A stretch of DNA of 64,000 bases from an uncultured cyanobacterium (GTDB lineage Bacteria; Cyanobacteriota; Cyanobacteriia; Cyanobacteriales; Cyanobacteriaceae). Below are positions 1 through 64,000 of the stretch, one piece after another (within the stretch, counting starts at the first letter, position 1; every line of letters starts with the position of its first letter). The stretch covers positions 224,001 to 288,000 of the forward strand of contig CAVVOP010000008.1 of NCBI GenBank assembly GCA_963749915.1, in the 5' to 3' direction. The notes beneath the pieces are model-generated. The model had not been told where the DNA came from. It saw nothing but the letters and a program-made list of their open reading frames with translations, and made no database searches. The position numbers and the translations under genes are program-made.

Positions 1-25
1 GAATTAATCTTATTATCTTAAATTT

Positions 26-856
26 ATGAATAATATTTCCTATGAACAAATCTTAAGACTTCGTGACATCGCTTTTTTAGCAGCTAAAGCTGGAGGTGTT
101 GTCTTGGAAAGCTATTGGGGGAAACAACTCAACATCAGAGAAAAAGGTAGAACAGGAGATTTAATTACAGAAGTAGATCAAAAAGCAGAAGCAGAAATAA
201 TCTCAGTAATAAAGCGTCATTATCCTGATCATGCTATCTTGGCGGAAGAATCCGGGAAAATAGGAACTTCTGACAATGAATATTTATGGGTGATCGATCC
301 TCTTGATGGTACAACTAACTACGCTCATGGTTATCCTCAAGCGGCGGTTTCTGTCGGTTTAATGGTATCGGGAAAACCTACTGTTGGCGTTGTTTATAAC
401 CCAATGATGAGGGAATTATGGATTGGTGCACAAGGTCTGGGTGCAACTTTAAATGATATTCCCATTCAAGTTTCGACGACGAATAATTTAGCCGATAGTC
501 TTTTAGTAACAGGTTTTGCTTACGATCGCAAAGAAGTGGAAGATAATAATTATGCCGAGTTTTGTTCTCTCACCCATTTAACCCAAGGGGTTAGACGAGG
601 AGGTAGTGCTTCTCTGGATTTATGTCATGTGGCAACGGGAAGACTTGATGGTTACTGGGAAAGAGGGTTAAAACCTTGGGATTTATTAGCAGGCATAGTC
701 ATCCTCAAGGAAGCAGGGGGAAAAATATCCGCCTATGATGGTGCTGACTTTGATTTATCTAGTGGGAGAATTTTGGCTACAAATGGTTATTTACATTCCG
801 CCTTGAGTGAAGCCTTAATCCATATATCTCCCATAGCAATTAGTAATGAACAATGA
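26..856 (+). CDS. suhB: Inositol monophosphatase family protein (SuhB-like)
   Basis: Motifs WVIDPLDGTTNY and WDLLAG. Confidence 0.85.
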   Translation: MNNISYEQILRLRDIAFLAAKAGGVVLESYWGKQLNIREKGRTGDLITEVDQKAEAEIISVIKRHYPDHAILAEESGKIGTSDNEYLWVIDPLDGTTNYAHGYPQAAVSVGLMVSGKPTVGVVYNPMMRELWIGAQGLGATLNDIPIQVSTTNNLADSLLVTGFAYDRKEVEDNNYAEFCSLTHLTQGVRRGGSASLDLCHVATGRLDGYWERGLKPWDLLAGIVILKEAGGKISAYDGADFDLSSGRILATNGYLHSALSEALIHISPIAISNEQ

Positions 857-896
857 ACAATTAATTTTTTCCAGTCGCTAGTCTTCTAATTCTCCT

Positions 897-1757
897 ATGG
901 AATCATTTGAAACCAGAATCACCGCCGACGGTTCACGAACTTTTTATTCTGCCGAATTTGGGGAAACTTTTCATACGAAATACGGTGCTAAAGCCGAAGC
1001 TGAAATTACTTATATTCAAGGTTGTCGCCTTTGTGAAAAATTAAAGCAACAAGATCAGCTTAAAATTCTCGATGTTTGTTACGGTTTAGGATACAATACC
1101 GCCGCCGCCCTTGATTGTATTCTTAATATTAACCCTCAATGTCAAGTGGAGATTATTGCTTTAGAATTAGACGAAACTGTCCCCCGTCAAGCCTTAGAAC
1201 ATAATTTATTGGATCATTGGCAACCAAAAATTGTCGAACTTTTAACCCAGTTATTAAATTCTCGACAAGTAAATACACCCCAACTAAAACTTAGTTTATG
1301 GATTGATGATGCTAGACAAAGTCTGATTAAATTAGTGCCAGAAAATTTTCAAGCTGATGCCATTTTTCTTGATCCCTTTTCTCCACCCAAGTGTCCTCAA
1401 CTATGGACGGTGGAATTTTTATCCCTCCTTTCTCAGTGTTTACATCGAGATGGTATTATCGCTACTTACTCATGTTCAGGGGCAGTTCGAACTGCTTTTC
1501 AGGAGGCCGGTTTAACCATTGGGAATAATTTTTCTGTGGGGAAGCGATCGCCAGGAACTTTAGCCTCTTTTCGGGATCAGTATTTAGAACCATTATCACA
1601 GAAAGAATTAGAACAACTAAAAACCCGTGGGGCGACACCTTTTCGAGATCCAGATTTACAAAACACTGCCGAAATCATCAAAAAACGCCGAGAACAAGAA
1701 CAATCTTTGAGCAATTTAGAATTTACAAGTAAGTGGAAAAAACGTTGGTTTTCTTGA
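897..1757 (+). CDS. MnmC/MnmD-like SAM-dependent methyltransferase
   Basis: TADGS..FGETFH, LDVCYGLGYN, FLDPFSP..CPQLWT. Confidence 0.8.
   Translation: MESFETRITADGSRTFYSAEFGETFHTKYGAKAEAEITYIQGCRLCEKLKQQDQLKILDVCYGLGYNTAAALDCILNINPQCQVEIIALELDETVPRQALEHNLLDHWQPKIVELLTQLLNSRQVNTPQLKLSLWIDDARQSLIKLVPENFQADAIFLDPFSPPKCPQLWTVEFLSLLSQCLHRDGIIATYSCSGAVRTAFQEAGLTIGNNFSVGKRSPGTLASFRDQYLEPLSQKELEQLKTRGATPFRDPDLQNTAEIIKKRREQEQSLSNLEFTSKWKKRWFS
1544..1551. repeat. HIP1 octamer (representative of many copies in the window)
   Basis: GCGATCGC also at 2897, 4841, 5731, 6012 and at least ten further sites. Confidence 0.9.
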
Positions 1758-1925
1758 CAAAATTTGCGTAAATCAACGGCTTAAGGTAGGAAACAGTCAA
1801 CAGCGAACAGTAAGAAGAGAAGAATCGACTTTAGAAACTTAAGTGGGAAATAGCTAATAATTGCTCACTATTTACTTTTTATTGCTAAATTAGTGTTAGT
1901 GAATTCATATTCTAATAATGATATT

Positions 1926-2441
1926 ATGAGTGATTTAATTGCCATCGCCTACGACGATATTTTCAAAGCGGAAGAAGTAAGATTAACTTTAGCAAAACTA
2001 CAAACAGAACATCTCATCGAATTAGAAGATGCCGCCGTAGTTGTCAAAAATGCCCAAGGGAAAGTAAAACTGAAACAAGCCATAAATTTGACCGCTACTG
2101 GTGCCGCTAGTGGTGGTTTTTGGGGATTATTAATTGGTACTCTTTTCCTCGTGCCCCTATTTGGTGCCGCTGTGGGTGCCGCTACTGGTGCCCTGGGAGG
2201 TGCTTTAACTGATATAGGAGTCGATGATAATTTCATGAGAGAACTAGGAGAAAGCCTACAACCAGGAACCTCAGCGTTATTTATCTTGGTCAAAAAAGTA
2301 ACTCCAGATAAAGTGTTAGACGAGGTTAGTAAATATGGCGGTAAAATTCTCCGTACTTCTTTAAGTAAAGATGATGAACAACAATTACAAGCTGTATTGG
2401 ATAGTCATGGACTACAAATTTCCGAATCAGATAATAATTGA
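1926..2441 (+). CDS. DUF1269 family membrane protein
   Basis: LIELEDAAVV, Gly/Ala-rich helices, GVDDNFM; ATG at 1926 preferred over the upstream GTG. Confidence 0.8.
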   Translation: MSDLIAIAYDDIFKAEEVRLTLAKLQTEHLIELEDAAVVVKNAQGKVKLKQAINLTATGAASGGFWGLLIGTLFLVPLFGAAVGAATGALGGALTDIGVDDNFMRELGESLQPGTSALFILVKKVTPDKVLDEVSKYGGKILRTSLSKDDEQQLQAVLDSHGLQISESDNN

Positions 2442-2577
2442 TAAGAGTGTTCAAACTTGGCTGGCACAAAGGATGTCTCAAGTATCTCAATCTGACTTTC
2501 TAATTGAGAAAATACAGCCTAATTGGTTGCAGTCTAATCTTCAAAATCGAACTCGGGTGAGATCGCGGTTCATCGAA

Positions 2578-3669
<1,092 letters not shown>

Positions 3670-3719
3670 TTAAATTAGTTGATATTTGATAGTTAATTCA
3701 TAGTTCATTGTTCACTGGT

Positions 3720-4163
3720 CTAAAAATCATCATCCAATTGCACATCCCACTTAGCAGAAAGTACTTCTCCTAACATATCCTCTAAATTGTCAAAACCAAG
3801 ATTTTTAGAAGATTGTTGTTCTTGACAAGCGGTAACCAGGGGAATTAATCTTAATCTGCGATTATCTTGCACTAAATCAAAATAGGTTTCTTGAGAAGAT
3901 ACTTGATTGAGTTGTAAATAATCAAAACTTTGAATATTGATGTAGAGACTATTATTTATTACTACCGTAGCCTGATTTAGGTCATTAAATACTTCTAAAA
4001 TCCAACCTCGTCCCTGATTTTGTACCACACCATCCAGACTATGTATATAAAGCACTTGAGTTAAATCATTAATTAAACGTTTGATGTCTTCTTTATTAAC
4101 TAAAATACCTGACTCGATAATGCAAGGTGCCGGTAATTGACAATCACTTGGTTGATGATCCAT
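3720..4163 (-). CDS. Conserved cyanobacterial hypothetical protein
   Basis: Long ORF with acidic C-terminus; ATG at 4163 preferred. Confidence 0.65.
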   Translation of the reverse strand: MDHQPSDCQLPAPCIIESGILVNKEDIKRLINDLTQVLYIHSLDGVVQNQGRGWILEVFNDLNQATVVINNSLYINIQSFDYLQLNQVSSQETYFDLVQDNRRLRLIPLVTACQEQQSSKNLGFDNLEDMLGEVLSAKWDVQLDDDF

Positions 4164-4390
4164 AGTTATTAACCCTTTTTTCGCTCTTAACTTATTAATT
4201 TGCGGAATTAAACCTGTCAAATTCTGATGTTGACATTCACACAAACTTAGATTTTTTGACAAACAAGGCAAAATCTATTTTCATGTTAGTAGCACACATC
4301 AGATTAAATGAATTTTTATTGTTGGCCACGACACAATCTTAACCTAGAATTTCCTTTTTGTTTAGGTTTACTTTTATATATTAGTTGATT

Positions 4391-5152
4391 ATGAAAAAAT
4401 TGATCCCTTCTTTTTTTGGGGCAATAGTTTTTTACACAATAATTCCTCTATCTTCTTTTTTTCCCTTAGATTTTAACAAAATTGCTCGGTGGTTGCCCTG
4501 GGTGGGAATTTTTTTGGGTGGTTTATTAGGGTTAATGTCAGCAATATTAACTTTTATAGGTTTTCCGCCTCTAACTAAAGGAGTATTAATTATCGCTATG
4601 GGGATTTATCTCACTGGAGGCCTACATTTAGACGGAGTCATGGATACTGCCGACGGTTTAGCGGTAGAAAATACCGAACAAAGACTAGAGATAATGCGAG
4701 ATAGTCATAGCGGTGCGTTTGGGGTAATGGCTAGTATTCTCGTGGTGGGGTTAAAAATCGCCGGGATCAGTGAAATTACGGACAATTTATGGTTTGCCCT
4801 CATTTTAGCTAGTACTTGGGGGCGTTGGGGACAATTAATGGCGATCGCACGGTATCCCTATGTAAGAGAAGAAGGAAAAGGAGCGTTTTTGAAACAGAAC
4901 CTAAATGTACCCTTAGATGTGATTTTTAGCTCATTATTTGTGGTTCCGATGGTTATAGTTCAATATTTCTGGCTCAACCAATCATTAACTGTAATTAGCT
5001 TAATTTTATTTATCAGTATAATTATCCCGTTATTAACAGGATGGTGGTTTAACGCTCAATTGGGAGGGCATACTGGGGATACTTATGGGGCGACGGTGGA
5101 ATGGAGTGAAGCCTTTATATTATGTGCTTTAACAGCCATTAGTAGTAATTAA
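4391..5152 (+). CDS. cobS: Adenosylcobinamide-GDP ribazoletransferase
   Basis: TGGLHLDGVMDTADG, MRDSHSGAFG, GGHTGDTYGA. Confidence 0.95.
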   Translation: MKKLIPSFFGAIVFYTIIPLSSFFPLDFNKIARWLPWVGIFLGGLLGLMSAILTFIGFPPLTKGVLIIAMGIYLTGGLHLDGVMDTADGLAVENTEQRLEIMRDSHSGAFGVMASILVVGLKIAGISEITDNLWFALILASTWGRWGQLMAIARYPYVREEGKGAFLKQNLNVPLDVIFSSLFVVPMVIVQYFWLNQSLTVISLILFISIIIPLLTGWWFNAQLGGHTGDTYGATVEWSEAFILCALTAISSN

Positions 5153-5210
5153 ATGCAGGGGGGAATATAGGGAATCGGGGATAGATAATCGGGAATGATT
5201 TTAACCTCTG

Positions 5211-6062
5211 TTATTCACCTGTACAATTCATTAAAGCATCAGTGACCCTTGCCACATCAAACATTTGGCCTACGTCATGCACTCTTAAAATATCCGCACC
5301 CTGAATAATAGCATAACTGCAAGTTGCCGCAGTACCCCAGATTCTTTCTTGGGGATTTTCACGGGTTAAAATTTTACCAATAAAACTTTTTCGGGATGTT
5401 CCTACTAACACAGGAAAACCTAATTTTTTTATTTTTTTAATATTTTTTAATATATCTAAATTTTGTTGATAATTCTTCGCAAAACCAATACCCGGATCTA
5501 AGATGATATGCTCTTTCTTGATACCTAAATTTATAGCTTCGGTAATTCTTTCTTGAAAAAACTGATTAATTTCTGCTATCAAATCTTGATAATCCGTTAA
5601 AGTTTGCATAGTTTCAGGATTACCTCGAATGTGCATCAAAATTATAGGTACTTTCAATTTGGCCACCGTTGGCAGCATCTCAGTATCAAAAGTCGCCCCG
5701 GAAATCTCATTAACAATATCTGCACCAAAGGCGATCGCCTTTTCTGCTACGATAGCTCTAGTGGTATCGATGGAAATGGGAATATCCGATTGTTGACGTA
5801 AAGCTCTAATAACAGGAATAACCCTTTTTAATTCTTCTTCTACGGTAATTTGCAACGCCCCGGGACGAGTGGATTGCCCACCAATATCGATTATATCTGC
5901 ACCCTCACCAATCATCGACTGAGCATGGTTTAACGCTCTTTCAATACGGTTAAATTGCCCACCATCGCTAAAACTGTCAGGGGTCACATTCAAAATTCCC
6001 ATCAAGTATGTGCGATCGCCCCATTTAAACTGATGATTACGAATAGTTAATGGATTCAACAC
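5211..6062 (-). CDS. folP: Dihydropteroate synthase
   Basis: MGILNVTPDSFSDGG, DPGIGF, SRKSF, RVHDV. Confidence 0.97.
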   Translation of the reverse strand: MLNPLTIRNHQFKWGDRTYLMGILNVTPDSFSDGGQFNRIERALNHAQSMIGEGADIIDIGGQSTRPGALQITVEEELKRVIPVIRALRQQSDIPISIDTTRAIVAEKAIAFGADIVNEISGATFDTEMLPTVAKLKVPIILMHIRGNPETMQTLTDYQDLIAEINQFFQERITEAINLGIKKEHIILDPGIGFAKNYQQNLDILKNIKKIKKLGFPVLVGTSRKSFIGKILTRENPQERIWGTAATCSYAIIQGADILRVHDVGQMFDVARVTDALMNCTGE

Positions 6063-6161
6063 TTGGAATAGTTGACGGTTAATATTATCTGTTAAAAATA
6101 AAACCTATGGCACAGCTATCTTGCTTGTCATTACTAATTGCTAACTGTTAATTGCTAATAG

Positions 6162-6887
6162 TTACTGATAATTTACCAAACGGGCAAAACTAATCGGCTC
6201 AAGACTTGCACCACCAACTAAAGCACCATCAATGTCAGATTGTGCCATAATTTCGTCCACGTTTTTAGGATTGACAGAGCCACCATATTGAATGGTAACA
6301 TTGTTATTACTTAACTGAGAGCGAATAATGGCAATAACTCGATTTGCTTCCATGGCTTCGCAAGTGTCACCTGTGCCGATGGCCCAAATAGGTTCATAGG
6401 CGATGACAAGATTATTTTGATCTACATCAACTAAACCTTTTTGTAACTGATTGATAATTACATTTTCCGTTTCTCCTGCATCTCGTTGGGCTTTACTTTC
6501 ACCAACGCACAGAATCGGAGTCAAACTGTATTTTTGAGCCGCTAACAGCCGATTATTTACGGTTTCGTCAGTTTCTCCAAAATATTGACGACGCTCACTG
6601 TGACCTACAATAACATAATTAATGCCGATTTCCGTTAGCATAGCCCCTGAGATTTCACCAGTAAAGGCACCCTGTTCAGCCCAATGAATATTTTGCGCCC
6701 CAAGTTTAACTCGACTACCGTGTAGATTTTTCGACATGGAGTATAGACTGGTAAAAGGCACACATAAAACCACTTCTCTTGTTTCGGGAGTGTCTTCTAA
6801 ATGGGGTAAAAAAGCCTGTAAAAATTCAAGGGACTCCCCTTGAGTCTTGTGCATCTTCCAGTTACCAGCAATAATAATTTTTCGCAC
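6162..6887 (-). CDS. tpiA: Triosephosphate isomerase
   Basis: [28 protein letters not shown]. Confidence 0.98.
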
Positions 6888-6952
6888 TTTTTCTCCTAAT
6901 CATTAAGTTATTTATTTTATTTAATTGTTAATTGTCCATTATTAGTTGATAC

Positions 6953-7228
6953 TTAGCCTCCAGCAACAGCAGGTACAATACTCACTTCATCACCATCAGC
7001 TAAAGGAGTGGCAGTGTTATCTAAAAAGCGAATATCCTCACTATTGACATAGAAATTCAGGAAACGACGAGGTGCACCTTGTTCATCGCAAAGACGGGCT
7101 TTGATGCCAGGACAACTGACTTCCAAAGCATCGATTAATTCTTGAACATTGGTTGCGTCACAGTGGATGGTAGCTTGTTCTTTAGTAAATTTTTGTAAAG
7201 GAGTGGGAATTAAAACTTTTACAGACAT
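6953..7228 (-). CDS. MoaD/ThiS/CysO family sulfur-carrier protein
   Basis: 91 aa ubiquitin-like protein ending PAVAGG. Confidence 0.9.
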
Positions 7229-7350
7229 AATTTTATTAATTTTAAATAAAGTTTATAGACAAAAAAAAGACTAACTACTGATGAGTTAGGGGTTTATAAA
7301 GGACTAGGAGACAATTAAAAAACTAATTATTAACTGTCAACTGTGGTTTC

Positions 7351-8661
7351 TTACACTAAAATTTGTTGCCATTCTAAACGATCTAAGGTACGAGAGCGTT
7401 CTAAGGCACGTTCAAAACTGTCTAATTTAGGCTCAATGATAAAAGGTTCACTGATATAACCTTGGACTGCTTCTTGGGTTTTCAGTCCGTTACCTGTGAT
7501 ATAAACTACAGTAGTTTCTTCAGGATCAATTTTTCCTGCCTCAACCAATTTTTTCAACACAGCAACAGTTGTACCACCTGCAGTTTCGGTAAAGATACCT
7601 TCAGTTTCCGCTAAGAGTTTGATACCTTCGATGATTTCTGCATCGTTAACGGATTCGATGTTACCGTTAGTTTTACGAGCGAGATCTAAAGCATACATTC
7701 CGTCAGCAGGATTCCCGATGGCGATGGATTTAGCGATAGTATTAGGTTTAACAGGGATAACAAAATCTCTGCCTTCTTTAAATGCTTGGGCAATGGGAGA
7801 ACAACCCTCTGCTTGCGCACCACTGAAACGGACGGGCTTGTCATCTACTAAACCGACTTTGACAAATTCTTGGAAACCCTTGTGAATTTTGGTAAACAAG
7901 GATCCAGAAGCTAAAGGTGCGACAATGTGATCAGGTAATTTCCAGCCTAACTGTTCAGCTACTTCAAAGCCTAAGGTTTTTGAACCTTCAGAATAATAAG
8001 GACGTAAATTAATGTTAACAAATCCCCAACCGTAGGTATTCCCGACTTCACAACAAAGGCGGTTAACTTGATCATAGTTACCTTTAACTGCCATTACTGT
8101 GGGATTGTAAATTAAGGTACCTAAAACTTTTCCTGCTTCTAAATCCGAGGGGATGAACACACAACAATCTAAACCTGCATGGGCGGCGATCGCTGCGGTA
8201 GAATTAGCCAAGTTGCCGGTACTAGCACAGGATACAGTGGTAAAACCTAACTCTTTAGCACGGGTTAAAGCAACGGAGACTACTCTATCCTTAAAGCTAA
8301 GGGTAGGCATATTAACAGCATCATTTTTAATATAAAGATTTTTCAGACCCAAACGACGAGCCAAGCGATTTGATTTGACCAGGGGAGTCATCCCCGTACC
8401 TACATCAATAGGATTCTCACTTTCAACAGGTAAAAAGGCTTTATAGCGCCAGATAGAATTAGGTCCTTTGGCGATGCTTTCACGGCTTACTTGAGCTCGG
8501 ATGGCATCATAATCGTAGGCTACTTCTAAAGGTGCAAAGGTTTCTTCACAAATATGGATGGCTTTAAGGGGATATTCAGCACTTCCTTCTTTGGATACTA
8601 ATTTGGTGAAGGTGGGTTTTACGGTGTTGTCAGTGGTGGGACGTTCGATGGCTTGGGTCAT
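7351..8661 (-). CDS. thrC: Threonine synthase-like PLP enzyme
   Basis: PTLSFKDR PLP-lysine motif, CASTGN, ITGNGLK. Confidence 0.88.
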   Translation of the reverse strand: MTQAIERPTTDNTVKPTFTKLVSKEGSAEYPLKAIHICEETFAPLEVAYDYDAIRAQVSRESIAKGPNSIWRYKAFLPVESENPIDVGTGMTPLVKSNRLARRLGLKNLYIKNDAVNMPTLSFKDRVVSVALTRAKELGFTTVSCASTGNLANSTAAIAAHAGLDCCVFIPSDLEAGKVLGTLIYNPTVMAVKGNYDQVNRLCCEVGNTYGWGFVNINLRPYYSEGSKTLGFEVAEQLGWKLPDHIVAPLASGSLFTKIHKGFQEFVKVGLVDDKPVRFSGAQAEGCSPIAQAFKEGRDFVIPVKPNTIAKSIAIGNPADGMYALDLARKTNGNIESVNDAEIIEGIKLLAETEGIFTETAGGTTVAVLKKLVEAGKIDPEETTVVYITGNGLKTQEAVQGYISEPFIIEPKLDSFERALERSRTLDRLEWQQILV

Positions 8662-8787
8662 TGTCTGTACTCCTGGGTAATAACTTTAGCTAGTAATAAG
8701 TTTTACTAATCAGTTGTGAATCTAAAAATAATCTTTAAATGATTGCCTGTGTGAAAAGTATAACAGTTAAGAATTCAGTTGGCAAAT

Positions 8788-8812
8788 ATACCCGACCTTT
8801 TTAGTCGGAATT
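8788..8812. promoter_or_regulatory. Rrf2/IscR type-1-like palindromic operator upstream of thrC-moaD
   Basis: ATACCCGACCTTTTTAGTCGGAATT: CCGAC-N7-GTCGG dyad, ~130 bp upstream of the thrC start. Confidence 0.6.
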
Positions 8813-8862
8813 ATTAAAAACCTTATAAAACCAGAAGATTTGGGGAAAGTATTTTCTTTCGT

Positions 8863-10317
8863 TTAGGGGATCGCCAATACCTTTGTATTAGATTTGAGGA
8901 TAGCTTGGGCGGCTTGTTTTCCCGAAATAGTTGCACCTTCCATACTGTCAATGTAATCCTGTTGAGTGTAACTACCAGCTAAGAAAAAGTTAGAGATGGG
9001 AGTTTTTTGTGAGGGTCGGTAAACATCCATGCCGGGTGCTTCTCGATATAGAGATTGGGCCAATTTAACAACACTATACCAAGTCATATTTAAGTCACGG
9101 GAAGAGGGGAATAAATTATGGACTTGTTTTAATACGTGGTGGGCGATATTTTCGTTACTTTCTTTGATAAAAGGATCACCTGGTGTTAACACTAATTGTA
9201 ACAAAGAACCTTCACTTTCTCGATAATAATTAGAAGGACTAGATAAGGCTAAGTCAGAAAAACAGGAAAAATCGGCATCGCAGGTATAAAGTAAATTATC
9301 AATGCCTTCTGCTTGTGCTAATTGTTTACGTTTCTTCTCGTCATGTAATTCTGTCACCCAACCATCAAAACGTAATTGTACTGTGGCCACGGGTACAGCA
9401 GTGAGTTTATATATGTTATCAAACTCTGACCATTTACGCCAACCTTCAGGGATCATTTTTTGAATGCCGGGAATATCACAGGCACAAACATAAGCGTCGG
9501 CAGTGATTAATTCTTCCCTTTCTCCTTGTGCCACTAATAAACCTGTAACAGTGGTGGTATTTTCTTCTTCCTGATATTTTATTTCTCTTACACGGTGACG
9601 GGTATGAATTTTTACGCCCTTAGATTCTAAATAGTTAACGATGGGTTTATGAAGATATTCATGGGGTGAACCTTCTAACATTCGTAGCACAGAAGCCTCA
9701 GTTTTCGCCGCAAAAAATTGGAAAATTGTCAACATACAACGGGCTGAAATATTTTCAGTGTCGATAAACCCTAATGCATAGGCGATGGGATTCCACATTT
9801 TGTCCAGACTGCCTTGATTTCCTCCATGTTTGCGAAACCAGTCAGCAAAACTGATGCCGTCCAAGTCGCGAATATTGCGCATTGCACCTTCAAAATCCAC
9901 TAAACCCCTAACAATGGGACTTGTGCCTAAAGCAAAAGAGTTAGCAATTTTATCTACCGTAGACAATTGAGAAGTGGTAAAAAAAGCCTTTAAACCGTTA
10001 AAAGGTGCACCCGTAATGAAACGAAAATCTAATTCGCCGACTCTGCCGCCTTTGTTGATAAATGTGTGGGTATGTTGTTTTAAGAGTAGATGGTTAATAG
10101 CACCGACTTTTTCCATTAAGGCGAATAAGTTATAGTAACAACCGAAGAAAACGTGCAAACCCATTTCGATATGATTGCCTTCATTGTCAACCCAACTGCC
10201 CACTTTTCCGCCAACAAAGGGGCGAGATTCAAAAATTTCTACTTCACAACCAGAATCGACTAAGTCAATGGCTGTAGCTAATCCTGCCAATCCTGCACCT
10301 ACAATCGCAACTCGCAT
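8863..10317 (-). CDS. zds: 9,9'-di-cis-zeta-carotene desaturase
   Basis: GAGLAGL FAD motif, [22 protein letters not shown]. Confidence 0.93.
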
Positions 10318-10446
10318 TGTTTTCCAATTTTTCTTAACTTTTCTTTACATTCTCTATTATAAAGTTAATTTTGCACCTAACTTCTGTGCTAGAAAATAAA
10401 TAAATGAGTTTTGGCTTATTATCTCTTTTTTTTTTGATGATTTTTA

Positions 10447-11019
10447 TTACCAAATAGATTCCATTTCTAAGACAAAATCAAGTAAAATATCTTCCCCTGA
10501 GACACTACTAGGATTGTTTAAAATTTCTACTTCTTTGTGAGGGCGATAAATTTCTACTTGTCTAGTTTCTCGATTAATTAACCACCCTAATTTTGTGCCG
10601 TTTTCGAGATATTCTCTCATCTTGTTTTGGGTATCAATTAAGTTGTCGGTGGCGGATAATAACTCAATCACAAAATCGGGACATAAGGGTAAAAATTTTT
10701 TCTTTTCTTCGCTGGTTAAATTATCCCATTTTTCCAAAGGTATCCACGAAATATCAGGAGAACGAACACCACCCAATGGCAATATAAAACCAGTAGAGGA
10801 GTCAAAAGCAATTCCTTTTTTTGTGCGGCGATTCCAGAATTGTAATTGATAGCCTATCTCAAGATTTCTATTCCCAGTTTCCCCCCCCGTTGGTGACATA
10901 ATCACTAAATCTCCATTGCTATTTCTCTCAAATCGATAATCACGATTATCCACACACAATCTAAAAAATTGTTCATCGGTTAAATCTACTGAGGATAAAT
11001 TAATTGTTAAATTACCCAT
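10447..11019 (-). CDS. Uma2 family endonuclease
   Basis: MSPTG, SPDISW, CPDFVIELLS, EYLENG..LGWLI. Confidence 0.93.
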   Translation of the reverse strand: MGNLTINLSSVDLTDEQFFRLCVDNRDYRFERNSNGDLVIMSPTGGETGNRNLEIGYQLQFWNRRTKKGIAFDSSTGFILPLGGVRSPDISWIPLEKWDNLTSEEKKKFLPLCPDFVIELLSATDNLIDTQNKMREYLENGTKLGWLINRETRQVEIYRPHKEVEILNNPSSVSGEDILLDFVLEMESIW

Positions 11020-11165
11020 CTTTCTTTACCTCTATAATCACCACTCTTTACTGGGGAAAACCAGAATAAATTATAGTTTAAAGATCTACTACCTCTTACT
11101 ATTAAAGTATCTGTTTTGTTCTTAATCTCAGACATCAATAAATTTTAACAACCTCAAAGATAAAA

Positions 11166-11876
11166 TTAAAGGCGCACTAATATATTAGTACCATGAGTAT
11201 CTGTGCCGCAGGTTGTATATAAACTGTGTTTTTCCGCCATTTCTTCAACTAAGGCGGTTTGGGTTTCACTGGGTTGCCAAGGATGAGGATTACCGTAAGC
11301 ATAATAAGCCTCTACTCCGTCAATACCTAATTCGTAGGCTTCGAGGACTAATTCTTTTGCACTACGATGATAACGTGCCGGATGTGCCAACACCACTAAT
11401 CCTCCTGCCTGATGAAGGGTTTTGATCACGTTTTTTGCTTCTGCTTTTTTTCCGGTGGGGGCTTCTTCTGTTAAGTATTTCTGTAGTATATATGATTCAG
11501 GATCAAATCCATAACCTAAAAGATGAACCTTCGTGCCGTTTAACTCGGAGGTTATTTCAATGCCTGTCCATAAATGGGGCAAAACTAGGTTAGGACTAAC
11601 ACTAGATTTTGCTGTTAAGTAATTTTTGGCACGACGAAAACCTTTGACACTATGATGATCTGTAATGGCAAAACCTTGTAAGTTTATAGAAATTGCTTGT
11701 TCTACTAAAGATTCTGGGGTTAATTGCCCATCGGAACAACTCGTGTGCAGGTGGAAGTTATAATCATGGGGGCAACTGAAAAAATTAAGATTCCCCCAGA
11801 CAGATTTTAATTTGACCTTATCTTGAGTTCCTTCGTTATTGGATAATAGAGGGGCTTTTTTTGTTTTTAATAGCAT
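11166..11876 (-). CDS. PHP domain protein
   Basis: HLHTSCSDG, AITDHH, LAHP, GTDTHG. Confidence 0.9.
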   Translation of the reverse strand: MLLKTKKAPLLSNNEGTQDKVKLKSVWGNLNFFSCPHDYNFHLHTSCSDGQLTPESLVEQAISINLQGFAITDHHSVKGFRRAKNYLTAKSSVSPNLVLPHLWTGIEITSELNGTKVHLLGYGFDPESYILQKYLTEEAPTGKKAEAKNVIKTLHQAGGLVVLAHPARYHRSAKELVLEAYELGIDGVEAYYAYGNPHPWQPSETQTALVEEMAEKHSLYTTCGTDTHGTNILVRL

Positions 11877-12155
11877 ATTCTTGCTAAACTATTGCGAATT
11901 GTTAAGTTTAATGTAACAAAAATTTGCGGACATTGACGACTAAATCTTAAAAAATCATTAACATATTTTTTATCGGTGTAATATTAATTATTTATATAAG
12001 TTTAAAGACCTAGTCATAAACACTGTGTTCTTTTTTCTTCATAATACATAAATACATAAAACTTTGTATCGTTAATTTTAGCTTTATCTACTAATCCTAA
12101 TAATTAATTTAACTCTATAATTTATCATGATCAATCAGCGATCGCCTCGTGAATT

Positions 12156-13670
12156 TTGGTTATAATAATAATAATAATAATCGTTATTATTTTAGGTATT
12201 TTTTTTCGCTTGACTAATATAGATAAAAAAATTTATTGGCATGATGAAGTTTATACTTCTTTAAGGGTAGCCGGTTATAATGGTGAACAAGTGGTGAACA
12301 CTTTATTTAATGGCAATATTATTACTGTTCAAGATTTATTATATTTTCAAAATTTAGATCCTGAAACTCCGTTATCTCAGACCATTAAAGCACTTAACGA
12401 GCATCCAGAACATCCACCACTATATTATTTATTCCTGCGTTTTTGGCAAAATTTATTTGGAAGTTCAATTTTAATCAATCGCAGTTTATCGGTACTATTT
12501 AGTTTACTCATTTTTCCAGCCATTTATTTTTTATCACAAAAATTATTTAACCATCACTTAGTTAGTTTAATTAGCATCGCATTGGTTGCAATTTCACCCA
12601 CTCAAATATTATATGCCCAAGAAGCGAGAGAATATAGTTTATGGGTCGTGACAATTATTTTATCTAGTTTGTTTTTTTTCAAAGCAATTAAATCTAATAA
12701 AAATTCTCATTGGATTGGTTATAGTTTAAGTCTATGTGCTACTTTTTATACTTCTATCTTATCCTTATTTCTTCCTTTCGTTAATATTGCATATATTTTT
12801 TTAATGAGGAAATCCTTAAATATAAAAACTAAAATAAATTTTATCATTTTTACTGTTATAAGTGTTACATTATTTATCCCTTGGATATTAATAACTTTAA
12901 CAAATTTGTATATAATTAAAGAGAAAACAAGTTGGATAAATGTGGAACAATCTTTAGGGTTTCTAGCCAATTTATGGGGTTTACATTTTACCAGTTTATT
13001 TGCTGATATGGGTTTACCGTTATATCATTGGGCCAGTTATATTTTTATTGCTTTAGTCTTTAGTTTTATTTTTTATAGTTTCTTTTTTGTTATCAAAAAT
13101 ACTAGTAAAAATATTTGGTTATATCTGTTATTATTAACACTTATTCCCACATTAGGCTTAATTTTACCAGATTTAATCTTCGGCGGAATTAGGTCAAGTA
13201 TGACTAGATATTTTTTCCCTGCTTATGTTGCTGTATATTTAAGCACTGCCTACACTTTAGGGAAGAAAATCGAACAAAAATCAAACAGATGGTTAATAAT
13301 ATTAGGATTAATTTTTATTATTAGTATTGTATCTAATATTATTAGTGGAAATAGTGAAACTTGGTGGAATAAGGTGGTTAGTTATCAGAATCCAGCCATT
13401 GCTAACCTGATAAATAAAGCCGAAAATCCCTTAGTTATTGCTGAAAAATTCGACATTAATGAGGGCAACATTATTTCCCTTAGTCATAAGTTAAAGCCGA
13501 ATGTTAAACTTCAACTATTAGATATTGATACCCCAGTTATAGCTTATGAAAATTTTGCTGATATTTATATATTTAATCCTTCTCCTGAATTAATAACAGA
13601 GATAGAAAAAATTTATCAAGCAAAAGTAGTTAAGGTTTATAATTTACTTTATAAAGTAAGCTCCAAGTAG
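12156..13670 (+). CDS. GT39/PMT-like membrane glycosyltransferase (N-terminus possibly frameshifted from ATG 12127)
   Basis: YWHDE, EHPPLYY, YAQEAREYS, many TM helices. Confidence 0.82.
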   Translation: MVIIIIIIIVIILGIFFRLTNIDKKIYWHDEVYTSLRVAGYNGEQVVNTLFNGNIITVQDLLYFQNLDPETPLSQTIKALNEHPEHPPLYYLFLRFWQNLFGSSILINRSLSVLFSLLIFPAIYFLSQKLFNHHLVSLISIALVAISPTQILYAQEAREYSLWVVTIILSSLFFFKAIKSNKNSHWIGYSLSLCATFYTSILSLFLPFVNIAYIFLMRKSLNIKTKINFIIFTVISVTLFIPWILITLTNLYIIKEKTSWINVEQSLGFLANLWGLHFTSLFADMGLPLYHWASYIFIALVFSFIFYSFFFVIKNTSKNIWLYLLLLTLIPTLGLILPDLIFGGIRSSMTRYFFPAYVAVYLSTAYTLGKKIEQKSNRWLIILGLIFIISIVSNIISGNSETWWNKVVSYQNPAIANLINKAENPLVIAEKFDINEGNIISLSHKLKPNVKLQLLDIDTPVIAYENFADIYIFNPSPELITEIEKIYQAKVVKVYNLLYKVSSK

Positions 13671-15815
13671 TTTTAAGGGCTTAGTAAATAATGCCCTCAC
13701 TAATAGCCAAAACGACATTAATTCTCCAGGCGTTTTCTGATAATTCCATCTATTTGGGGGACAAAAAATTATTTTTATAAGTTGGCGATATTGTGATAAA
13801 GATACTTGATTAAATATAATTTTACCTGCTTTGTTTTTTTCTTGATTTTTGATAGTCTTAAATTCTAATAACAATCCTTCCTCGACAAATTCTATTTTTC
13901 CTTCTGTGGGAATTTCTACTGATGAATTAAGGCAAATTTCTGCACCAATTTCGCAAATTTTATTGGTAAAACTTTCATAAATTTGATTGGGGGTAATTAT
14001 TCTTACTCTCTTTTTCATAGTTAACCACTGATAACTGTCAAGTTTTGGTACATCCAACATAACCACGAGAGATAAAGCTAACACAATTAAGTTATAAATA
14101 TTCCAAAATAAAATAATCCAGAGACTTAAGGTATCAGTAACATAGTCAATATTATTATTGTTTAATTCATTTAGTAAATCGAAAAAAGTAATAATATTGA
14201 TGATAAAAATAAAAATTAATGGTGATGCTAAACGCCAATTAAAATAATAACCATTATTTCGAATACCTTTAGGGGTAACTTTGAAGATAGAGGCAAAAGG
14301 ATTAACTAAAGTTTGGAAAATTTCTAAGGATAAGGGTACAGCAGTTACGACATTATAAACCTCTGACATTAATGCAGATCGACTCCGAAAATTTAGCCAA
14401 GAAAAGGTTAATAGTTGGACAAAATAAAAAGGGAGAAAAAAATAGATTATTGCTTCAAAATCCACTTTTAATGGTGTGATATGTAAAAAATTATAAGCTA
14501 AGGGTAATAGTAATAATATCACTCTTAATGGACTTAAAAACCATTGTGAAATACCTTCTAAATGGGCTAACCTTTGCCAAAAATTTAAACCCTTGATAAA
14601 TAAAGGATTTTCGGGGATAAATAATGTTTGAATTGTGCCTCTTGCCCACCTTTTGCGTTGTCTAATATGACTAAAAGTATTTTCTGGTGATAACCCTGCA
14701 CTTAAACTTTCTTCTAAATAAATTACTTGATAACCAGCCGCCGCTAATTTAATTCCTGTATGATAATCTTCACTCAATGAATTAGTAACAAAACCACCTA
14801 TCTTTTCTAAGTAATTTTTTCTTACTATGAATGAACTTCCGTAACATAAAGCTGTATTAAGACTATCCCTAACTAATTGATAATAACGAGAAAAAATTTC
14901 TACTTCTGTGGGTATTTTCGTTGCTAATCCTAAATTTCTGGCAATGGGATCATGGGAATAAAAACTTTGATAAGTTTGTAATAAGCCAATCTTGGGATCT
15001 TGAAAAAAGCCGATGGTTCGTGTTAAAAAATTAGTAGTAGGAATAAAATCTGCATCAAAAACCACTATTAATTCTCCGCCAGTTTTAGTTAAGGCGTTAT
15101 TTAAGTTACCAGCTTTGGCATGAAGATTATTTTCACGGGTGAGATAATGACAGTTTAATTCTTGACATAATTGTCTAATTTCTTCTCGATTTCCATCATC
15201 TAAAAGATAGATTTTTTTTCTGTTATATTCTATTTCTTGACAACCAACGATTGTTCTTTTTACTACTTCTAATGGTTCATTATAACTGGGAATTAAAATA
15301 TCTACTGTCGGTTGATAAGTACCTTTTATTACTGCCTCTGACATCCTATGGGCTTGAGATTTTCTACTCTTGATTTTTAAGGTGATAATAGTTTGCCAAA
15401 ATAGGTTAATAATAAATGCTAATTCGATGGCAAATAAAAGTATGCTAAAAATACTGTTAATGGGATCACTTAAATTGAGGCTGGAATGCGATCGCCAGAA
15501 AAAATAACGGATCATAAAAAATAAAGAAGTTAAAACTATTATTATCCTTGACCATTTTTTTTGTTGAGGAGATAATTGCATGGTAATTTGCACAATTAAT
15601 ACCCCTATTATCAAAGGTAAAAATAAAGGGAAATAGGAATTAAATTCATGAAGTCTTAACCATAAAAGAAGATTTTTTTGTTGTAAATAGAGAAAATTGA
15701 AAAAATAAGTAATGATTTCTTGCCTAGTAATCCAAGCAAAGAAAATACCTACGAGAATACTGGATAAGACGAAAATAATTATAGTGATGGGGTAAAGTCT
15801 AGATTGAATACGCAT
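13644..15815 (-). CDS. Cellulose synthase catalytic subunit-like GT2 glycosyltransferase
   Basis: IPSYNE, LLDDG, HAKAGNLN, FDAD, SED, QRKRW; TM helices and a PilZ-like C-terminus. Confidence 0.85.
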   Translation of the reverse strand: MRIQSRLYPITIIIFVLSSILVGIFFAWITRQEIITYFFNFLYLQQKNLLLWLRLHEFNSYFPLFLPLIIGVLIVQITMQLSPQQKKWSRIIIVLTSLFFMIRYFFWRSHSSLNLSDPINSIFSILLFAIELAFIINLFWQTIITLKIKSRKSQAHRMSEAVIKGTYQPTVDILIPSYNEPLEVVKRTIVGCQEIEYNRKKIYLLDDGNREEIRQLCQELNCHYLTRENNLHAKAGNLNNALTKTGGELIVVFDADFIPTTNFLTRTIGFFQDPKIGLLQTYQSFYSHDPIARNLGLATKIPTEVEIFSRYYQLVRDSLNTALCYGSSFIVRKNYLEKIGGFVTNSLSEDYHTGIKLAAAGYQVIYLEESLSAGLSPENTFSHIRQRKRWARGTIQTLFIPENPLFIKGLNFWQRLAHLEGISQWFLSPLRVILLLLPLAYNFLHITPLKVDFEAIIYFFLPFYFVQLLTFSWLNFRSRSALMSEVYNVVTAVPLSLEIFQTLVNPFASIFKVTPKGIRNNGYYFNWRLASPLIFIFIINIITFFDLLNELNNNNIDYVTDTLSLWIILFWNIYNLIVLALSLVVMLDVPKLDSYQWLTMKKRVRIITPNQIYESFTNKICEIGAEICLNSSVEIPTEGKIEFVEEGLLLEFKTIKNQEKNKAGKIIFNQVSLSQYRQLIKIIFCPPNRWNYQKTPGELMSFWLLVRALFTKPLKLLGAYFIK

Positions 15816-15923
15816 AATTTATAAATAATTCAATATAAATATATAAAATTCTCTGAGAAAATCTTAAGATTAATCGTAGTAATCATAACACTTTTAAATA
15901 AAATTTTAGATAGTAACAATAAT

Positions 15924-17939
15924 TTAGCTAAAATTAATTTTCAGAATTGATAAATCATCTTCAAAATTAGCAGATTTATTAATTGTACAAACATAATTAA
16001 TAATTTCTTCTAAATTTTTACGACCATCTTTCTGAATATTTAATAATAAATCTGTAAAATTATTTAATCCCCAAATTTCATTATTTTCTAGGGCAATTTC
16101 GTAAATGCCATCACTAAATATATATATAATACTATCTCGTTGAATTTTGCATATATTTTGATCAAAATTAAATTCAGACATTAAACCAATGGGAATATTA
16201 GGAGTTGATAATGTTTTATACTCATAACCCGAAGGAGAATAAGAGAGTAAAATAGCAGGAGGATGACCAGCAGAAGCATAAATTAATTCATGAGTAACTT
16301 TATTGTAAACTCCATACCAAATAGTAAAATAATTACTACCATCATCTATCTGAAAAAGTCGATTTAATTCTGTCAAAATTGTCCAAGGTTGATAAGGATC
16401 AGTATTATAAAGAGAGTTATTGCGGACTAAATTTAAGACAGATACAGACAATAAAGCCGAGTGAACACCATGGCCCGCTACATCAAGTAAATAAATAACA
16501 ATATTTTCTTCATCTAACCAATAATAATCAAAAATATCCCCTCCTAATTTGGCACAAGGAATAAACTTTTGTTCTATTTCTAGTTTTCCTTGTTTATGGG
16601 GGGAAGGTAGTAAAGAAAAAACATATTCGGAAGCCAAATTAAGTTCAGAATGCAAAGATAAATTTCTTTCTTTTAGTTCTTGTTCAGCTTGTTTTTTTTT
16701 GATAAAAAGCCCAATTTGACTACCCATGATTGCAATATTTTCTAAGAGGGCGAAATCATTTTTTTTATGTTCATAAGAAAAGAAACACATTAGGCCTAAA
16801 TGTTCTTCTCCATTATTAATAGGAAAAGCAAAAATCGGTTGTAAATTCGTTTTCATTTTTAGATGATCCGAGAGAAATTTACTACTTTCAACCCAATTCT
16901 CATAAATGTTAAACTGCCAGTTATACCAAGGTATTGCTTTAATTTTTTCCTGATGGTGAAGATTAATATTTTCAATTTTTTTATCTTTAATAGACCATGA
17001 ATTTTGAAAATGAACTAACTGTGTACTGCTACTAAAAGTCCAATATTCTCCTGTTTCCCATGCTAAATTTTCTCCAATAACTTGTAAAACTCCTTTGATA
17101 CCTTCATCAACACTATTAGATTCAGCTAATATTTTGATAATATCACGCTCTATTTTTTGATATATTTCAATTCTTTTTCTGTCAGTAATATCATTTAAAC
17201 TCCCAGAAATGCCTTGTATTTCCTGATTTTTTTCCACTGGGGAAGCAAAAATTTGCATCCAACCAAGATCCTGATTTTTTTTAAAATATCGTAGTTGCCA
17301 ATAACATTTACGATTTTTTTTCTCAATTAAAGACTGAAAATTTTGAGAATAAAGCTGTAAATCATCAGGATAAATATATTCAGAAAAATTATGCCCTAGA
17401 CTTTCTTCGGGAGATAAATCTGTTAATTCTTTCCATGCTGGATTAAGAAAAGTAATTTTTCCGGTTATGTCTGTATAAAAAATGACTTCTTTAAGATTTT
17501 CGACTAAAGATCGATATTTTTCTTCACTTTCTTTCAAGGCCTTTTCGGCTTTTTTTGCATCTAATAAATAACGGATACGACGACGTAACACAGCTGGATT
17601 AATGGGTTTTGTTAAAAAATCCGTTGCACCAACTTCATAAGCCTTATTAACGGAAATTTGGTCATCCAACACTGTAATCATCAATATAGGGGTATCTTCA
17701 CTGTTAGGTAATTGTGTTAGTTGATGACAACAGTCAAAACCATCCATCACAGGCATCAAACCGTCTAACAGTACCATATCAGGGTGTAATTCTTGATAGG
17801 CTGTTAAACACTTTTCCCCATTTTCTACCCCTACAATCTCATATCCATCTTTATTTAATATCGAAGTAAGTATATTCCGACTGAGGGACTCGTCATCAGC
17901 TATAAGAATTAAGGTTTTTCTTTTCTGAGAATTTAACAT
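15924..17939 (-). CDS. REC-PAS-GAF-SpoIIE (PP2C) response regulator phosphatase
   Basis: ADDE/LLDGLMP/TKP receiver domain, PAS, GGDIFD, DVAGHG, AGHPP, SDG, EDDLS. Confidence 0.9.
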   Translation of the reverse strand: MLNSQKRKTLILIADDESLSRNILTSILNKDGYEIVGVENGEKCLTAYQELHPDMVLLDGLMPVMDGFDCCHQLTQLPNSEDTPILMITVLDDQISVNKAYEVGATDFLTKPINPAVLRRRIRYLLDAKKAEKALKESEEKYRSLVENLKEVIFYTDITGKITFLNPAWKELTDLSPEESLGHNFSEYIYPDDLQLYSQNFQSLIEKKNRKCYWQLRYFKKNQDLGWMQIFASPVEKNQEIQGISGSLNDITDRKRIEIYQKIERDIIKILAESNSVDEGIKGVLQVIGENLAWETGEYWTFSSSTQLVHFQNSWSIKDKKIENINLHHQEKIKAIPWYNWQFNIYENWVESSKFLSDHLKMKTNLQPIFAFPINNGEEHLGLMCFFSYEHKKNDFALLENIAIMGSQIGLFIKKKQAEQELKERNLSLHSELNLASEYVFSLLPSPHKQGKLEIEQKFIPCAKLGGDIFDYYWLDEENIVIYLLDVAGHGVHSALLSVSVLNLVRNNSLYNTDPYQPWTILTELNRLFQIDDGSNYFTIWYGVYNKVTHELIYASAGHPPAILLSYSPSGYEYKTLSTPNIPIGLMSEFNFDQNICKIQRDSIIYIFSDGIYEIALENNEIWGLNNFTDLLLNIQKDGRKNLEEIINYVCTINKSANFEDDLSILKINFS

Positions 17940-18121
17940 TTATTTGATGATCTGGTTTTACGGTTAAGAATATAAGTAAGTCTAAACCAAACTCCATAGA
18001 AATCTCTAAAAACAAAAAAACGAAATCAATTTTAGGCAATAATTCATCAGTTTGTATCACGATTGCCTATTGGCCATATTTTCCATGGCCTATTTCCTGA
18101 CCCCTAAAAGAAGTCTAATTA

Positions 18122-19051
18122 CTAGGACACAGACGCCAAAGTTTCCGGGGGAGAATTCTCTTCTTCGGCATTGCCTTGATTAGCTAACCATAAAAATACG
18201 GTTAGAGGCAATATTCCCAATAAAATTCCGAGAAAAATAGGTACATAAAAGCCGACACCAATACTCATAATCATGGCAAAACTAAAATTTCCTATATACA
18301 CTCCCGCTGGGATAGTAAGGGTTATTTTGTCAAAATCAAGGGGTTTGAAACGCCAAAAAACGGTCGCCACGGTCATAAATATAGCACCTGTACCGAACCA
18401 ACCTGCAAAATTTTGATAAGGCATTCCGAAAAATTCCCCGGGTTGGTCCCATAACCAAAATGGTACGCTTGTTTGACTCATGGCGGGATCTAACACAAAA
18501 TCCCATGATGTTAATAATAATGCACCAAAAATGATTGCACCTAGATCTTTTAACCAAGAATGGATTGCTAATTTATTTAAACCGACTCTAGCAATAAGAT
18601 AACTGCTAAAACCGAGATAAAACCAAGATAAAGGAATGGTAAAAGGCACTAAACCGGATATTTTATAGCCTAAGCCAGAAAGATAGTGATAAGCACCAAA
18701 GGGGAAGCCAGTACTTGTACCTAATAATTCACTAGTGAGAGAAATTCCTAAGGAGGGAATCATGAAGGTTAACCAATGAAATGTACCTAATTGACGATAA
18801 GCATAAATTGCGATTGCCGCCCAACCTAGAATCATATATACCACTCCCCCACCCATCATTGACCAAGTAAAAGCGGATTGTCCGATCCGTGGTAAATTGG
18901 CGATGAATTGAGGATGGGGTAACACTAATAATAAACCGGCCAAGCCAAATATCATGGCTACAACATGACTGATTAAAAAATAACCTTCTTTTTCTCGTAA
19001 TATCTCTTTAAACAAGGTTTTGCCTCCTCTCAAATTGGATTGTTTCATCAT
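18122..19051 (-). CDS. cruF: Gamma-carotene 1'-hydroxylase (carotenoid hydratase)
   Basis: SELLGTSTGFPFG.Y.Y, VPFTIPLSWF, WDFVLDPAM, PYQNFAGW. Confidence 0.88.
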   Translation of the reverse strand: MMKQSNLRGGKTLFKEILREKEGYFLISHVVAMIFGLAGLLLVLPHPQFIANLPRIGQSAFTWSMMGGGVVYMILGWAAIAIYAYRQLGTFHWLTFMIPSLGISLTSELLGTSTGFPFGAYHYLSGLGYKISGLVPFTIPLSWFYLGFSSYLIARVGLNKLAIHSWLKDLGAIIFGALLLTSWDFVLDPAMSQTSVPFWLWDQPGEFFGMPYQNFAGWFGTGAIFMTVATVFWRFKPLDFDKITLTIPAGVYIGNFSFAMIMSIGVGFYVPIFLGILLGILPLTVFLWLANQGNAEEENSPPETLASVS

Positions 19052-19234
19052 AAAAACTAACGGCTTCGGTAAAATTAAATTTATTCTTAATATTCTACAA
19101 GCATTTATTAAGTTTTATTAACAAGCTTACCTTATCAGTCCATAAATATATTTGAGAACAGGCAAAAAGCAACAAGTAATGAGTAATTATTTAGTCTTAA
19201 ACGTCTTCTGGTTTACCAACACCGAGTGAATTAA

Positions 19235-19711
19235 CTAAAGGGTAGCAAAGGCAAAGGTTACATTAAATTCACGACACCAGATACCTACGGATTTAAACTC
19301 GTTGATGTTAATATGATCCGGAATTAAATAACGTTGTCCTCCCTGAAAACTTTTTAGCATGGCTACGTTGAAATATTCGTTAGGTTTTGGATTAACCCCA
19401 ATTTGACTGTTACGATGTAAAATTACTTGCACATCAGGTCCTTTTGCGGTGGTAAAATCAGAGCTAAATTCTAAGTAACGTTTCCCGTTTTCCGTTACGA
19501 TTTTAACTTGTCCTGTTGTTTGTTTTTCTTGTTCAACGGTGACAAATTTTCCCCTTTCCATAAGATTTTGAACTATTTTTATGGGAATAGAATTATTTGC
19601 TTCAACTGGTTTTGATGATAAAAATAAGTTTGTTGTACTTAAAGCAATACCGGTAGTTGCAACTAAGGAGATAGCTGAGAATTTAAAAGTTTTGATTTGA
19701 GTGAATTTCAT
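19235..19711 (-). CDS. Exported DM13 domain protein
   Basis: Signal peptide, GPDVQVIL, V.IWC..FNVTF. Confidence 0.85.
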   Translation of the reverse strand: MKFTQIKTFKFSAISLVATTGIALSTTNLFLSSKPVEANNSIPIKIVQNLMERGKFVTVEQEKQTTGQVKIVTENGKRYLEFSSDFTTAKGPDVQVILHRNSQIGVNPKPNEYFNVAMLKSFQGGQRYLIPDHININEFKSVGIWCREFNVTFAFATL

Positions 19712-19914
19712 TTTTTATAACTCCAACATTAATGTATTTGTCGATTATTATTATTATGGCTATCTAGTCTGAAAAATATCTTGATAGTTTCTGAGTAAAT
19801 TATCAGTAGTTAATCATCTAAATTAGGCGAGGATAGAATGTTCCTGAACAATCTCTCAGTTAAGCTAATATGGAAATGAGCGTCAATTATGATATCAATT
19901 ATTAATTATTAACT

Positions 19915-21105
19915 ATGAATACCTCAACCTTGCCGAAATCCTCTTTAAAAATTCGTTCTATACAGTATCGTGATCTAAATTCTGTTTCTGCTTTATTACA
20001 ACAAAGTTTGTCTATCGAGTTTAACATTCGTCAAGCGGTTTTGTTGGAGAAGCTACAAAAATATCAAAGTTTTTACGGATTATTGCAGTTATCAAAATTA
20101 TTCCCCATCCCCTTAAACACGGATTTTTATGTTTATGTAGCGGAAAAAGACGAACAAATACAAGGTTTAATACAAGTTGCTCCTTTTAACCATACCCGTA
20201 GCACGTGGAAAGTGGAGCAAGTCTTAATTAATTATAATACTTCTATCAGTCATTTACTCATTGGTAATCGTAGCATCGGTTCACAACTTTTACGACACTG
20301 TTTTGAGAAAATTTGGGAAGCCAGAACATGGATACTAGAAGTTAATATCAATGAAAAAAATACCCTTGGTTTATATCGAGAAAATGGATTTCAACCTCTT
20401 GCACAAATGACCTATTGGCGTTGCAAACCAGAAATATTAGCAAAACTAGCACAACAAGAGCCAAATTTACCCAATTTATTACCCGTTAGTAATGCCGATG
20501 CAAAACTACTTTATCAATTGGACTGTGTTTCTATGCCTCCAATGTTACGACAAATATTTGATCGCCATATAGAAGACTTCAAGGTGGGATTAGGTCGCTT
20601 TATTTGCCAAAAAATTCAGGCATGGTTAAACAACATCGAGGAAATTAGTGCTTATGTATTTGAACCCCAGAGAAAAGCCGCCATCGGCTATTTCAAACTA
20701 TACCTATCAAAAGATGGAAGTAAACCCCACGAGGCCCTATTAACAGTACATCCGGCCTATACATGGCTTTATCCAAAACTCATCAGCCAAATGGCAACGG
20801 TAATTAAAACTCTACCCTCTCAATCTCTGTTCGTCTCTTCTTCCGACTATCAACCCGAAAGAGAAGAATATCTCGAAAAATTAGGTGCGGAAAGAATCGA
20901 TCAAAATTTATTAATGTCACGTTCAGTATGGCATAAACTTAGAGAGGCAAAACATCTAGAATCTCTTAATTTACCCGAAGTATTAAACGGGTTAAAACCG
21001 GCACATACTCCCATCCCGACCCCTTGGATTAAATCATGGTTAGAAAGTACTTATAATTCACCTTCTTTAACCAACCACAAGGACACAAATAGTACTCAAG
21101 AGTAA
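19915..21105 (+). CDS. GNAT family N-acetyltransferase
   Basis: IGSQLL and LYRENGF GNAT motifs. Confidence 0.8.
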   Translation: MNTSTLPKSSLKIRSIQYRDLNSVSALLQQSLSIEFNIRQAVLLEKLQKYQSFYGLLQLSKLFPIPLNTDFYVYVAEKDEQIQGLIQVAPFNHTRSTWKVEQVLINYNTSISHLLIGNRSIGSQLLRHCFEKIWEARTWILEVNINEKNTLGLYRENGFQPLAQMTYWRCKPEILAKLAQQEPNLPNLLPVSNADAKLLYQLDCVSMPPMLRQIFDRHIEDFKVGLGRFICQKIQAWLNNIEEISAYVFEPQRKAAIGYFKLYLSKDGSKPHEALLTVHPAYTWLYPKLISQMATVIKTLPSQSLFVSSSDYQPEREEYLEKLGAERIDQNLLMSRSVWHKLREAKHLESLNLPEVLNGLKPAHTPIPTPWIKSWLESTYNSPSLTNHKDTNSTQE

Positions 21106-21178
21106 AATTATAGGGGTTTTCGTTTGGGTAGAACACTATATTTGTATTGGTAAATATCATTCGCCCAAATCTCAGAAC

Positions 21179-22096
21179 TCAGTTTAGACAAGCAAGAATA
21201 GTTTGCTCAACAGATTCTGCTAAGGCTTCTAAATGGTATCCCCCTTCAAGTCCAAAGACAATTTTTTTAGTAAGATTTAGACAATGTTTTGTTAATGTAT
21301 AGTAGTCTTGGGGAAACAAAGAGACTCCTGCTAAAGGATCTAAATGATTAGCGTCATACCCAGCACTGATGATTAATAAATCTGGTGCAAATTTGCTGAC
21401 AAAGGGAATTACTTTCTCTTGGAAGTATAACTCATATTCCTTGATGGTGCTGCCCGCTTTCACGGGAATATTTAAGACATTATCATAAAAACCCCGATCA
21501 CTTTCTTTTCCTGTGCCGGGGTAACATGGATACTGATGTAAAGAACAGTAAATAATGTGAGGATTATGGGCAATAATGTCCTCCGTCCCGTTACCGTGGT
21601 GGACATCCCAATCTAAAATTGCCACCTTTTGAACTCCATTTTGACTCAAGGCATAATTAGCGGCGATCGCCGCATTGGAAAATAAACAAAAACCCATTCC
21701 CATCTTCGCAGTGGCGTGATGCCCTGGAGGACGGGCTAAAATAAAACAAGGCTCATTACTACTCAAAACTTGATTAACACCGTCTAACCATGCACTCACC
21801 GCCAATAAAGCCACATCATAGCTTTTTACGGAAACGGGAGTATCTTCATCTAACTTTCCACCTCCTCGTTTGGCGATGGTTTTAATTTGCTGGATATAAT
21901 TAACATCATGGATTTTTGACACCCACTCCATCGCCTCACTTTCATTTACGGGGGTCGGTTCTAACCAGTGTAGCCTGTCACTCCCTAAACTAGCGAGTAA
22001 ATTTGTGCGAATAGCCGTCAATCTTTGGGGCGATTCAGGATGATACCTGCCGGTTTTATGATCTAAAAACTGCTCCGAGAAAATAATTCTTAACAT
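21179..22096 (-). CDS. Histone deacetylase family protein
   Basis: HPESPQRL, RPPGHHA, GFCLFSN, DWDVHHGNGT, LEGGY. Confidence 0.93.
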   Translation of the reverse strand: MLRIIFSEQFLDHKTGRYHPESPQRLTAIRTNLLASLGSDRLHWLEPTPVNESEAMEWVSKIHDVNYIQQIKTIAKRGGGKLDEDTPVSVKSYDVALLAVSAWLDGVNQVLSSNEPCFILARPPGHHATAKMGMGFCLFSNAAIAANYALSQNGVQKVAILDWDVHHGNGTEDIIAHNPHIIYCSLHQYPCYPGTGKESDRGFYDNVLNIPVKAGSTIKEYELYFQEKVIPFVSKFAPDLLIISAGYDANHLDPLAGVSLFPQDYYTLTKHCLNLTKKIVFGLEGGYHLEALAESVEQTILACLN

Positions 22097-22172
22097 TACC
22101 AGTAAAACAGTTAATTATCATCTGAATTCTAACATTTTTTGCCTCTCATTCTAGATTTTTGGCAAAATTCTC

Positions 22173-22201
22173 TTGACAAAATCAAAAATATGGTATATAT
22201 T
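22173..22201 (+). promoter_or_regulatory. Sigma70-type promoter for a putative sRNA
   Basis: TTGACA-17 bp-TATATT with no credible + strand CDS downstream. Confidence 0.6.
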
Positions 22202-22206
22202 TTACT

Positions 22207-22290
22207 TGTGTGGGGAGCGAACCAGTTAGAGAGTCGAGACGAAACAAGGTCAGTCGTCGATTCTCTTTCTGAAAGAAAATTCTCCAACAT
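22207..22290 (+). ncRNA. yfr2: Probable Yfr2-family small RNA (boundaries approximate)
   Basis: 5' GTGTGGGGAG; hairpin AGAGAGTCGA-GAC [GAAACAAGGTCA loop] GTC-G-TCGATTCTCT; directly behind a consensus promoter. Confidence 0.6.
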
Positions 22291-22366
22291 CAATAATCGC
22301 CACAACAACAACGCCCTACCTCAAAAAAGGGGGTAAGACGTGGACCGGATGAATGGATAATTAAAA

Positions 22367-22942
22367 TTAGTTAGAAGTTTGGGCTGCAAACATTTCTTTC
22401 AATTTACTCAACTCATTCGCCCAACGGGGATCAGGCTGGACAGATTCGGACGCCGACAGGGGCTTATTTCCTTTGGGCTTGGCTTTACTGCGAGCTTTCT
22501 TGGTAGTAGCCTTCTTAGGTCCTTCACGACGACTGGGCTTGACAGTGTCAGTCTCCACGGGGGTAACAACTTCATTTACTGTGTCTAATTCTTTTACTGT
22601 GCCTAATTCACCGTCACCAGTTTCGGTGGCAGTGGCATTTTCTTCTTTATCCCCTTTAGTGCGAGGTAAGGCTTTTTCAATCAATAGGATAAAATCGGCA
22701 CCGTTTTCATCCTTAAAAGGTTCGTCATTGTAAATAAAAACCTGATTATTGTATCTACCGATAAATTGATCTGCATCTTCATCGGTAGGTACTGTTACAA
22801 ATCCAAATCCACGACACTCATTTTTTTTACGTTCTTTAATCAGTTTAGTAGTGAAAGAGGGTTCAAATTCACTAAACATTTTTTCAAAGCCTTCTTTTTC
22901 TAATTCTGCTTTGGGTAATTTAACATAAAGACGTACAGACAT
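22367..22942 (-). CDS. RRM RNA-binding protein with a long C-terminal extension
   Basis: MSVRLYV, RNP1 RGFGFV, QPDPRW tail. Confidence 0.85.
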   Translation of the reverse strand: MSVRLYVKLPKAELEKEGFEKMFSEFEPSFTTKLIKERKKNECRGFGFVTVPTDEDADQFIGRYNNQVFIYNDEPFKDENGADFILLIEKALPRTKGDKEENATATETGDGELGTVKELDTVNEVVTPVETDTVKPSRREGPKKATTKKARSKAKPKGNKPLSASESVQPDPRWANELSKLKEMFAAQTSN

Positions 22943-23481
22943 CGAGGTTTCCTCCTAATTTTTTATGTTGCAATTAATTTTTCTAAGATTTATAAAGTTG
23001 CCACAGATCGACTCGAATCTTCACAACAAACCGGCTAGTAAACTCTTTTGAATCACTAACTGCTCATTTTTGATTATTAAATTGTGTCTCATCATCCCAC
23101 AAAGACGCAAGTGTCATTGATTGCTTTACTATCAACTTAATTATCAGAATTTTATTTAATTTGTTTTTTAATCGAGAATAATCTGGGGTTTTTTAAATGT
23201 TTGACCTTTACTATAAGCTATCTTCTGACCTTTAGATCCTAACACACTTATAATTGCCTATTAAGTCGAATTTATTTTTCTAGGGAATTTTTAAATTTAC
23301 CCCATAGAAAAATTATGGAACTATAATAAGTATTTATACTCATTGTTCAAAATGAGCAGTTCAGCAATTTTTGCTATGATATTCATTAAAGTAGTTATTT
23401 TAAACAAGGAAAGTGTTTCTGGACTTACCCTTGATCAAGAATAACAAGTTTTAGTTCTAAAGTAAAGGAGAATCTAAGATT

Positions 23482-23658
23482 ATGTCTAATTCAATGGGAT
23501 TATCATTAGAGCAACAATTCAATTTACGTTCTTTTCAAACTCAGGTAGAAAACATGAGTAGAGAACAGGCAACGGATTTTTTAATCAAGTTGTACGAAGA
23601 GATGTTAGTTAGGGAAAATATTTACAAGGATGTCCTCAAGCATCAATGGGGACTTTAG
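23482..23658 (+). CDS. nblA: Phycobilisome degradation protein NblA (58 aa, absent from the ORF track)
   Basis: Manual translation MSNSMGLSLEQQFNLRSFQTQVENMSREQATDFLIKLYEEMLVRENIYKDVLKHQWGL; AAGGAG upstream. Confidence 0.93.
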   Translation: MSNSMGLSLEQQFNLRSFQTQVENMSREQATDFLIKLYEEMLVRENIYKDVLKHQWGL

Positions 23659-23804
23659 CAATGAACAATTGGGAATGAGGATTTAATAAAATAGCAAAGT
23701 TGACGTTTCAACACTTGGAAAATTTAGTCATCGGAAAAACAAGTTTCTTAAGTCATTTTGTCCCCGTTCCCTAACAATTAACAATTAAAAATTTATCAAC
23801 TATC

Positions 23805-23831
23805 AAGGGGGTTTAATATCTTTAACCCCTA
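23805..23831. terminator. Putative hairpin between convergent nblA and rsmI
   Basis: AGGGGGTTTAA...TTTAACCCCT imperfect inverted repeat. Confidence 0.4.
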
Positions 23832-23954
23832 CAATCAACTGTTAATTATTGTCCTGCCATGGTTTGACGGAAACAATGAGTTGCCATAGGGTATCCAGAA
23901 AAAGAAAAGATCTCGAGGCTAGGCAACGCCCACCAGTTAGGAAGACTACAAGAT

Positions 23955-24785
23955 TTAATTATTGACGACTAACTTATAAATTTCCCGGCGAGATAAGTTG
24001 GTATATCTTGCTAAGTGTTGGCTGGCTTGGGTTTTACTCATGCCTTGTTTTAATAATTTGTCGATTTCTTGTTTAATTTCCGTCGCTGATAGTTCTATTT
24101 GTTCTTTTTCGTTATTTCCTTCCACAATAATGGTATATTCTCCCTTTGGTTCATGATTTTGATAAAATTCCATGGCTTTTTGAAGACTACCTCGCCAAAA
24201 ATCTTCATGAAGTTTAGTTAATTCTCTTGCCAAACTAATGTTTCTATTTACTCCGAAAAATTGAGCCAAATCTGCTAAGGTTTTCTCTAAACGATGAGGG
24301 GCTTCATAAAAAATCAGGGTGCGTTTTTCTCCTTGTAATTTGTTTAATAAATCATCTCTTAATTTCTTTTTCGTGGGCAAAAATCCTTCAAAACAAAATT
24401 TTTCTGTGGGTAGTCCTGATGCCACTAATCCGTTGATAGCGGCGATCGCCCCCGGGATTGGTATAATTTTAATGTTAGACTCAATACAAGCCAATACTAA
24501 ATGATAACCCGGATCAGAAATAGCGGGTGTTCCCGCATCGGTGACTAAGGCAATATTTAAACCTTCTAAGAGTTTTGTTGATAATTCCGTGACTCTAGCT
24601 TGATGATTGTGCTGATGATAACTGATAGTCGGAGTTTTGATTTGATAATGTTGTAATAATTTAGCCGTATGTCGAGTATCTTCGGCAGCGATTAAGTCAA
24701 CGGTTTGTAAGATTTCGATCGCACGAAATGTAATGTCTTTTAAATTGCCGATGGGAGTAGCCACAAGGTAAAGTATTCCTGTCAC
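23955..24785 (-). CDS. rsmI: 16S rRNA (cytidine1402-2'-O)-methyltransferase
   Basis: LYLVATPIGNL, AAEDTR, DAGTPAISDPG, RELTKLHE. Confidence 0.96.
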   Translation of the reverse strand: MTGILYLVATPIGNLKDITFRAIEILQTVDLIAAEDTRHTAKLLQHYQIKTPTISYHQHNHQARVTELSTKLLEGLNIALVTDAGTPAISDPGYHLVLACIESNIKIIPIPGAIAAINGLVASGLPTEKFCFEGFLPTKKKLRDDLLNKLQGEKRTLIFYEAPHRLEKTLADLAQFFGVNRNISLARELTKLHEDFWRGSLQKAMEFYQNHEPKGEYTIIVEGNNEKEQIELSATEIKQEIDKLLKQGMSKTQASQHLARYTNLSRREIYKLVVNN

Positions 24786-24797
24786 AGTAATTTTTAG

Positions 24798-25394
24798 TTA
24801 TTCGCTAATTCTTGAAGTTGAGGGGATGAAATGGCACTGGGTATCAAGGGCTTTTGATAATAATTTCATATATTCTTTGTTATCAATGATATATGATCCA
24901 AATCTTTCGAGATGGGGATTTTGCATTTGGGCATCTAATAAAACAAAATTTTGCGATCGCAAATGTTCAACTAATTTAACCATTGCAACCTTAGAGGCAT
25001 CAGGAATCTTAAAAAACATTGATTCACCAATAAAGGCACCTCGAATAACAATACCTAAGATACCCCCTGCTAATTGATCATTTTGCCATGTTTCAAAACT
25101 ATAAGCCCAACCGGCACGATTTAATTCCAGATAAATATCAATTAATTCTCGAGAAATCCAAGTTGTCTTTCGATGGGCACAACCTCGACAAACTCCCAAA
25201 AAATCATGATTAATAGCCACAGAAAAGGTATTTTTATTTAATACCCGTTGTAAAGACTTAGGATAACGAAAGCGATTATCCAGGGGAATTAATGTTCTTT
25301 GGTGGCTAGAATACCACGCCAACTGTTGATAATCGTCAGCCATTAAAAAATTACCGTGAGCATACCCCTGAATAATAGAGGGAATATCGATCAT
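24798..25394 (-). CDS. aat: Leucyl/phenylalanyl-tRNA-protein transferase
   Basis: TWIS, FIGESMF, DASKVA, LDAQ..NPHL. Confidence 0.93.
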   Translation of the reverse strand: MIDIPSIIQGYAHGNFLMADDYQQLAWYSSHQRTLIPLDNRFRYPKSLQRVLNKNTFSVAINHDFLGVCRGCAHRKTTWISRELIDIYLELNRAGWAYSFETWQNDQLAGGILGIVIRGAFIGESMFFKIPDASKVAMVKLVEHLRSQNFVLLDAQMQNPHLERFGSYIIDNKEYMKLLSKALDTQCHFIPSTSRISE

Positions 25395-25453
25395 AACTGC
25401 GGAACCAAATATATATAATTTCTAATAAAGGAAACATATATTATTATTTAATC

Positions 25454-25786
25454 ATGTCTCAACCTATTCCTCCTATTGTTTTACCACCCCTAGAAAATGC
25501 CGATGTTGAACAAATTTGGCTCAAAACCAATTTACATCAGTGGTTAGATGAACAATTTATCCCTGAAGTTATTAATGAGACTATTGCCTCAAGGGCGGCT
25601 CAAATCTTTATCCGTCAACGCTTAGAAGGGGAAAACGATCTCGGTTCGCTGGTTATTGCTATAGTAACTGAAATGCAATCTTTTGACTTTCAAAAAAGTT
25701 TTTATAGTGAATTTGCCATCGCTAATGCTGTCAGTGATTTAGTTCTCAAAAGTCTGGGCATTAACTCCTGTTGTGGGGAAGACTAG
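25454..25786 (+). CDS. Conserved hypothetical protein
   Basis: WLDEQFIPE, RQRLEGENDL; typical cyanobacterial small protein. Confidence 0.75.
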   Translation: MSQPIPPIVLPPLENADVEQIWLKTNLHQWLDEQFIPEVINETIASRAAQIFIRQRLEGENDLGSLVIAIVTEMQSFDFQKSFYSEFAIANAVSDLVLKSLGINSCCGED

Positions 25787-25948
25787 TGGTAGAATGCAGA
25801 ATCAAAAACCCTTTTAAGTTGGGAAAATTGAGTTTTATTATGAAAAAGTAAGACGGAGAAAATAGAGGCAACTTAACTATATGCAAAAAATCAACTTTAT
25901 AAGCAAATATAACAATAAAAAAACTAATAATATCAAGTAAAAATAGCG

Positions 25949-26992
25949 GTGGACTATTATAACTTTAACCCCTATCAAATAACTGTTAAAAATAATTGTT
26001 TTTTCGGCTTACCTACCACCATCGAAGATAGCAAAATAGTCTTTTTAAGTGTACCTTGGGACGCTACTGTTTCTTACGGTGAAGGTACAGCCAAAGGACC
26101 TCAAGCCATTCTTGACGCTTCCTACCAATTAGACTGGTATGATTTTGATTTACCCCAAGCATGGGAAAAAGGTTATGCCACCATCCCCATTGATAGGGAA
26201 ATTCAGGCAAAAAGTGAAGCAACAAGGGCGATCGCAAAAAAAGTGATAGACTATTTAGAATCAGGAAATGATCTTAATGACAAAGCCATCGCTTCAGAAT
26301 TGGCAACGGTAAATCAAGCAAGTACAGAATTAAATAACTGGGTCTATACTCAATGTAAAACTTTGTTATCTCAAGGCAAACTAATCGCTTTAATCGGTGG
26401 CGATCATAGTGTGCCCTTAGGTTACATGAGGGCTCTTACAGAATCTCATCAAGAATATAGCATTTTACATGTAGATGCCCATGCAGACTTACGAAAAGCT
26501 TACGAAGGCTTTACTTACTCTCACGCTTCTATTATGTATAATATCTTGCAATTGCCAAATATTAGTAAATTAGTCCAAGTGGGCATTCGGGATTTATGTC
26601 AGGAAGAAATGGATAAAATTCAAAATGAAAATCGTATTGTTTTATTTGATGATTGGCAGTTAAAAAATAATATTTATCAAGGAATGTCATGGCAACAACA
26701 ATGTCAAAATATTATCTATAATTTGTCAGAAAAAGTTTATATTAGTTTTGATATCGATGGATTAAATCAAGCATTTTGCCCGAATACTGGCACCCCCGTT
26801 GCTGGTGGTTTAGACTTTAATCAAGCCATCTATTTAATACAAACTTTGGTTAAATCTGGGAAGAAAATTATTGGTTTTGATCTTTGTGAAGTAGCTCCTA
26901 GTAAGGTAAATGAAGATCAATGGGATGGTAATATTGGAGCTAGATTACTTTATAAACTCACAAATTTAATGTACCTTTCTCAGAATCATTAA
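25949..26992 (+). CDS. Agmatinase/arginase family ureohydrolase
   Basis: GGDHS, DAHADL, SFDIDGL, TGTPVAGG. Confidence 0.9.
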   Translation: MDYYNFNPYQITVKNNCFFGLPTTIEDSKIVFLSVPWDATVSYGEGTAKGPQAILDASYQLDWYDFDLPQAWEKGYATIPIDREIQAKSEATRAIAKKVIDYLESGNDLNDKAIASELATVNQASTELNNWVYTQCKTLLSQGKLIALIGGDHSVPLGYMRALTESHQEYSILHVDAHADLRKAYEGFTYSHASIMYNILQLPNISKLVQVGIRDLCQEEMDKIQNENRIVLFDDWQLKNNIYQGMSWQQQCQNIIYNLSEKVYISFDIDGLNQAFCPNTGTPVAGGLDFNQAIYLIQTLVKSGKKIIGFDLCEVAPSKVNEDQWDGNIGARLLYKLTNLMYLSQNH

Positions 26993-28803
26993 TTTTCGCT
27001 CTGCATAGGAAATTTAGGAATAGAGGCGATTAGTTTTCGGGTATATTCTCTTTGAGGATTGTCGATTATTTGCGTCGCTGTGGACATTTCTTCAATTTGT
27101 CCTTGATTCATTACCATTATACGATCGCTCATAAATTTGACAACACTTAAATCATGGGAGATGAAAATATAAGTTAAGCCAAATTCTGCTTGCAACTCTT
27201 TGAGTAGATTTAACACCTGGGCTTGAATGGACACATCTAGTGCCGATACCGACTCATCGCAGATGACTAATTGAGGATTCAAAGCTAATGCTCTAGCAAT
27301 ACAGACCCTCTGGCGTTGCCCTCCTGATAACTCGTGGGGATAACGGTCAAACCAGTGAGGATTCAAGCCGACTCTATCAAGTAAATATCTAACTCTTTCT
27401 TGGCGTTTTTTGTTATTCCCACCCATGCCGTGAATTACCATCGGCTCAATGATGGTATTGCCGATACTGATGCGGGGATTGAGAGAATTATAGGGATTTT
27501 GGAAAACAATTTGCATTTCTCGGCGTAATTGCCTTAAATGCTTACTTCTGGGGGCTAATGTGGTTAAGTCTTGCCCTAAAAACTCGATTTTGCCGGCCTC
27601 GGTGGGAATTAACCTTAAAATAGTGCGAGCTAAGGTGGATTTACCACACCCTGATTCTCCCACTAAGCCTAAAGTTTCCCCTGGAAATACTTGAAAACTA
27701 ACATTATTCACAGCCCAAAAATATTCTTTGTGCCAAGGTAATGATCCTTGTTTGGGGAATCCAACCCTTAATTTTTCCACCGTCAGCAGGGCTTGATTGA
27801 GCTTTATTTCCCTTGGATTTACCGCCAATGAGGGGGAGGGAACGGCGATGGTCGTCTCTTGATTATCAGCCATAAAATCCGCTACAGTGGGCAAATAAGC
27901 ACGAGTTTCTTCTAAACGAGGGCGACAAGCGAGTAAACCTTTAGTATAGGGTTGTTGAGGATTAAAGAGAATTTCTCTGGTTTTGGCGTATTCAACGATT
28001 TTTCCTTGATACATTACCGCTAAACTATCGGCGATATTGGCAACCACCGCTAAGTCATGGGTGATGAAAATTAGGGACATTTGCCGACTACGGCATAATT
28101 CTTTTAACAATTCTAAGATGGTAGCTTGCACTGTCACATCTAAAGCCGTAGTAGGTTCATCGGCAATTAAAATACTCGGTTGACAGGAAATAGCGATGGC
28201 AATCATGACCCTTTGTAATTGTCCGCCACTCATCTCATGGGGAAAACGTTTTAAAATTGCTCGTTTGCGCTGGTTGAGATATGATTGAATTTCTTTTTCG
28301 GAAGGATTTTTAAGGATATTTTGTTGTAAAAATTCTGCCGTTAATTCTTCATCCCTGGGTAAAAGTTTTACTTCCTGTAATAAATTGATAGCCCTTCCCG
28401 TCGCTTCCAACTCCGAAATATTTTGATGTAAACGGATAGCTTCGGTGATCTGAAAACCAATATTATAAACGGGGTTTAGTGAACTCATGGGTTCTTGAAA
28501 TATCATCGCGATCTTGCCACCACGATAATGTCTTTTTGCCTCCTCAGACAAAGAAACGATATCAACGGGGGGATTAGCTTGATTATCGTGGAAGTAAATT
28601 TCACCGCCGCTAATTTTTCCTGATGATGGCAATAACCCCATAATACCAAGAGATGTCACAGATTTTCCCGAACCAGATTCTCCCACAATGCCTAAAGTTT
28701 CGCCTTTTGCTAGAGATACACTGATTTTATCCACGGCAATGGTAGCTTGACCCTCATCATTAGTAAAAATTACTTGTAAGTTACAAATATCAAGAATAGT
28801 CAT
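26989..28803 (-). CDS. Peptide ABC transporter ATP-binding protein (two fused NBDs)
   Basis: GESGSGKS and GESGCGKS Walker A motifs; two SGGQ signatures. Confidence 0.92.
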   Translation of the reverse strand: MTILDICNLQVIFTNDEGQATIAVDKISVSLAKGETLGIVGESGSGKSVTSLGIMGLLPSSGKISGGEIYFHDNQANPPVDIVSLSEEAKRHYRGGKIAMIFQEPMSSLNPVYNIGFQITEAIRLHQNISELEATGRAINLLQEVKLLPRDEELTAEFLQQNILKNPSEKEIQSYLNQRKRAILKRFPHEMSGGQLQRVMIAIAISCQPSILIADEPTTALDVTVQATILELLKELCRSRQMSLIFITHDLAVVANIADSLAVMYQGKIVEYAKTREILFNPQQPYTKGLLACRPRLEETRAYLPTVADFMADNQETTIAVPSPSLAVNPREIKLNQALLTVEKLRVGFPKQGSLPWHKEYFWAVNNVSFQVFPGETLGLVGESGCGKSTLARTILRLIPTEAGKIEFLGQDLTTLAPRSKHLRQLRREMQIVFQNPYNSLNPRISIGNTIIEPMVIHGMGGNNKKRQERVRYLLDRVGLNPHWFDRYPHELSGGQRQRVCIARALALNPQLVICDESVSALDVSIQAQVLNLLKELQAEFGLTYIFISHDLSVVKFMSDRIMVMNQGQIEEMSTATQIIDNPQREYTRKLIASIPKFPMQSEN

Positions 28804-28867
28804 AAGTAATAAATAATAAGTGGCAATAGGGAATAACTATAATATGATAATGGTTAATTGTTGATCA

Positions 28868-29350
28868 TTAATCAATGGCATTTCTTAAACCACAAGCTCC
28901 AGCATAGGCAATGGCGATGGCATCTACACTGTCATTAATGGGTAATTGTGGTAAATCAAAAATCTGTCGCAACATTTCTGCCACTTCATCCTTAGTGGCT
29001 CGACCACTACCCAGATGTGCTTTCCAACTGGCTTGGTGTAAGAAAATAGGGGTTATTTGGGCCTCACGATAACACACTAAATTAATCACCCCTAAGCCCT
29101 GTAAAACCTTGCCTGCAGACTTTATTTGCCGACTAAAAAAGGGCATTTCGATGGCAACACGATCTGGTTTAAACTCTTGGATTATACTTACAAAATCTGC
29201 TTCTAATTCCGCTAGACGCTCTCCTGTGGGCATACTTTGATAAGTTTCAATAATCCCGTATTCAATGATTTCGGGGGTTTTTGTTTCATCCCCTTCCAAA
29301 ATAGCCCAACCGATGATCGCCAATCCGGGATCAATTCCTAACCAAATCAT
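28868..29350 (-). CDS. ruvC: Holliday junction resolvase RuvC
   Basis: LGIDPG, AIE, G.G.ATK, DSVDAIAIA. Confidence 0.88.
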   Translation of the reverse strand: MIWLGIDPGLAIIGWAILEGDETKTPEIIEYGIIETYQSMPTGERLAELEADFVSIIQEFKPDRVAIEMPFFSRQIKSAGKVLQGLGVINLVCYREAQITPIFLHQASWKAHLGSGRATKDEVAEMLRQIFDLPQLPINDSVDAIAIAYAGACGLRNAID

Positions 29351-29383
29351 ATAGCAATTAATATTATTAAAGAAGTCTAATGA

Positions 29384-30100
29384 TCATGGCATCCACTCAA
29401 AACCAACACTAACCTGGGAGTCGTTTTGTTTGATAGAATTTTGCCAAGCGATTTCTGTGGATAAACGCAAATTTTTAGTTACGGCATAACCAACATTTAT
29501 TTGTGTAATACCTACCTCATCATTACTGGAAGGAGAAATAAAACTTTGAGAAAAAAATATATCTGCCGCACCTTGGGGTGAAAGGGCAAAAGCCACTCTC
29601 AACCCCACATTTACCCCCCCAGTATTATAACCGCTAGTTTCTATGTATTTATATCCCACCATCGGTGCAATATTGACATAATTTCCTAAGGGTAAAAGAT
29701 AATATTGTACGTTCGCCCCCACAGATAAACGATGACTTTTCGGATGAGAACTATTACTCAAATCACTGCTATAGTTAGCACTAAAAGTTAAAGGGGTATT
29801 GCCGATAAAAATATCTTCCGCCCCAACGAAAATCCCCCCAGAGTCATTATTAGAAGGAAATTGACTGTAACCAAAACGATATCGAGTACGGAAACTCGGT
29901 TGATGAAGAATTTTGGAGGAAATATCAGGAATTTCTTGTATCCATTGTTGAATAACGGGACTATTCTCGATAATTGAGGGATCTAAATCAAATTCTTGAC
30001 TTTTTTCAGGAACATTAACAGTTTCAGCCACAACCGCAGTTATCGTCATCGTGTTAATTACTGACAGTAAAATAAATAAAAATGTAGGAATAAAATTCAC
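29384..30100 (-). CDS. Exported, probably outer-membrane beta-barrel, hypothetical protein
   Basis: Signal peptide, alternating beta-strand pattern, aromatic C-terminus. Confidence 0.65.
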   Translation of the reverse strand: MNFIPTFLFILLSVINTMTITAVVAETVNVPEKSQEFDLDPSIIENSPVIQQWIQEIPDISSKILHQPSFRTRYRFGYSQFPSNNDSGGIFVGAEDIFIGNTPLTFSANYSSDLSNSSHPKSHRLSVGANVQYYLLPLGNYVNIAPMVGYKYIETSGYNTGGVNVGLRVAFALSPQGAADIFFSQSFISPSSNDEVGITQINVGYAVTKNLRLSTEIAWQNSIKQNDSQVSVGFEWMP

Positions 30101-30121
30101 AAAATTGAGTTGTTGGCAAAA

Positions 30122-31720
30122 TTAAAACATGGATTGTAATTCATTAAAAACATGATCAAATTTTCGAGTGGATTGCTCTAAGGCTTCTAAATGAGGGCGA
30201 ATGTGGTTCAGCTGTTCTTGAATTGGATGTAATATCTGTTCTAAAAGACTAATCTCCGTTTGAGTTTTAATAACATCTTGATAAGATTGTAGCCAATGCT
30301 CCTGTTCTTGTTCAAGTTGAACCTGTTGTTGCTCACATTTTTGTTTTTCATGGGCAATAGTCTGTTTAACTTCAGTATGATCATGACGCAAAGCATTAAT
30401 TTCTTCATGAAGTTTATCTCGTTGTTGTGCCAAGAGACTTAGTGTCGTTTCAATTTCACCTAAAACAGGACGAAGATTAATAGTATCGGCAAAATCAAGA
30501 TCGATAATCCCCTTACGACGACTAAAAATTCTTAGATGTTGATTGAGCATTTTTTGCTGTCTTTTGAGATTAACTCTTTGTCCTACCAATGTTTTGTTTA
30601 ACATTTTCATCGCTTCTTGAGCATCGGCTAATTCCGTTTCTAAACTAAATTTCTCAACTTCACTAGCTTGATTGATTTTTTCCTGAAGTTGTTTAACTTC
30701 ATCGCTTTGTAAAGTTAATTCTTCTTCTTGTAAATTCACAAAATCAACCAGTTTAGAAGTTTCTTGCTGAAGATCATTAACATTTTTCTCTAAATCTCCT
30801 AAAGACATAATCTCTAGGGCCTGAAAATCAATTTCGATATCATCGCTGTCATCCGCTAAAGAGGAAATTTCTTGATCCAGGCGAGTAAAACTTTCTAAAT
30901 ATATATTCAAGTTCCTGAGGGACTCTTCTTTTTGCTGTAATATTATCTCATCACACTGAAAATCTAAGACGAGTTTTTGTAAGTTCTTTTCTAAAGATTG
31001 TGATTCTTGACGGCGTTGTTCAAGATCATGTTTTTTCCCTTCTAATTCTTGTTGTTTTTGTTCTAAAATAGTCTTTTGGGATTCTAATAGTCGCCAGTAG
31101 TTCTGTAAAACACTTTGCTGAGTATTGACACCAGAAAAAGCCTGATGCAAATTTTCGAGACTAAAAGCATCATCTCTTACCCCGGCTAATAAATTTTGTA
31201 ATTGACTTTGAATTTCCCCTTGGGTACTCTTATTTTCACTCAGTTTCTGTTGTTGTAATCTTAATTGTTCCCATGCCCCATTGAGTTTATTTTTCTCTTC
31301 TTCTAACTCAATTGATTTTTCCTGTTGCTTTTGTAATATTTGCTGCTGTTGATCTAACTCCGCTTGTCTTCGTCCAATTTCTTCTCCTTGTATTCTCAAA
31401 GAAGTTTTCCACTCCTCGATCTCCTCCTCTTGAAATTTAGCTTTTTCAAGGATCCGAGAAAAATGACGTAAATAATTGACCACACGAGCTCCAGCTAACT
31501 CGGGAACTCCTTGAATTTGTTTATTCTTATCTAAATTGACGATATAAAGAGTGCCCTTCACATTTTGATCTGAGACAGTATCCGTAGTAATAACCTCTTC
31601 TCCTGTCACAGTATTCCATGTTTGATCAACTCCTTGAGAAGCTAATAGTTTTAGCTCGGTTTTGTAAGAACCTGTGACAAACGTTCTATTTTGACTTTTT
31701 ACTTCTGCCAGATATAACAC
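30122..31720 (-). CDS. hmpF: Pilus motility/taxis coiled-coil protein HmpF
   Basis: MLYLAEV N-terminus, EEIEEWKTSL, FVNLQEEEL, long coiled coil. Confidence 0.82.
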   Translation of the reverse strand: MLYLAEVKSQNRTFVTGSYKTELKLLASQGVDQTWNTVTGEEVITTDTVSDQNVKGTLYIVNLDKNKQIQGVPELAGARVVNYLRHFSRILEKAKFQEEEIEEWKTSLRIQGEEIGRRQAELDQQQQILQKQQEKSIELEEEKNKLNGAWEQLRLQQQKLSENKSTQGEIQSQLQNLLAGVRDDAFSLENLHQAFSGVNTQQSVLQNYWRLLESQKTILEQKQQELEGKKHDLEQRRQESQSLEKNLQKLVLDFQCDEIILQQKEESLRNLNIYLESFTRLDQEISSLADDSDDIEIDFQALEIMSLGDLEKNVNDLQQETSKLVDFVNLQEEELTLQSDEVKQLQEKINQASEVEKFSLETELADAQEAMKMLNKTLVGQRVNLKRQQKMLNQHLRIFSRRKGIIDLDFADTINLRPVLGEIETTLSLLAQQRDKLHEEINALRHDHTEVKQTIAHEKQKCEQQQVQLEQEQEHWLQSYQDVIKTQTEISLLEQILHPIQEQLNHIRPHLEALEQSTRKFDHVFNELQSMF

Positions 31721-31973
31721 AAATCTTGATTCCTTTATAGTTAATCTTTAAAAACTACCCACTCTGATGATAAATGATAATCCCTTTACTCTAATAAATA
31801 AATGATAATCCTTAACAGCATTATCCTGCCACCAAAATAACTATGAGGATTATTTTAACCTTTTTTCCCGAAACGCCATATCCTAATTTATTAAGGATTT
31901 TAGCTGAATTTCTGTGGCACAATTAAAAACTACAGAAAAAACTATAATTTTTGAGCCAAAAAACAATCAAAAA

Positions 31974-32759
31974 ATGGAACAAAACAATCAATCTCAATAT
32001 CATGACTCCATTCTCACGGCAGTTAATTTATCGAAAAGTTTTGGTGGCTTGAAAGCGGTGAATAATGCCAGTATAAATGTTAAACTTAACAGCATTACTG
32101 GTTTAATTGGTCCTAATGGAGCGGGAAAAAGTACTTTATTCGACCTGCTATCTAATTTTTTGAAGGCTGATAGTGGAAAGATCTTATTTGAAGGTAAAGC
32201 CATTGAGGACTCAGCACCCCATCAAATTGCCAGAAAGGGTTTGATTCGCACTTTTCAAGTAGCCAGAGTCTTATCTCGTTTAACCGTACTAGAAAATATG
32301 TTATTAGGTACTCAGAATCAAACGGGAGAATTTTTATTCTCCGTGGTGTGGAATCAGGGTGAAATTCGGCGAGAGGAGAAAGAAAATAGGGACAAGGCCA
32401 TGAATATCTTGGAATCAGTGGGATTAGCGGAAAAAGCCTATGATTATGCTGGTGCTTTATCCGGTGGACAACGTAAACTATTGGAAATGGCAAGAGCTTT
32501 GATGACTAATCCAAAATTAATTTTACTCGATGAACCAGCCGCCGGAGTTAATCCTAGTTTAATCAATAAAATTTGTGAACATATTGTTCACTGGAAGAAA
32601 CAGGGCATTTCTTTTCTCATCATCGAGCATAATATGGATGTGATTATGTCTCTTTGTAGTCATGTTTGGGTATTAGCAGAAGGTTCAAATTTAGCAGATG
32701 GTAGCCCAGATAAAATCCAAAGTAATCATAAAGTTTTGGAGGCATATCTGGGGGGATAA
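31974..32759 (+). CDS. Branched-chain/neutral amino acid ABC transporter ATP-binding protein (LivG/NatA-like)
   Basis: GPNGAGKS, RTFQ, LSGGQ, LDEPAAG, EAYLG. Confidence 0.9.
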   Translation: MEQNNQSQYHDSILTAVNLSKSFGGLKAVNNASINVKLNSITGLIGPNGAGKSTLFDLLSNFLKADSGKILFEGKAIEDSAPHQIARKGLIRTFQVARVLSRLTVLENMLLGTQNQTGEFLFSVVWNQGEIRREEKENRDKAMNILESVGLAEKAYDYAGALSGGQRKLLEMARALMTNPKLILLDEPAAGVNPSLINKICEHIVHWKKQGISFLIIEHNMDVIMSLCSHVWVLAEGSNLADGSPDKIQSNHKVLEAYLGG

Positions 32760-32812
32760 GTATTTGATACCAGAGTTCGGAATTTGGATTCACTGATTTT
32801 TTCAGCAACCTC

Positions 32813-33151
32813 TTAATTAGTAGAAACTTTTTCCTGGCACCATGAATAATTAACAGGTTGTTTGCTGAGGACACGATAACGACGATAAAAATTAAAGGAT
32901 TCAAATAGTAATCCAGCTATGGCACAAGTGAGTGCAATAGTTAAAATACCAATACTACCCGAACCTTCTCCAAATAATGCCAAAAAATTACATACTTGTT
33001 CATAAACCTTTTCTCCCCATATATTAATCAAAGGTAAATGGGAAACAACTGCCATAAAACCGAGAATGAAAATAAATAAAATAACGGGGGTGGCAAAACT
33101 AACAAGAGTAGTTAATGATAATGAGAAAAATAAAGGTAACCAGATATTCAT
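32813..33151 (-). CDS. Hypothetical membrane protein
   Basis: Two hydrophobic segments, FLALFGEG. Confidence 0.65.
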   Translation of the reverse strand: MNIWLPLFFSLSLTTLVSFATPVILFIFILGFMAVVSHLPLINIWGEKVYEQVCNFLALFGEGSGSIGILTIALTCAIAGLLFESFNFYRRYRVLSKQPVNYSWCQEKVSTN

Positions 33152-33384
33152 TGTTTTTTCTCCCAAATGGGAGTTTTAAGGGGGAAGTTAAAAAATTTTA
33201 ATAGTCATAGGATTTTTTGTTTTCTGACTACTTATATAGGGTAGAACTAAAATCTTCAATTGTCATCAATCTGTCAAGAATCTTAAAAAAACATTAAAAA
33301 ACTTGCCAAAATTACCTTAATGATGTAGAAGAAACTTTATTTTTCTTTACAAAATATTATAATCGTCCAATATAAGGGAAAAAT

Positions 33385-33570
33385 GTCATCAAACGTATTA
33401 AGGCGCCACTTCGTGATCGCTTGGCACAAAATCTGGCTATTGTTAAGTTCCTCAGCAGTTTATTATGCTGCTGCATATTTGTCCTCATCCAACGCCATCA
33501 AGTAGAGGTAGAGGTGACGCTAGAGGTAAGGAGAGCCGGCTAACACCGAGTTGGTGCGGACGGTATAAAA
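33385..33570 (+). ncRNA. ssrS: 6S RNA (SsaA/SsrS), boundaries approximate
   Basis: GC-richer non-coding stretch; 5' GCGCCACTTCGTG pairs with 3' CACCGAGTTGGTGCG; GAGGTAAGGAGAGCCGGC motif resembles cyanobacterial 6S RNA as I recall it; ~185 nt. Confidence 0.8.
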
Positions 33571-33616
33571 GCTTTTTAATCCAGTTTCCCAGAAAAACCC
33601 TCTTGAGCTACAAATT

Positions 33617-34276
33617 TTAATAAAGGCTAAAAGAAGGACAAGAAACTTTTGTACCTCCTAAACCACAGTAACCGTTGGGATTTTTCGCTAAGTATTGTTG
33701 ATGATAACCCTCGGCAAAATAAAATTCAGGTGCGGGGATGATTTCTGTGGTAATTTCTCCATAACCAGCTTTCTTTAACTCCGATTGAAATAGAATTTTT
33801 GATTTTTCCGCCAAGGTTTGTTGTTCGCCAGAATAAGTATAAATACCTGAACGATATTGAGTACCCTTATCATTACCTTGACGCATACCCTGAGTGGGAT
33901 CATGATTTTCCCAGAAAACCTTTAATAAAGTCTCATAGGAGATGATATTGGGATCATAAACCACTTTTACCACCTCATTATGACCCGTTCTGCCGCTACA
34001 AACCTCCTCATAGGTAGGATTTGGGGTCAAACCTGCTGCATAACCGGCGGCAGTGAGATAAATGCCCTTTTCCAGTTGCCAGAACTTTCTCTCAGCACCC
34101 CAAAAACAACCCATGCCAAACATCGCCAATTCCATTGTTTCAGGATAAGGCGGACTCATGGGATTACCGTTAACATAATGTTGATTCGGGATGGGCATAG
34201 TTTCACTTCTTCCGGGTAACACTTCCTCTGGGGTAGGAAAGGTTAATTTTTTGTCTCCTAATCCAAATAAAAACAT
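33617..34276 (-). CDS. msrA: Peptide methionine sulfoxide reductase A
   Basis: GCFWG, PTYEEVC, HDPTQG.RQGND.GTQYRS, AE.YHQQYL. Confidence 0.96.
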
Positions 34277-34513
34277 GATTCTTAATAGTAAATAATAGAT
34301 AATCAATTATAGACCTCCTGCCGCTAATTCTGCCAACACCGGATTTTAGTCATTATTTCTGGATAAATCTTTTTTAATTCTTTTTCTATCTTCGATAAAG
34401 TCTATTTGAAAACAGACCACTATGTCCTTTGCGTAAATCCTGTTAAACTTAAAAAAGTTCCACAAATACCAAGAGTTTTTGACCACAACCAAGCAACGGG
34501 GGTAAACCAAACC

Positions 34514-35497
34514 ATGCAGGCCATGATTTTAAAAGCTGCCAAGGAGAGACTATGTGCCGAGTCGGTTCCCATTCCTCGACCATCACCTCAACAAGTGTTA
34601 GTCAAGGTTCAAGCTTGTGGGTTATGTCGTACTGATTTACATATTGTTGATGGAGAATTAACCCCAGCTAAGTTTCCTCTGATTTTGGGACATCAGATTG
34701 TGGGAATAGTTGAGGAGATAGGATCACAAGTCCAGAAATTTTCCCCAGGTGACCTAGTAGGAGTGCCTTGGTTGGGAGCCACCTGTCAACATTGTCATTA
34801 CTGTCGAACTCGGCGGGAAAATCTTTGTGATCAAGCAAGATTCACTGGGTATCAACTAGATGGAGGTTATGCGGAATACAGCGTAGCCAATGAACAGTTT
34901 TGTTTTGCCATTCCCAAAAAATATCCTGCGCTACAGGCCGCTCCACTATTATGTGCGGGTTTAATTGGTTATCGTTCTTACCGCCTAGTTGGCGAAGGCC
35001 AAAAACTGGGCTTTTATGGTTTTGGAGCCGCTGCCCATATTCTCATCCAAGTTGCCCTTCATCAAGGTCGGCAGGTTTATGCTTTTACTCGGCCAGGAGA
35101 TCGTCAGGGACAGGAATTTGCTCGTTCGCTGGGAGCGGTTTGGGCTGGAGGTTCAGATGAAAAACCTCCGGAGATTCTCGATGGAGCGATTATCTTTGCA
35201 CCAGTCGGGTCATTAGTTCCTAAGGCCTTGAGGGCGATAGCTAAAGGGGGAGTAGTAGTTTGTGCTGGCATCCATATGAGTGACATTCCTTCATTTCCCT
35301 ACCAGATTTTGTGGGGAGAACGAGTCTTACGCTCTGTCGCTAACCTTACTCGTCAAGATGGGGAAGAATTTTTAGCTTTAGCTCCACAAATTCCCATTCA
35401 AACACAAGTATCTTCTTTCCCTCTTACTGAAGCCAATGAAGCACTAGAGTATCTCCGAAGTGGAAAGATAAAAGGAGCTGCCGTCTTGGTTCCATAG
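34514..35497 (+). CDS. Zinc-dependent alcohol dehydrogenase family protein
   Basis: CRTDLH, GHQ, CxxCxxC...C structural zinc site, APLLCAG, GFG. Confidence 0.93.
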   Translation: MQAMILKAAKERLCAESVPIPRPSPQQVLVKVQACGLCRTDLHIVDGELTPAKFPLILGHQIVGIVEEIGSQVQKFSPGDLVGVPWLGATCQHCHYCRTRRENLCDQARFTGYQLDGGYAEYSVANEQFCFAIPKKYPALQAAPLLCAGLIGYRSYRLVGEGQKLGFYGFGAAAHILIQVALHQGRQVYAFTRPGDRQGQEFARSLGAVWAGGSDEKPPEILDGAIIFAPVGSLVPKALRAIAKGGVVVCAGIHMSDIPSFPYQILWGERVLRSVANLTRQDGEEFLALAPQIPIQTQVSSFPLTEANEALEYLRSGKIKGAAVLVP

Positions 35498-35555
35498 TCC
35501 ATGTGTTGATAATTTATCTTCTCCAAAAATTTCTTTCCTCCTGCCTCCTTTTGAC

Positions 35556-35604
35556 TTTTCCTTCACCGTAATGTTTTCGGCACGCTTCCGAGCAGTATTG
35601 CTAT
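35556..35604. repeat. Dispersed repeat end, family B (copy 1)
   Basis: 32/37 identity to 60127-60163; followed by CAGTATTGCTAT as at 55352. Confidence 0.65.
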
Positions 35605-35609
35605 CTATT

Positions 35610-36257
35610 CTATTGTCCAACCTGAAGGATTTGTTCTACCGTTAAACTTAAGTTGGGAAAAGATGGCGATCGCAAAACATCTTGACCTTTAAATAACTCC
35701 ACAGTATATTCTCCTTCCACTAAATGATAAACAGAAATAGTGGGTTGTTTGGGATCACCAATATAGCGTCTTCCCCCTAATCCTAAATAGTCAATAATCC
35801 AATATTCCCCGATGCCTAACTTTTCATACTCTCCTAACTTCATTAAATAATCATCCTGCCAATTAGTGCTTACAACCTCCATCGCCAATTTAACACTTGT
35901 ACCATGAGTGATAGTCGATCGCTTTTTCCACATGGGTTCATTATGGTTCACAGAATCACTATCTAATACCATGACATCAGGAATATAAGCTGATTTCTCG
36001 GAATCCATCGCCTTTATCAGTCCTTGTCGAGGGATAAATAAAGGCAAATTCAGACGATCAATGTAAACTGATAGTTTTGAAGCCAAAAAACCTGCTACTT
36101 GTTCGTGAGTGCCAGTAGGTTGCATTTTGATAATAACTCCATCATGTAATTCGAATCGCCCATAATAACCATCGGGATACCAGTCAAGAAACTCTTCCAA
36201 AGTAATTAATTGAGGCTCTTGTGTCGGATCAGTATTAGTTTTTTCTCGAACAAACAT
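35610..36257 (-). CDS. Uma2 family endonuclease
   Basis: FELHDG, PDVMV, EVVSTNW, K..EY..LGI.EYWIID. Confidence 0.93.
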   Translation of the reverse strand: MFVREKTNTDPTQEPQLITLEEFLDWYPDGYYGRFELHDGVIIKMQPTGTHEQVAGFLASKLSVYIDRLNLPLFIPRQGLIKAMDSEKSAYIPDVMVLDSDSVNHNEPMWKKRSTITHGTSVKLAMEVVSTNWQDDYLMKLGEYEKLGIGEYWIIDYLGLGGRRYIGDPKQPTISVYHLVEGEYTVELFKGQDVLRSPSFPNLSLTVEQILQVGQ

Positions 36258-36337
36258 ATTTGCTACTCCTACCCATTGGTGTCAAGTTAAAGAACGAATA
36301 TTAATTCTAAGGGTAACTCAGAACTGTGAACTTAGAT

Positions 36338-36462
36338 CTCACTTTTCACGGCATTTTTTTCGTTAAAACAAGAGGGGGGAGAGGGAAGAAAAATCCAATA
36401 CTTCCCACACTTCCCACACCGACCACACTCATGACCGCCAGAAAGATCCCGTGAAAAGTAAG
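36338..36462. mobile_element. 125-bp MITE-like element, family A (no cargo gene)
   Basis: TIRs CTCACTTTTCACGGCATTTTTT / GAAAGATCCCGTGAAAAGTAAG match those at 58195 and 58749; no TSD. Confidence 0.7.
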
Positions 36463-36523
36463 CGCAGTATTGGGCTGGGATATAATTTAATTTCATAGCC
36501 TTTTTAATCACTGGAGTTTAGTC

Positions 36524-37201
36524 ATGAAACCCCCCCTAATCCCACCTTTAGAAAATGGCGATCGCCTTAATCGTTTCGAGTTTGAAAAACGCTCTGGGAT
36601 GATGCCTGAACAAAAAAAAATAGAATTAATTAATGGAGTAGTATATATGGCGGCGGCGGCGTTAAGATATAAAGGTCATGGTTTACCCCATAGTTTGATC
36701 ATGACTTGGTTAGGTTTTTATGTAGCAAATACCCCCGGAGTTGAACTAGCGGATAATGCCACCATCAGATTAGACTTAGACAATCAACCGCAACCCGATG
36801 CCCTTGTGAGAATAAAATCAGAATTGGGGGGACAATCGAGAATTAGTAACGATGATTATATCGAAGGTGCACCGGAATTGATTGTCGAAATAGCAGGTTC
36901 TAGTGCTTCCTATGATTTATACGACAAGCTACAGGTCTATCGCCGTCATGGAGTTAAAGAATATATCGTTTGGCAAGTCTATGATCAAAAAATCGATTGG
37001 TTTTATCTGGATCAAGGCAAATATCTTCAATTGGAACCAGATTCTTCCGGATTGATTGAAAGTCAAATATTTCCGGGATTAGTTCTGTCGATGACTTCTC
37101 TTCTTGACTATAATTTGGCAGAAGTTTTATCGGAATTAGGAAAACATTTGAACACAGAAAAACATCTAACTTTTATTAAGCAGTTACAGCAGAAAAATTA
37201 A
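36524..37201 (+). CDS. Uma2 family endonuclease
   Basis: PPLENGDRL, PQPD, APELIVEIA.SS, K...Y...GV.EYIVW. Confidence 0.93.
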   Translation: MKPPLIPPLENGDRLNRFEFEKRSGMMPEQKKIELINGVVYMAAAALRYKGHGLPHSLIMTWLGFYVANTPGVELADNATIRLDLDNQPQPDALVRIKSELGGQSRISNDDYIEGAPELIVEIAGSSASYDLYDKLQVYRRHGVKEYIVWQVYDQKIDWFYLDQGKYLQLEPDSSGLIESQIFPGLVLSMTSLLDYNLAEVLSELGKHLNTEKHLTFIKQLQQKN

Positions 37202-37564
37202 TCTAGCAAAATTATCAACTTGTTGAGATTTATGGTTATGAGCCGGGGATAGAAAGCCTCTGATTAGAAGCGCTATCGCCAGATTCCTTTCCAGGAAAGG
37301 GTTTCGAAAATTTTCTCAAATCTTCATGAATAATGCAGGTTCAGGAAATATAATTGTTGGAGGGGGTAAGGCAAAAGGGAAGAAATTCGGGCAAATAAAA
37401 ATTAGTAAAAAATAATCAAAAAAAAAAGGTTTTCTATATTTATTATTTATTATTTATTATTTATTATAGTATTGTTGGGGAAATAAACAGCACAAACGCA
37501 ACTTCTCAATTAACTTCTTAGAAATGCTTAAAAATCTATTCAGCAAAGTAATCTAGAAAAAATT

Positions 37565-37609
37565 ATGCTAATCTCTTTTGACAGAAAAATTCTCTTTATT
37601 CATATTCCC
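37565..37609 (+). pseudogene. N-terminal stub of a sulfotransferase-family gene cut by an IS end
   Basis: Manual translation MLISFDRKILFIHIP, typical of the FIHIPK(T)GG start, ending at the inverted repeat. Confidence 0.5.
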
Positions 37610-37929
37610 GAACTTCCCCCGTACAAAAGTATTGAATAACAACTAAAACCCTTATCAGTTAATTGCGGAAAAGAATAAACAGCAAAGAGAGGCATTATTA
37701 TTGGACTTTATTAGAAGATTTAGGGACAATTTGTCTTGTGGAAGTAGAATGTAATTTGGCTCAGGGAAAGTCTAGTTTCCAGACCATTACTCGACCAACA
37801 CGATTACAACAAAAGGCATTAGATTTGGTGGAGATTTCCTTAATTTGTCCCCAGTAAATAGGGGGAGATAAGTGGTTCAAAACTTTACACAGCAAAGGTT
37901 TTCGTTTTTGTCAAAGGGGGAAGTTCGGG
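37607..37929 (+). mobile_element. Internally deleted IS1634-like element with a transposase C-terminal remnant (37663-37857)
   Basis: Perfect IR CCCGAACTTCCCCC / GGGGGAAGTTCGGG; TLLEDLGTI...ITRPTRLQQKALDL. Confidence 0.72.
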
Positions 37930-38411
37930 AATACACCAAAAACAGCCTCTAAATTTGCAAAAACTCTAGCTGCCTGACTCACTGGTGTTATCTCTCCATA
38001 ACCAACAGTTGTAAGGGTTGTAAAACTAAAGTACAGTAGGTCAAAAATATGGAAGGAATTTAGTGGACTTGAAAAAGAGTCAGGATTTACGGCTAGAATA
38101 ATTTCATAGAGAATAGTCCATAAATAAGGGCTCAACAGGTAAATACAAATTCTTCCAATTAAGGTGTCGGCAGTAACAGCTTCTTCCATAAAAACTTGAT
38201 GAATCATCAGAACCATGGACAAGACAATAAAAGCTGCAGACATTGCATTAGGAAAAATTGATAATACCGGAAAATCCCCCGCATTGAAAACTGTCAGATA
38301 GGCAATGTTTGTTACGCCAGTAATTGCAGTTAAGATCAGATATAGATAGTAAACCTTCTTGTGAGAGAAAAAACTGTGAATTGCTAATGCAATGGCTGTA
38401 ATGAGTAGCAC
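37930..38411 (-). pseudogene. Potassium/ion channel (Ion_trans_2) fragment truncated at both ends
   Basis: LYFSFTTLTTVGYGEITP selectivity filter; reads into the IS inverted repeat; 5' end abuts the Tn3 remnant. Confidence 0.78.
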
Positions 38412-38798
38412 TGTTAGGATTTATTGGGATACGCTCGGAGAGATCTAACTTAAACGTCCCATAGGGATTGACATGACTGAAAATCAAAGGAGTGATTGCC
38501 CGTAAATCACTCTGGTTAAGTCTTTTTTTTCCCAGTGGGGTTGAGCCAAAACTTTTTGAATCATTAAGGTATTTACATAGACCAAACAGATCTGCAATAG
38601 ATGCAAAGATAATGCCGATAATTCCTGACTTTCTAAACGATTAGAAGCAAACTCTCCTCCTTTGCCATAGAAGATAAAATCATTAACTCCATTCCATCTC
38701 TCTACCACATTTAAGCCTTCATTTACTTCCCGTCGGACTGCTTCTGAATGGAGATATTGACAAAGAAAGATCGTTTTAATGGCCCGACCTAATTCCAT
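38412..38798 (-). pseudogene. Tn3-family transposase C-terminal fragment, frameshifted
   Basis: [28 protein letters not shown], then HVNPYGTF in a shifted frame after a T8 run at ~38523. Confidence 0.85.
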
Positions 38799-38934
38799 AG
38801 GTAATAAAAGCGGGGTCGCTGTTCGTCGCATTTCCCCAGCCGTACCGGTCTCCTTTGACGGCTTCACAAATGGCGACACTTCGAGCGAGTCGCACAACTT
38901 GAAAGCTACCGTGTGGTGAAGTTTCTAAGATCAT
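38799..38934 (-). pseudogene. Truncated 5' part of a hypothetical gene (possibly plasmid-type)
   Basis: GAGG RBS plus [48 protein letters not shown], joined to the Tn3 fragment. Confidence 0.45.
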
Positions 38935-39003
38935 GATTAATACCTCATTTATTTTTGGCGATTTGGCGAGGCGGGTGAAAGTAACAACCTCGCCTGAGAA
39001 TGG

Positions 39004-39222
39004 TTATGCGGCTAATCTCTCAGTATTCAGTTCGAGATTAAAAATTTCTCGTTGTAAGAAGCTTGAATGTTGGTAATTCCATTCAATTTCTGACAATTCG
39101 TAGCACAGCCAATCAGAAAGGATCTTGGCGATCTCTTCAGATGAACTAATCAGATCTTTTTCTTCCTTCAGAAGTTTGGCAGCTTCCAAAATTTCGTCAG
39201 TGAGATTAAATTGATTTATCAT
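39004..39222 (-). CDS. Small hypothetical protein
   Basis: GAGGT RBS before ATG 39222; hairpin at 38965-38994 downstream. Confidence 0.55.
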   Translation of the reverse strand: MINQFNLTDEILEAAKLLKEEKDLISSSEEIAKILSDWLCYELSEIEWNYQHSSFLQREIFNLELNTERLAA

Positions 39223-39520
39223 GTTAATTACCTCTTTCGTAGCCGGACGGTGGGATAACCAAACGAGATTAATAACCTTCTCAACCTTGATTATTAATTG
39301 GGACGCTCTGAGATTACATGCCATATAAATCGAATACTATTCCTCGCCAGGTATCAGAAATAGATATTGGATCTGCACCATTACTTCCAGAAATTATCTC
39401 GCTCAGATCTCCGAGTTCTTTCCCACCCTGACTTGAAAGTCACCACTTTCATCTCTGATGGTGAAATTTTTTCATCCGGACTGCCTTGAGTCGGAGTCGG
39501 AATACTCCATAGTAATAACC

Positions 39521-39548
39521 TTGACTTTATGCCAAAATGGCATATAAT
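39521..39548 (+). promoter_or_regulatory. TA-operon promoter with an embedded palindromic operator
   Basis: TTGACT-16 bp-TATAAT; TATGCCA-AAA-TGGCATA at 39528-39544. Confidence 0.72.
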
Positions 39549-39554
39549 CTAAAT

Positions 39555-39914
39555 ATGAAATGGATAGTTTTGTACCACGATGAGTTCGACACTTGGTTTA
39601 ACGAGCAACAGGAAGACTTGCAAGATGCGGTCTTGTTCTCGCTTGAGCTTCTTCAAGCTGAAGGGCCAATGCTCGGACGGCCTTATGTTGATACCGTTAA
39701 AGGGAGTAGGTATCCGAATATGAAAGAGCTTCGGGTTCAACACAAGGGAGAGCCTTGGAGGGTTTTCTTTGCCTTCGACCCAAAACGAAGAGCTATCATT
39801 TTGGTTGGAGGCAATAAGACGGGAAAGGGGTCTGATTGGTACAAGGAAAATATCCGTATCGCCGACCAGAGATTTAAACAACACCTAAACACGATCAAGG
39901 AGGAGGGACAATGA
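39555..39914 (+). CDS. Type II TA toxin, RelE/HigB (Gp49-like) family
   Basis: GPMLGRPYVDTVKGS..NMKELR, FAFDPKR.AI.LVGGNK. Confidence 0.9.
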   Translation: MKWIVLYHDEFDTWFNEQQEDLQDAVLFSLELLQAEGPMLGRPYVDTVKGSRYPNMKELRVQHKGEPWRVFFAFDPKRRAIILVGGNKTGKGSDWYKENIRIADQRFKQHLNTIKEEGQ

Positions 39915-40252
39915 TTAGTCACGAAGAGAAAATGGCTTCCCTGTCCCCAGAAAGGAGGGCACGCATACAAGCACGAGCTACAGAAGCTCTCAAAGAGATA
40001 CGAACCATTCGAGAACTTCGTTCCCATCTTGGTCTCACCCAAGAGGAATTTGCTGAAAAAGTAGGAGTATCTCAGTCTCGAATCTCCCGATTAGAGAATG
40101 GCTCCCGGGGTCTTACCTTTGAAGACTTTTCAAGCTTCGTGCTTTCTCTTGGGGGGGAGTGGGAGCTAACCGTAAAACTACCCGATCTCGGCTCCATTCA
40201 GGTTATGGGAAGTGCTGACTTCTCTCCTGAATCAAGGGAGCACTCGCAATGA
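39911..40252 (+). CDS. XRE-family HTH antitoxin (HigA-like)
   Basis: LR..LGLTQ...A...GVSQ..ISRLE; ATGA overlap with the toxin gene. Confidence 0.88.
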   Translation: MISHEEKMASLSPERRARIQARATEALKEIRTIRELRSHLGLTQEEFAEKVGVSQSRISRLENGSRGLTFEDFSSFVLSLGGEWELTVKLPDLGSIQVMGSADFSPESREHSQ

Positions 40253-40743
40253 GTTTCTCTTTTTAGCCCAAATTAAGGCTCTTTCTCACTTTTGGTGATG
40301 AATGGCTAAAGTGATCGGGGTGGTTTTAATCAGTTTGAGAGGGGTGTGGTCAAATGTCGTTGGTCATATTAAACGGCGATCGCCAAACTAAAATTTAAAC
40401 CACAGCCCACCTTGCCAAAACCGTACAGTAAGCGTATGATGCGATAAGAGAAAGAGAATAGTTTTTCGCAATTGAATAGGGATCATTTTAAGCGATTAAA
40501 GGTTTTGCTGAGGAAGTATATGTTTGCCAGAAATCATCCCACCAATCATTGGCAGGAATCACTCTGAGAGCTAACATAACCTGAGTTCGATATAGGAAAA
40601 TAGCCTTAAAGCCCTAATAGATATTGGTTTTTACTTTTCGCTATTTTTGATTACTTTACAATTCTTAACACATTGCAAGAGCATGACCCCCAAAATCAGT
40701 TAATTTTTGTCAAGAAATCTTAAGTTTTATTTCTAATTACTCT

Positions 40744-41040
40744 GGCTCTTCTACAGTGAGTATGACAAATTAAGTGCAAAAACAAAGTCACAAAATGGTA
40801 AAATTTTACACAAATGAAGCGATCAGTTCTGATAAATAGCTGCTACCCCGCTTTTAACTATTAGGAAAATTAATCAAATTTTTAAATAAAACCACAATTT
40901 TTATCTTATGCCTTCTAATTCCTCTCTTCATCCTATCACTAAACTTATTAATTTTGAGGGGGTCAAAGCGACTGATTACCATTTTATTACTGACAACGAA
41001 ATTTTAATTACATTATCGAATCAAACATCAGAGTCAGCTT
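40744..41040 (+). mobile_element. ISL3-family left end with a transposase N-terminal stub (ATG 40908)
   Basis: GGCTCTT terminus; manual translation MPSNSSLHPITKLINFEGVKATDYHFITDNEILITLSNQTSESA, broken just before the expected CPHC zinc finger. Confidence 0.6.
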
Positions 41041-41365
41041 TCCCGCACCTTTTTTACGCCGTTGTCTGCGAGTGAGAATGCCCGAACCCAATGATGTTAA
41101 GTTTTTAACCGAAGTGGTTAATGCCCATTTTCTCGAAGAATTAGGAGCAGAAAATTGGCAACATAGTCAAACAATTATTACCAAATTGATTGAAGATTTT
41201 GTGGCAGAGGAGAAAGGAGAACAAGTTGCCACCGATCAATTACTCAATACCATATATCTTTTTTCCCGCCAAATCAAGCCCGACTCCACCCACGACTAGG
41301 GAATCTCTGGAAAAACTACTGCTTAAACGTTTAGATAGTGCCTAGATAGTGCCGCTGACCAATGA
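41039..41365 (+). pseudogene. MoxR-like AAA+ ATPase C-terminal fragment
   Basis: FPAPFLRRCLRVRMPEP...VNAH...ATDQLLN; tail disrupted by 4-bp and 11-bp tandem duplications. Confidence 0.72.
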
Positions 41366-41458
41366 AACCCAACATCTAGTGGTGGAATGTAGAATAGAGA
41401 ATTCAGAATTAATAGTATTTTAAGATCATAAATAAGAATTAAAAGGAAAGCCAAAACT

Positions 41459-41995
41459 ATGATAGTCTCTCTCTCTAAAGAAAATTTAACTCTAGAAGAC
41501 TTTATTGCTAATCCTCCCGTAGGAAAAGAATGGTTTGACGGCAATTTATTAGAAAAAACAGGTATGACCATTAGACATAGTAAAATCCAAGCGAATTTAG
41601 CCTATTACTGGAAAAGTTATCTCTTAGAATCAGGACAAGGAGGAGAAGTCTATGTCGAATTTCCTTGCATTACTACTAATCAAGGTCGTCGTCCTGATAT
41701 TTGTTATTTAACTCCAGAATTAGTGGAACAGTTTGGCGATAATGCCACCTTACCTCAAAGTCCTCCTCTGATTGCCGAAATTGCCTCTCCTACTGATTAT
41801 GCTGAAGATTTATTTACCAAAGCCACAGAATATTTAGAATCAGGTTGTTTAGAGGTTTGGTTAGTTTTTCCTGAAAGTAATCGGCTTTTAATTATTACCC
41901 AGACTCAAACTCTAGCTTTTCATAGCCCTGATGAAGTTAGCACTGAAAAAGTATTATTGGGCTTTTGTATTTCATTAAGTAAGCTATTTAAGTGA
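41459..41995 (+). CDS. Uma2 family endonuclease
   Basis: RRPDI, PLIAEIASP, K..EYL..G..EVWLV.P. Confidence 0.9.
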   Translation: MIVSLSKENLTLEDFIANPPVGKEWFDGNLLEKTGMTIRHSKIQANLAYYWKSYLLESGQGGEVYVEFPCITTNQGRRPDICYLTPELVEQFGDNATLPQSPPLIAEIASPTDYAEDLFTKATEYLESGCLEVWLVFPESNRLLIITQTQTLAFHSPDEVSTEKVLLGFCISLSKLFK

Positions 41996-42315
41996 ATTTA
42001 GAATTAGTAAAACAAACATTTTATTTCTGAAATAGAAGCATTATTAACTTTAATTTTCACCTTTTGCCTTCTCATACAAAACAATTTAGCCAAACTTGTG
42101 CTCCAACTTTTACCCCCATCTCGCTCTTTACCTACTCCCATCTCCCCTTTCCTGTTTCGCCAAAACCCCCACAGCCTCATCAAGTCGGTATTTACACCCG
42201 TTCTCCCAGTCAAACTCCAACCTCAGCCCCAGAAGGATATAGTCCGTTGCCAGTCCCTGATGCCCGTGCTTTAAACCATCCCCTCGACTTACTCAAAGCC
42301 CTCAAACCCCTATTG
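41992..42315 (+). pseudogene. SAV_2336-like (vWA partner of MoxR) N-terminal fragment
   Basis: Pro-rich linker then PLPVPDARALNHPLDLLKALKPL; lies downstream of the MoxR remnant. Confidence 0.55.
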
Positions 42316-43009
42316 GGATCAGTTACTACATGCACCGGGGAAAATTTTATCGAAAACCAATACTCCCTATAGGATTTATACTCCCTTTTGGCGTAATTGG
42401 TCACAACAAGTAAAACTCAAACCTGTCAATTCTTCTTCTCGTTTATCTCCTTTAACCGCCGAGGAATATGACATCGCCATGAATATCGGCTTGGTACCGT
42501 TACCGAGTCTTGAGGATTTGGGTTTTACATGGGATAACGAATTATTACTGACGCCAGGGGAGACTGCTGCACAGGAAAGACTAGAATATTTTTGTCGTTA
42601 TCAATTATCTGATTATAATGAGAATCGAAACTATCCTTGTATTGATAGTACATCACAATTAAGTGCGGCTATCAAATTTGGTGCCATTGGTCCTCGAACT
42701 TTATGGCAATATACACAAATAGAGTTAGAGAACTGCCGAAGTGAGGAAGCCAGAGGGAATATTATTGCATGGCAAAAGGAATTAGCATGGCGAGAATTTT
42801 ATCAACATTGTTTGTATTTTTTCCCTGAGTTAGAAAAAGGTGCTTATCGACAACAATTTAAACATTTTCCTTGGGAAAATAACGAGAAATTTTTTCAAGC
42901 ATGGTGTGAAGGAAAAACAGGTTATCCGATCGTTGATGCGGCCATGCGTCAGTTAAATGAAACAGGATGGATGCACAACCGTTGTCGTTGGCAGACCACT
43001 AGTGCTTGA
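42311..43009 (+). pseudogene. phr: Internal fragment of a class I CPD DNA photolyase
   Basis: WDQLLHAPG, YTPFWRNW, TSQLS, ELAWREFY, TGYPIVDAAMRQL..TGWMHNRCR, then breaks; lacks both termini. Confidence 0.88.
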
Positions 43010-43299
43010 ACAATTTTGAAATTAGGGGTTGTGGTAGCAGGGGAGAAGGGCGGTGGGAGTTGGGAGAGAAGATTTGTGGGCTTTCATTTAGACGAAAATA
43101 ATCGTTAGGTAATTTTAGCAAAACTAATTCCTTTGAGGTTATCAGAAATAAAAACTGAAAATCTCATGAAGAGGGGAATTCAGAAAGAAATTTTATCCCA
43201 AATTTATTCCCTTCTGCCTTACCATCTTCGATGATTATATCCTCCAACCGTCAACCAAACTTCAATTTTCTAAAATCCATCAAGAGCCATTCAAATGAA

Positions 43300-45455
43300 T
43301 TAGCCTGACACAGTAGGACTGTCGTAGATAGGTAAAATAGGATCGATGATGTGGGAAAATTGAGATTGAGTTTCGAGTGGGTTATTGGCTGCTAAGACCG
43401 GCTGTGCTGCGGCGACTAATTGCAATGGCCGCATCATTTCGTGATCTTCGTGGGAGAGGATGTGGCAGTGCCAAACATAGTTTCCAGCACCAGCACCGAA
43501 GGGATCTTCTGTAAGCAAAGCCTGATCGTATTTGGCAACCATTAGAAGCCGCTCGCCTGGATTGACGATCGCCGTATCTTTGAAGCCCATCTCATAAGCT
43601 GCCGCAGGGTTTGCCTTCCCCAGCAGGGTAATATCGTTGGTATTGACTAACCCATCGCCATTGGTATCCGCAAATTTAGAGGTCAGATACGCACCCCCAC
43701 TCATCAGGGCATCTGTGCCAGTGGGATCGGGCGTAAGGGTGAATGCAATTTTCTGCCGTTCCAGAACTTGAAACTCCGTGCCATGCAGGTGAATGGGGTG
43801 GGAATCAGGTGTGGTGTTGTAAACTTCAAACAACGTGTATTCTCCTGCCACAACAGTTTCTGCAGGGGCTGCTTTAGAGAAGCCTACTCCAGGATTGTCA
43901 GGTTGATCGCCCTCAACTAATAGACCGGTGTCTGGATCTTCTGACCAAAGAAGAGAGCCTTCGTTGACCGTTCCCAAATGAGGGAAGAGACGTCCATAAT
44001 TGTCTAACCCTTCAAAAACTGCCAGGGCGTGTGCTCCTGGAGCAGTTGTCGCACCAAGATCTCCTATTGTTACCGCTCCGGTGTCTGGATTTACTATTGG
44101 ACCGGTACCTTGCCAAGTACCACCAGCATTCTTAGTCCAGACCGGAATTGTGTCAGCGATGTCGGGCCGCAAATCGACCTGCCATTGGGGTATTCCTGTA
44201 TCGGGATTAACCTCGTTAGCAACGGTGAGCGGCTGATCAACGATAAACTGCATGATTTGCCCGGTGGTTTGGGGATTATTGAAAATCGGGCGGGCCCCCG
44301 TTCCTCCCTGCTCGTTACTGAGCGTCAGGGTTTTACCGGCTTGTTTGGAAAAGTCAATAATGACGTCATAGCGTTCCCCAGGTCCCATAGTTAGATCTCG
44401 AGTGGGGACGGCAGGACCATCTAGTAGGCCATTATCGGAACCGATGACTTGAAAATCCAAACCTCTGGGTAGCTTCAAAGTATAGAAACGTGAGTCTGAC
44501 CCGTTAAGGAATCGGAAGCGATAAGCGCGCGGTTCAACATTGAGTTTTGGCCATGCTTGCCCGTTCACAACGATCACGTCGCCCCCATATTCAGCCACTA
44601 CCGTGGGGGCATGGGGTCGGCAGGGTCGCCGGGGAATGGATTTACAGTGCCGAAGGCATCCACGCCGGGAACGGCTGGTACTACTGGATTACCAGGTCCC
44701 GCTAAGGGATCGCCAGGAATCGCTGGATAGTAAAGATTCCCAGTCGTATCGAAGGTTTTATCCTGAATGACGATGGGAAATTCATAACCAACTTCGGTGC
44801 CTGTACCAAAATAGTTGACAGGTAGATCGAGAGGATTTTCATCAACACCTGGAGTCAAGGGGTCATCTGGAGTACCTGTATCTTGGTCATCGCGGATGAT
44901 GTAGAAGCCTGCAAGTCCGGCATAGACATTTAGGCGCGTAATCCCTAGGGCATGATCGTGATACCAGATGTTCGCAGGATCTTGAGCGTTGCGATAGGTA
45001 TAGATTTGTGAATCCAGGAAAGCATTGTTGGCAAAGGGATTTCCATCAGAAGAGGCGACTGTCAGACCCCCATGGACGTGAGGTTGCACGTGAACACCCC
45101 CTTCAAGACTTGGCGTAGCACCATGGGGGGTAGTATCGGCATCTAGAAGGTGAGTCTCTGGAAGCCCATTAATCCACTTGACGGAAATCGGGACATCCTT
45201 CTTCGCCACGATTGTGGGGCCTAAGTAGTTGAGACCTAGCTGATCCCAGAGCGGTGCATCGGTGCTGTGATAACCCCAGGCGGTTGTTGTGGTAAAAGCA
45301 AGCAAGCCAAAGTTATGAGTACCATCTCTCATGGTGATCTCGTAGGGGTTTACCCTCATAGAATCAGTGGCATCAATGAAAAGTCCTGGCGTGAGAAGGT
45401 TTGGTAGAGTATTTTGGAATTTAACAACTGTTTTTGGGTCTAGTTTTGTAACCAT
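43300..45455 (-). pseudogene. Multicopper oxidase (CotA/bilirubin oxidase-like) split by a 1-nt frameshift at ~44605 (real or assembly error)
   Basis: HVHG and WYHDH in the first ORF; HPIHLH and HCHILSHEDHEM in the second; one extra base in the G5 run fuses them. Confidence 0.85.
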
Positions 45456-46041
45456 TTTGAATTCTCCTTAACATTGATTAAATTTAAACAGGTAAATAGA
45501 CACCGGGCCCAAAAAGGAAGATGCTTCTGAGTACCTTTTTTCTTTTGAGCAAATACTATTTTTGGCATTGCTGAATCAAGATCTGAAATTTCAAGATTGA
45601 CAGACTACTAGTCACAATCGATGCCCACCCCGCGGAATGGGCGATCCCAATTCCTGATTTCACTCCATTTCCATTTTTTAGTGTTATACTTGGATGCACA
45701 GTAAAATGGAGATTTTTCAATTTACTTGTATTTTGTCGTTTGTAGTAAATGCGTAAGCATAATTCTATGATTACGTATTTTCCTTTAAGTTTATTCCATA
45801 TATTGAATTTGCTTTATATTTTAGCTCATTTAGCTCAAGATTTATAACAATTCCTTATGATCAACTCTATTCTTAAAAAAAATAAGTATTTCTAAATAAT
45901 TCTTTACACAATCTTTATCTAAATTTCACTAAATAGTTAAGTATTTTTACTAGGGAATTATTGTTACTGGGCAGGATAGTATTTACTGTTGGGTAAATAT
46001 TTAATTGTAAGTTTTAACAATACAATAATACCAAATAATTA

Positions 46042-47121
46042 TTAGTCGTCCATTTGCCAAGGTTGGGCTAAATTATCTTCATCGAGGATTTTTTTCGGTC
46101 TTAAAATCAATAATAATTGACCTAAAATTTTACAATTGGGAGTGGATTCAAACCAGTTAAATTTTAATTTTTCGTCTTCTTCCACTAACCAATAATGATT
46201 AACACTCCATTCTTTAACCCCCAAGTCAACGACTGTTAATAATTCCTCAGATTTAGTGCTAGTTTCCTTGGGTAAGTCTTCAGTGCGACAAAAAATTACG
46301 GTGGGATGTTGTGCTTTTAAAATTACCTGCCACCGAGGAATACAAACGACCTCAGTATCTTCCTTAATCTTAATTAAGCCATAGGGTTCGATCAATTCAA
46401 AAATTGGTATATTTTCCAAATCTGGAGATGTTAGGGGAAATCTGCCAGCGATGGGCAACAGACAAGGTAATTCTTCTTCCGTTTCCAAACGGTATATAGG
46501 AAATAAAGGGGCGTTTTGTTTTGGGGTAGATGTAGCCGCTTCTGTTAATAATTGCTCAATTTGTTGTCTAGCCGTGGTGGAATGGGCAAATTTTAATCCT
46601 TCTGCTATCAAACGAGCTTTATCGGCTAAAGTTTTTTTCTGACGGGCATTTTTCCAATGTTGATAAGCTACAGCATCCCCTGGGTGAAGAGTAAAACCTG
46701 TTGGCGGTTGAGAAAGATGGGAAAAGTATTTCACGGCCTTAGCGATTTCTTTGGCACCATCTACGTCTAAGTGTTTTTCTTTGGCTAAAATAGCAGCGGA
46801 AAGTCTTTCTTGATGATTTAAAATCCTTAACTCATATAATACATCGCTGCGAGGACCACGATAATAAGTTAATAAATCTTCTTGTGCATCACCCTTAATT
46901 AAACTATCGTAAACTTGAGCAGCAACGATGACTAAATTTTGTTGGCTAGTTTGTAATCCTGTGCCTTCAAATATTTCCTGACTATTAACTCCTCCCTGTT
47001 GCAGTTTTTGACAGGCTTTTCCCCAATCTACCCAAGACCCTTCTTTATGTAATAATGATGTCATAATATTTTCTTTTTCTTCTGGGGTGAGGGGATTATT
47101 ATTAGTCTTATTTTCTGTCAT
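46042..47121 (-). CDS. raf1: RuBisCO accumulation factor 1
   Basis: KEGSWVDWG, IFE.TG, QN..IVAAQVY, LYELRIL, LRPKK, WQMDD. Confidence 0.93.
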   Translation of the reverse strand: MTENKTNNNPLTPEEKENIMTSLLHKEGSWVDWGKACQKLQQGGVNSQEIFEGTGLQTSQQNLVIVAAQVYDSLIKGDAQEDLLTYYRGPRSDVLYELRILNHQERLSAAILAKEKHLDVDGAKEIAKAVKYFSHLSQPPTGFTLHPGDAVAYQHWKNARQKKTLADKARLIAEGLKFAHSTTARQQIEQLLTEAATSTPKQNAPLFPIYRLETEEELPCLLPIAGRFPLTSPDLENIPIFELIEPYGLIKIKEDTEVVCIPRWQVILKAQHPTVIFCRTEDLPKETSTKSEELLTVVDLGVKEWSVNHYWLVEEDEKLKFNWFESTPNCKILGQLLLILRPKKILDEDNLAQPWQMDD

Positions 47122-47286
47122 CGCTTGATCATGATTGGGATTTATATTGATTAATCTAAGGTCATTATAGATGACAACGGTTAATGTAGGGGGTATTAGC
47201 GAAATTTATCTTACACTCTCAATGAACGGTAATTTATTAGTTTTAGGGATGGGGTGTATGAATTATCGAAACCCCCGAAGAAAATG

Positions 47287-47928
47287 TTACATCGTTAATT
47301 GTTGATGTTGACTCCATCTCTGACGATAAATTACTTCTAAATCACTTCCAGCTTTCCTAAAAATACGCACTTGATTAAACCAAAAAGCCTGAAATAATCT
47401 ATAAAAAATCACGCTAATAATAGCGATAATTAAGCCCACTGCGGTGGAAATTAAAGATTCCCCTATACCTTGAGTAACTCCTGAAGTAGAGGCCGTGCCT
47501 AAATCGCTGAGAGAAATTGAACCGAGGGATCTAATTAACCCCAATACGGTACCTAATAATCCTAAAAGGGGAGATAAGGCAATAACACCCTCCAAAATTT
47601 TATCACCTTTCCGCATTAAGGCTAACTCGTCATCAGCTCCTGTTTCTAAGGCTAAATGGAATACTTCTGGATCGGGATTGTCTAATTGTAAGGGGGTATT
47701 TAAGAATTTACCTAGTGGGTGGTTACGGTATCTTGAGGTAATTTCTCCTGCTTTTGCCCAATTAGTTGTCGCCGCATCCATTATACTGTTCAAAATTTGT
47801 TCTTCTTTGATGAGTACTTTTGACCAAAAGAAAATACGTTCTATAGTAGTACCCAAGGCAAGGATTGATAAGAATAAGAGAGGCCAAATCGCTACACCAC
47901 CTTTCTCAATTAATTCTGCTAAAGTCAT
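47287..47928 (-). CDS. MotA/TolQ/ExbB proton channel family protein
   Basis: [25 protein letters not shown]. Confidence 0.92.
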
Positions 47929-47984
47929 TGATTTTTATTCCTCTATCTTAATATTAATTTTCATTAACCAATTATCTTGTAAGA

Positions 47985-48010
47985 ATTGACAATTGACAAT
48001 TGACAGTTAA
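47985..48010. repeat. STRR-like heptamer tandem repeat (ATTGACA)n
   Basis: ATTGACA x3; related arrays near 845, 6135, 56087, 62278 and 63768. Confidence 0.7.
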
Positions 48011-48141
48011 TTTTCCCTTGCTTATTATCCAATAGACTTCTCCAGACAAGATTATTTTGGCACGGTGGAATGATTCTTTCAGTCCTATTTTTTCAATTAT
48101 GGGAGAGGACTAACGCCTCTATTGCTTTGATTGAGCAAAGT

Positions 48142-48642
48142 TTATTGATTTTCTTGCCAGTAATAATAGAGTAAGTAGTATAATTTTACAACTTCTTCAT
48201 CATTCATTTGTCTATTATTAATATTGAATAAAAAAGATTCCATAAAAGATACAATCCACGCTAATTCCTGTTTCGGGACAAAATTCTCTAATTCTAAAAG
48301 GGTTTCTTTCGCTTCTTGTATGACGTCATTCTGTTCTTGTTCAATGGGAGTAGAACGTTTAAGAGGATCTCTTTCAACGGCGGCAAAAGCTTGAGAAACT
48401 GCTTGAGCAATTTTACGTCTTAAGACACTGTCTTGTTTCAGTTTTCTTCGTTGTCTTTCGATGCCTTCTAAAGACGAGGCGTAAAGGTTAGGGAGACGAT
48501 TTAGAGCAAAAGTTGCCACCTCCAATAAATTCAAATAGCCTTTGATATTACCTAAAGTTTGATTATTGGTTAATTGATGCTGGATTTCATCATCGACGAA
48601 AATTTCCATAACATTTTTATAGGTTTTTTGTTCTTGTGGCAT
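48142..48642 (-). CDS. ComFB family protein
   Basis: NVME..V, ALNRLP.LY, DPL. Confidence 0.82.
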   Translation of the reverse strand: MPQEQKTYKNVMEIFVDDEIQHQLTNNQTLGNIKGYLNLLEVATFALNRLPNLYASSLEGIERQRRKLKQDSVLRRKIAQAVSQAFAAVERDPLKRSTPIEQEQNDVIQEAKETLLELENFVPKQELAWIVSFMESFLFNINNRQMNDEEVVKLYYLLYYYWQENQ

Positions 48643-48739
48643 AGTAATATCTATTTTTTCTTATACTACTTAAATGTATTTGAAATGCAGTTTAATTATT
48701 AATTAATAATTGTTGCTGTTTATGGCTTCTATTTTTTAA

Positions 48740-50542
48740 TTATGAATTATTCTTAAGTTTATCTGACAAAATTTTCGCTACTTCTTCTATGGCCAGATCT
48801 CGAGATTCTTTTGTGGCCCTAGTCACTAATTCTACCTTCCCCTCTTTTAAAGATCTTCCCGTCACAATGCGATAGGGAATCCCGATTAAATCCGCATCTT
48901 TAAATTTTACCCCCGCTCGTTCGTCTCTGTCATCTAACAAGGCTTCAATTCCTGCTTGATTCAATTCTTGATAGAGTTTTTCGGCGACTTTTACTTGTGC
49001 TTCATCCTTGATGTTGGGTACAACCACGGTAACATGATAGGGTGCGATGGCGTTGGGCCAGATAATACCATCTTTATCGTAGGATTGTTCCACTGCCGCC
49101 TGTGCTAAACGGGATACTCCAATACCATAACATCCCATCACAAAGGGCTTTTCTGTGCCGTCTTCCGCAGTATAAGTTGCACCCATAGCCTCAGAATATT
49201 TTGTTCCTAATTGGAAAATATGCCCGACTTCAATCCCCCTGGTGATTTGTAATATTTGACTAGGATCATGAATTGCACGATCGCCAACTTGAGCCTTACG
49301 AATATCAACGATTAACTTAGGTAACGTGAACTCTTGTCCCCAATTTGCCCCTACCACATGATAACCTGACTCATTGCTCCCCGTCACGAAATTTTCAAGA
49401 TCGATCACTGTTTGATCTGCCATTCTTAAAAAAGTACTCTCAACTTGCCCTGACTTTGCAATATAATCATCCCTTAAATTGGGAGCGATATAGCCTAAAG
49501 GTAAAGGTTTCGCCGCCCATTTTTGTTGAGCATTTTGATCTGGTACTGTTAAACTAAGAATAGTTTGAGCTTTATAATTAGGGGCTAATTTTAGCAACTC
49601 ATTTTGTAATTTGACTTCGTTAACTTCTTGATCCCCTCTAATATTTACTAGAATTAATACTATTTTCTCTGAATCATAGATAGCCTGATATAAAATATTT
49701 TTAACAATATTAGTCGCCGAACATTGCAAAAATCCTGTTACTTTAGCAATAGTTTCAGCATTGGGAGTCGCTTTTTTTTCATAACTATTAAAAGGAGATT
49801 GAATGACATCCCCAGGCAGTGAAACCGCTTTTTCGACGTTTGCCGCATATTTGCCATCTTCAGTATAGACAATATCATCTTCTCCAGCATCCGCCAATAC
49901 CATAAACTCCTGAGATCCAGATCCCCCAATGGCCCCAGAATCGGCTTCTACCGCTCGAAAACTTAAGCCACATCGACTTAAAATGTTACGGTAGGCCTGA
50001 TCCATATCCTGATATGTTTGTTTTAAGCTGTCAGTGTCTGTGTGGAAAGAATAACCATCTTTCATGATAAATTCCCTACCGCGCATCAAGCCGAAACGAG
50101 GACGAATTTCGTCTCGGAATTTGGTTTGAATTTGATATAAATGTAAAGGTAATTGACGGTATGACTTAACCATATCTTTAGCGATGACAGTAATTACTTC
50201 CTCATGGGTAGGACCTAAACCTAACTCTCTTTGTTGACGATCTACTAAAGAAAACATGATACCTTCAGCTTTAGTATAAGTCTCCCAACGCCCCGATTCT
50301 TGCCATAACTCCGCCGGTTGAATTTGGGGTAATAAACACTCTTGTGCCCCCGTTGCATTCATTTCTTCTCGTACAATTTGTGACACTTTTTGTAAAACAC
50401 GCCACATCAGGGGAAGATAAGCATAAATACCACTGCCAATTCTCCGAATATAACCTGCTCGTAATAATAACTTATGACTCTTAATTTCTGCCTCTGCGGG
50501 ATCTTCACGCAAAGTTACTGATAACATTTGGGATAAACGCAT
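48740..50542 (-). CDS. proS: Proline-tRNA ligase
   Basis: [43 protein letters not shown]. Confidence 0.98.
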
Positions 50543-50836
50543 AATCTAATTTCAGATAAGCTGACAACCTCACATTATATCGAGAAAGGGTGAGGGTATT
50601 CCGTCAAAGGTAGAGTTTAAATTATCTTATTTTATTTTATTTTATTTTTTATGTTCAAATCAAGAATTTAACTAGTCTTATCTATCAACCTTAATTGAAT
50701 TTAGTTTTAATGACTTTTTGTTATAAATTTGCTAAAATAAATTTGCAACAAAACTTATTTAATAAATAAATTAAACTTCCTTAATCTTCAAGTAAACCTT
50801 TAAACTCTTGATAAAGATAATCATTAAAAACTAAAT

Positions 50837-52066
50837 ATGTTAAGAAAAATACGCCATTTTATAGATTTATTTTTTACCAAATCAAGAAACATTAATAATG
50901 AGCCGATTAATAAAGTAAGTTTAACGGTTATTATTGTCATTGATCTGTTTATTCTTTTTAATGTTTTTGCAGGATTAGATGATATTAGTCGATGGCATTT
51001 AAGTCCCTCTCAAGCCTACCCTTGTTATGATCAATGGCAAAGTTATCAAGAAGAGACAATAGGCGATCGGGATTTTTCCATAGTAAGTGATGCCTTAAAT
51101 AAAGAAAAAATTTCTACACAAATCTACCAACTATCTGAAAAGGCCCATTTAGGAAAAGTATCTCCTATCTGTATTAATTTTGTCAGTCTTCAAGATAAGA
51201 TAAATCAACCAAATAATAAACTAATTTTTACTACCATAGGGGATAAACAAAAACAAATTGCATCCTTAGAAGAAAAAAACCGAACTATTCGTCGTCAATA
51301 TGACTCTAGTTTATTGGAAAAAATTGCTGGACAACCAAGTAATTTATCCATTAATGAAGTTGAAGCCCAAAAAGCAAAACAGGAATTAGATAAAAATAAC
51401 CTTAATATAACCAATCTTAGAAGAGAAATTGAGGAATTAAAACAACAATTATTAGACACTCCTGAAAGCATTGAGTTTCTTTCCTTATTCAATTCCCAGG
51501 TAAAATTTGAGGAAGTAAAACAAGGTTATCAAAACGCAGTATTTTGGTATCCGACTATTCAAATTATTTTTCAACTTATCTTTTTATTACCCCTAATATT
51601 TATTAGTTTATTTGTTCATAAATTTGCAATAGAAGGGGGCCATGGGCTAATTTCTTTGATGAGTTGGCATTTATTAGTAATCTTTTTTATTCCGTTGCTG
51701 ATAAAAGTATTTGAGTTTTTACAAGTAGGAGTAATTTTTGAATTTCTCTTCGATATTATTACCGTTATTTTTGGCGGATTACTATTTTTAATCAATTATT
51801 TATATATTTTTATTATTCCCGTCATTGGTTTTGGAATCATTAAATTTTTTCAGAAAGTTGTTTTTAATACAAAAACCCAAGCTGGTAAAAGAGTTGAAAA
51901 ATCTCGTTGTTTAAATTGTGGGAAAAAAATCCACGGCGGCCATCTTCATTGCCCCCATTGCGGTTATAGTCAATATATAGAATGCCATAATTGTCATAAT
52001 TTGACTTATAAATTTATGCCATATTGTCGTGACTGTGGTACACCACAAAGTGTTATTGAAAATTAA
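50837..52066 (+). CDS. Membrane protein with a coiled-coil loop and C-terminal double zinc ribbon
   Basis: TM helices and four CxxC pairs at the C-terminus. Confidence 0.75.
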   Translation: MLRKIRHFIDLFFTKSRNINNEPINKVSLTVIIVIDLFILFNVFAGLDDISRWHLSPSQAYPCYDQWQSYQEETIGDRDFSIVSDALNKEKISTQIYQLSEKAHLGKVSPICINFVSLQDKINQPNNKLIFTTIGDKQKQIASLEEKNRTIRRQYDSSLLEKIAGQPSNLSINEVEAQKAKQELDKNNLNITNLRREIEELKQQLLDTPESIEFLSLFNSQVKFEEVKQGYQNAVFWYPTIQIIFQLIFLLPLIFISLFVHKFAIEGGHGLISLMSWHLLVIFFIPLLIKVFEFLQVGVIFEFLFDIITVIFGGLLFLINYLYIFIIPVIGFGIIKFFQKVVFNTKTQAGKRVEKSRCLNCGKKIHGGHLHCPHCGYSQYIECHNCHNLTYKFMPYCRDCGTPQSVIEN

Positions 52067-52101
52067 CCATCGCCACCGAATCCAAAATTATATGGATTTT
52101 G

Positions 52102-52839
52102 TCAACATATGTTTATCTGTGCTAAATCAGAAATAACTACATCGGCGGTTTCTAAATGGGGTGCTTCAGGATATTTCCAACAAATACCGATAACCCCTGC
52201 TGCTTGGGCATTTTTTGCCATGACAATGTCTCCCTGAGAATCTCCTATCATCAAGGTATGTTGTGGTTTTACTGCCATTTTGGAACAAATCTGTAGGTAT
52301 AAACGAGGATCAGGTTTAGATAAACTACTATCAACCCCCATAATTAAGTCAATATAAGCCGTTAATTGGTGATTTTCGACAAATTCTCTGACTCCTTCGG
52401 TGGTATCTGCAGATAAAATCGCTACTTTTAATCCTTCTTGCTTCAGGGTTTGTAAAACTTCAAGACTTCCTGTAAATAACGGGGATGTGTTGCCTCGACT
52501 GGGAAAGAATTTTTCGGCATTACGAAAACATCAATCGGCAATTGCCAAGGATTCAAACCAACTCCTTCCCGTTTCAGCGATGTAACCTGCAGATACAATT
52601 TGATTTTCCCGGTTACTGCCAACTGCCATCAAACCAGTGGGATTAAGATAGTCATTTTCGATGCCAAAAGCCATTATTAAAGGCTCATAAATACCAGGTA
52701 TTTGTGCATCAATTAATCTTGCCCTTTTAAAGGCTAATTCTCGCAAAAAATTTTCTGAGTCAGCGAGTGTACCATCTTTGTCAAATATAATAGCTTCGAT
52801 ATTTTCAAAGGATTTTTTTTTACAGATAATAGTTTTCAT
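52102..52839 (-). pseudogene. HAD-family hydrolase interrupted by a single in-frame TGA at 52531-52533
   Basis: FDKDGTL motif I, then IAD*CFRNAE...AILSAD (motif II)...KPDP, MIGDS..D all in one frame. Confidence 0.85.
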
Positions 52840-52939
52840 AATAGTTATGTCACAAGGGTTTCTAATCTAGCTAACACTTCCTCAATCAAAGATTCTGAGG
52901 CTTTTTCCTTAATAAATAAACTGTTAACTCGAACTAATG

Positions 52940-54442
52940 TTAAATACTTAGCCACTGTGCAAGGGTTGGCGGTAAGGGTAATAAGATCGCAATTAATAAT
53001 GTTAACGCTAATAGCCCTAAAAAGTCTCTTCCATTATCTAATTCGGTGACATCATTTAAGGCTGGTTGATCTGTCACTGGCATAAATATTAAAATTATTG
53101 CCCATAATAAAAACTCCCCTCGTCCTAGGGCTAAAATAATGACTAGAAGACGGGTTATTTGTCCGATGACGATTGCTTTTCCTTGACCAAACATAGCATG
53201 AACTATATGTCCTCCGTCTAATTGTCCCACAGGCATTAAGTTTAAGGCGGTGATAATTAACCCAATATAACCAGCAACGGCGACAGGATGTAATGCGATC
53301 GCTTGATCTGCTACTAATTTACTACCTAAGACAATTTTACTGACAACGGAGAATAAGAGGGAAAAACGAGGATCTAATGCTTCAAAGTTTAACATATTTA
53401 CTCGATCAGGCATTGGCACTACGTTAGAATAGGCTAAACCCCATATTAATACTGGTATAGTTACTAAAAAACCCCCTAAAGGGCCAGCGATCGCCACATC
53501 AAAAACTGCTTTGCGATCAGGCATAGGAGATTTAATGGAGATAAAAGCACCAAAAGTTCCTAAAAAGAAGGGAATGGGGATGAAATAGGGTAAAGTTGTG
53601 CGAATGTGATAATAAACGGCAAAAAGATAATGACTTAATTCATGAACCCCTAAAATGGCTATCAAGCATAAGCTATAAGGTAATCCCTGCAAAATTAATT
53701 CAGGATGAGTTTCCAACTCCGATACTTGCATACCGCTAATCTCCGCACCGATGATGGTAGTAGTCAAAATGGTTAATAATAATAAAGCTAAAGCTATTCC
53801 GGGACGAGTTAATTTTTCTTGCGGTTGCTTTAGTTTAGCCTTCTCAGAATAAGGATTGGGTACTAATGCAAAAAAAGGTTGTCCCTGTAAGGTTTCTTGA
53901 AAGATGATTAAAAAGCGATCCTGAAAAACTTTTTCTAAATTATTTTTAATGGTTACATAGGCTTTTTCCGGGGCACTCATCAATTTTCCCGAACAAAGAA
54001 TGGCCTGGGGTAAATAGTCTATTTTCTGTAGATAATACACTCCCCAAGGGAAACAATCTCGTAAGGCTTTTTCTTCTTCTGCATTGATAGGGTGAGGCAC
54101 TTTATTTTTACCATTATCTGTTGATTCTGATTCATCAACGAGTTTTTCTAACTTTTCAATGGGTGTAGGGGATTGATTATCGGATTCTTTTTGCGGTATT
54201 CTCCCGATTTCAATTAACCAGATATACAATATGGGAGAAAGAAGTAACGGAATAATTATTAAAATCGGTGGCATGGAATTTTGACTAGGATTAATTAGAT
54301 ACCATCCTGCCCAAATTAAAGGGGGACTCATTAAGGCTAACCAGAGTAACCAAATGGGCGTTTTCGTGATTTTTCCTATATTTCGTTTAATTACTATGTA
54401 ACTAATAGTACTGAGCAAGAGAAAAAGAATAATTAATTCCAT
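52940..54442 (-). CDS. Site-2 protease (M50) family protein
   Basis: HELSH, AGPL, LNLMPVGQLDGGH. Confidence 0.92.
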   Translation of the reverse strand: MELIILFLLLSTISYIVIKRNIGKITKTPIWLLWLALMSPPLIWAGWYLINPSQNSMPPILIIIPLLLSPILYIWLIEIGRIPQKESDNQSPTPIEKLEKLVDESESTDNGKNKVPHPINAEEEKALRDCFPWGVYYLQKIDYLPQAILCSGKLMSAPEKAYVTIKNNLEKVFQDRFLIIFQETLQGQPFFALVPNPYSEKAKLKQPQEKLTRPGIALALLLLTILTTTIIGAEISGMQVSELETHPELILQGLPYSLCLIAILGVHELSHYLFAVYYHIRTTLPYFIPIPFFLGTFGAFISIKSPMPDRKAVFDVAIAGPLGGFLVTIPVLIWGLAYSNVVPMPDRVNMLNFEALDPRFSLLFSVVSKIVLGSKLVADQAIALHPVAVAGYIGLIITALNLMPVGQLDGGHIVHAMFGQGKAIVIGQITRLLVIILALGRGEFLLWAIILIFMPVTDQPALNDVTELDNGRDFLGLLALTLLIAILLPLPPTLAQWLSI

Positions 54443-54527
54443 GTTTATTTATAATGGTAAGGCTGTTCGCTATTTTTTGAGGATTATCTTGAAAAAAAGA
54501 AGATAGTAAATAACCAATAATTAAAAA

Positions 54528-55202
54528 ATGAACCCTAACCTTAATTCTACAGAAAAAAATAACCAAGAGACGAACCACATCAACCCTCGTTATAAATCTC
54601 CTAAGCTTGTTTTAGAAAATATTTTTGCTTTTTCTCCTAATCGGGACACCTTGGGGGGCACTTCTTACTTATTGATTCATGGTCAGGGAAACGTTTTAAT
54701 TGATTGTCCATCATGGCACGAATTTAACCGAAAATTTTGTCTTGACAAGGGGGGAGTGAAACATTTATTTTTAACCAATCGTGATGGTATCAGTAAACAT
54801 ATTGATCAAATTAAAAAAGATCTTAATTGTGATGTAATTATTCAAGAACAAGAGGCTTATTTATTACCCCATCAGGACCCCATTACTTTCATTCAAGATT
54901 ATACCCTTTATGATGATTGCGAGTTAATATGGACACCGGGTTATTCTCCCGGATCTGCTTGCTTATATTATGCTGATCATGGTGGAGTTTTATTTTCAGG
55001 AAGGCATTTGTTACCCACTGGCAACAATCAAGTTACTGCTTTAAAATTGAAAAAAACTTTTCATCATCCAAGACAATTAAGCAGTGTTAAGTTATTATGC
55101 GATCGCTTTTCAGAAGATAACTTAAAATATATTTGTCCGGGTGCTAATACGGGATATTTACGGGGCAAAAGTTTTGTTGAAGATGCTTACAATCAGATTT
55201 AA
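54528..55202 (+). CDS. MBL-fold metallo-hydrolase-like protein
   Basis: PNRDTLGGTSY, NVLIDCP, WTPG.SPGS. Confidence 0.8.
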   Translation: MNPNLNSTEKNNQETNHINPRYKSPKLVLENIFAFSPNRDTLGGTSYLLIHGQGNVLIDCPSWHEFNRKFCLDKGGVKHLFLTNRDGISKHIDQIKKDLNCDVIIQEQEAYLLPHQDPITFIQDYTLYDDCELIWTPGYSPGSACLYYADHGGVLFSGRHLLPTGNNQVTALKLKKTFHHPRQLSSVKLLCDRFSEDNLKYICPGANTGYLRGKSFVEDAYNQI

Positions 55203-55258
55203 AGAGGCAGTACCCGCGTCGGCGAAAGACGCACTTGGCAGCGCACCAAGAGAGAGGT

Positions 55259-55363
55259 CAGAAGAGAATAAATTCGTGAAAATTCTAGTTCTGAATTTTG
55301 AATTTTGAATTCTGAATTTCCCTGACCATGACGTTTTTGCCACTAACCGAACAGTATTGCTAT
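55259..55363. repeat. Dispersed repeat family B (copy 2) with a TTYTGAA heptamer core
   Basis: AATAAATTCGTG shared with 60090; four TTYTGAA heptamers; end similar to 35556 and 60127. Confidence 0.55.
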
Positions 55364-55415
55364 TGCCTATCCACCTGTCCACCTTGTCTTTCTGACCACG
55401 AACTCCGAACTCAAT

Positions 55416-56063
55416 TTATTTCTGGTTAATTTCGCCATCGAAAAGACTAACCCAAAATCGCTCTTTTCCCCTAACACCTGTACAAAACAATAATTCCTCC
55501 AACAAAGATAATGCCAATTTATTTAATTCCTCCGGGGCGGATAAATAAACAGATACTTTTGCACGACGAGGATTCATCCGACTGGTAAAATGGGATTGAA
55601 ACCTCCTAAAATATTCTGACAGACGGAAATTATTTTCTAATGGCATATCTTTGTCTCTCATCTGTTGAACAGACACTAACAGTTGTCGAATAGGAATTAT
55701 ACATTTTTTGGCACTTTCGGCAGTAATTAGCACTAAAGCCTTAGCTTGAGATAAAGTTAGTAAATCTCTGGTATAACATTTGCGCCAAGGATTGCTACAG
55801 CGTAACCGCCATAAACTAAGACGATTCTTGACAATCTCATTTAAACCCAATTCTTTGGCCGTTGCTAACATATATTCTGATCCGCCTAACTGTAAAGCTT
55901 CTAAGGCTAATAACAATAAATCGAGATGTTGTTGGAGTTTGATCATACCGCTAGTGGAGGGCAAAGAAAAATCCGTTAGTTGATGGAGGATTGCGGCTGG
56001 TGATTGATCTTCGGTAATTCGTTCAGGGTTGAAATCAGACATTAAAGAAGCAGATTGAGTCAT
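55416..56063 (-). CDS. DUF3038 family protein
   Basis: LDLLLLALEAL, LWRLR..NP.R, LLFCTG..G..RFWVSL.DG. Confidence 0.85.
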   Translation of the reverse strand: MTQSASLMSDFNPERITEDQSPAAILHQLTDFSLPSTSGMIKLQQHLDLLLLALEALQLGGSEYMLATAKELGLNEIVKNRLSLWRLRCSNPWRKCYTRDLLTLSQAKALVLITAESAKKCIIPIRQLLVSVQQMRDKDMPLENNFRLSEYFRRFQSHFTSRMNPRRAKVSVYLSAPEELNKLALSLLEELLFCTGVRGKERFWVSLFDGEINQK

Positions 56064-56236
56064 CAGAGAGTAATTAATAAATTAATAATTGATCATTGAC
56101 AATTGATAATTGATAAATAACTTTTATTGGTTGTCTTTTGCCTTACTCAATTGGTCATTATATTATACAATTCATTGTCTAAAGAAAAAAATTAGATTGC
56201 TCTATGGTCAAAATTTATGTTTAAATAGCAATTATT

Positions 56237-56758
56237 ATGGATTTAAAAGCTCTTATTCGTGATATACCTGATTTTCCTCAATCTGGCATTATTTTTCGAG
56301 ATATAACAACTTTACTCAAAAATCCCCAAGGTTTAAAGTATGTCATTGATAGTTTAGCGGTAGAGACGGAAAAACTAGATATCTTACCTGATTATATTGT
56401 CGGGATTGAGTCAAGGGGCTTTATTTTTGCTCCTGCTTTAGCCTATCATCTGGATGCTGGTTTTGTGCCAGTGCGTAAAAAAGGTAAATTACCAGCGGAG
56501 GTTTTTGCCATTGAATATGATTTAGAATATGGAACAGATATTCTCGAAATTCACCAAGATTCTTTTACGACAGGTGCGAAAGTAATGATTGTGGATGATG
56601 TAATCGCCACGGGAGGCACGGCTAAAGCCACGGCAGATTTACTAACTCAAATCGGTTGTGATATTGTGGCTTGTGGTTTCATTGTGGAATTAGAAGGTTT
56701 ACAGGGGAGACAGAAATTGCCTGATGTACCCATGGTTACACTAGTTAAGTATAGTTAG
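56237..56758 (+). CDS. apt: Adenine phosphoribosyltransferase
   Basis: [35 protein letters not shown]. Confidence 0.97.
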
Positions 56759-56972
56759 ATTTAACAAGGGAGACCAGATATTAACCCCATACCTATTTTA
56801 TCCCTACTAACTGCCATCGCATTGATACTAAATGGGTTCTATACGGTTCGTATCATCAAGATTAATGTATCGTATTGTTACGTTATCGGGTAGTTTTTTT
56901 TGAAATTTGTCTATTATGGGGTTGAACAGGCGGGCCGCGAGGTCCCATAAAAATTAAAACAATGATAAGCTT

Positions 56973-57887
56973 ATGCTGAGCAAAATCTGTGGTGTGATAG
57001 ACCAAGGGGATCTTCCACAAGCACCTTATAAAAACTTAGTGTCTGATTCTAAAAGTAGAGAAACAATTAAATTACCTTCAGATCTAATTTCTGAAAATTC
57101 TATTTTTGAATTAGAGGAACCAATAGATAAGCCTCTAAAAGGAATAGATAATTCTCCAAAAAACCGTCAAACAGTACGTATAAATGAGTTAGACGATTTA
57201 TTACATGGAGGCTTGTTGAGTGATACTTACGGAGTGGATCAAAATCACAGACCTGGTCATAAACCCCCTGGTGGTAATGCTTCATCACGCAGTAGTTATC
57301 CAATAGATTTTTTTACTGTTGCTCTTCACGAGATCGGCCATTCATTGGGTTTGTCACATGGGGATCCCAAGGATGGTAGAAAAGCTATTATGGATCCATT
57401 TTATAGTGGGCCAGAAACTGGTCTATATAAAAATGATAAACAAAGAATTAAGGCTTTATATAAAAATCTAAATGGTACAGGTAATCGCTGGAATGAAAAG
57501 AATGATCGAAATCCTGGCAATGGTGTTCTCGAGGTGACCTACAGTTTTATGCCTAATGGAACAAGATTAGATCAAGGAAGAAACAATTGGTATAAAAAGT
57601 TTAATGCTTTATTCCCAAGGAAAGAATGGTTAAATATTGTACAACGTGTATTTCAAGAATGGGAAGCCGCCATTGAGGAAGGCGGAATCAAAATAGATTT
57701 TATAAAGGTTTCGGATAATGGAGTACAATTTAACGCTCGAGGGAAAGGAAGTCAAGGAGACATTCGCATTGGCTCTCATCCTTTTGACGGACCATTAGGA
57801 GTATTAGCTCATGGTTACTATCCACCACCAAATGGGAATACAGCGGCCGGTGACGTTCATTTTGATTCATCGGAACACTGGGTTTAA
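56973..57887 (+). CDS. Matrixin (peptidase M10) family metalloprotease with permuted domain order
   Basis: HEIGHSLGLSH and the Met-turn AIMDPFY precede TYSF, DIRI, HPFDG..GVLAHGYYP and GDVHFD. Confidence 0.85.
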   Translation: MLSKICGVIDQGDLPQAPYKNLVSDSKSRETIKLPSDLISENSIFELEEPIDKPLKGIDNSPKNRQTVRINELDDLLHGGLLSDTYGVDQNHRPGHKPPGGNASSRSSYPIDFFTVALHEIGHSLGLSHGDPKDGRKAIMDPFYSGPETGLYKNDKQRIKALYKNLNGTGNRWNEKNDRNPGNGVLEVTYSFMPNGTRLDQGRNNWYKKFNALFPRKEWLNIVQRVFQEWEAAIEEGGIKIDFIKVSDNGVQFNARGKGSQGDIRIGSHPFDGPLGVLAHGYYPPPNGNTAAGDVHFDSSEHWV

Positions 57888-58225
57888 TCATCAAAATGAT
57901 CGATGGCGTTTATGGGAAAATGATTTAAATCGCTATAGCTACTGACTTTGTTTATATTGATTTTATCAGGAGAGCTTTACTTATGTCTCGAACTCCTCTT
58001 CCCTATCCTTGTCACAACACATAATTATTCAAATCCCTCGCAGTATTGAGTGGCATATTAAGTGGCAAACAGTGCATCATCTATGATCAGGAACAACAGC
58101 GGCCATGAGGGCGAGACTAACTAATGAGAGATGGAATTGGAACAACTTGGCACTCTATCCCACACTTCTTTGATACACGACCAGAAAAGCTAGTCTAACT
58201 TTTCACGGCATCTTTTTCGGTTGAC

Positions 58226-58267
58226 AGGTGTTAGGTGTTAGGGGTTGGGTGTTAGGATTAGGGATTG
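58226..58267 (+). repeat. Heptamer tandem array (AGGTGTT-like), mirrored at 58688-58718
   Basis: AGGTGTT AGGTGTT AGGGGTT GGGTGTT AGGATTA; complementary array CCCTATCACCCAACCCCTAACACCCAAACCCT after the ORF. Confidence 0.8.
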
Positions 58268-58315
58268 AGGATAAGCTTTAATAGTTGAACAGTCAAAAAA
58301 AACACTTAGAAACTG

Positions 58316-58681
58316 ATGGGAATACAATCCTATAGAGACTTAAAGGTTTGGCAAACAGGCATGGATTTAGCAGAAGAATGCTACTTAGTTACTCGCAATT
58401 TCCCCAAAGAAGAACTTTACGGGTTAATTTCTCAGATTCGTCGAGCATCAGCCTCTATTCCCGCCAATGTCGCTGAGGGGCATAGTCGAAAAACCCGAAA
58501 AGAATATATACAGTTTTTATACATAGCACAAGGCTCTCTTAAAGAATTAGAAACTCATCTTTTATTGTCGAAAAGGGTAAAGTTAGGAGAGGGGAAAGTC
58601 ATTGATTCTCTTTTAAATAGATGTGAATCCCTCGGAAGATTATTATCAGCATTGATTCGTGCCCTCGAAAACAAAAACTGA
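58316..58681 (+). CDS. Four-helix-bundle protein (23S rRNA intervening sequence protein / Avd-like family)
   Basis: SYRDLKVWQ, FPKEELYGL.SQIRRA..SIPAN.AEG, FL.IA.GS..ELETHL. Confidence 0.93.
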   Translation: MGIQSYRDLKVWQTGMDLAEECYLVTRNFPKEELYGLISQIRRASASIPANVAEGHSRKTRKEYIQFLYIAQGSLKELETHLLLSKRVKLGEGKVIDSLLNRCESLGRLLSALIRALENKN

Positions 58682-58770
58682 ATTTTCCCTATCACCCAAC
58701 CCCTAACACCCAAACCCTTTCTCAGGGAAAAGATACCGTGAAAAGTCAGAAAAGCTAGTGGGGCTCAATT

Positions 58771-60033
58771 ATGGATTTAATCATCATTACCCGTTTATTT
58801 ATAGCCTTAGTCTTAGGTTTAATTATTGGTTTAGAAAGAGGTTGGACTAGTCGAAAAACTCCCCCAGAATCAGGTAGTGGTGGTTTGAGAAATTTTGGCT
58901 TGGTGGGATTATTCGGTGGTGTAGCAGCTTTATTAGCAGAGCATTGGGGCAATGGTGTTCTGGCGGCTATTTTTTTAGGACTATCAATTTTGGTAAGTAC
59001 ATCTTATGTTTTGAGTGCACAAAAATCTCAGGATTATGGTAGTACTACAGAGCTAGCTTTACTGATTACTTTTATTTTAGGTGCTTTAGTTATCAATGGC
59101 TATGGTTTGGAGGCAATTGCCGTTGCAGTTATTGTTACTTGGTTATTAAAGTTAAAACCAGAAATTCATCAGATGCTCATTTGGCTCACCAAGCAAGAGT
59201 TAGTGGCAACCCTGCAACTATTATTATTATCCTTAGTTACTTTGCCTTTGCTTCCCAATCAAGATCTAGGACCTTGGCAAGCTCTTAATCCTAGAGCGAT
59301 AGGTCTTTTAGTTTTACTAATCATTAGTATTTCCTATGTAGGTTATTTCATCATTCGTCTTTGGCAAAATAAAGCAGGTATCTTGTTAGTAGGACTCTTA
59401 GGAGGATTAGCTTCTTCTACCGCTACAACTATTGCTTTAGCTCGCATTGCCAAACAAAAACAAGCCCCCATTAAACTTCTGGCTACGGCCATCGCTTTAG
59501 CGACGGGAACAATGGCTCCTCGTTTACTCTTAGTAATAGCAGTAATTAATTCTCAATTAGCAAATAAATTAGCTATTCCCTTAATAATCTTAGGATTTAT
59601 TCCCGTAATTATCGCTTTAATCTTAATTGGAAAAGGAATTGATCAAAAAACGACTAACATACCATTTCAACTCTTTAATCCTTTTGAAATTAGTATTGCA
59701 CTTCAATACTCTTTGATTCTGGTGATTCTCTCACTTCTAATAAAAGTTGGAGAACAATGGTTAGGAAATACCGGAATATATCTAGTTTCTGCCTTTTCCG
59801 GATTAGCAGATGTTGATGCGATCAGTATTTCCTTAGCTCGTATGACTAATCAAACCATCGCTTTTTCTGTGGCACAAATAAGTATTTTTCTGGCTGTAAC
59901 CATGAATATCATAGTTAAAATCTTTTTAACTAGATTTATCGGTGGCAAGGAATTATCTCGTTGGTGCGGAATTATTTTACTGGGCTCTCTTGTTCTCAGT
60001 GGTTTAACTATTTGGGGATTAAATATAATTTAA
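58771..60033 (+). CDS. MgtC/SapB family membrane protein with a DUF4010 domain
   Basis: GLIIGLER, GLRNF, GSTTE, LLPN, GGLASSTA, SGLADVDAI. Confidence 0.88.
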   Translation: MDLIIITRLFIALVLGLIIGLERGWTSRKTPPESGSGGLRNFGLVGLFGGVAALLAEHWGNGVLAAIFLGLSILVSTSYVLSAQKSQDYGSTTELALLITFILGALVINGYGLEAIAVAVIVTWLLKLKPEIHQMLIWLTKQELVATLQLLLLSLVTLPLLPNQDLGPWQALNPRAIGLLVLLIISISYVGYFIIRLWQNKAGILLVGLLGGLASSTATTIALARIAKQKQAPIKLLATAIALATGTMAPRLLLVIAVINSQLANKLAIPLIILGFIPVIIALILIGKGIDQKTTNIPFQLFNPFEISIALQYSLILVILSLLIKVGEQWLGNTGIYLVSAFSGLADVDAISISLARMTNQTIAFSVAQISIFLAVTMNIIVKIFLTRFIGGKELSRWCGIILLGSLVLSGLTIWGLNII

Positions 60034-60081
60034 CCTACATTCAGCAGATTTCTCAACAAAGGAAATTCTTAATGCAGAGGG

Positions 60082-60163
60082 CAGAAGGTAATAAATTCGT
60101 GTCACTTATTACTTATTACTTATTACTTTTCCCTCACAGTAACCTTTTCGGCACGCTTTCGAG
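60082..60163. repeat. Dispersed repeat family B (copy 3) with a TTATTAC heptamer core
   Basis: CAGAAG..AATAAATTCGTG, (TTATTAC)x3, end 32/37 identical to 35556-35592. Confidence 0.65.
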
Positions 60164-60202
60164 ATTGTAAGTTCGGCGGCACCAATGGACAATTAACCTT
60201 GA

Positions 60203-61180
60203 TTAGGTTTCTAAGAAGACTCCTAAGTTACGGAATTTTTGGTACCTGAGTTCTTTTCTTTCTTCGGAGGTAAGGTTCCATAAGTATTCTAAATTTTCTA
60301 AAATACCTTGTTTGAGAATAGCAGCAGTGGCAAGGGGATCGGAATGTGCACATCCGGGGGGTTCCGGTAATATTTGATCGATGATGCCTAATTCTTTTAA
60401 GTCTTTAGCTGTAATTTTCAGGGCGATGGCAGCTTGATCTGATTTTTTGGCATCCTTCCATAATATGGCGGCACAGGCTTCCGGACTAGCTACGGTATAA
60501 ACAGAGTGTTCAAACATCATCAATTTTTCGGCAACACCAATTCCTAATGCACCTCCAGAACCTCCTTCCCCAATTACTGTAGTAATGATGGGCACATCTA
60601 AACTAAACATTTCCCTTAGATTATAAGCGATCGCTTCCCCTTGTCCTAATTTTTCGGCTTCTACTCCAGCATAAGCTCCCGGAGTGTCTATAAAGGTGAT
60701 AATAGGCATAGAAAAGCGGTTAGCGTGTTCCATTAAACGCATGGCTTTACGATAACCTCCGGGGGATGCCATGCCAAAATTACGAGCTACGTTGTCTTTT
60801 GTATCCCTTCCTTTTTGATGTCCAATAATTATAACTGCACGACCGTCTAATTTAGCAATACCGCCAATTAAGGCAGGATCGTCATAACCTCGACGATCGC
60901 CATGTAACTCGAACCATTCATCGGTCATAGCTTGGATATAATCAAGGGTAGACGGGCGACGGGGATGACGGGCGACTTGTAGTTTTTGCGATGGAGTTAA
61001 GGTGCTAAAAATTTCTTTGCGTAGTTGTTCAGCTCTACCCTCTAATTCTTGGAGTTGTTCGGAAACATCCACCTGATTTTCCTCTGCCAATTCACGAATT
61101 TGACTAATTCTAGCCTGTAATTCTACTAGGGGTTTTTCAAATTCTAATAAAAAGGTACGTTTTTGTTCTGTTTTTGCCAT
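60203..61180 (-). CDS. accA: Acetyl-CoA carboxylase carboxyltransferase alpha subunit
   Basis: [38 protein letters not shown]. Confidence 0.98.
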
Positions 61181-61311
61181 AAAAATTTTTTATATAAGTA
61201 AATAATTAAGAATTGCGTCGGTGGAATTAGTAACAGCTTAAAAAAACTATTAGAGCTTTGTATTGGGTTTCCATTTGCTCAATTCAACCCACGAGAAGTC
61301 TGTTAGGAAGC

Positions 61312-62229
61312 TTAAATTAAACCGAGACATAACAATAAACCACTGAAAAAGTGTAGGTTAACGGCGATAAATTTACTATTTTTCACTTTCTCTGGTCGAT
61401 TATGATATTTATTAACATGGTTAGTTAATTGATAAGCGATGGGCACACTTAGCATTACGATTAAAGCACTATCGGGTAATATTTTTACTACTGTCAACAG
61501 GACACATAAGCCGTAAAATAGAATTACAGATATTGTTAAGACTTTTGAACCTAAATCCGTTCCTAGTCTAACAATAGGAGATTTTTTACCGGCGGCTATA
61601 TCATCTTTGACCTGATGAAAATGGGAACAAAAAAGGATAATTGAGGTTGATATGCCAATAATACTCGATGCCCAGAGAGAAGACAAGGAAAATAATTGGG
61701 TTTGACTATAATAAGCTGATGCGATGGCCATGGGACCGAAGGCCACAAAACAGATTAATTCTCCTAAACCTAAGTAACCAAAGCGGAAAGGAGGTCCTTG
61801 ATAACTATAACCTAAGGCACAGGAAGTCATAATTAACCATAACACCGTCCAGTCTTTGAGCCAATAATTAATTAAGAGAATCCCTCCGAAACCTAATAGT
61901 ATACACATCATACTAATCCAGAAAACAAGGGTTTTATTTCCTGTCAGATTCACCACCGAATGTGCTTTATTCACGTCAATTCCCGTATCAGAGTCAAAAA
62001 CATCATTACTGAGATTTAGCCATGCGATAATAAAAATTGCCGATAATAAAAAAGTGATAAAAATATCGCGGTGAAATATCCCTGTTTCTGCGTAGGCTAA
62101 AGCAGTACCAAAACTAATAGGAATAATGGCCACAGTGTACATGGGCGGTTTTATCGCCGCAAACCAAAGTTGACGTTTACTCGGTGATTGATTGACAATT
62201 AAGGATGTTGTTTCATCGGTTATGGTCAT
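61312..62229 (-). CDS. menA: DHNA phytyltransferase (phylloquinone biosynthesis)
   Basis: AAIKPPMY, NDVFDSDTGID, YQGPPFR, D..AGK.SPIVRLG; divergent from menF. Confidence 0.92.
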   Translation of the reverse strand: MTITDETTSLIVNQSPSKRQLWFAAIKPPMYTVAIIPISFGTALAYAETGIFHRDIFITFLLSAIFIIAWLNLSNDVFDSDTGIDVNKAHSVVNLTGNKTLVFWISMMCILLGFGGILLINYWLKDWTVLWLIMTSCALGYSYQGPPFRFGYLGLGELICFVAFGPMAIASAYYSQTQLFSLSSLWASSIIGISTSIILFCSHFHQVKDDIAAGKKSPIVRLGTDLGSKVLTISVILFYGLCVLLTVVKILPDSALIVMLSVPIAYQLTNHVNKYHNRPEKVKNSKFIAVNLHFFSGLLLCLGLI

Positions 62230-62338
62230 GATCTTTAATTAGATATGATAGTTAGGAATATCAATTCATTATTTTCTATTGTTAATTGTCTATTGTCCAC
62301 CGTTAATTGTCCATCTAAATATTTGTAGTATTCGCTTT

Positions 62339-63769
62339 ATGCCTGTAATGCCTAACAACTTTCATCTTTTAGATTATCCTAATGCTTTCAAAGAGTTAAT
62401 TTTTCTGGCAAAATCTCAAGAAAACCAAGATAAAAATAATCATAATATCATCTCTATTTCTCATGTTATTGAGCCCATTGATCCTTTAATTTTTCTCTCG
62501 GTTATGAAAGAAAATAATCAGGTCTCTTTTTATTGGGATAATCAAAGAAAACAAGAGGCAGTGGTAGCGATCGGGGCAATTAAAAGTTTAAAGGTTAATG
62601 GAGACAAAACATTAGAAAATATAGCCAATGTAAATAGGTTTTATCAGTGTCAAAATTTTGTTAAAAATACTTTAAAAAATATCGATTATACTAGTAGCTT
62701 TTCAAATAATTTATATCCTCATTTTTTTTCTTATTTTACTTTCTTAAATAAACAAAATAATTATAGGTCATCTTTTTCCTTAGCAACTATTTTTCTCCCC
62801 TACATACAATTATTTAAAAAACAAGACAATTATACATTAACTATTAATACATACAATAATAATATCAAAAAAATTAACCAATGTATTGAAGATAATTTTA
62901 GCGAAAAAATAACATTAAATTATCAAGTAAAAAATGAACAAGAAAGCCCTCTATATTATAGTCTAGAGGAATCACAATATCAACCTTTTATCAATAAAGT
63001 TTATCAAGGATTAGAAGCTATTAATACTCAAAAATTAACGAAAATAGTAGTAGCCCACGCTTTACAGGTAAAAACAAACCAAAATTTTAATATTGTTAAA
63101 TCCCTCGATAATTTAAGAAAAAATCATCCTGATTGTTATATTTTTGCCATCGGTAATGAAGAAGGAGAAAATTTTATCGGTGCAAGTCCTGAAAGATTAC
63201 TTTCCATTCAGGATCATCAACTGGTAACTGATGCTTTAGCTGGATCCGCCCCCAGAGGGAAAAATGAAGGAGAAGATCTTATAATGGGGAAAAATTTACT
63301 CAATAGTGAGAAGGAAAAAAGAGAACATCAAGTAGTTAGTGACTTTATTTTTGAGCGGTTATCAAACATGGGTTTAAATCCCAAAAAGGCATCATTACAA
63401 CTTTTAAAATTATCAAATATTCAACATTTATGGACACCGATTTATGCGCAAATAACTTCTAATATTACACCTCTTGAAATTGTCAATAAGTTACACCCAA
63501 CCCCAGCCGTGGCAGGTGAACCAATTAATATTGCCTGTGGGGAAATTGAGGCCTCAGAAGATTTTGATCGTTCTTTATATGCCGCCCCCATTGGTTGGTT
63601 AGATATGCAAGGTAATTGCGAATTTATTGTGGGAATTAGATCTGCTTTAATTAAAGGAAATTCTGCCCTTTTATATGCTGGTGCTGGGATCGTAGCAGGA
63701 TCTAAACCTGAGCAAGAATTAACGGAAATCAAGCTGAAATTTCAAGCACTTTTACAAGGGTTAATCTAA
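62339..63769 (+). CDS. menF: Isochorismate synthase
   Basis: GASPERL, ALAGS, KE.REH, LHPTPAV, AGAGIV..S....E..E...K. Confidence 0.92.
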   Translation: MPVMPNNFHLLDYPNAFKELIFLAKSQENQDKNNHNIISISHVIEPIDPLIFLSVMKENNQVSFYWDNQRKQEAVVAIGAIKSLKVNGDKTLENIANVNRFYQCQNFVKNTLKNIDYTSSFSNNLYPHFFSYFTFLNKQNNYRSSFSLATIFLPYIQLFKKQDNYTLTINTYNNNIKKINQCIEDNFSEKITLNYQVKNEQESPLYYSLEESQYQPFINKVYQGLEAINTQKLTKIVVAHALQVKTNQNFNIVKSLDNLRKNHPDCYIFAIGNEEGENFIGASPERLLSIQDHQLVTDALAGSAPRGKNEGEDLIMGKNLLNSEKEKREHQVVSDFIFERLSNMGLNPKKASLQLLKLSNIQHLWTPIYAQITSNITPLEIVNKLHPTPAVAGEPINIACGEIEASEDFDRSLYAAPIGWLDMQGNCEFIVGIRSALIKGNSALLYAGAGIVAGSKPEQELTEIKLKFQALLQGLI

Positions 63770-64000
63770 CAATTAACCATTAATTATTAAATGTTAATCC
63801 CCATAGGACTATATTGAATTTCTGGCTAAGGAAAAAGAATGAAGAAGATTCATCTTTAATTTAAGATATAGATTAACTATTGAATAAGTTTACAAAAATT
63901 TATGTTTAAATTCGTCAGTAAAGATTTTTGGCAAAAATTAACTTCCATTCTCTTAGCAATGGGAGTTACTAATCCCTCTTTAGCCGCTGTACCAAGAAAT

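Follow-up and report, generated by a model that had tools for sequence, protein, structure and literature searches.

Mobile insertion cassettes (MICs), with MIC231 of Bacillus cereus (IS231 subgroup of the IS4 family) as their prototype, are described as units of about 700 bp to 3 kb (PMC6199540). Cyanobacteria carry the MITE Nezha, 130-170 bp in length, together with its partner ISNpu3 (PMC3184786). IS4-family elements are characterised by a DDE transposase with a YREK motif, duplications of about 10 bp and the absence of a frameshift in the transposase, with 8-9-bp duplications given for the IS50 subgroup (PMC2266710). ORF-bearing intervening sequences (IVS) of 23S rRNA genes, such as that encoding S23p in Coxiella burnetii, have a transposon remnant or a mobile element among their open hypotheses of origin, and the movement of IVS-type genes has been an open guess since that work (PMC4990558). 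The likeness of Avd and Xcc0516 (PDB 2GSC), which underlies the inference of RNA binding, is drawn from PMC10053308. Genes of the corresponding family PF05635 are common, occurring in 91 of 121 genomes of the cyanobacterial order considered here, and are without known function.

Here we describe a 555-bp element in the window, a 64,000-nt stretch of DNA from an uncultured cyanobacterium. The element is a mobile insertion cassette by the structural definition tested and works like one: it has two IS-type inverted repeats, encloses a passenger coding sequence and no transposase, and moves as a unit with target duplication (eight of 12 copies, three empty sites). At 555 bp it is smaller than the MICs described. 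With MIC231, as portrayed in that source, it shares the two IS4-family inverted repeats, the missing transposase, the passenger and the putative mobilisation in trans. It differs in lying under the size range reported there, in reaching 12 copies in one genome, in having Tn5/IS50-like CT- ends instead of the CAT- ends of IS231, and in carrying an IVS-type hairpin cassette as its passenger. Like Nezha as described, it is non-autonomous, cyanobacterial and known from filled and empty sites; unlike Nezha, it encodes a protein. The 166-bp MITEs that have the same ends as the element fall within the Nezha size range. The element is not a strict MITE, its interior being coding, with an open 121-aa frame under purifying selection relative to its relatives. 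With the Coxiella burnetii IVS it has in common the protein family and, in its predicted fold (z = -3.9, ends paired), a long terminal stem with the ORF in its loop. Unlike the IVS described, it lies outside rRNA, between a matrixin-like and an MgtC-like gene, and has IS ends with target duplications; by location it is not a 23S rRNA IVS. A literature search, in which subscription journals were thinly covered, returned no description of an IS-ended four-helix-bundle cassette.

Structure of the element and its insertion site

The features of the element are given in Table 1. The first-pass annotation had described a perfect 10-bp direct repeat, AAAAGCTAGT, around 22-bp terminal inverted repeats (TIRs), an interior without transposase, and an end about 20 bp before the start of the MgtC/SapB gene. 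All of these stand: the direct repeat is perfect, the only ORF of at least 60 aa inside the element is the 121-aa PF05635 gene, and the element stops 21 nt short of the ATG. The inverted repeat extends inward in register through the heptamer arrays, with 50 of the first 62 nt matching, and the arms form a 69-nt pair with 80% match. Both cassette ends are of the MITE 'ATCTTTT' type, in register. The element thus has an inner layer that was absent from the earlier account, in which mirror-image heptamer arrays enclose the gene, an IVS-like packaging.

Table 1. Coordinates of the element and adjoining features in the window
Feature	Position	Strand	Remarks
Mobile insertion cassette, whole element	58195..58749	+	555 bp; G000 has 12 full-length copies sharing these termini, L035 one more
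Target-site duplication, left copy, AAAAGCTAGT	58185..58194	.	present once at the X5 empty site
Target-site duplication, right copy, AAAAGCTAGT	58750..58759	.	
Left TIR, IS4-family type	58195..58216	+	first 19 nt equal the left end of the C20:161811 transposase element at 18 positions
Right TIR	58728..58749	-	complementary to the left TIR at 20/22
5' heptamer array, GGTGTTA/GGGGTTG type, left arm of the inner hairpin cassette	58226..58263	+	
3' heptamer array	58688..58718	-	mirrors the 5' array; equal distance to terminus
121-aa four-helix-bundle gene (23S rRNA IVS protein, PF05635/TIGR02436)	58316..58681	+	private Gly57Ser, base 58484
Host MgtC + DUF4010 gene, 420 aa	58771..60033	+	context, outside the element; 21 nt downstream

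The insertion, which according to the annotation may alter expression of the downstream gene, separates the mgtC-like gene from its upstream region by 565 bp that include a long stem; only the 21 nt directly before the start codon keep their place. No promoter-like site was found on the plus strand in 57850-58850; the scan gave three sites, all on the minus strand, against 2.4 expected. The MgtC/DUF4010 protein was not found with the window query in any of six same-genus genomes, and the target region (the gene at 58771-60033) may therefore itself have been acquired.

The surroundings of the element are rich in repeats. It was inserted at the edge of a diverged repeat (58089-58183) that recurs at 70-76% in at least six other loci of the same genome (G000). 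A stretch of 104 bp at 57927-58030 is skipped in the contigs of runs X1 and X5 and represents another insertion polymorphism, located 150 bp upstream of the 555-bp element; it overlaps a multi-copy repeat of about 56 bp (57995-58050) that terminates in an IS4-type end. Further upstream lies the matrixin-like ORF (56973-57887). In matrixins the HExxH zinc motif is normally preceded by another part of the domain; in this ORF, read by eye, the motif comes before that part. Pfam gives two stretches, and the ORF is possibly circularly permuted.

Copies, target duplications and empty sites

The genome contains 12 full-length copies with identical termini, and one decayed relative of 81% identity without the ends. 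Ten copies differ by one base from the window copy and one, of 558 bp, is frameshifted, so that 11 of the 12 frames are open. Perfect target duplications flank eight copies and are all different, six of 10 bp and two of 9 bp. The flanks of the remaining four are not reciprocal, and these copies are tentatively read as results of adjacent deletions or assembly effects. Four of the eight duplication-flanked copies split an ORF of at least 90 aa, which makes the element an active mutagen. One copy (L212, C21:70463) landed within an array of heptamer repeats.

Three empty sites were found. At the window locus, a contig of run X5 continues from window positions 58167-58181 directly into one target copy followed by the downstream gene; the preceding contig stops just beyond the left target, and depth over 58271-58697 is zero (37% of the run read). 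In run X1 this locus is filled, and depth rises from 4-7 on the flanks to about 67 within the element; this run may represent the source strain and was not counted as independent. Run X6 displays one further flank of the element. The second empty site is a single target copy at about 438.4 kb of contig C8, whose counterpart L035 is filled and has a 10-bp duplication. The contig of L035 (L268, G041:C132; 17.6 kb) is about 99% identical to G000, other G041 loci being about 70% identical, and is probably a misbinned or recently transferred piece of a near-identical strain. The third site involves the C34 copy: the repeat that harbours it has a paralogue on C31 without the element.

The near-identical copies, their distinct duplications and the empty sites bear out the earlier reading of a recently inserted non-autonomous transposon. 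Both the genome search for the TIR that had been proposed as a check (12 copies, eight with duplications, and a transposase element with matching ends) and the search for an empty site at the window locus gave the anticipated result. Among 40 relatives searched, the full element was not found; the sole trace is a decayed piece in G029 with the same end, the 3' end of the piece being equal to the 5' end of the 555-bp element. The flanks of the window site had no match in G041, and those of three other copies had no close one.

A candidate partner transposase and related MITEs

Ends like those of the cassette occur in G000 on two 166-bp MITEs, a 189-bp element, a 125-bp element and one 1502-bp element (C20:161811-163312) with an IS4-family transposase. 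The transposase scores 335 bits with NF033590 (cut-off 160), has a Tn5-type N-terminus (PF14706 and NF049926), and displays the YREK motif, Y-x2-R-x3-E-x6-K, in translation. A 1507-bp relative in Microcoleus (L434) has a 10-bp duplication. Several features speak against the C20 element: it is a single assembled copy without its own duplication, and its right end has only 13 nt in common with the cassette ends. Its transposase gene is also frameshifted after codon ~53, at odds with the IS4 hallmark of no frameshift; NCBIfam has a separate N-terminal model, IS4_FS_Nterm. Since the frameshift falls at the same site in all four diverged G041 relatives (75-76% DNA identity) and in three Microcoleus/Lyngbya copies, it is probably programmed; the conserved site is seen at loci L221, L263-L266 and L434. 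The transposase is a candidate enzyme. Its fit to the IS50 subgroup is partial, with agreement in the CT- start and the Tn5-type N-terminal domain and disagreement in positions 13-14 and the 9-10-bp duplications.

In the databases, same-size elements bearing both ends were sought through single-end patterns. The 166-bp MITE, bounded by 46 of 75 end matches (26 of these 46 with duplications of at least 8 bp), is widespread in cyanobacterial bins (L116-L206, L408-L479), with dozens of copies in one of them, and may be related to Nezha. None of 92 database matches of the cassette-type end leads into a transposase and many are 166-bp MITEs, which places the origin of the cassette ends on the MITE side of the family. 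The 125-bp element (C8:260338-260462) has the same ends and short repeat arms without a gene, and looks like a deletion derivative of an L341/L188-type unit. A broken IS4-type element (L481:1357-1581, C21:151383-152903) has, within its right end, the 5' part of another four-helix-bundle gene.

The four-helix-bundle protein

The 121-aa protein matches PF05635 at 131 bits (cut-off 33.8), as well as TIGR02436, and has a sequence match to the solved structure of Xcc0516 (PDB 2GSC; E 4e-21). Its similarity to Avd is weak: the Avd models score below their cut-offs (NF033474, 20.1 against 80; PF22296, 23.3 against 40). The protein belongs to the IVS-protein family, in line with the annotation, and lies outside the family cut-offs for the Avd of diversity-generating retroelements (DGRs). 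The resemblance to Avd and Xcc0516 as described (PMC10053308) consists in the 2GSC match and the weak Avd match; the differences are the low model scores and the DGR context, of which none was seen, the window neighbours not being reverse transcriptases and the neighbours of the other 11 copies being judged by eye.

The annotation had called the ORF intact. The frame is indeed open, and a working protein does not follow from it. In the window copy a private base at 58484 turns residue 57 from Gly to Ser. The Gly base is present in the ten copies that differ by one base, in L035 and in the X1, X6 and X7 contigs of the element, and Ser occurs at this position in none of 102 homologous motifs, where Gly is conserved. 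Compared with free relatives, the gene is under purifying selection (dN/dS 0.07-0.16; three of four comparisons computable), a signal that mostly reflects history before capture. By analogy with Avd and Xcc0516, we put at about even the chance that the protein forms a pentamer that binds the hairpin RNA of its own cassette, and that it would serve the cassette rather than the host.

The sister lineage G015, with IS701-like ends, sheds light on the role of the gene in movement. Its copies measure 539-870 bp, and a perfect 7-8-bp duplication is present at seven of 12 loci, in six of which the frame is shortened or disrupted (flanks read by eye). Copies with broken frames and duplications of their own imply that the gene is not needed in cis in that lineage. 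Judging from G015, the gene looks like a passenger, although in the lineage of the window element 11 of the 12 frames are open.

Transposon ends around other members of the family

We surveyed 109 of 320 PF05635 matches in 121 genomes of the order, chosen among the 150 listed; the sample leaves aside the 12 copies, the majority of the near-duplicates in G015 and some matches close to the ends of contigs, and 105 of the 109 have enough flank. Inverted arms, the IVS-like packaging, are present around 86 of the 105 homologues, against one of 56 XisI and DUF29 control genes. TIRs with an exact duplication bracket six of the 105, in five genomes (two being identical copies), and none of the 56 controls. 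The same bracket was found around one of 190 small ORFs in 3-kb loci, itself a four-helix gene, and around five of 400 ORFs drawn at random from G000, each belonging to a copy of the 555-bp element. Of the 79 nearest relatives, 70 have enough flank, and not one of these is bracketed. The excess of bracketed homologues over controls is suggestive only: even when end motifs selected post hoc are used (8/105), the Fisher test gives p = 0.051. The first-pass annotation had seen in the element a concrete route by which such genes become scattered, to be checked by a survey of flanks. The route is real, as the 12 copies demonstrate, and it is a minor one, with 99 of 105 homologues and all 70 nearest relatives unbracketed. 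Transposon carriage is a minority route for PF05635 genes, most of which sit in hairpin-armed cassettes.

The bracketing ends are of several types, their family names being taken from fragments of transposases that adjoin such ends in G000. The IS4-type end of the window element recurs on a distant gene (L341), a second IS4-type end is found in L344 and L290, IS701-like ends in L230 and L269, and ISL3 ends with 8-bp duplications in L005, L006 and L032; the ends of L343 and L347 are of a further type with no family assigned. The unit at L344 is nested within the ends of another element. In a quick tree the window protein groups in one clade (support 98) with the products of four genes that lack brackets and belong to Rivularia, Moorena, Hormoscilla and Pleurocapsa bins. 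With a subset of 33 proteins, a single clade of the eight bracketed genes is rejected (p-AU 2e-6), as is a single clade of the two genes with the same IS4 end. Capture by IS ends arose repeatedly on unrelated gene lineages.

Discussion

The boundaries of the element, its copy number, duplications and empty sites, together with a family-matched transposase with matching ends in the same genome, are direct observations, and the IS family of that transposase makes 10-bp duplications. The highly probable explanation is a two-layer element, an IVS-like cassette inside IS4-family ends that is moved in trans by a Tn5/IS50-like transposase with the gene as a passenger. The inner layer would be the four-helix-bundle gene between inverted heptamer arrays, its RNA pairing end to end, and the outer layer two IS4-family ends as in the widespread 166-bp cyanobacterial MITE. 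A DDE transposase of Tn5/IS50 type would excise the unit and insert it at a new site, creating a 9-10-bp duplication, cut-and-paste being the chemistry of the IS4 family. The enzyme would most likely be that of the 1.5-kb element on C20, and presumably this transposase itself did the work. The co-resident candidate is consistent with the mobilisation in trans suggested by the annotation. The gene would be dispensable in cis. The two ends of one type might have been acquired through end duplication or equally through inversion between the arms, the latter being suggested by ISL3-ended units that hold the gene in either orientation (L005 and L006).

A less probable reading, to which we still give some weight, is that the cassette itself is mobile, by RNA-based or recombinational means, and lands in MITEs or between IS ends that amplify it, with the protein aiding the first movement. 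The abundance of inverted arms among homologues compared with control genes, the capture on at least five unrelated gene lineages and the weak Avd similarity would fit such mobility, as would the two different IS ends of the ISL3-ended units, which are as expected from insertion into a mini-IS. The 555-bp element itself points away from it: both its ends are of the MITE type and not one of each, every recent junction lies at IS ends, and no cassette-free mini-element with these sub-terminal ends was found among the G000 ends or the 92 database matches; the Avd models also remain far under cut-off. Independent mobility of the cassette would explain its origin and is compatible with the two-layer explanation of the 12 recent jumps.

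It appears improbable that the protein is an active partner in transposition or benefits the host, and that the cassette is picked up repeatedly and reaches 12 copies, against two or three for its MITE cousins, for this reason. Repeated capture, the bracketing of six homologues and no XisI or DUF29 genes, and purifying selection all agree with this idea, but the enrichment is not significant, and copies with broken frames have moved in G015 and decayed ones are present in G029 and G000. A neutral 'safe landing pad' of dispensable, repeat-rich arms predicts the same pattern. Finally, an assembly error or segmental duplication with chance repeats, to which the draft state of the assembly (34 contigs) and the common right flank of the C19 and C25 copies might hint, has a negligible chance in view of eight different perfect duplications, the depth contrast in X1 and the further flank in X6, and is refuted by the three empty sites.

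Returning to the two-layer element, we consider tentatively that hairpin-armed cassettes form a selfish class prone to gaining IS ends. Their mirror-image arms might attract insertions and allow copying, homogenisation or flipping of the ends across the stem, so that transposases of unrelated families (IS4 at least twice, IS701-like and ISL3) would be recruited repeatedly as carriers; the 555-bp unit would then be seen in mid-burst.

The element is a small, complete and currently polymorphic vehicle that resides in one genome with a candidate enzyme, and thus both the jumping of the unit and the importance of the gene for it are testable by ordinary cloning. Most members of PF05635 are not carried by transposon ends. 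For this family, first known from inside ribosomal RNA genes, the element represents one real route of movement, not the main one.
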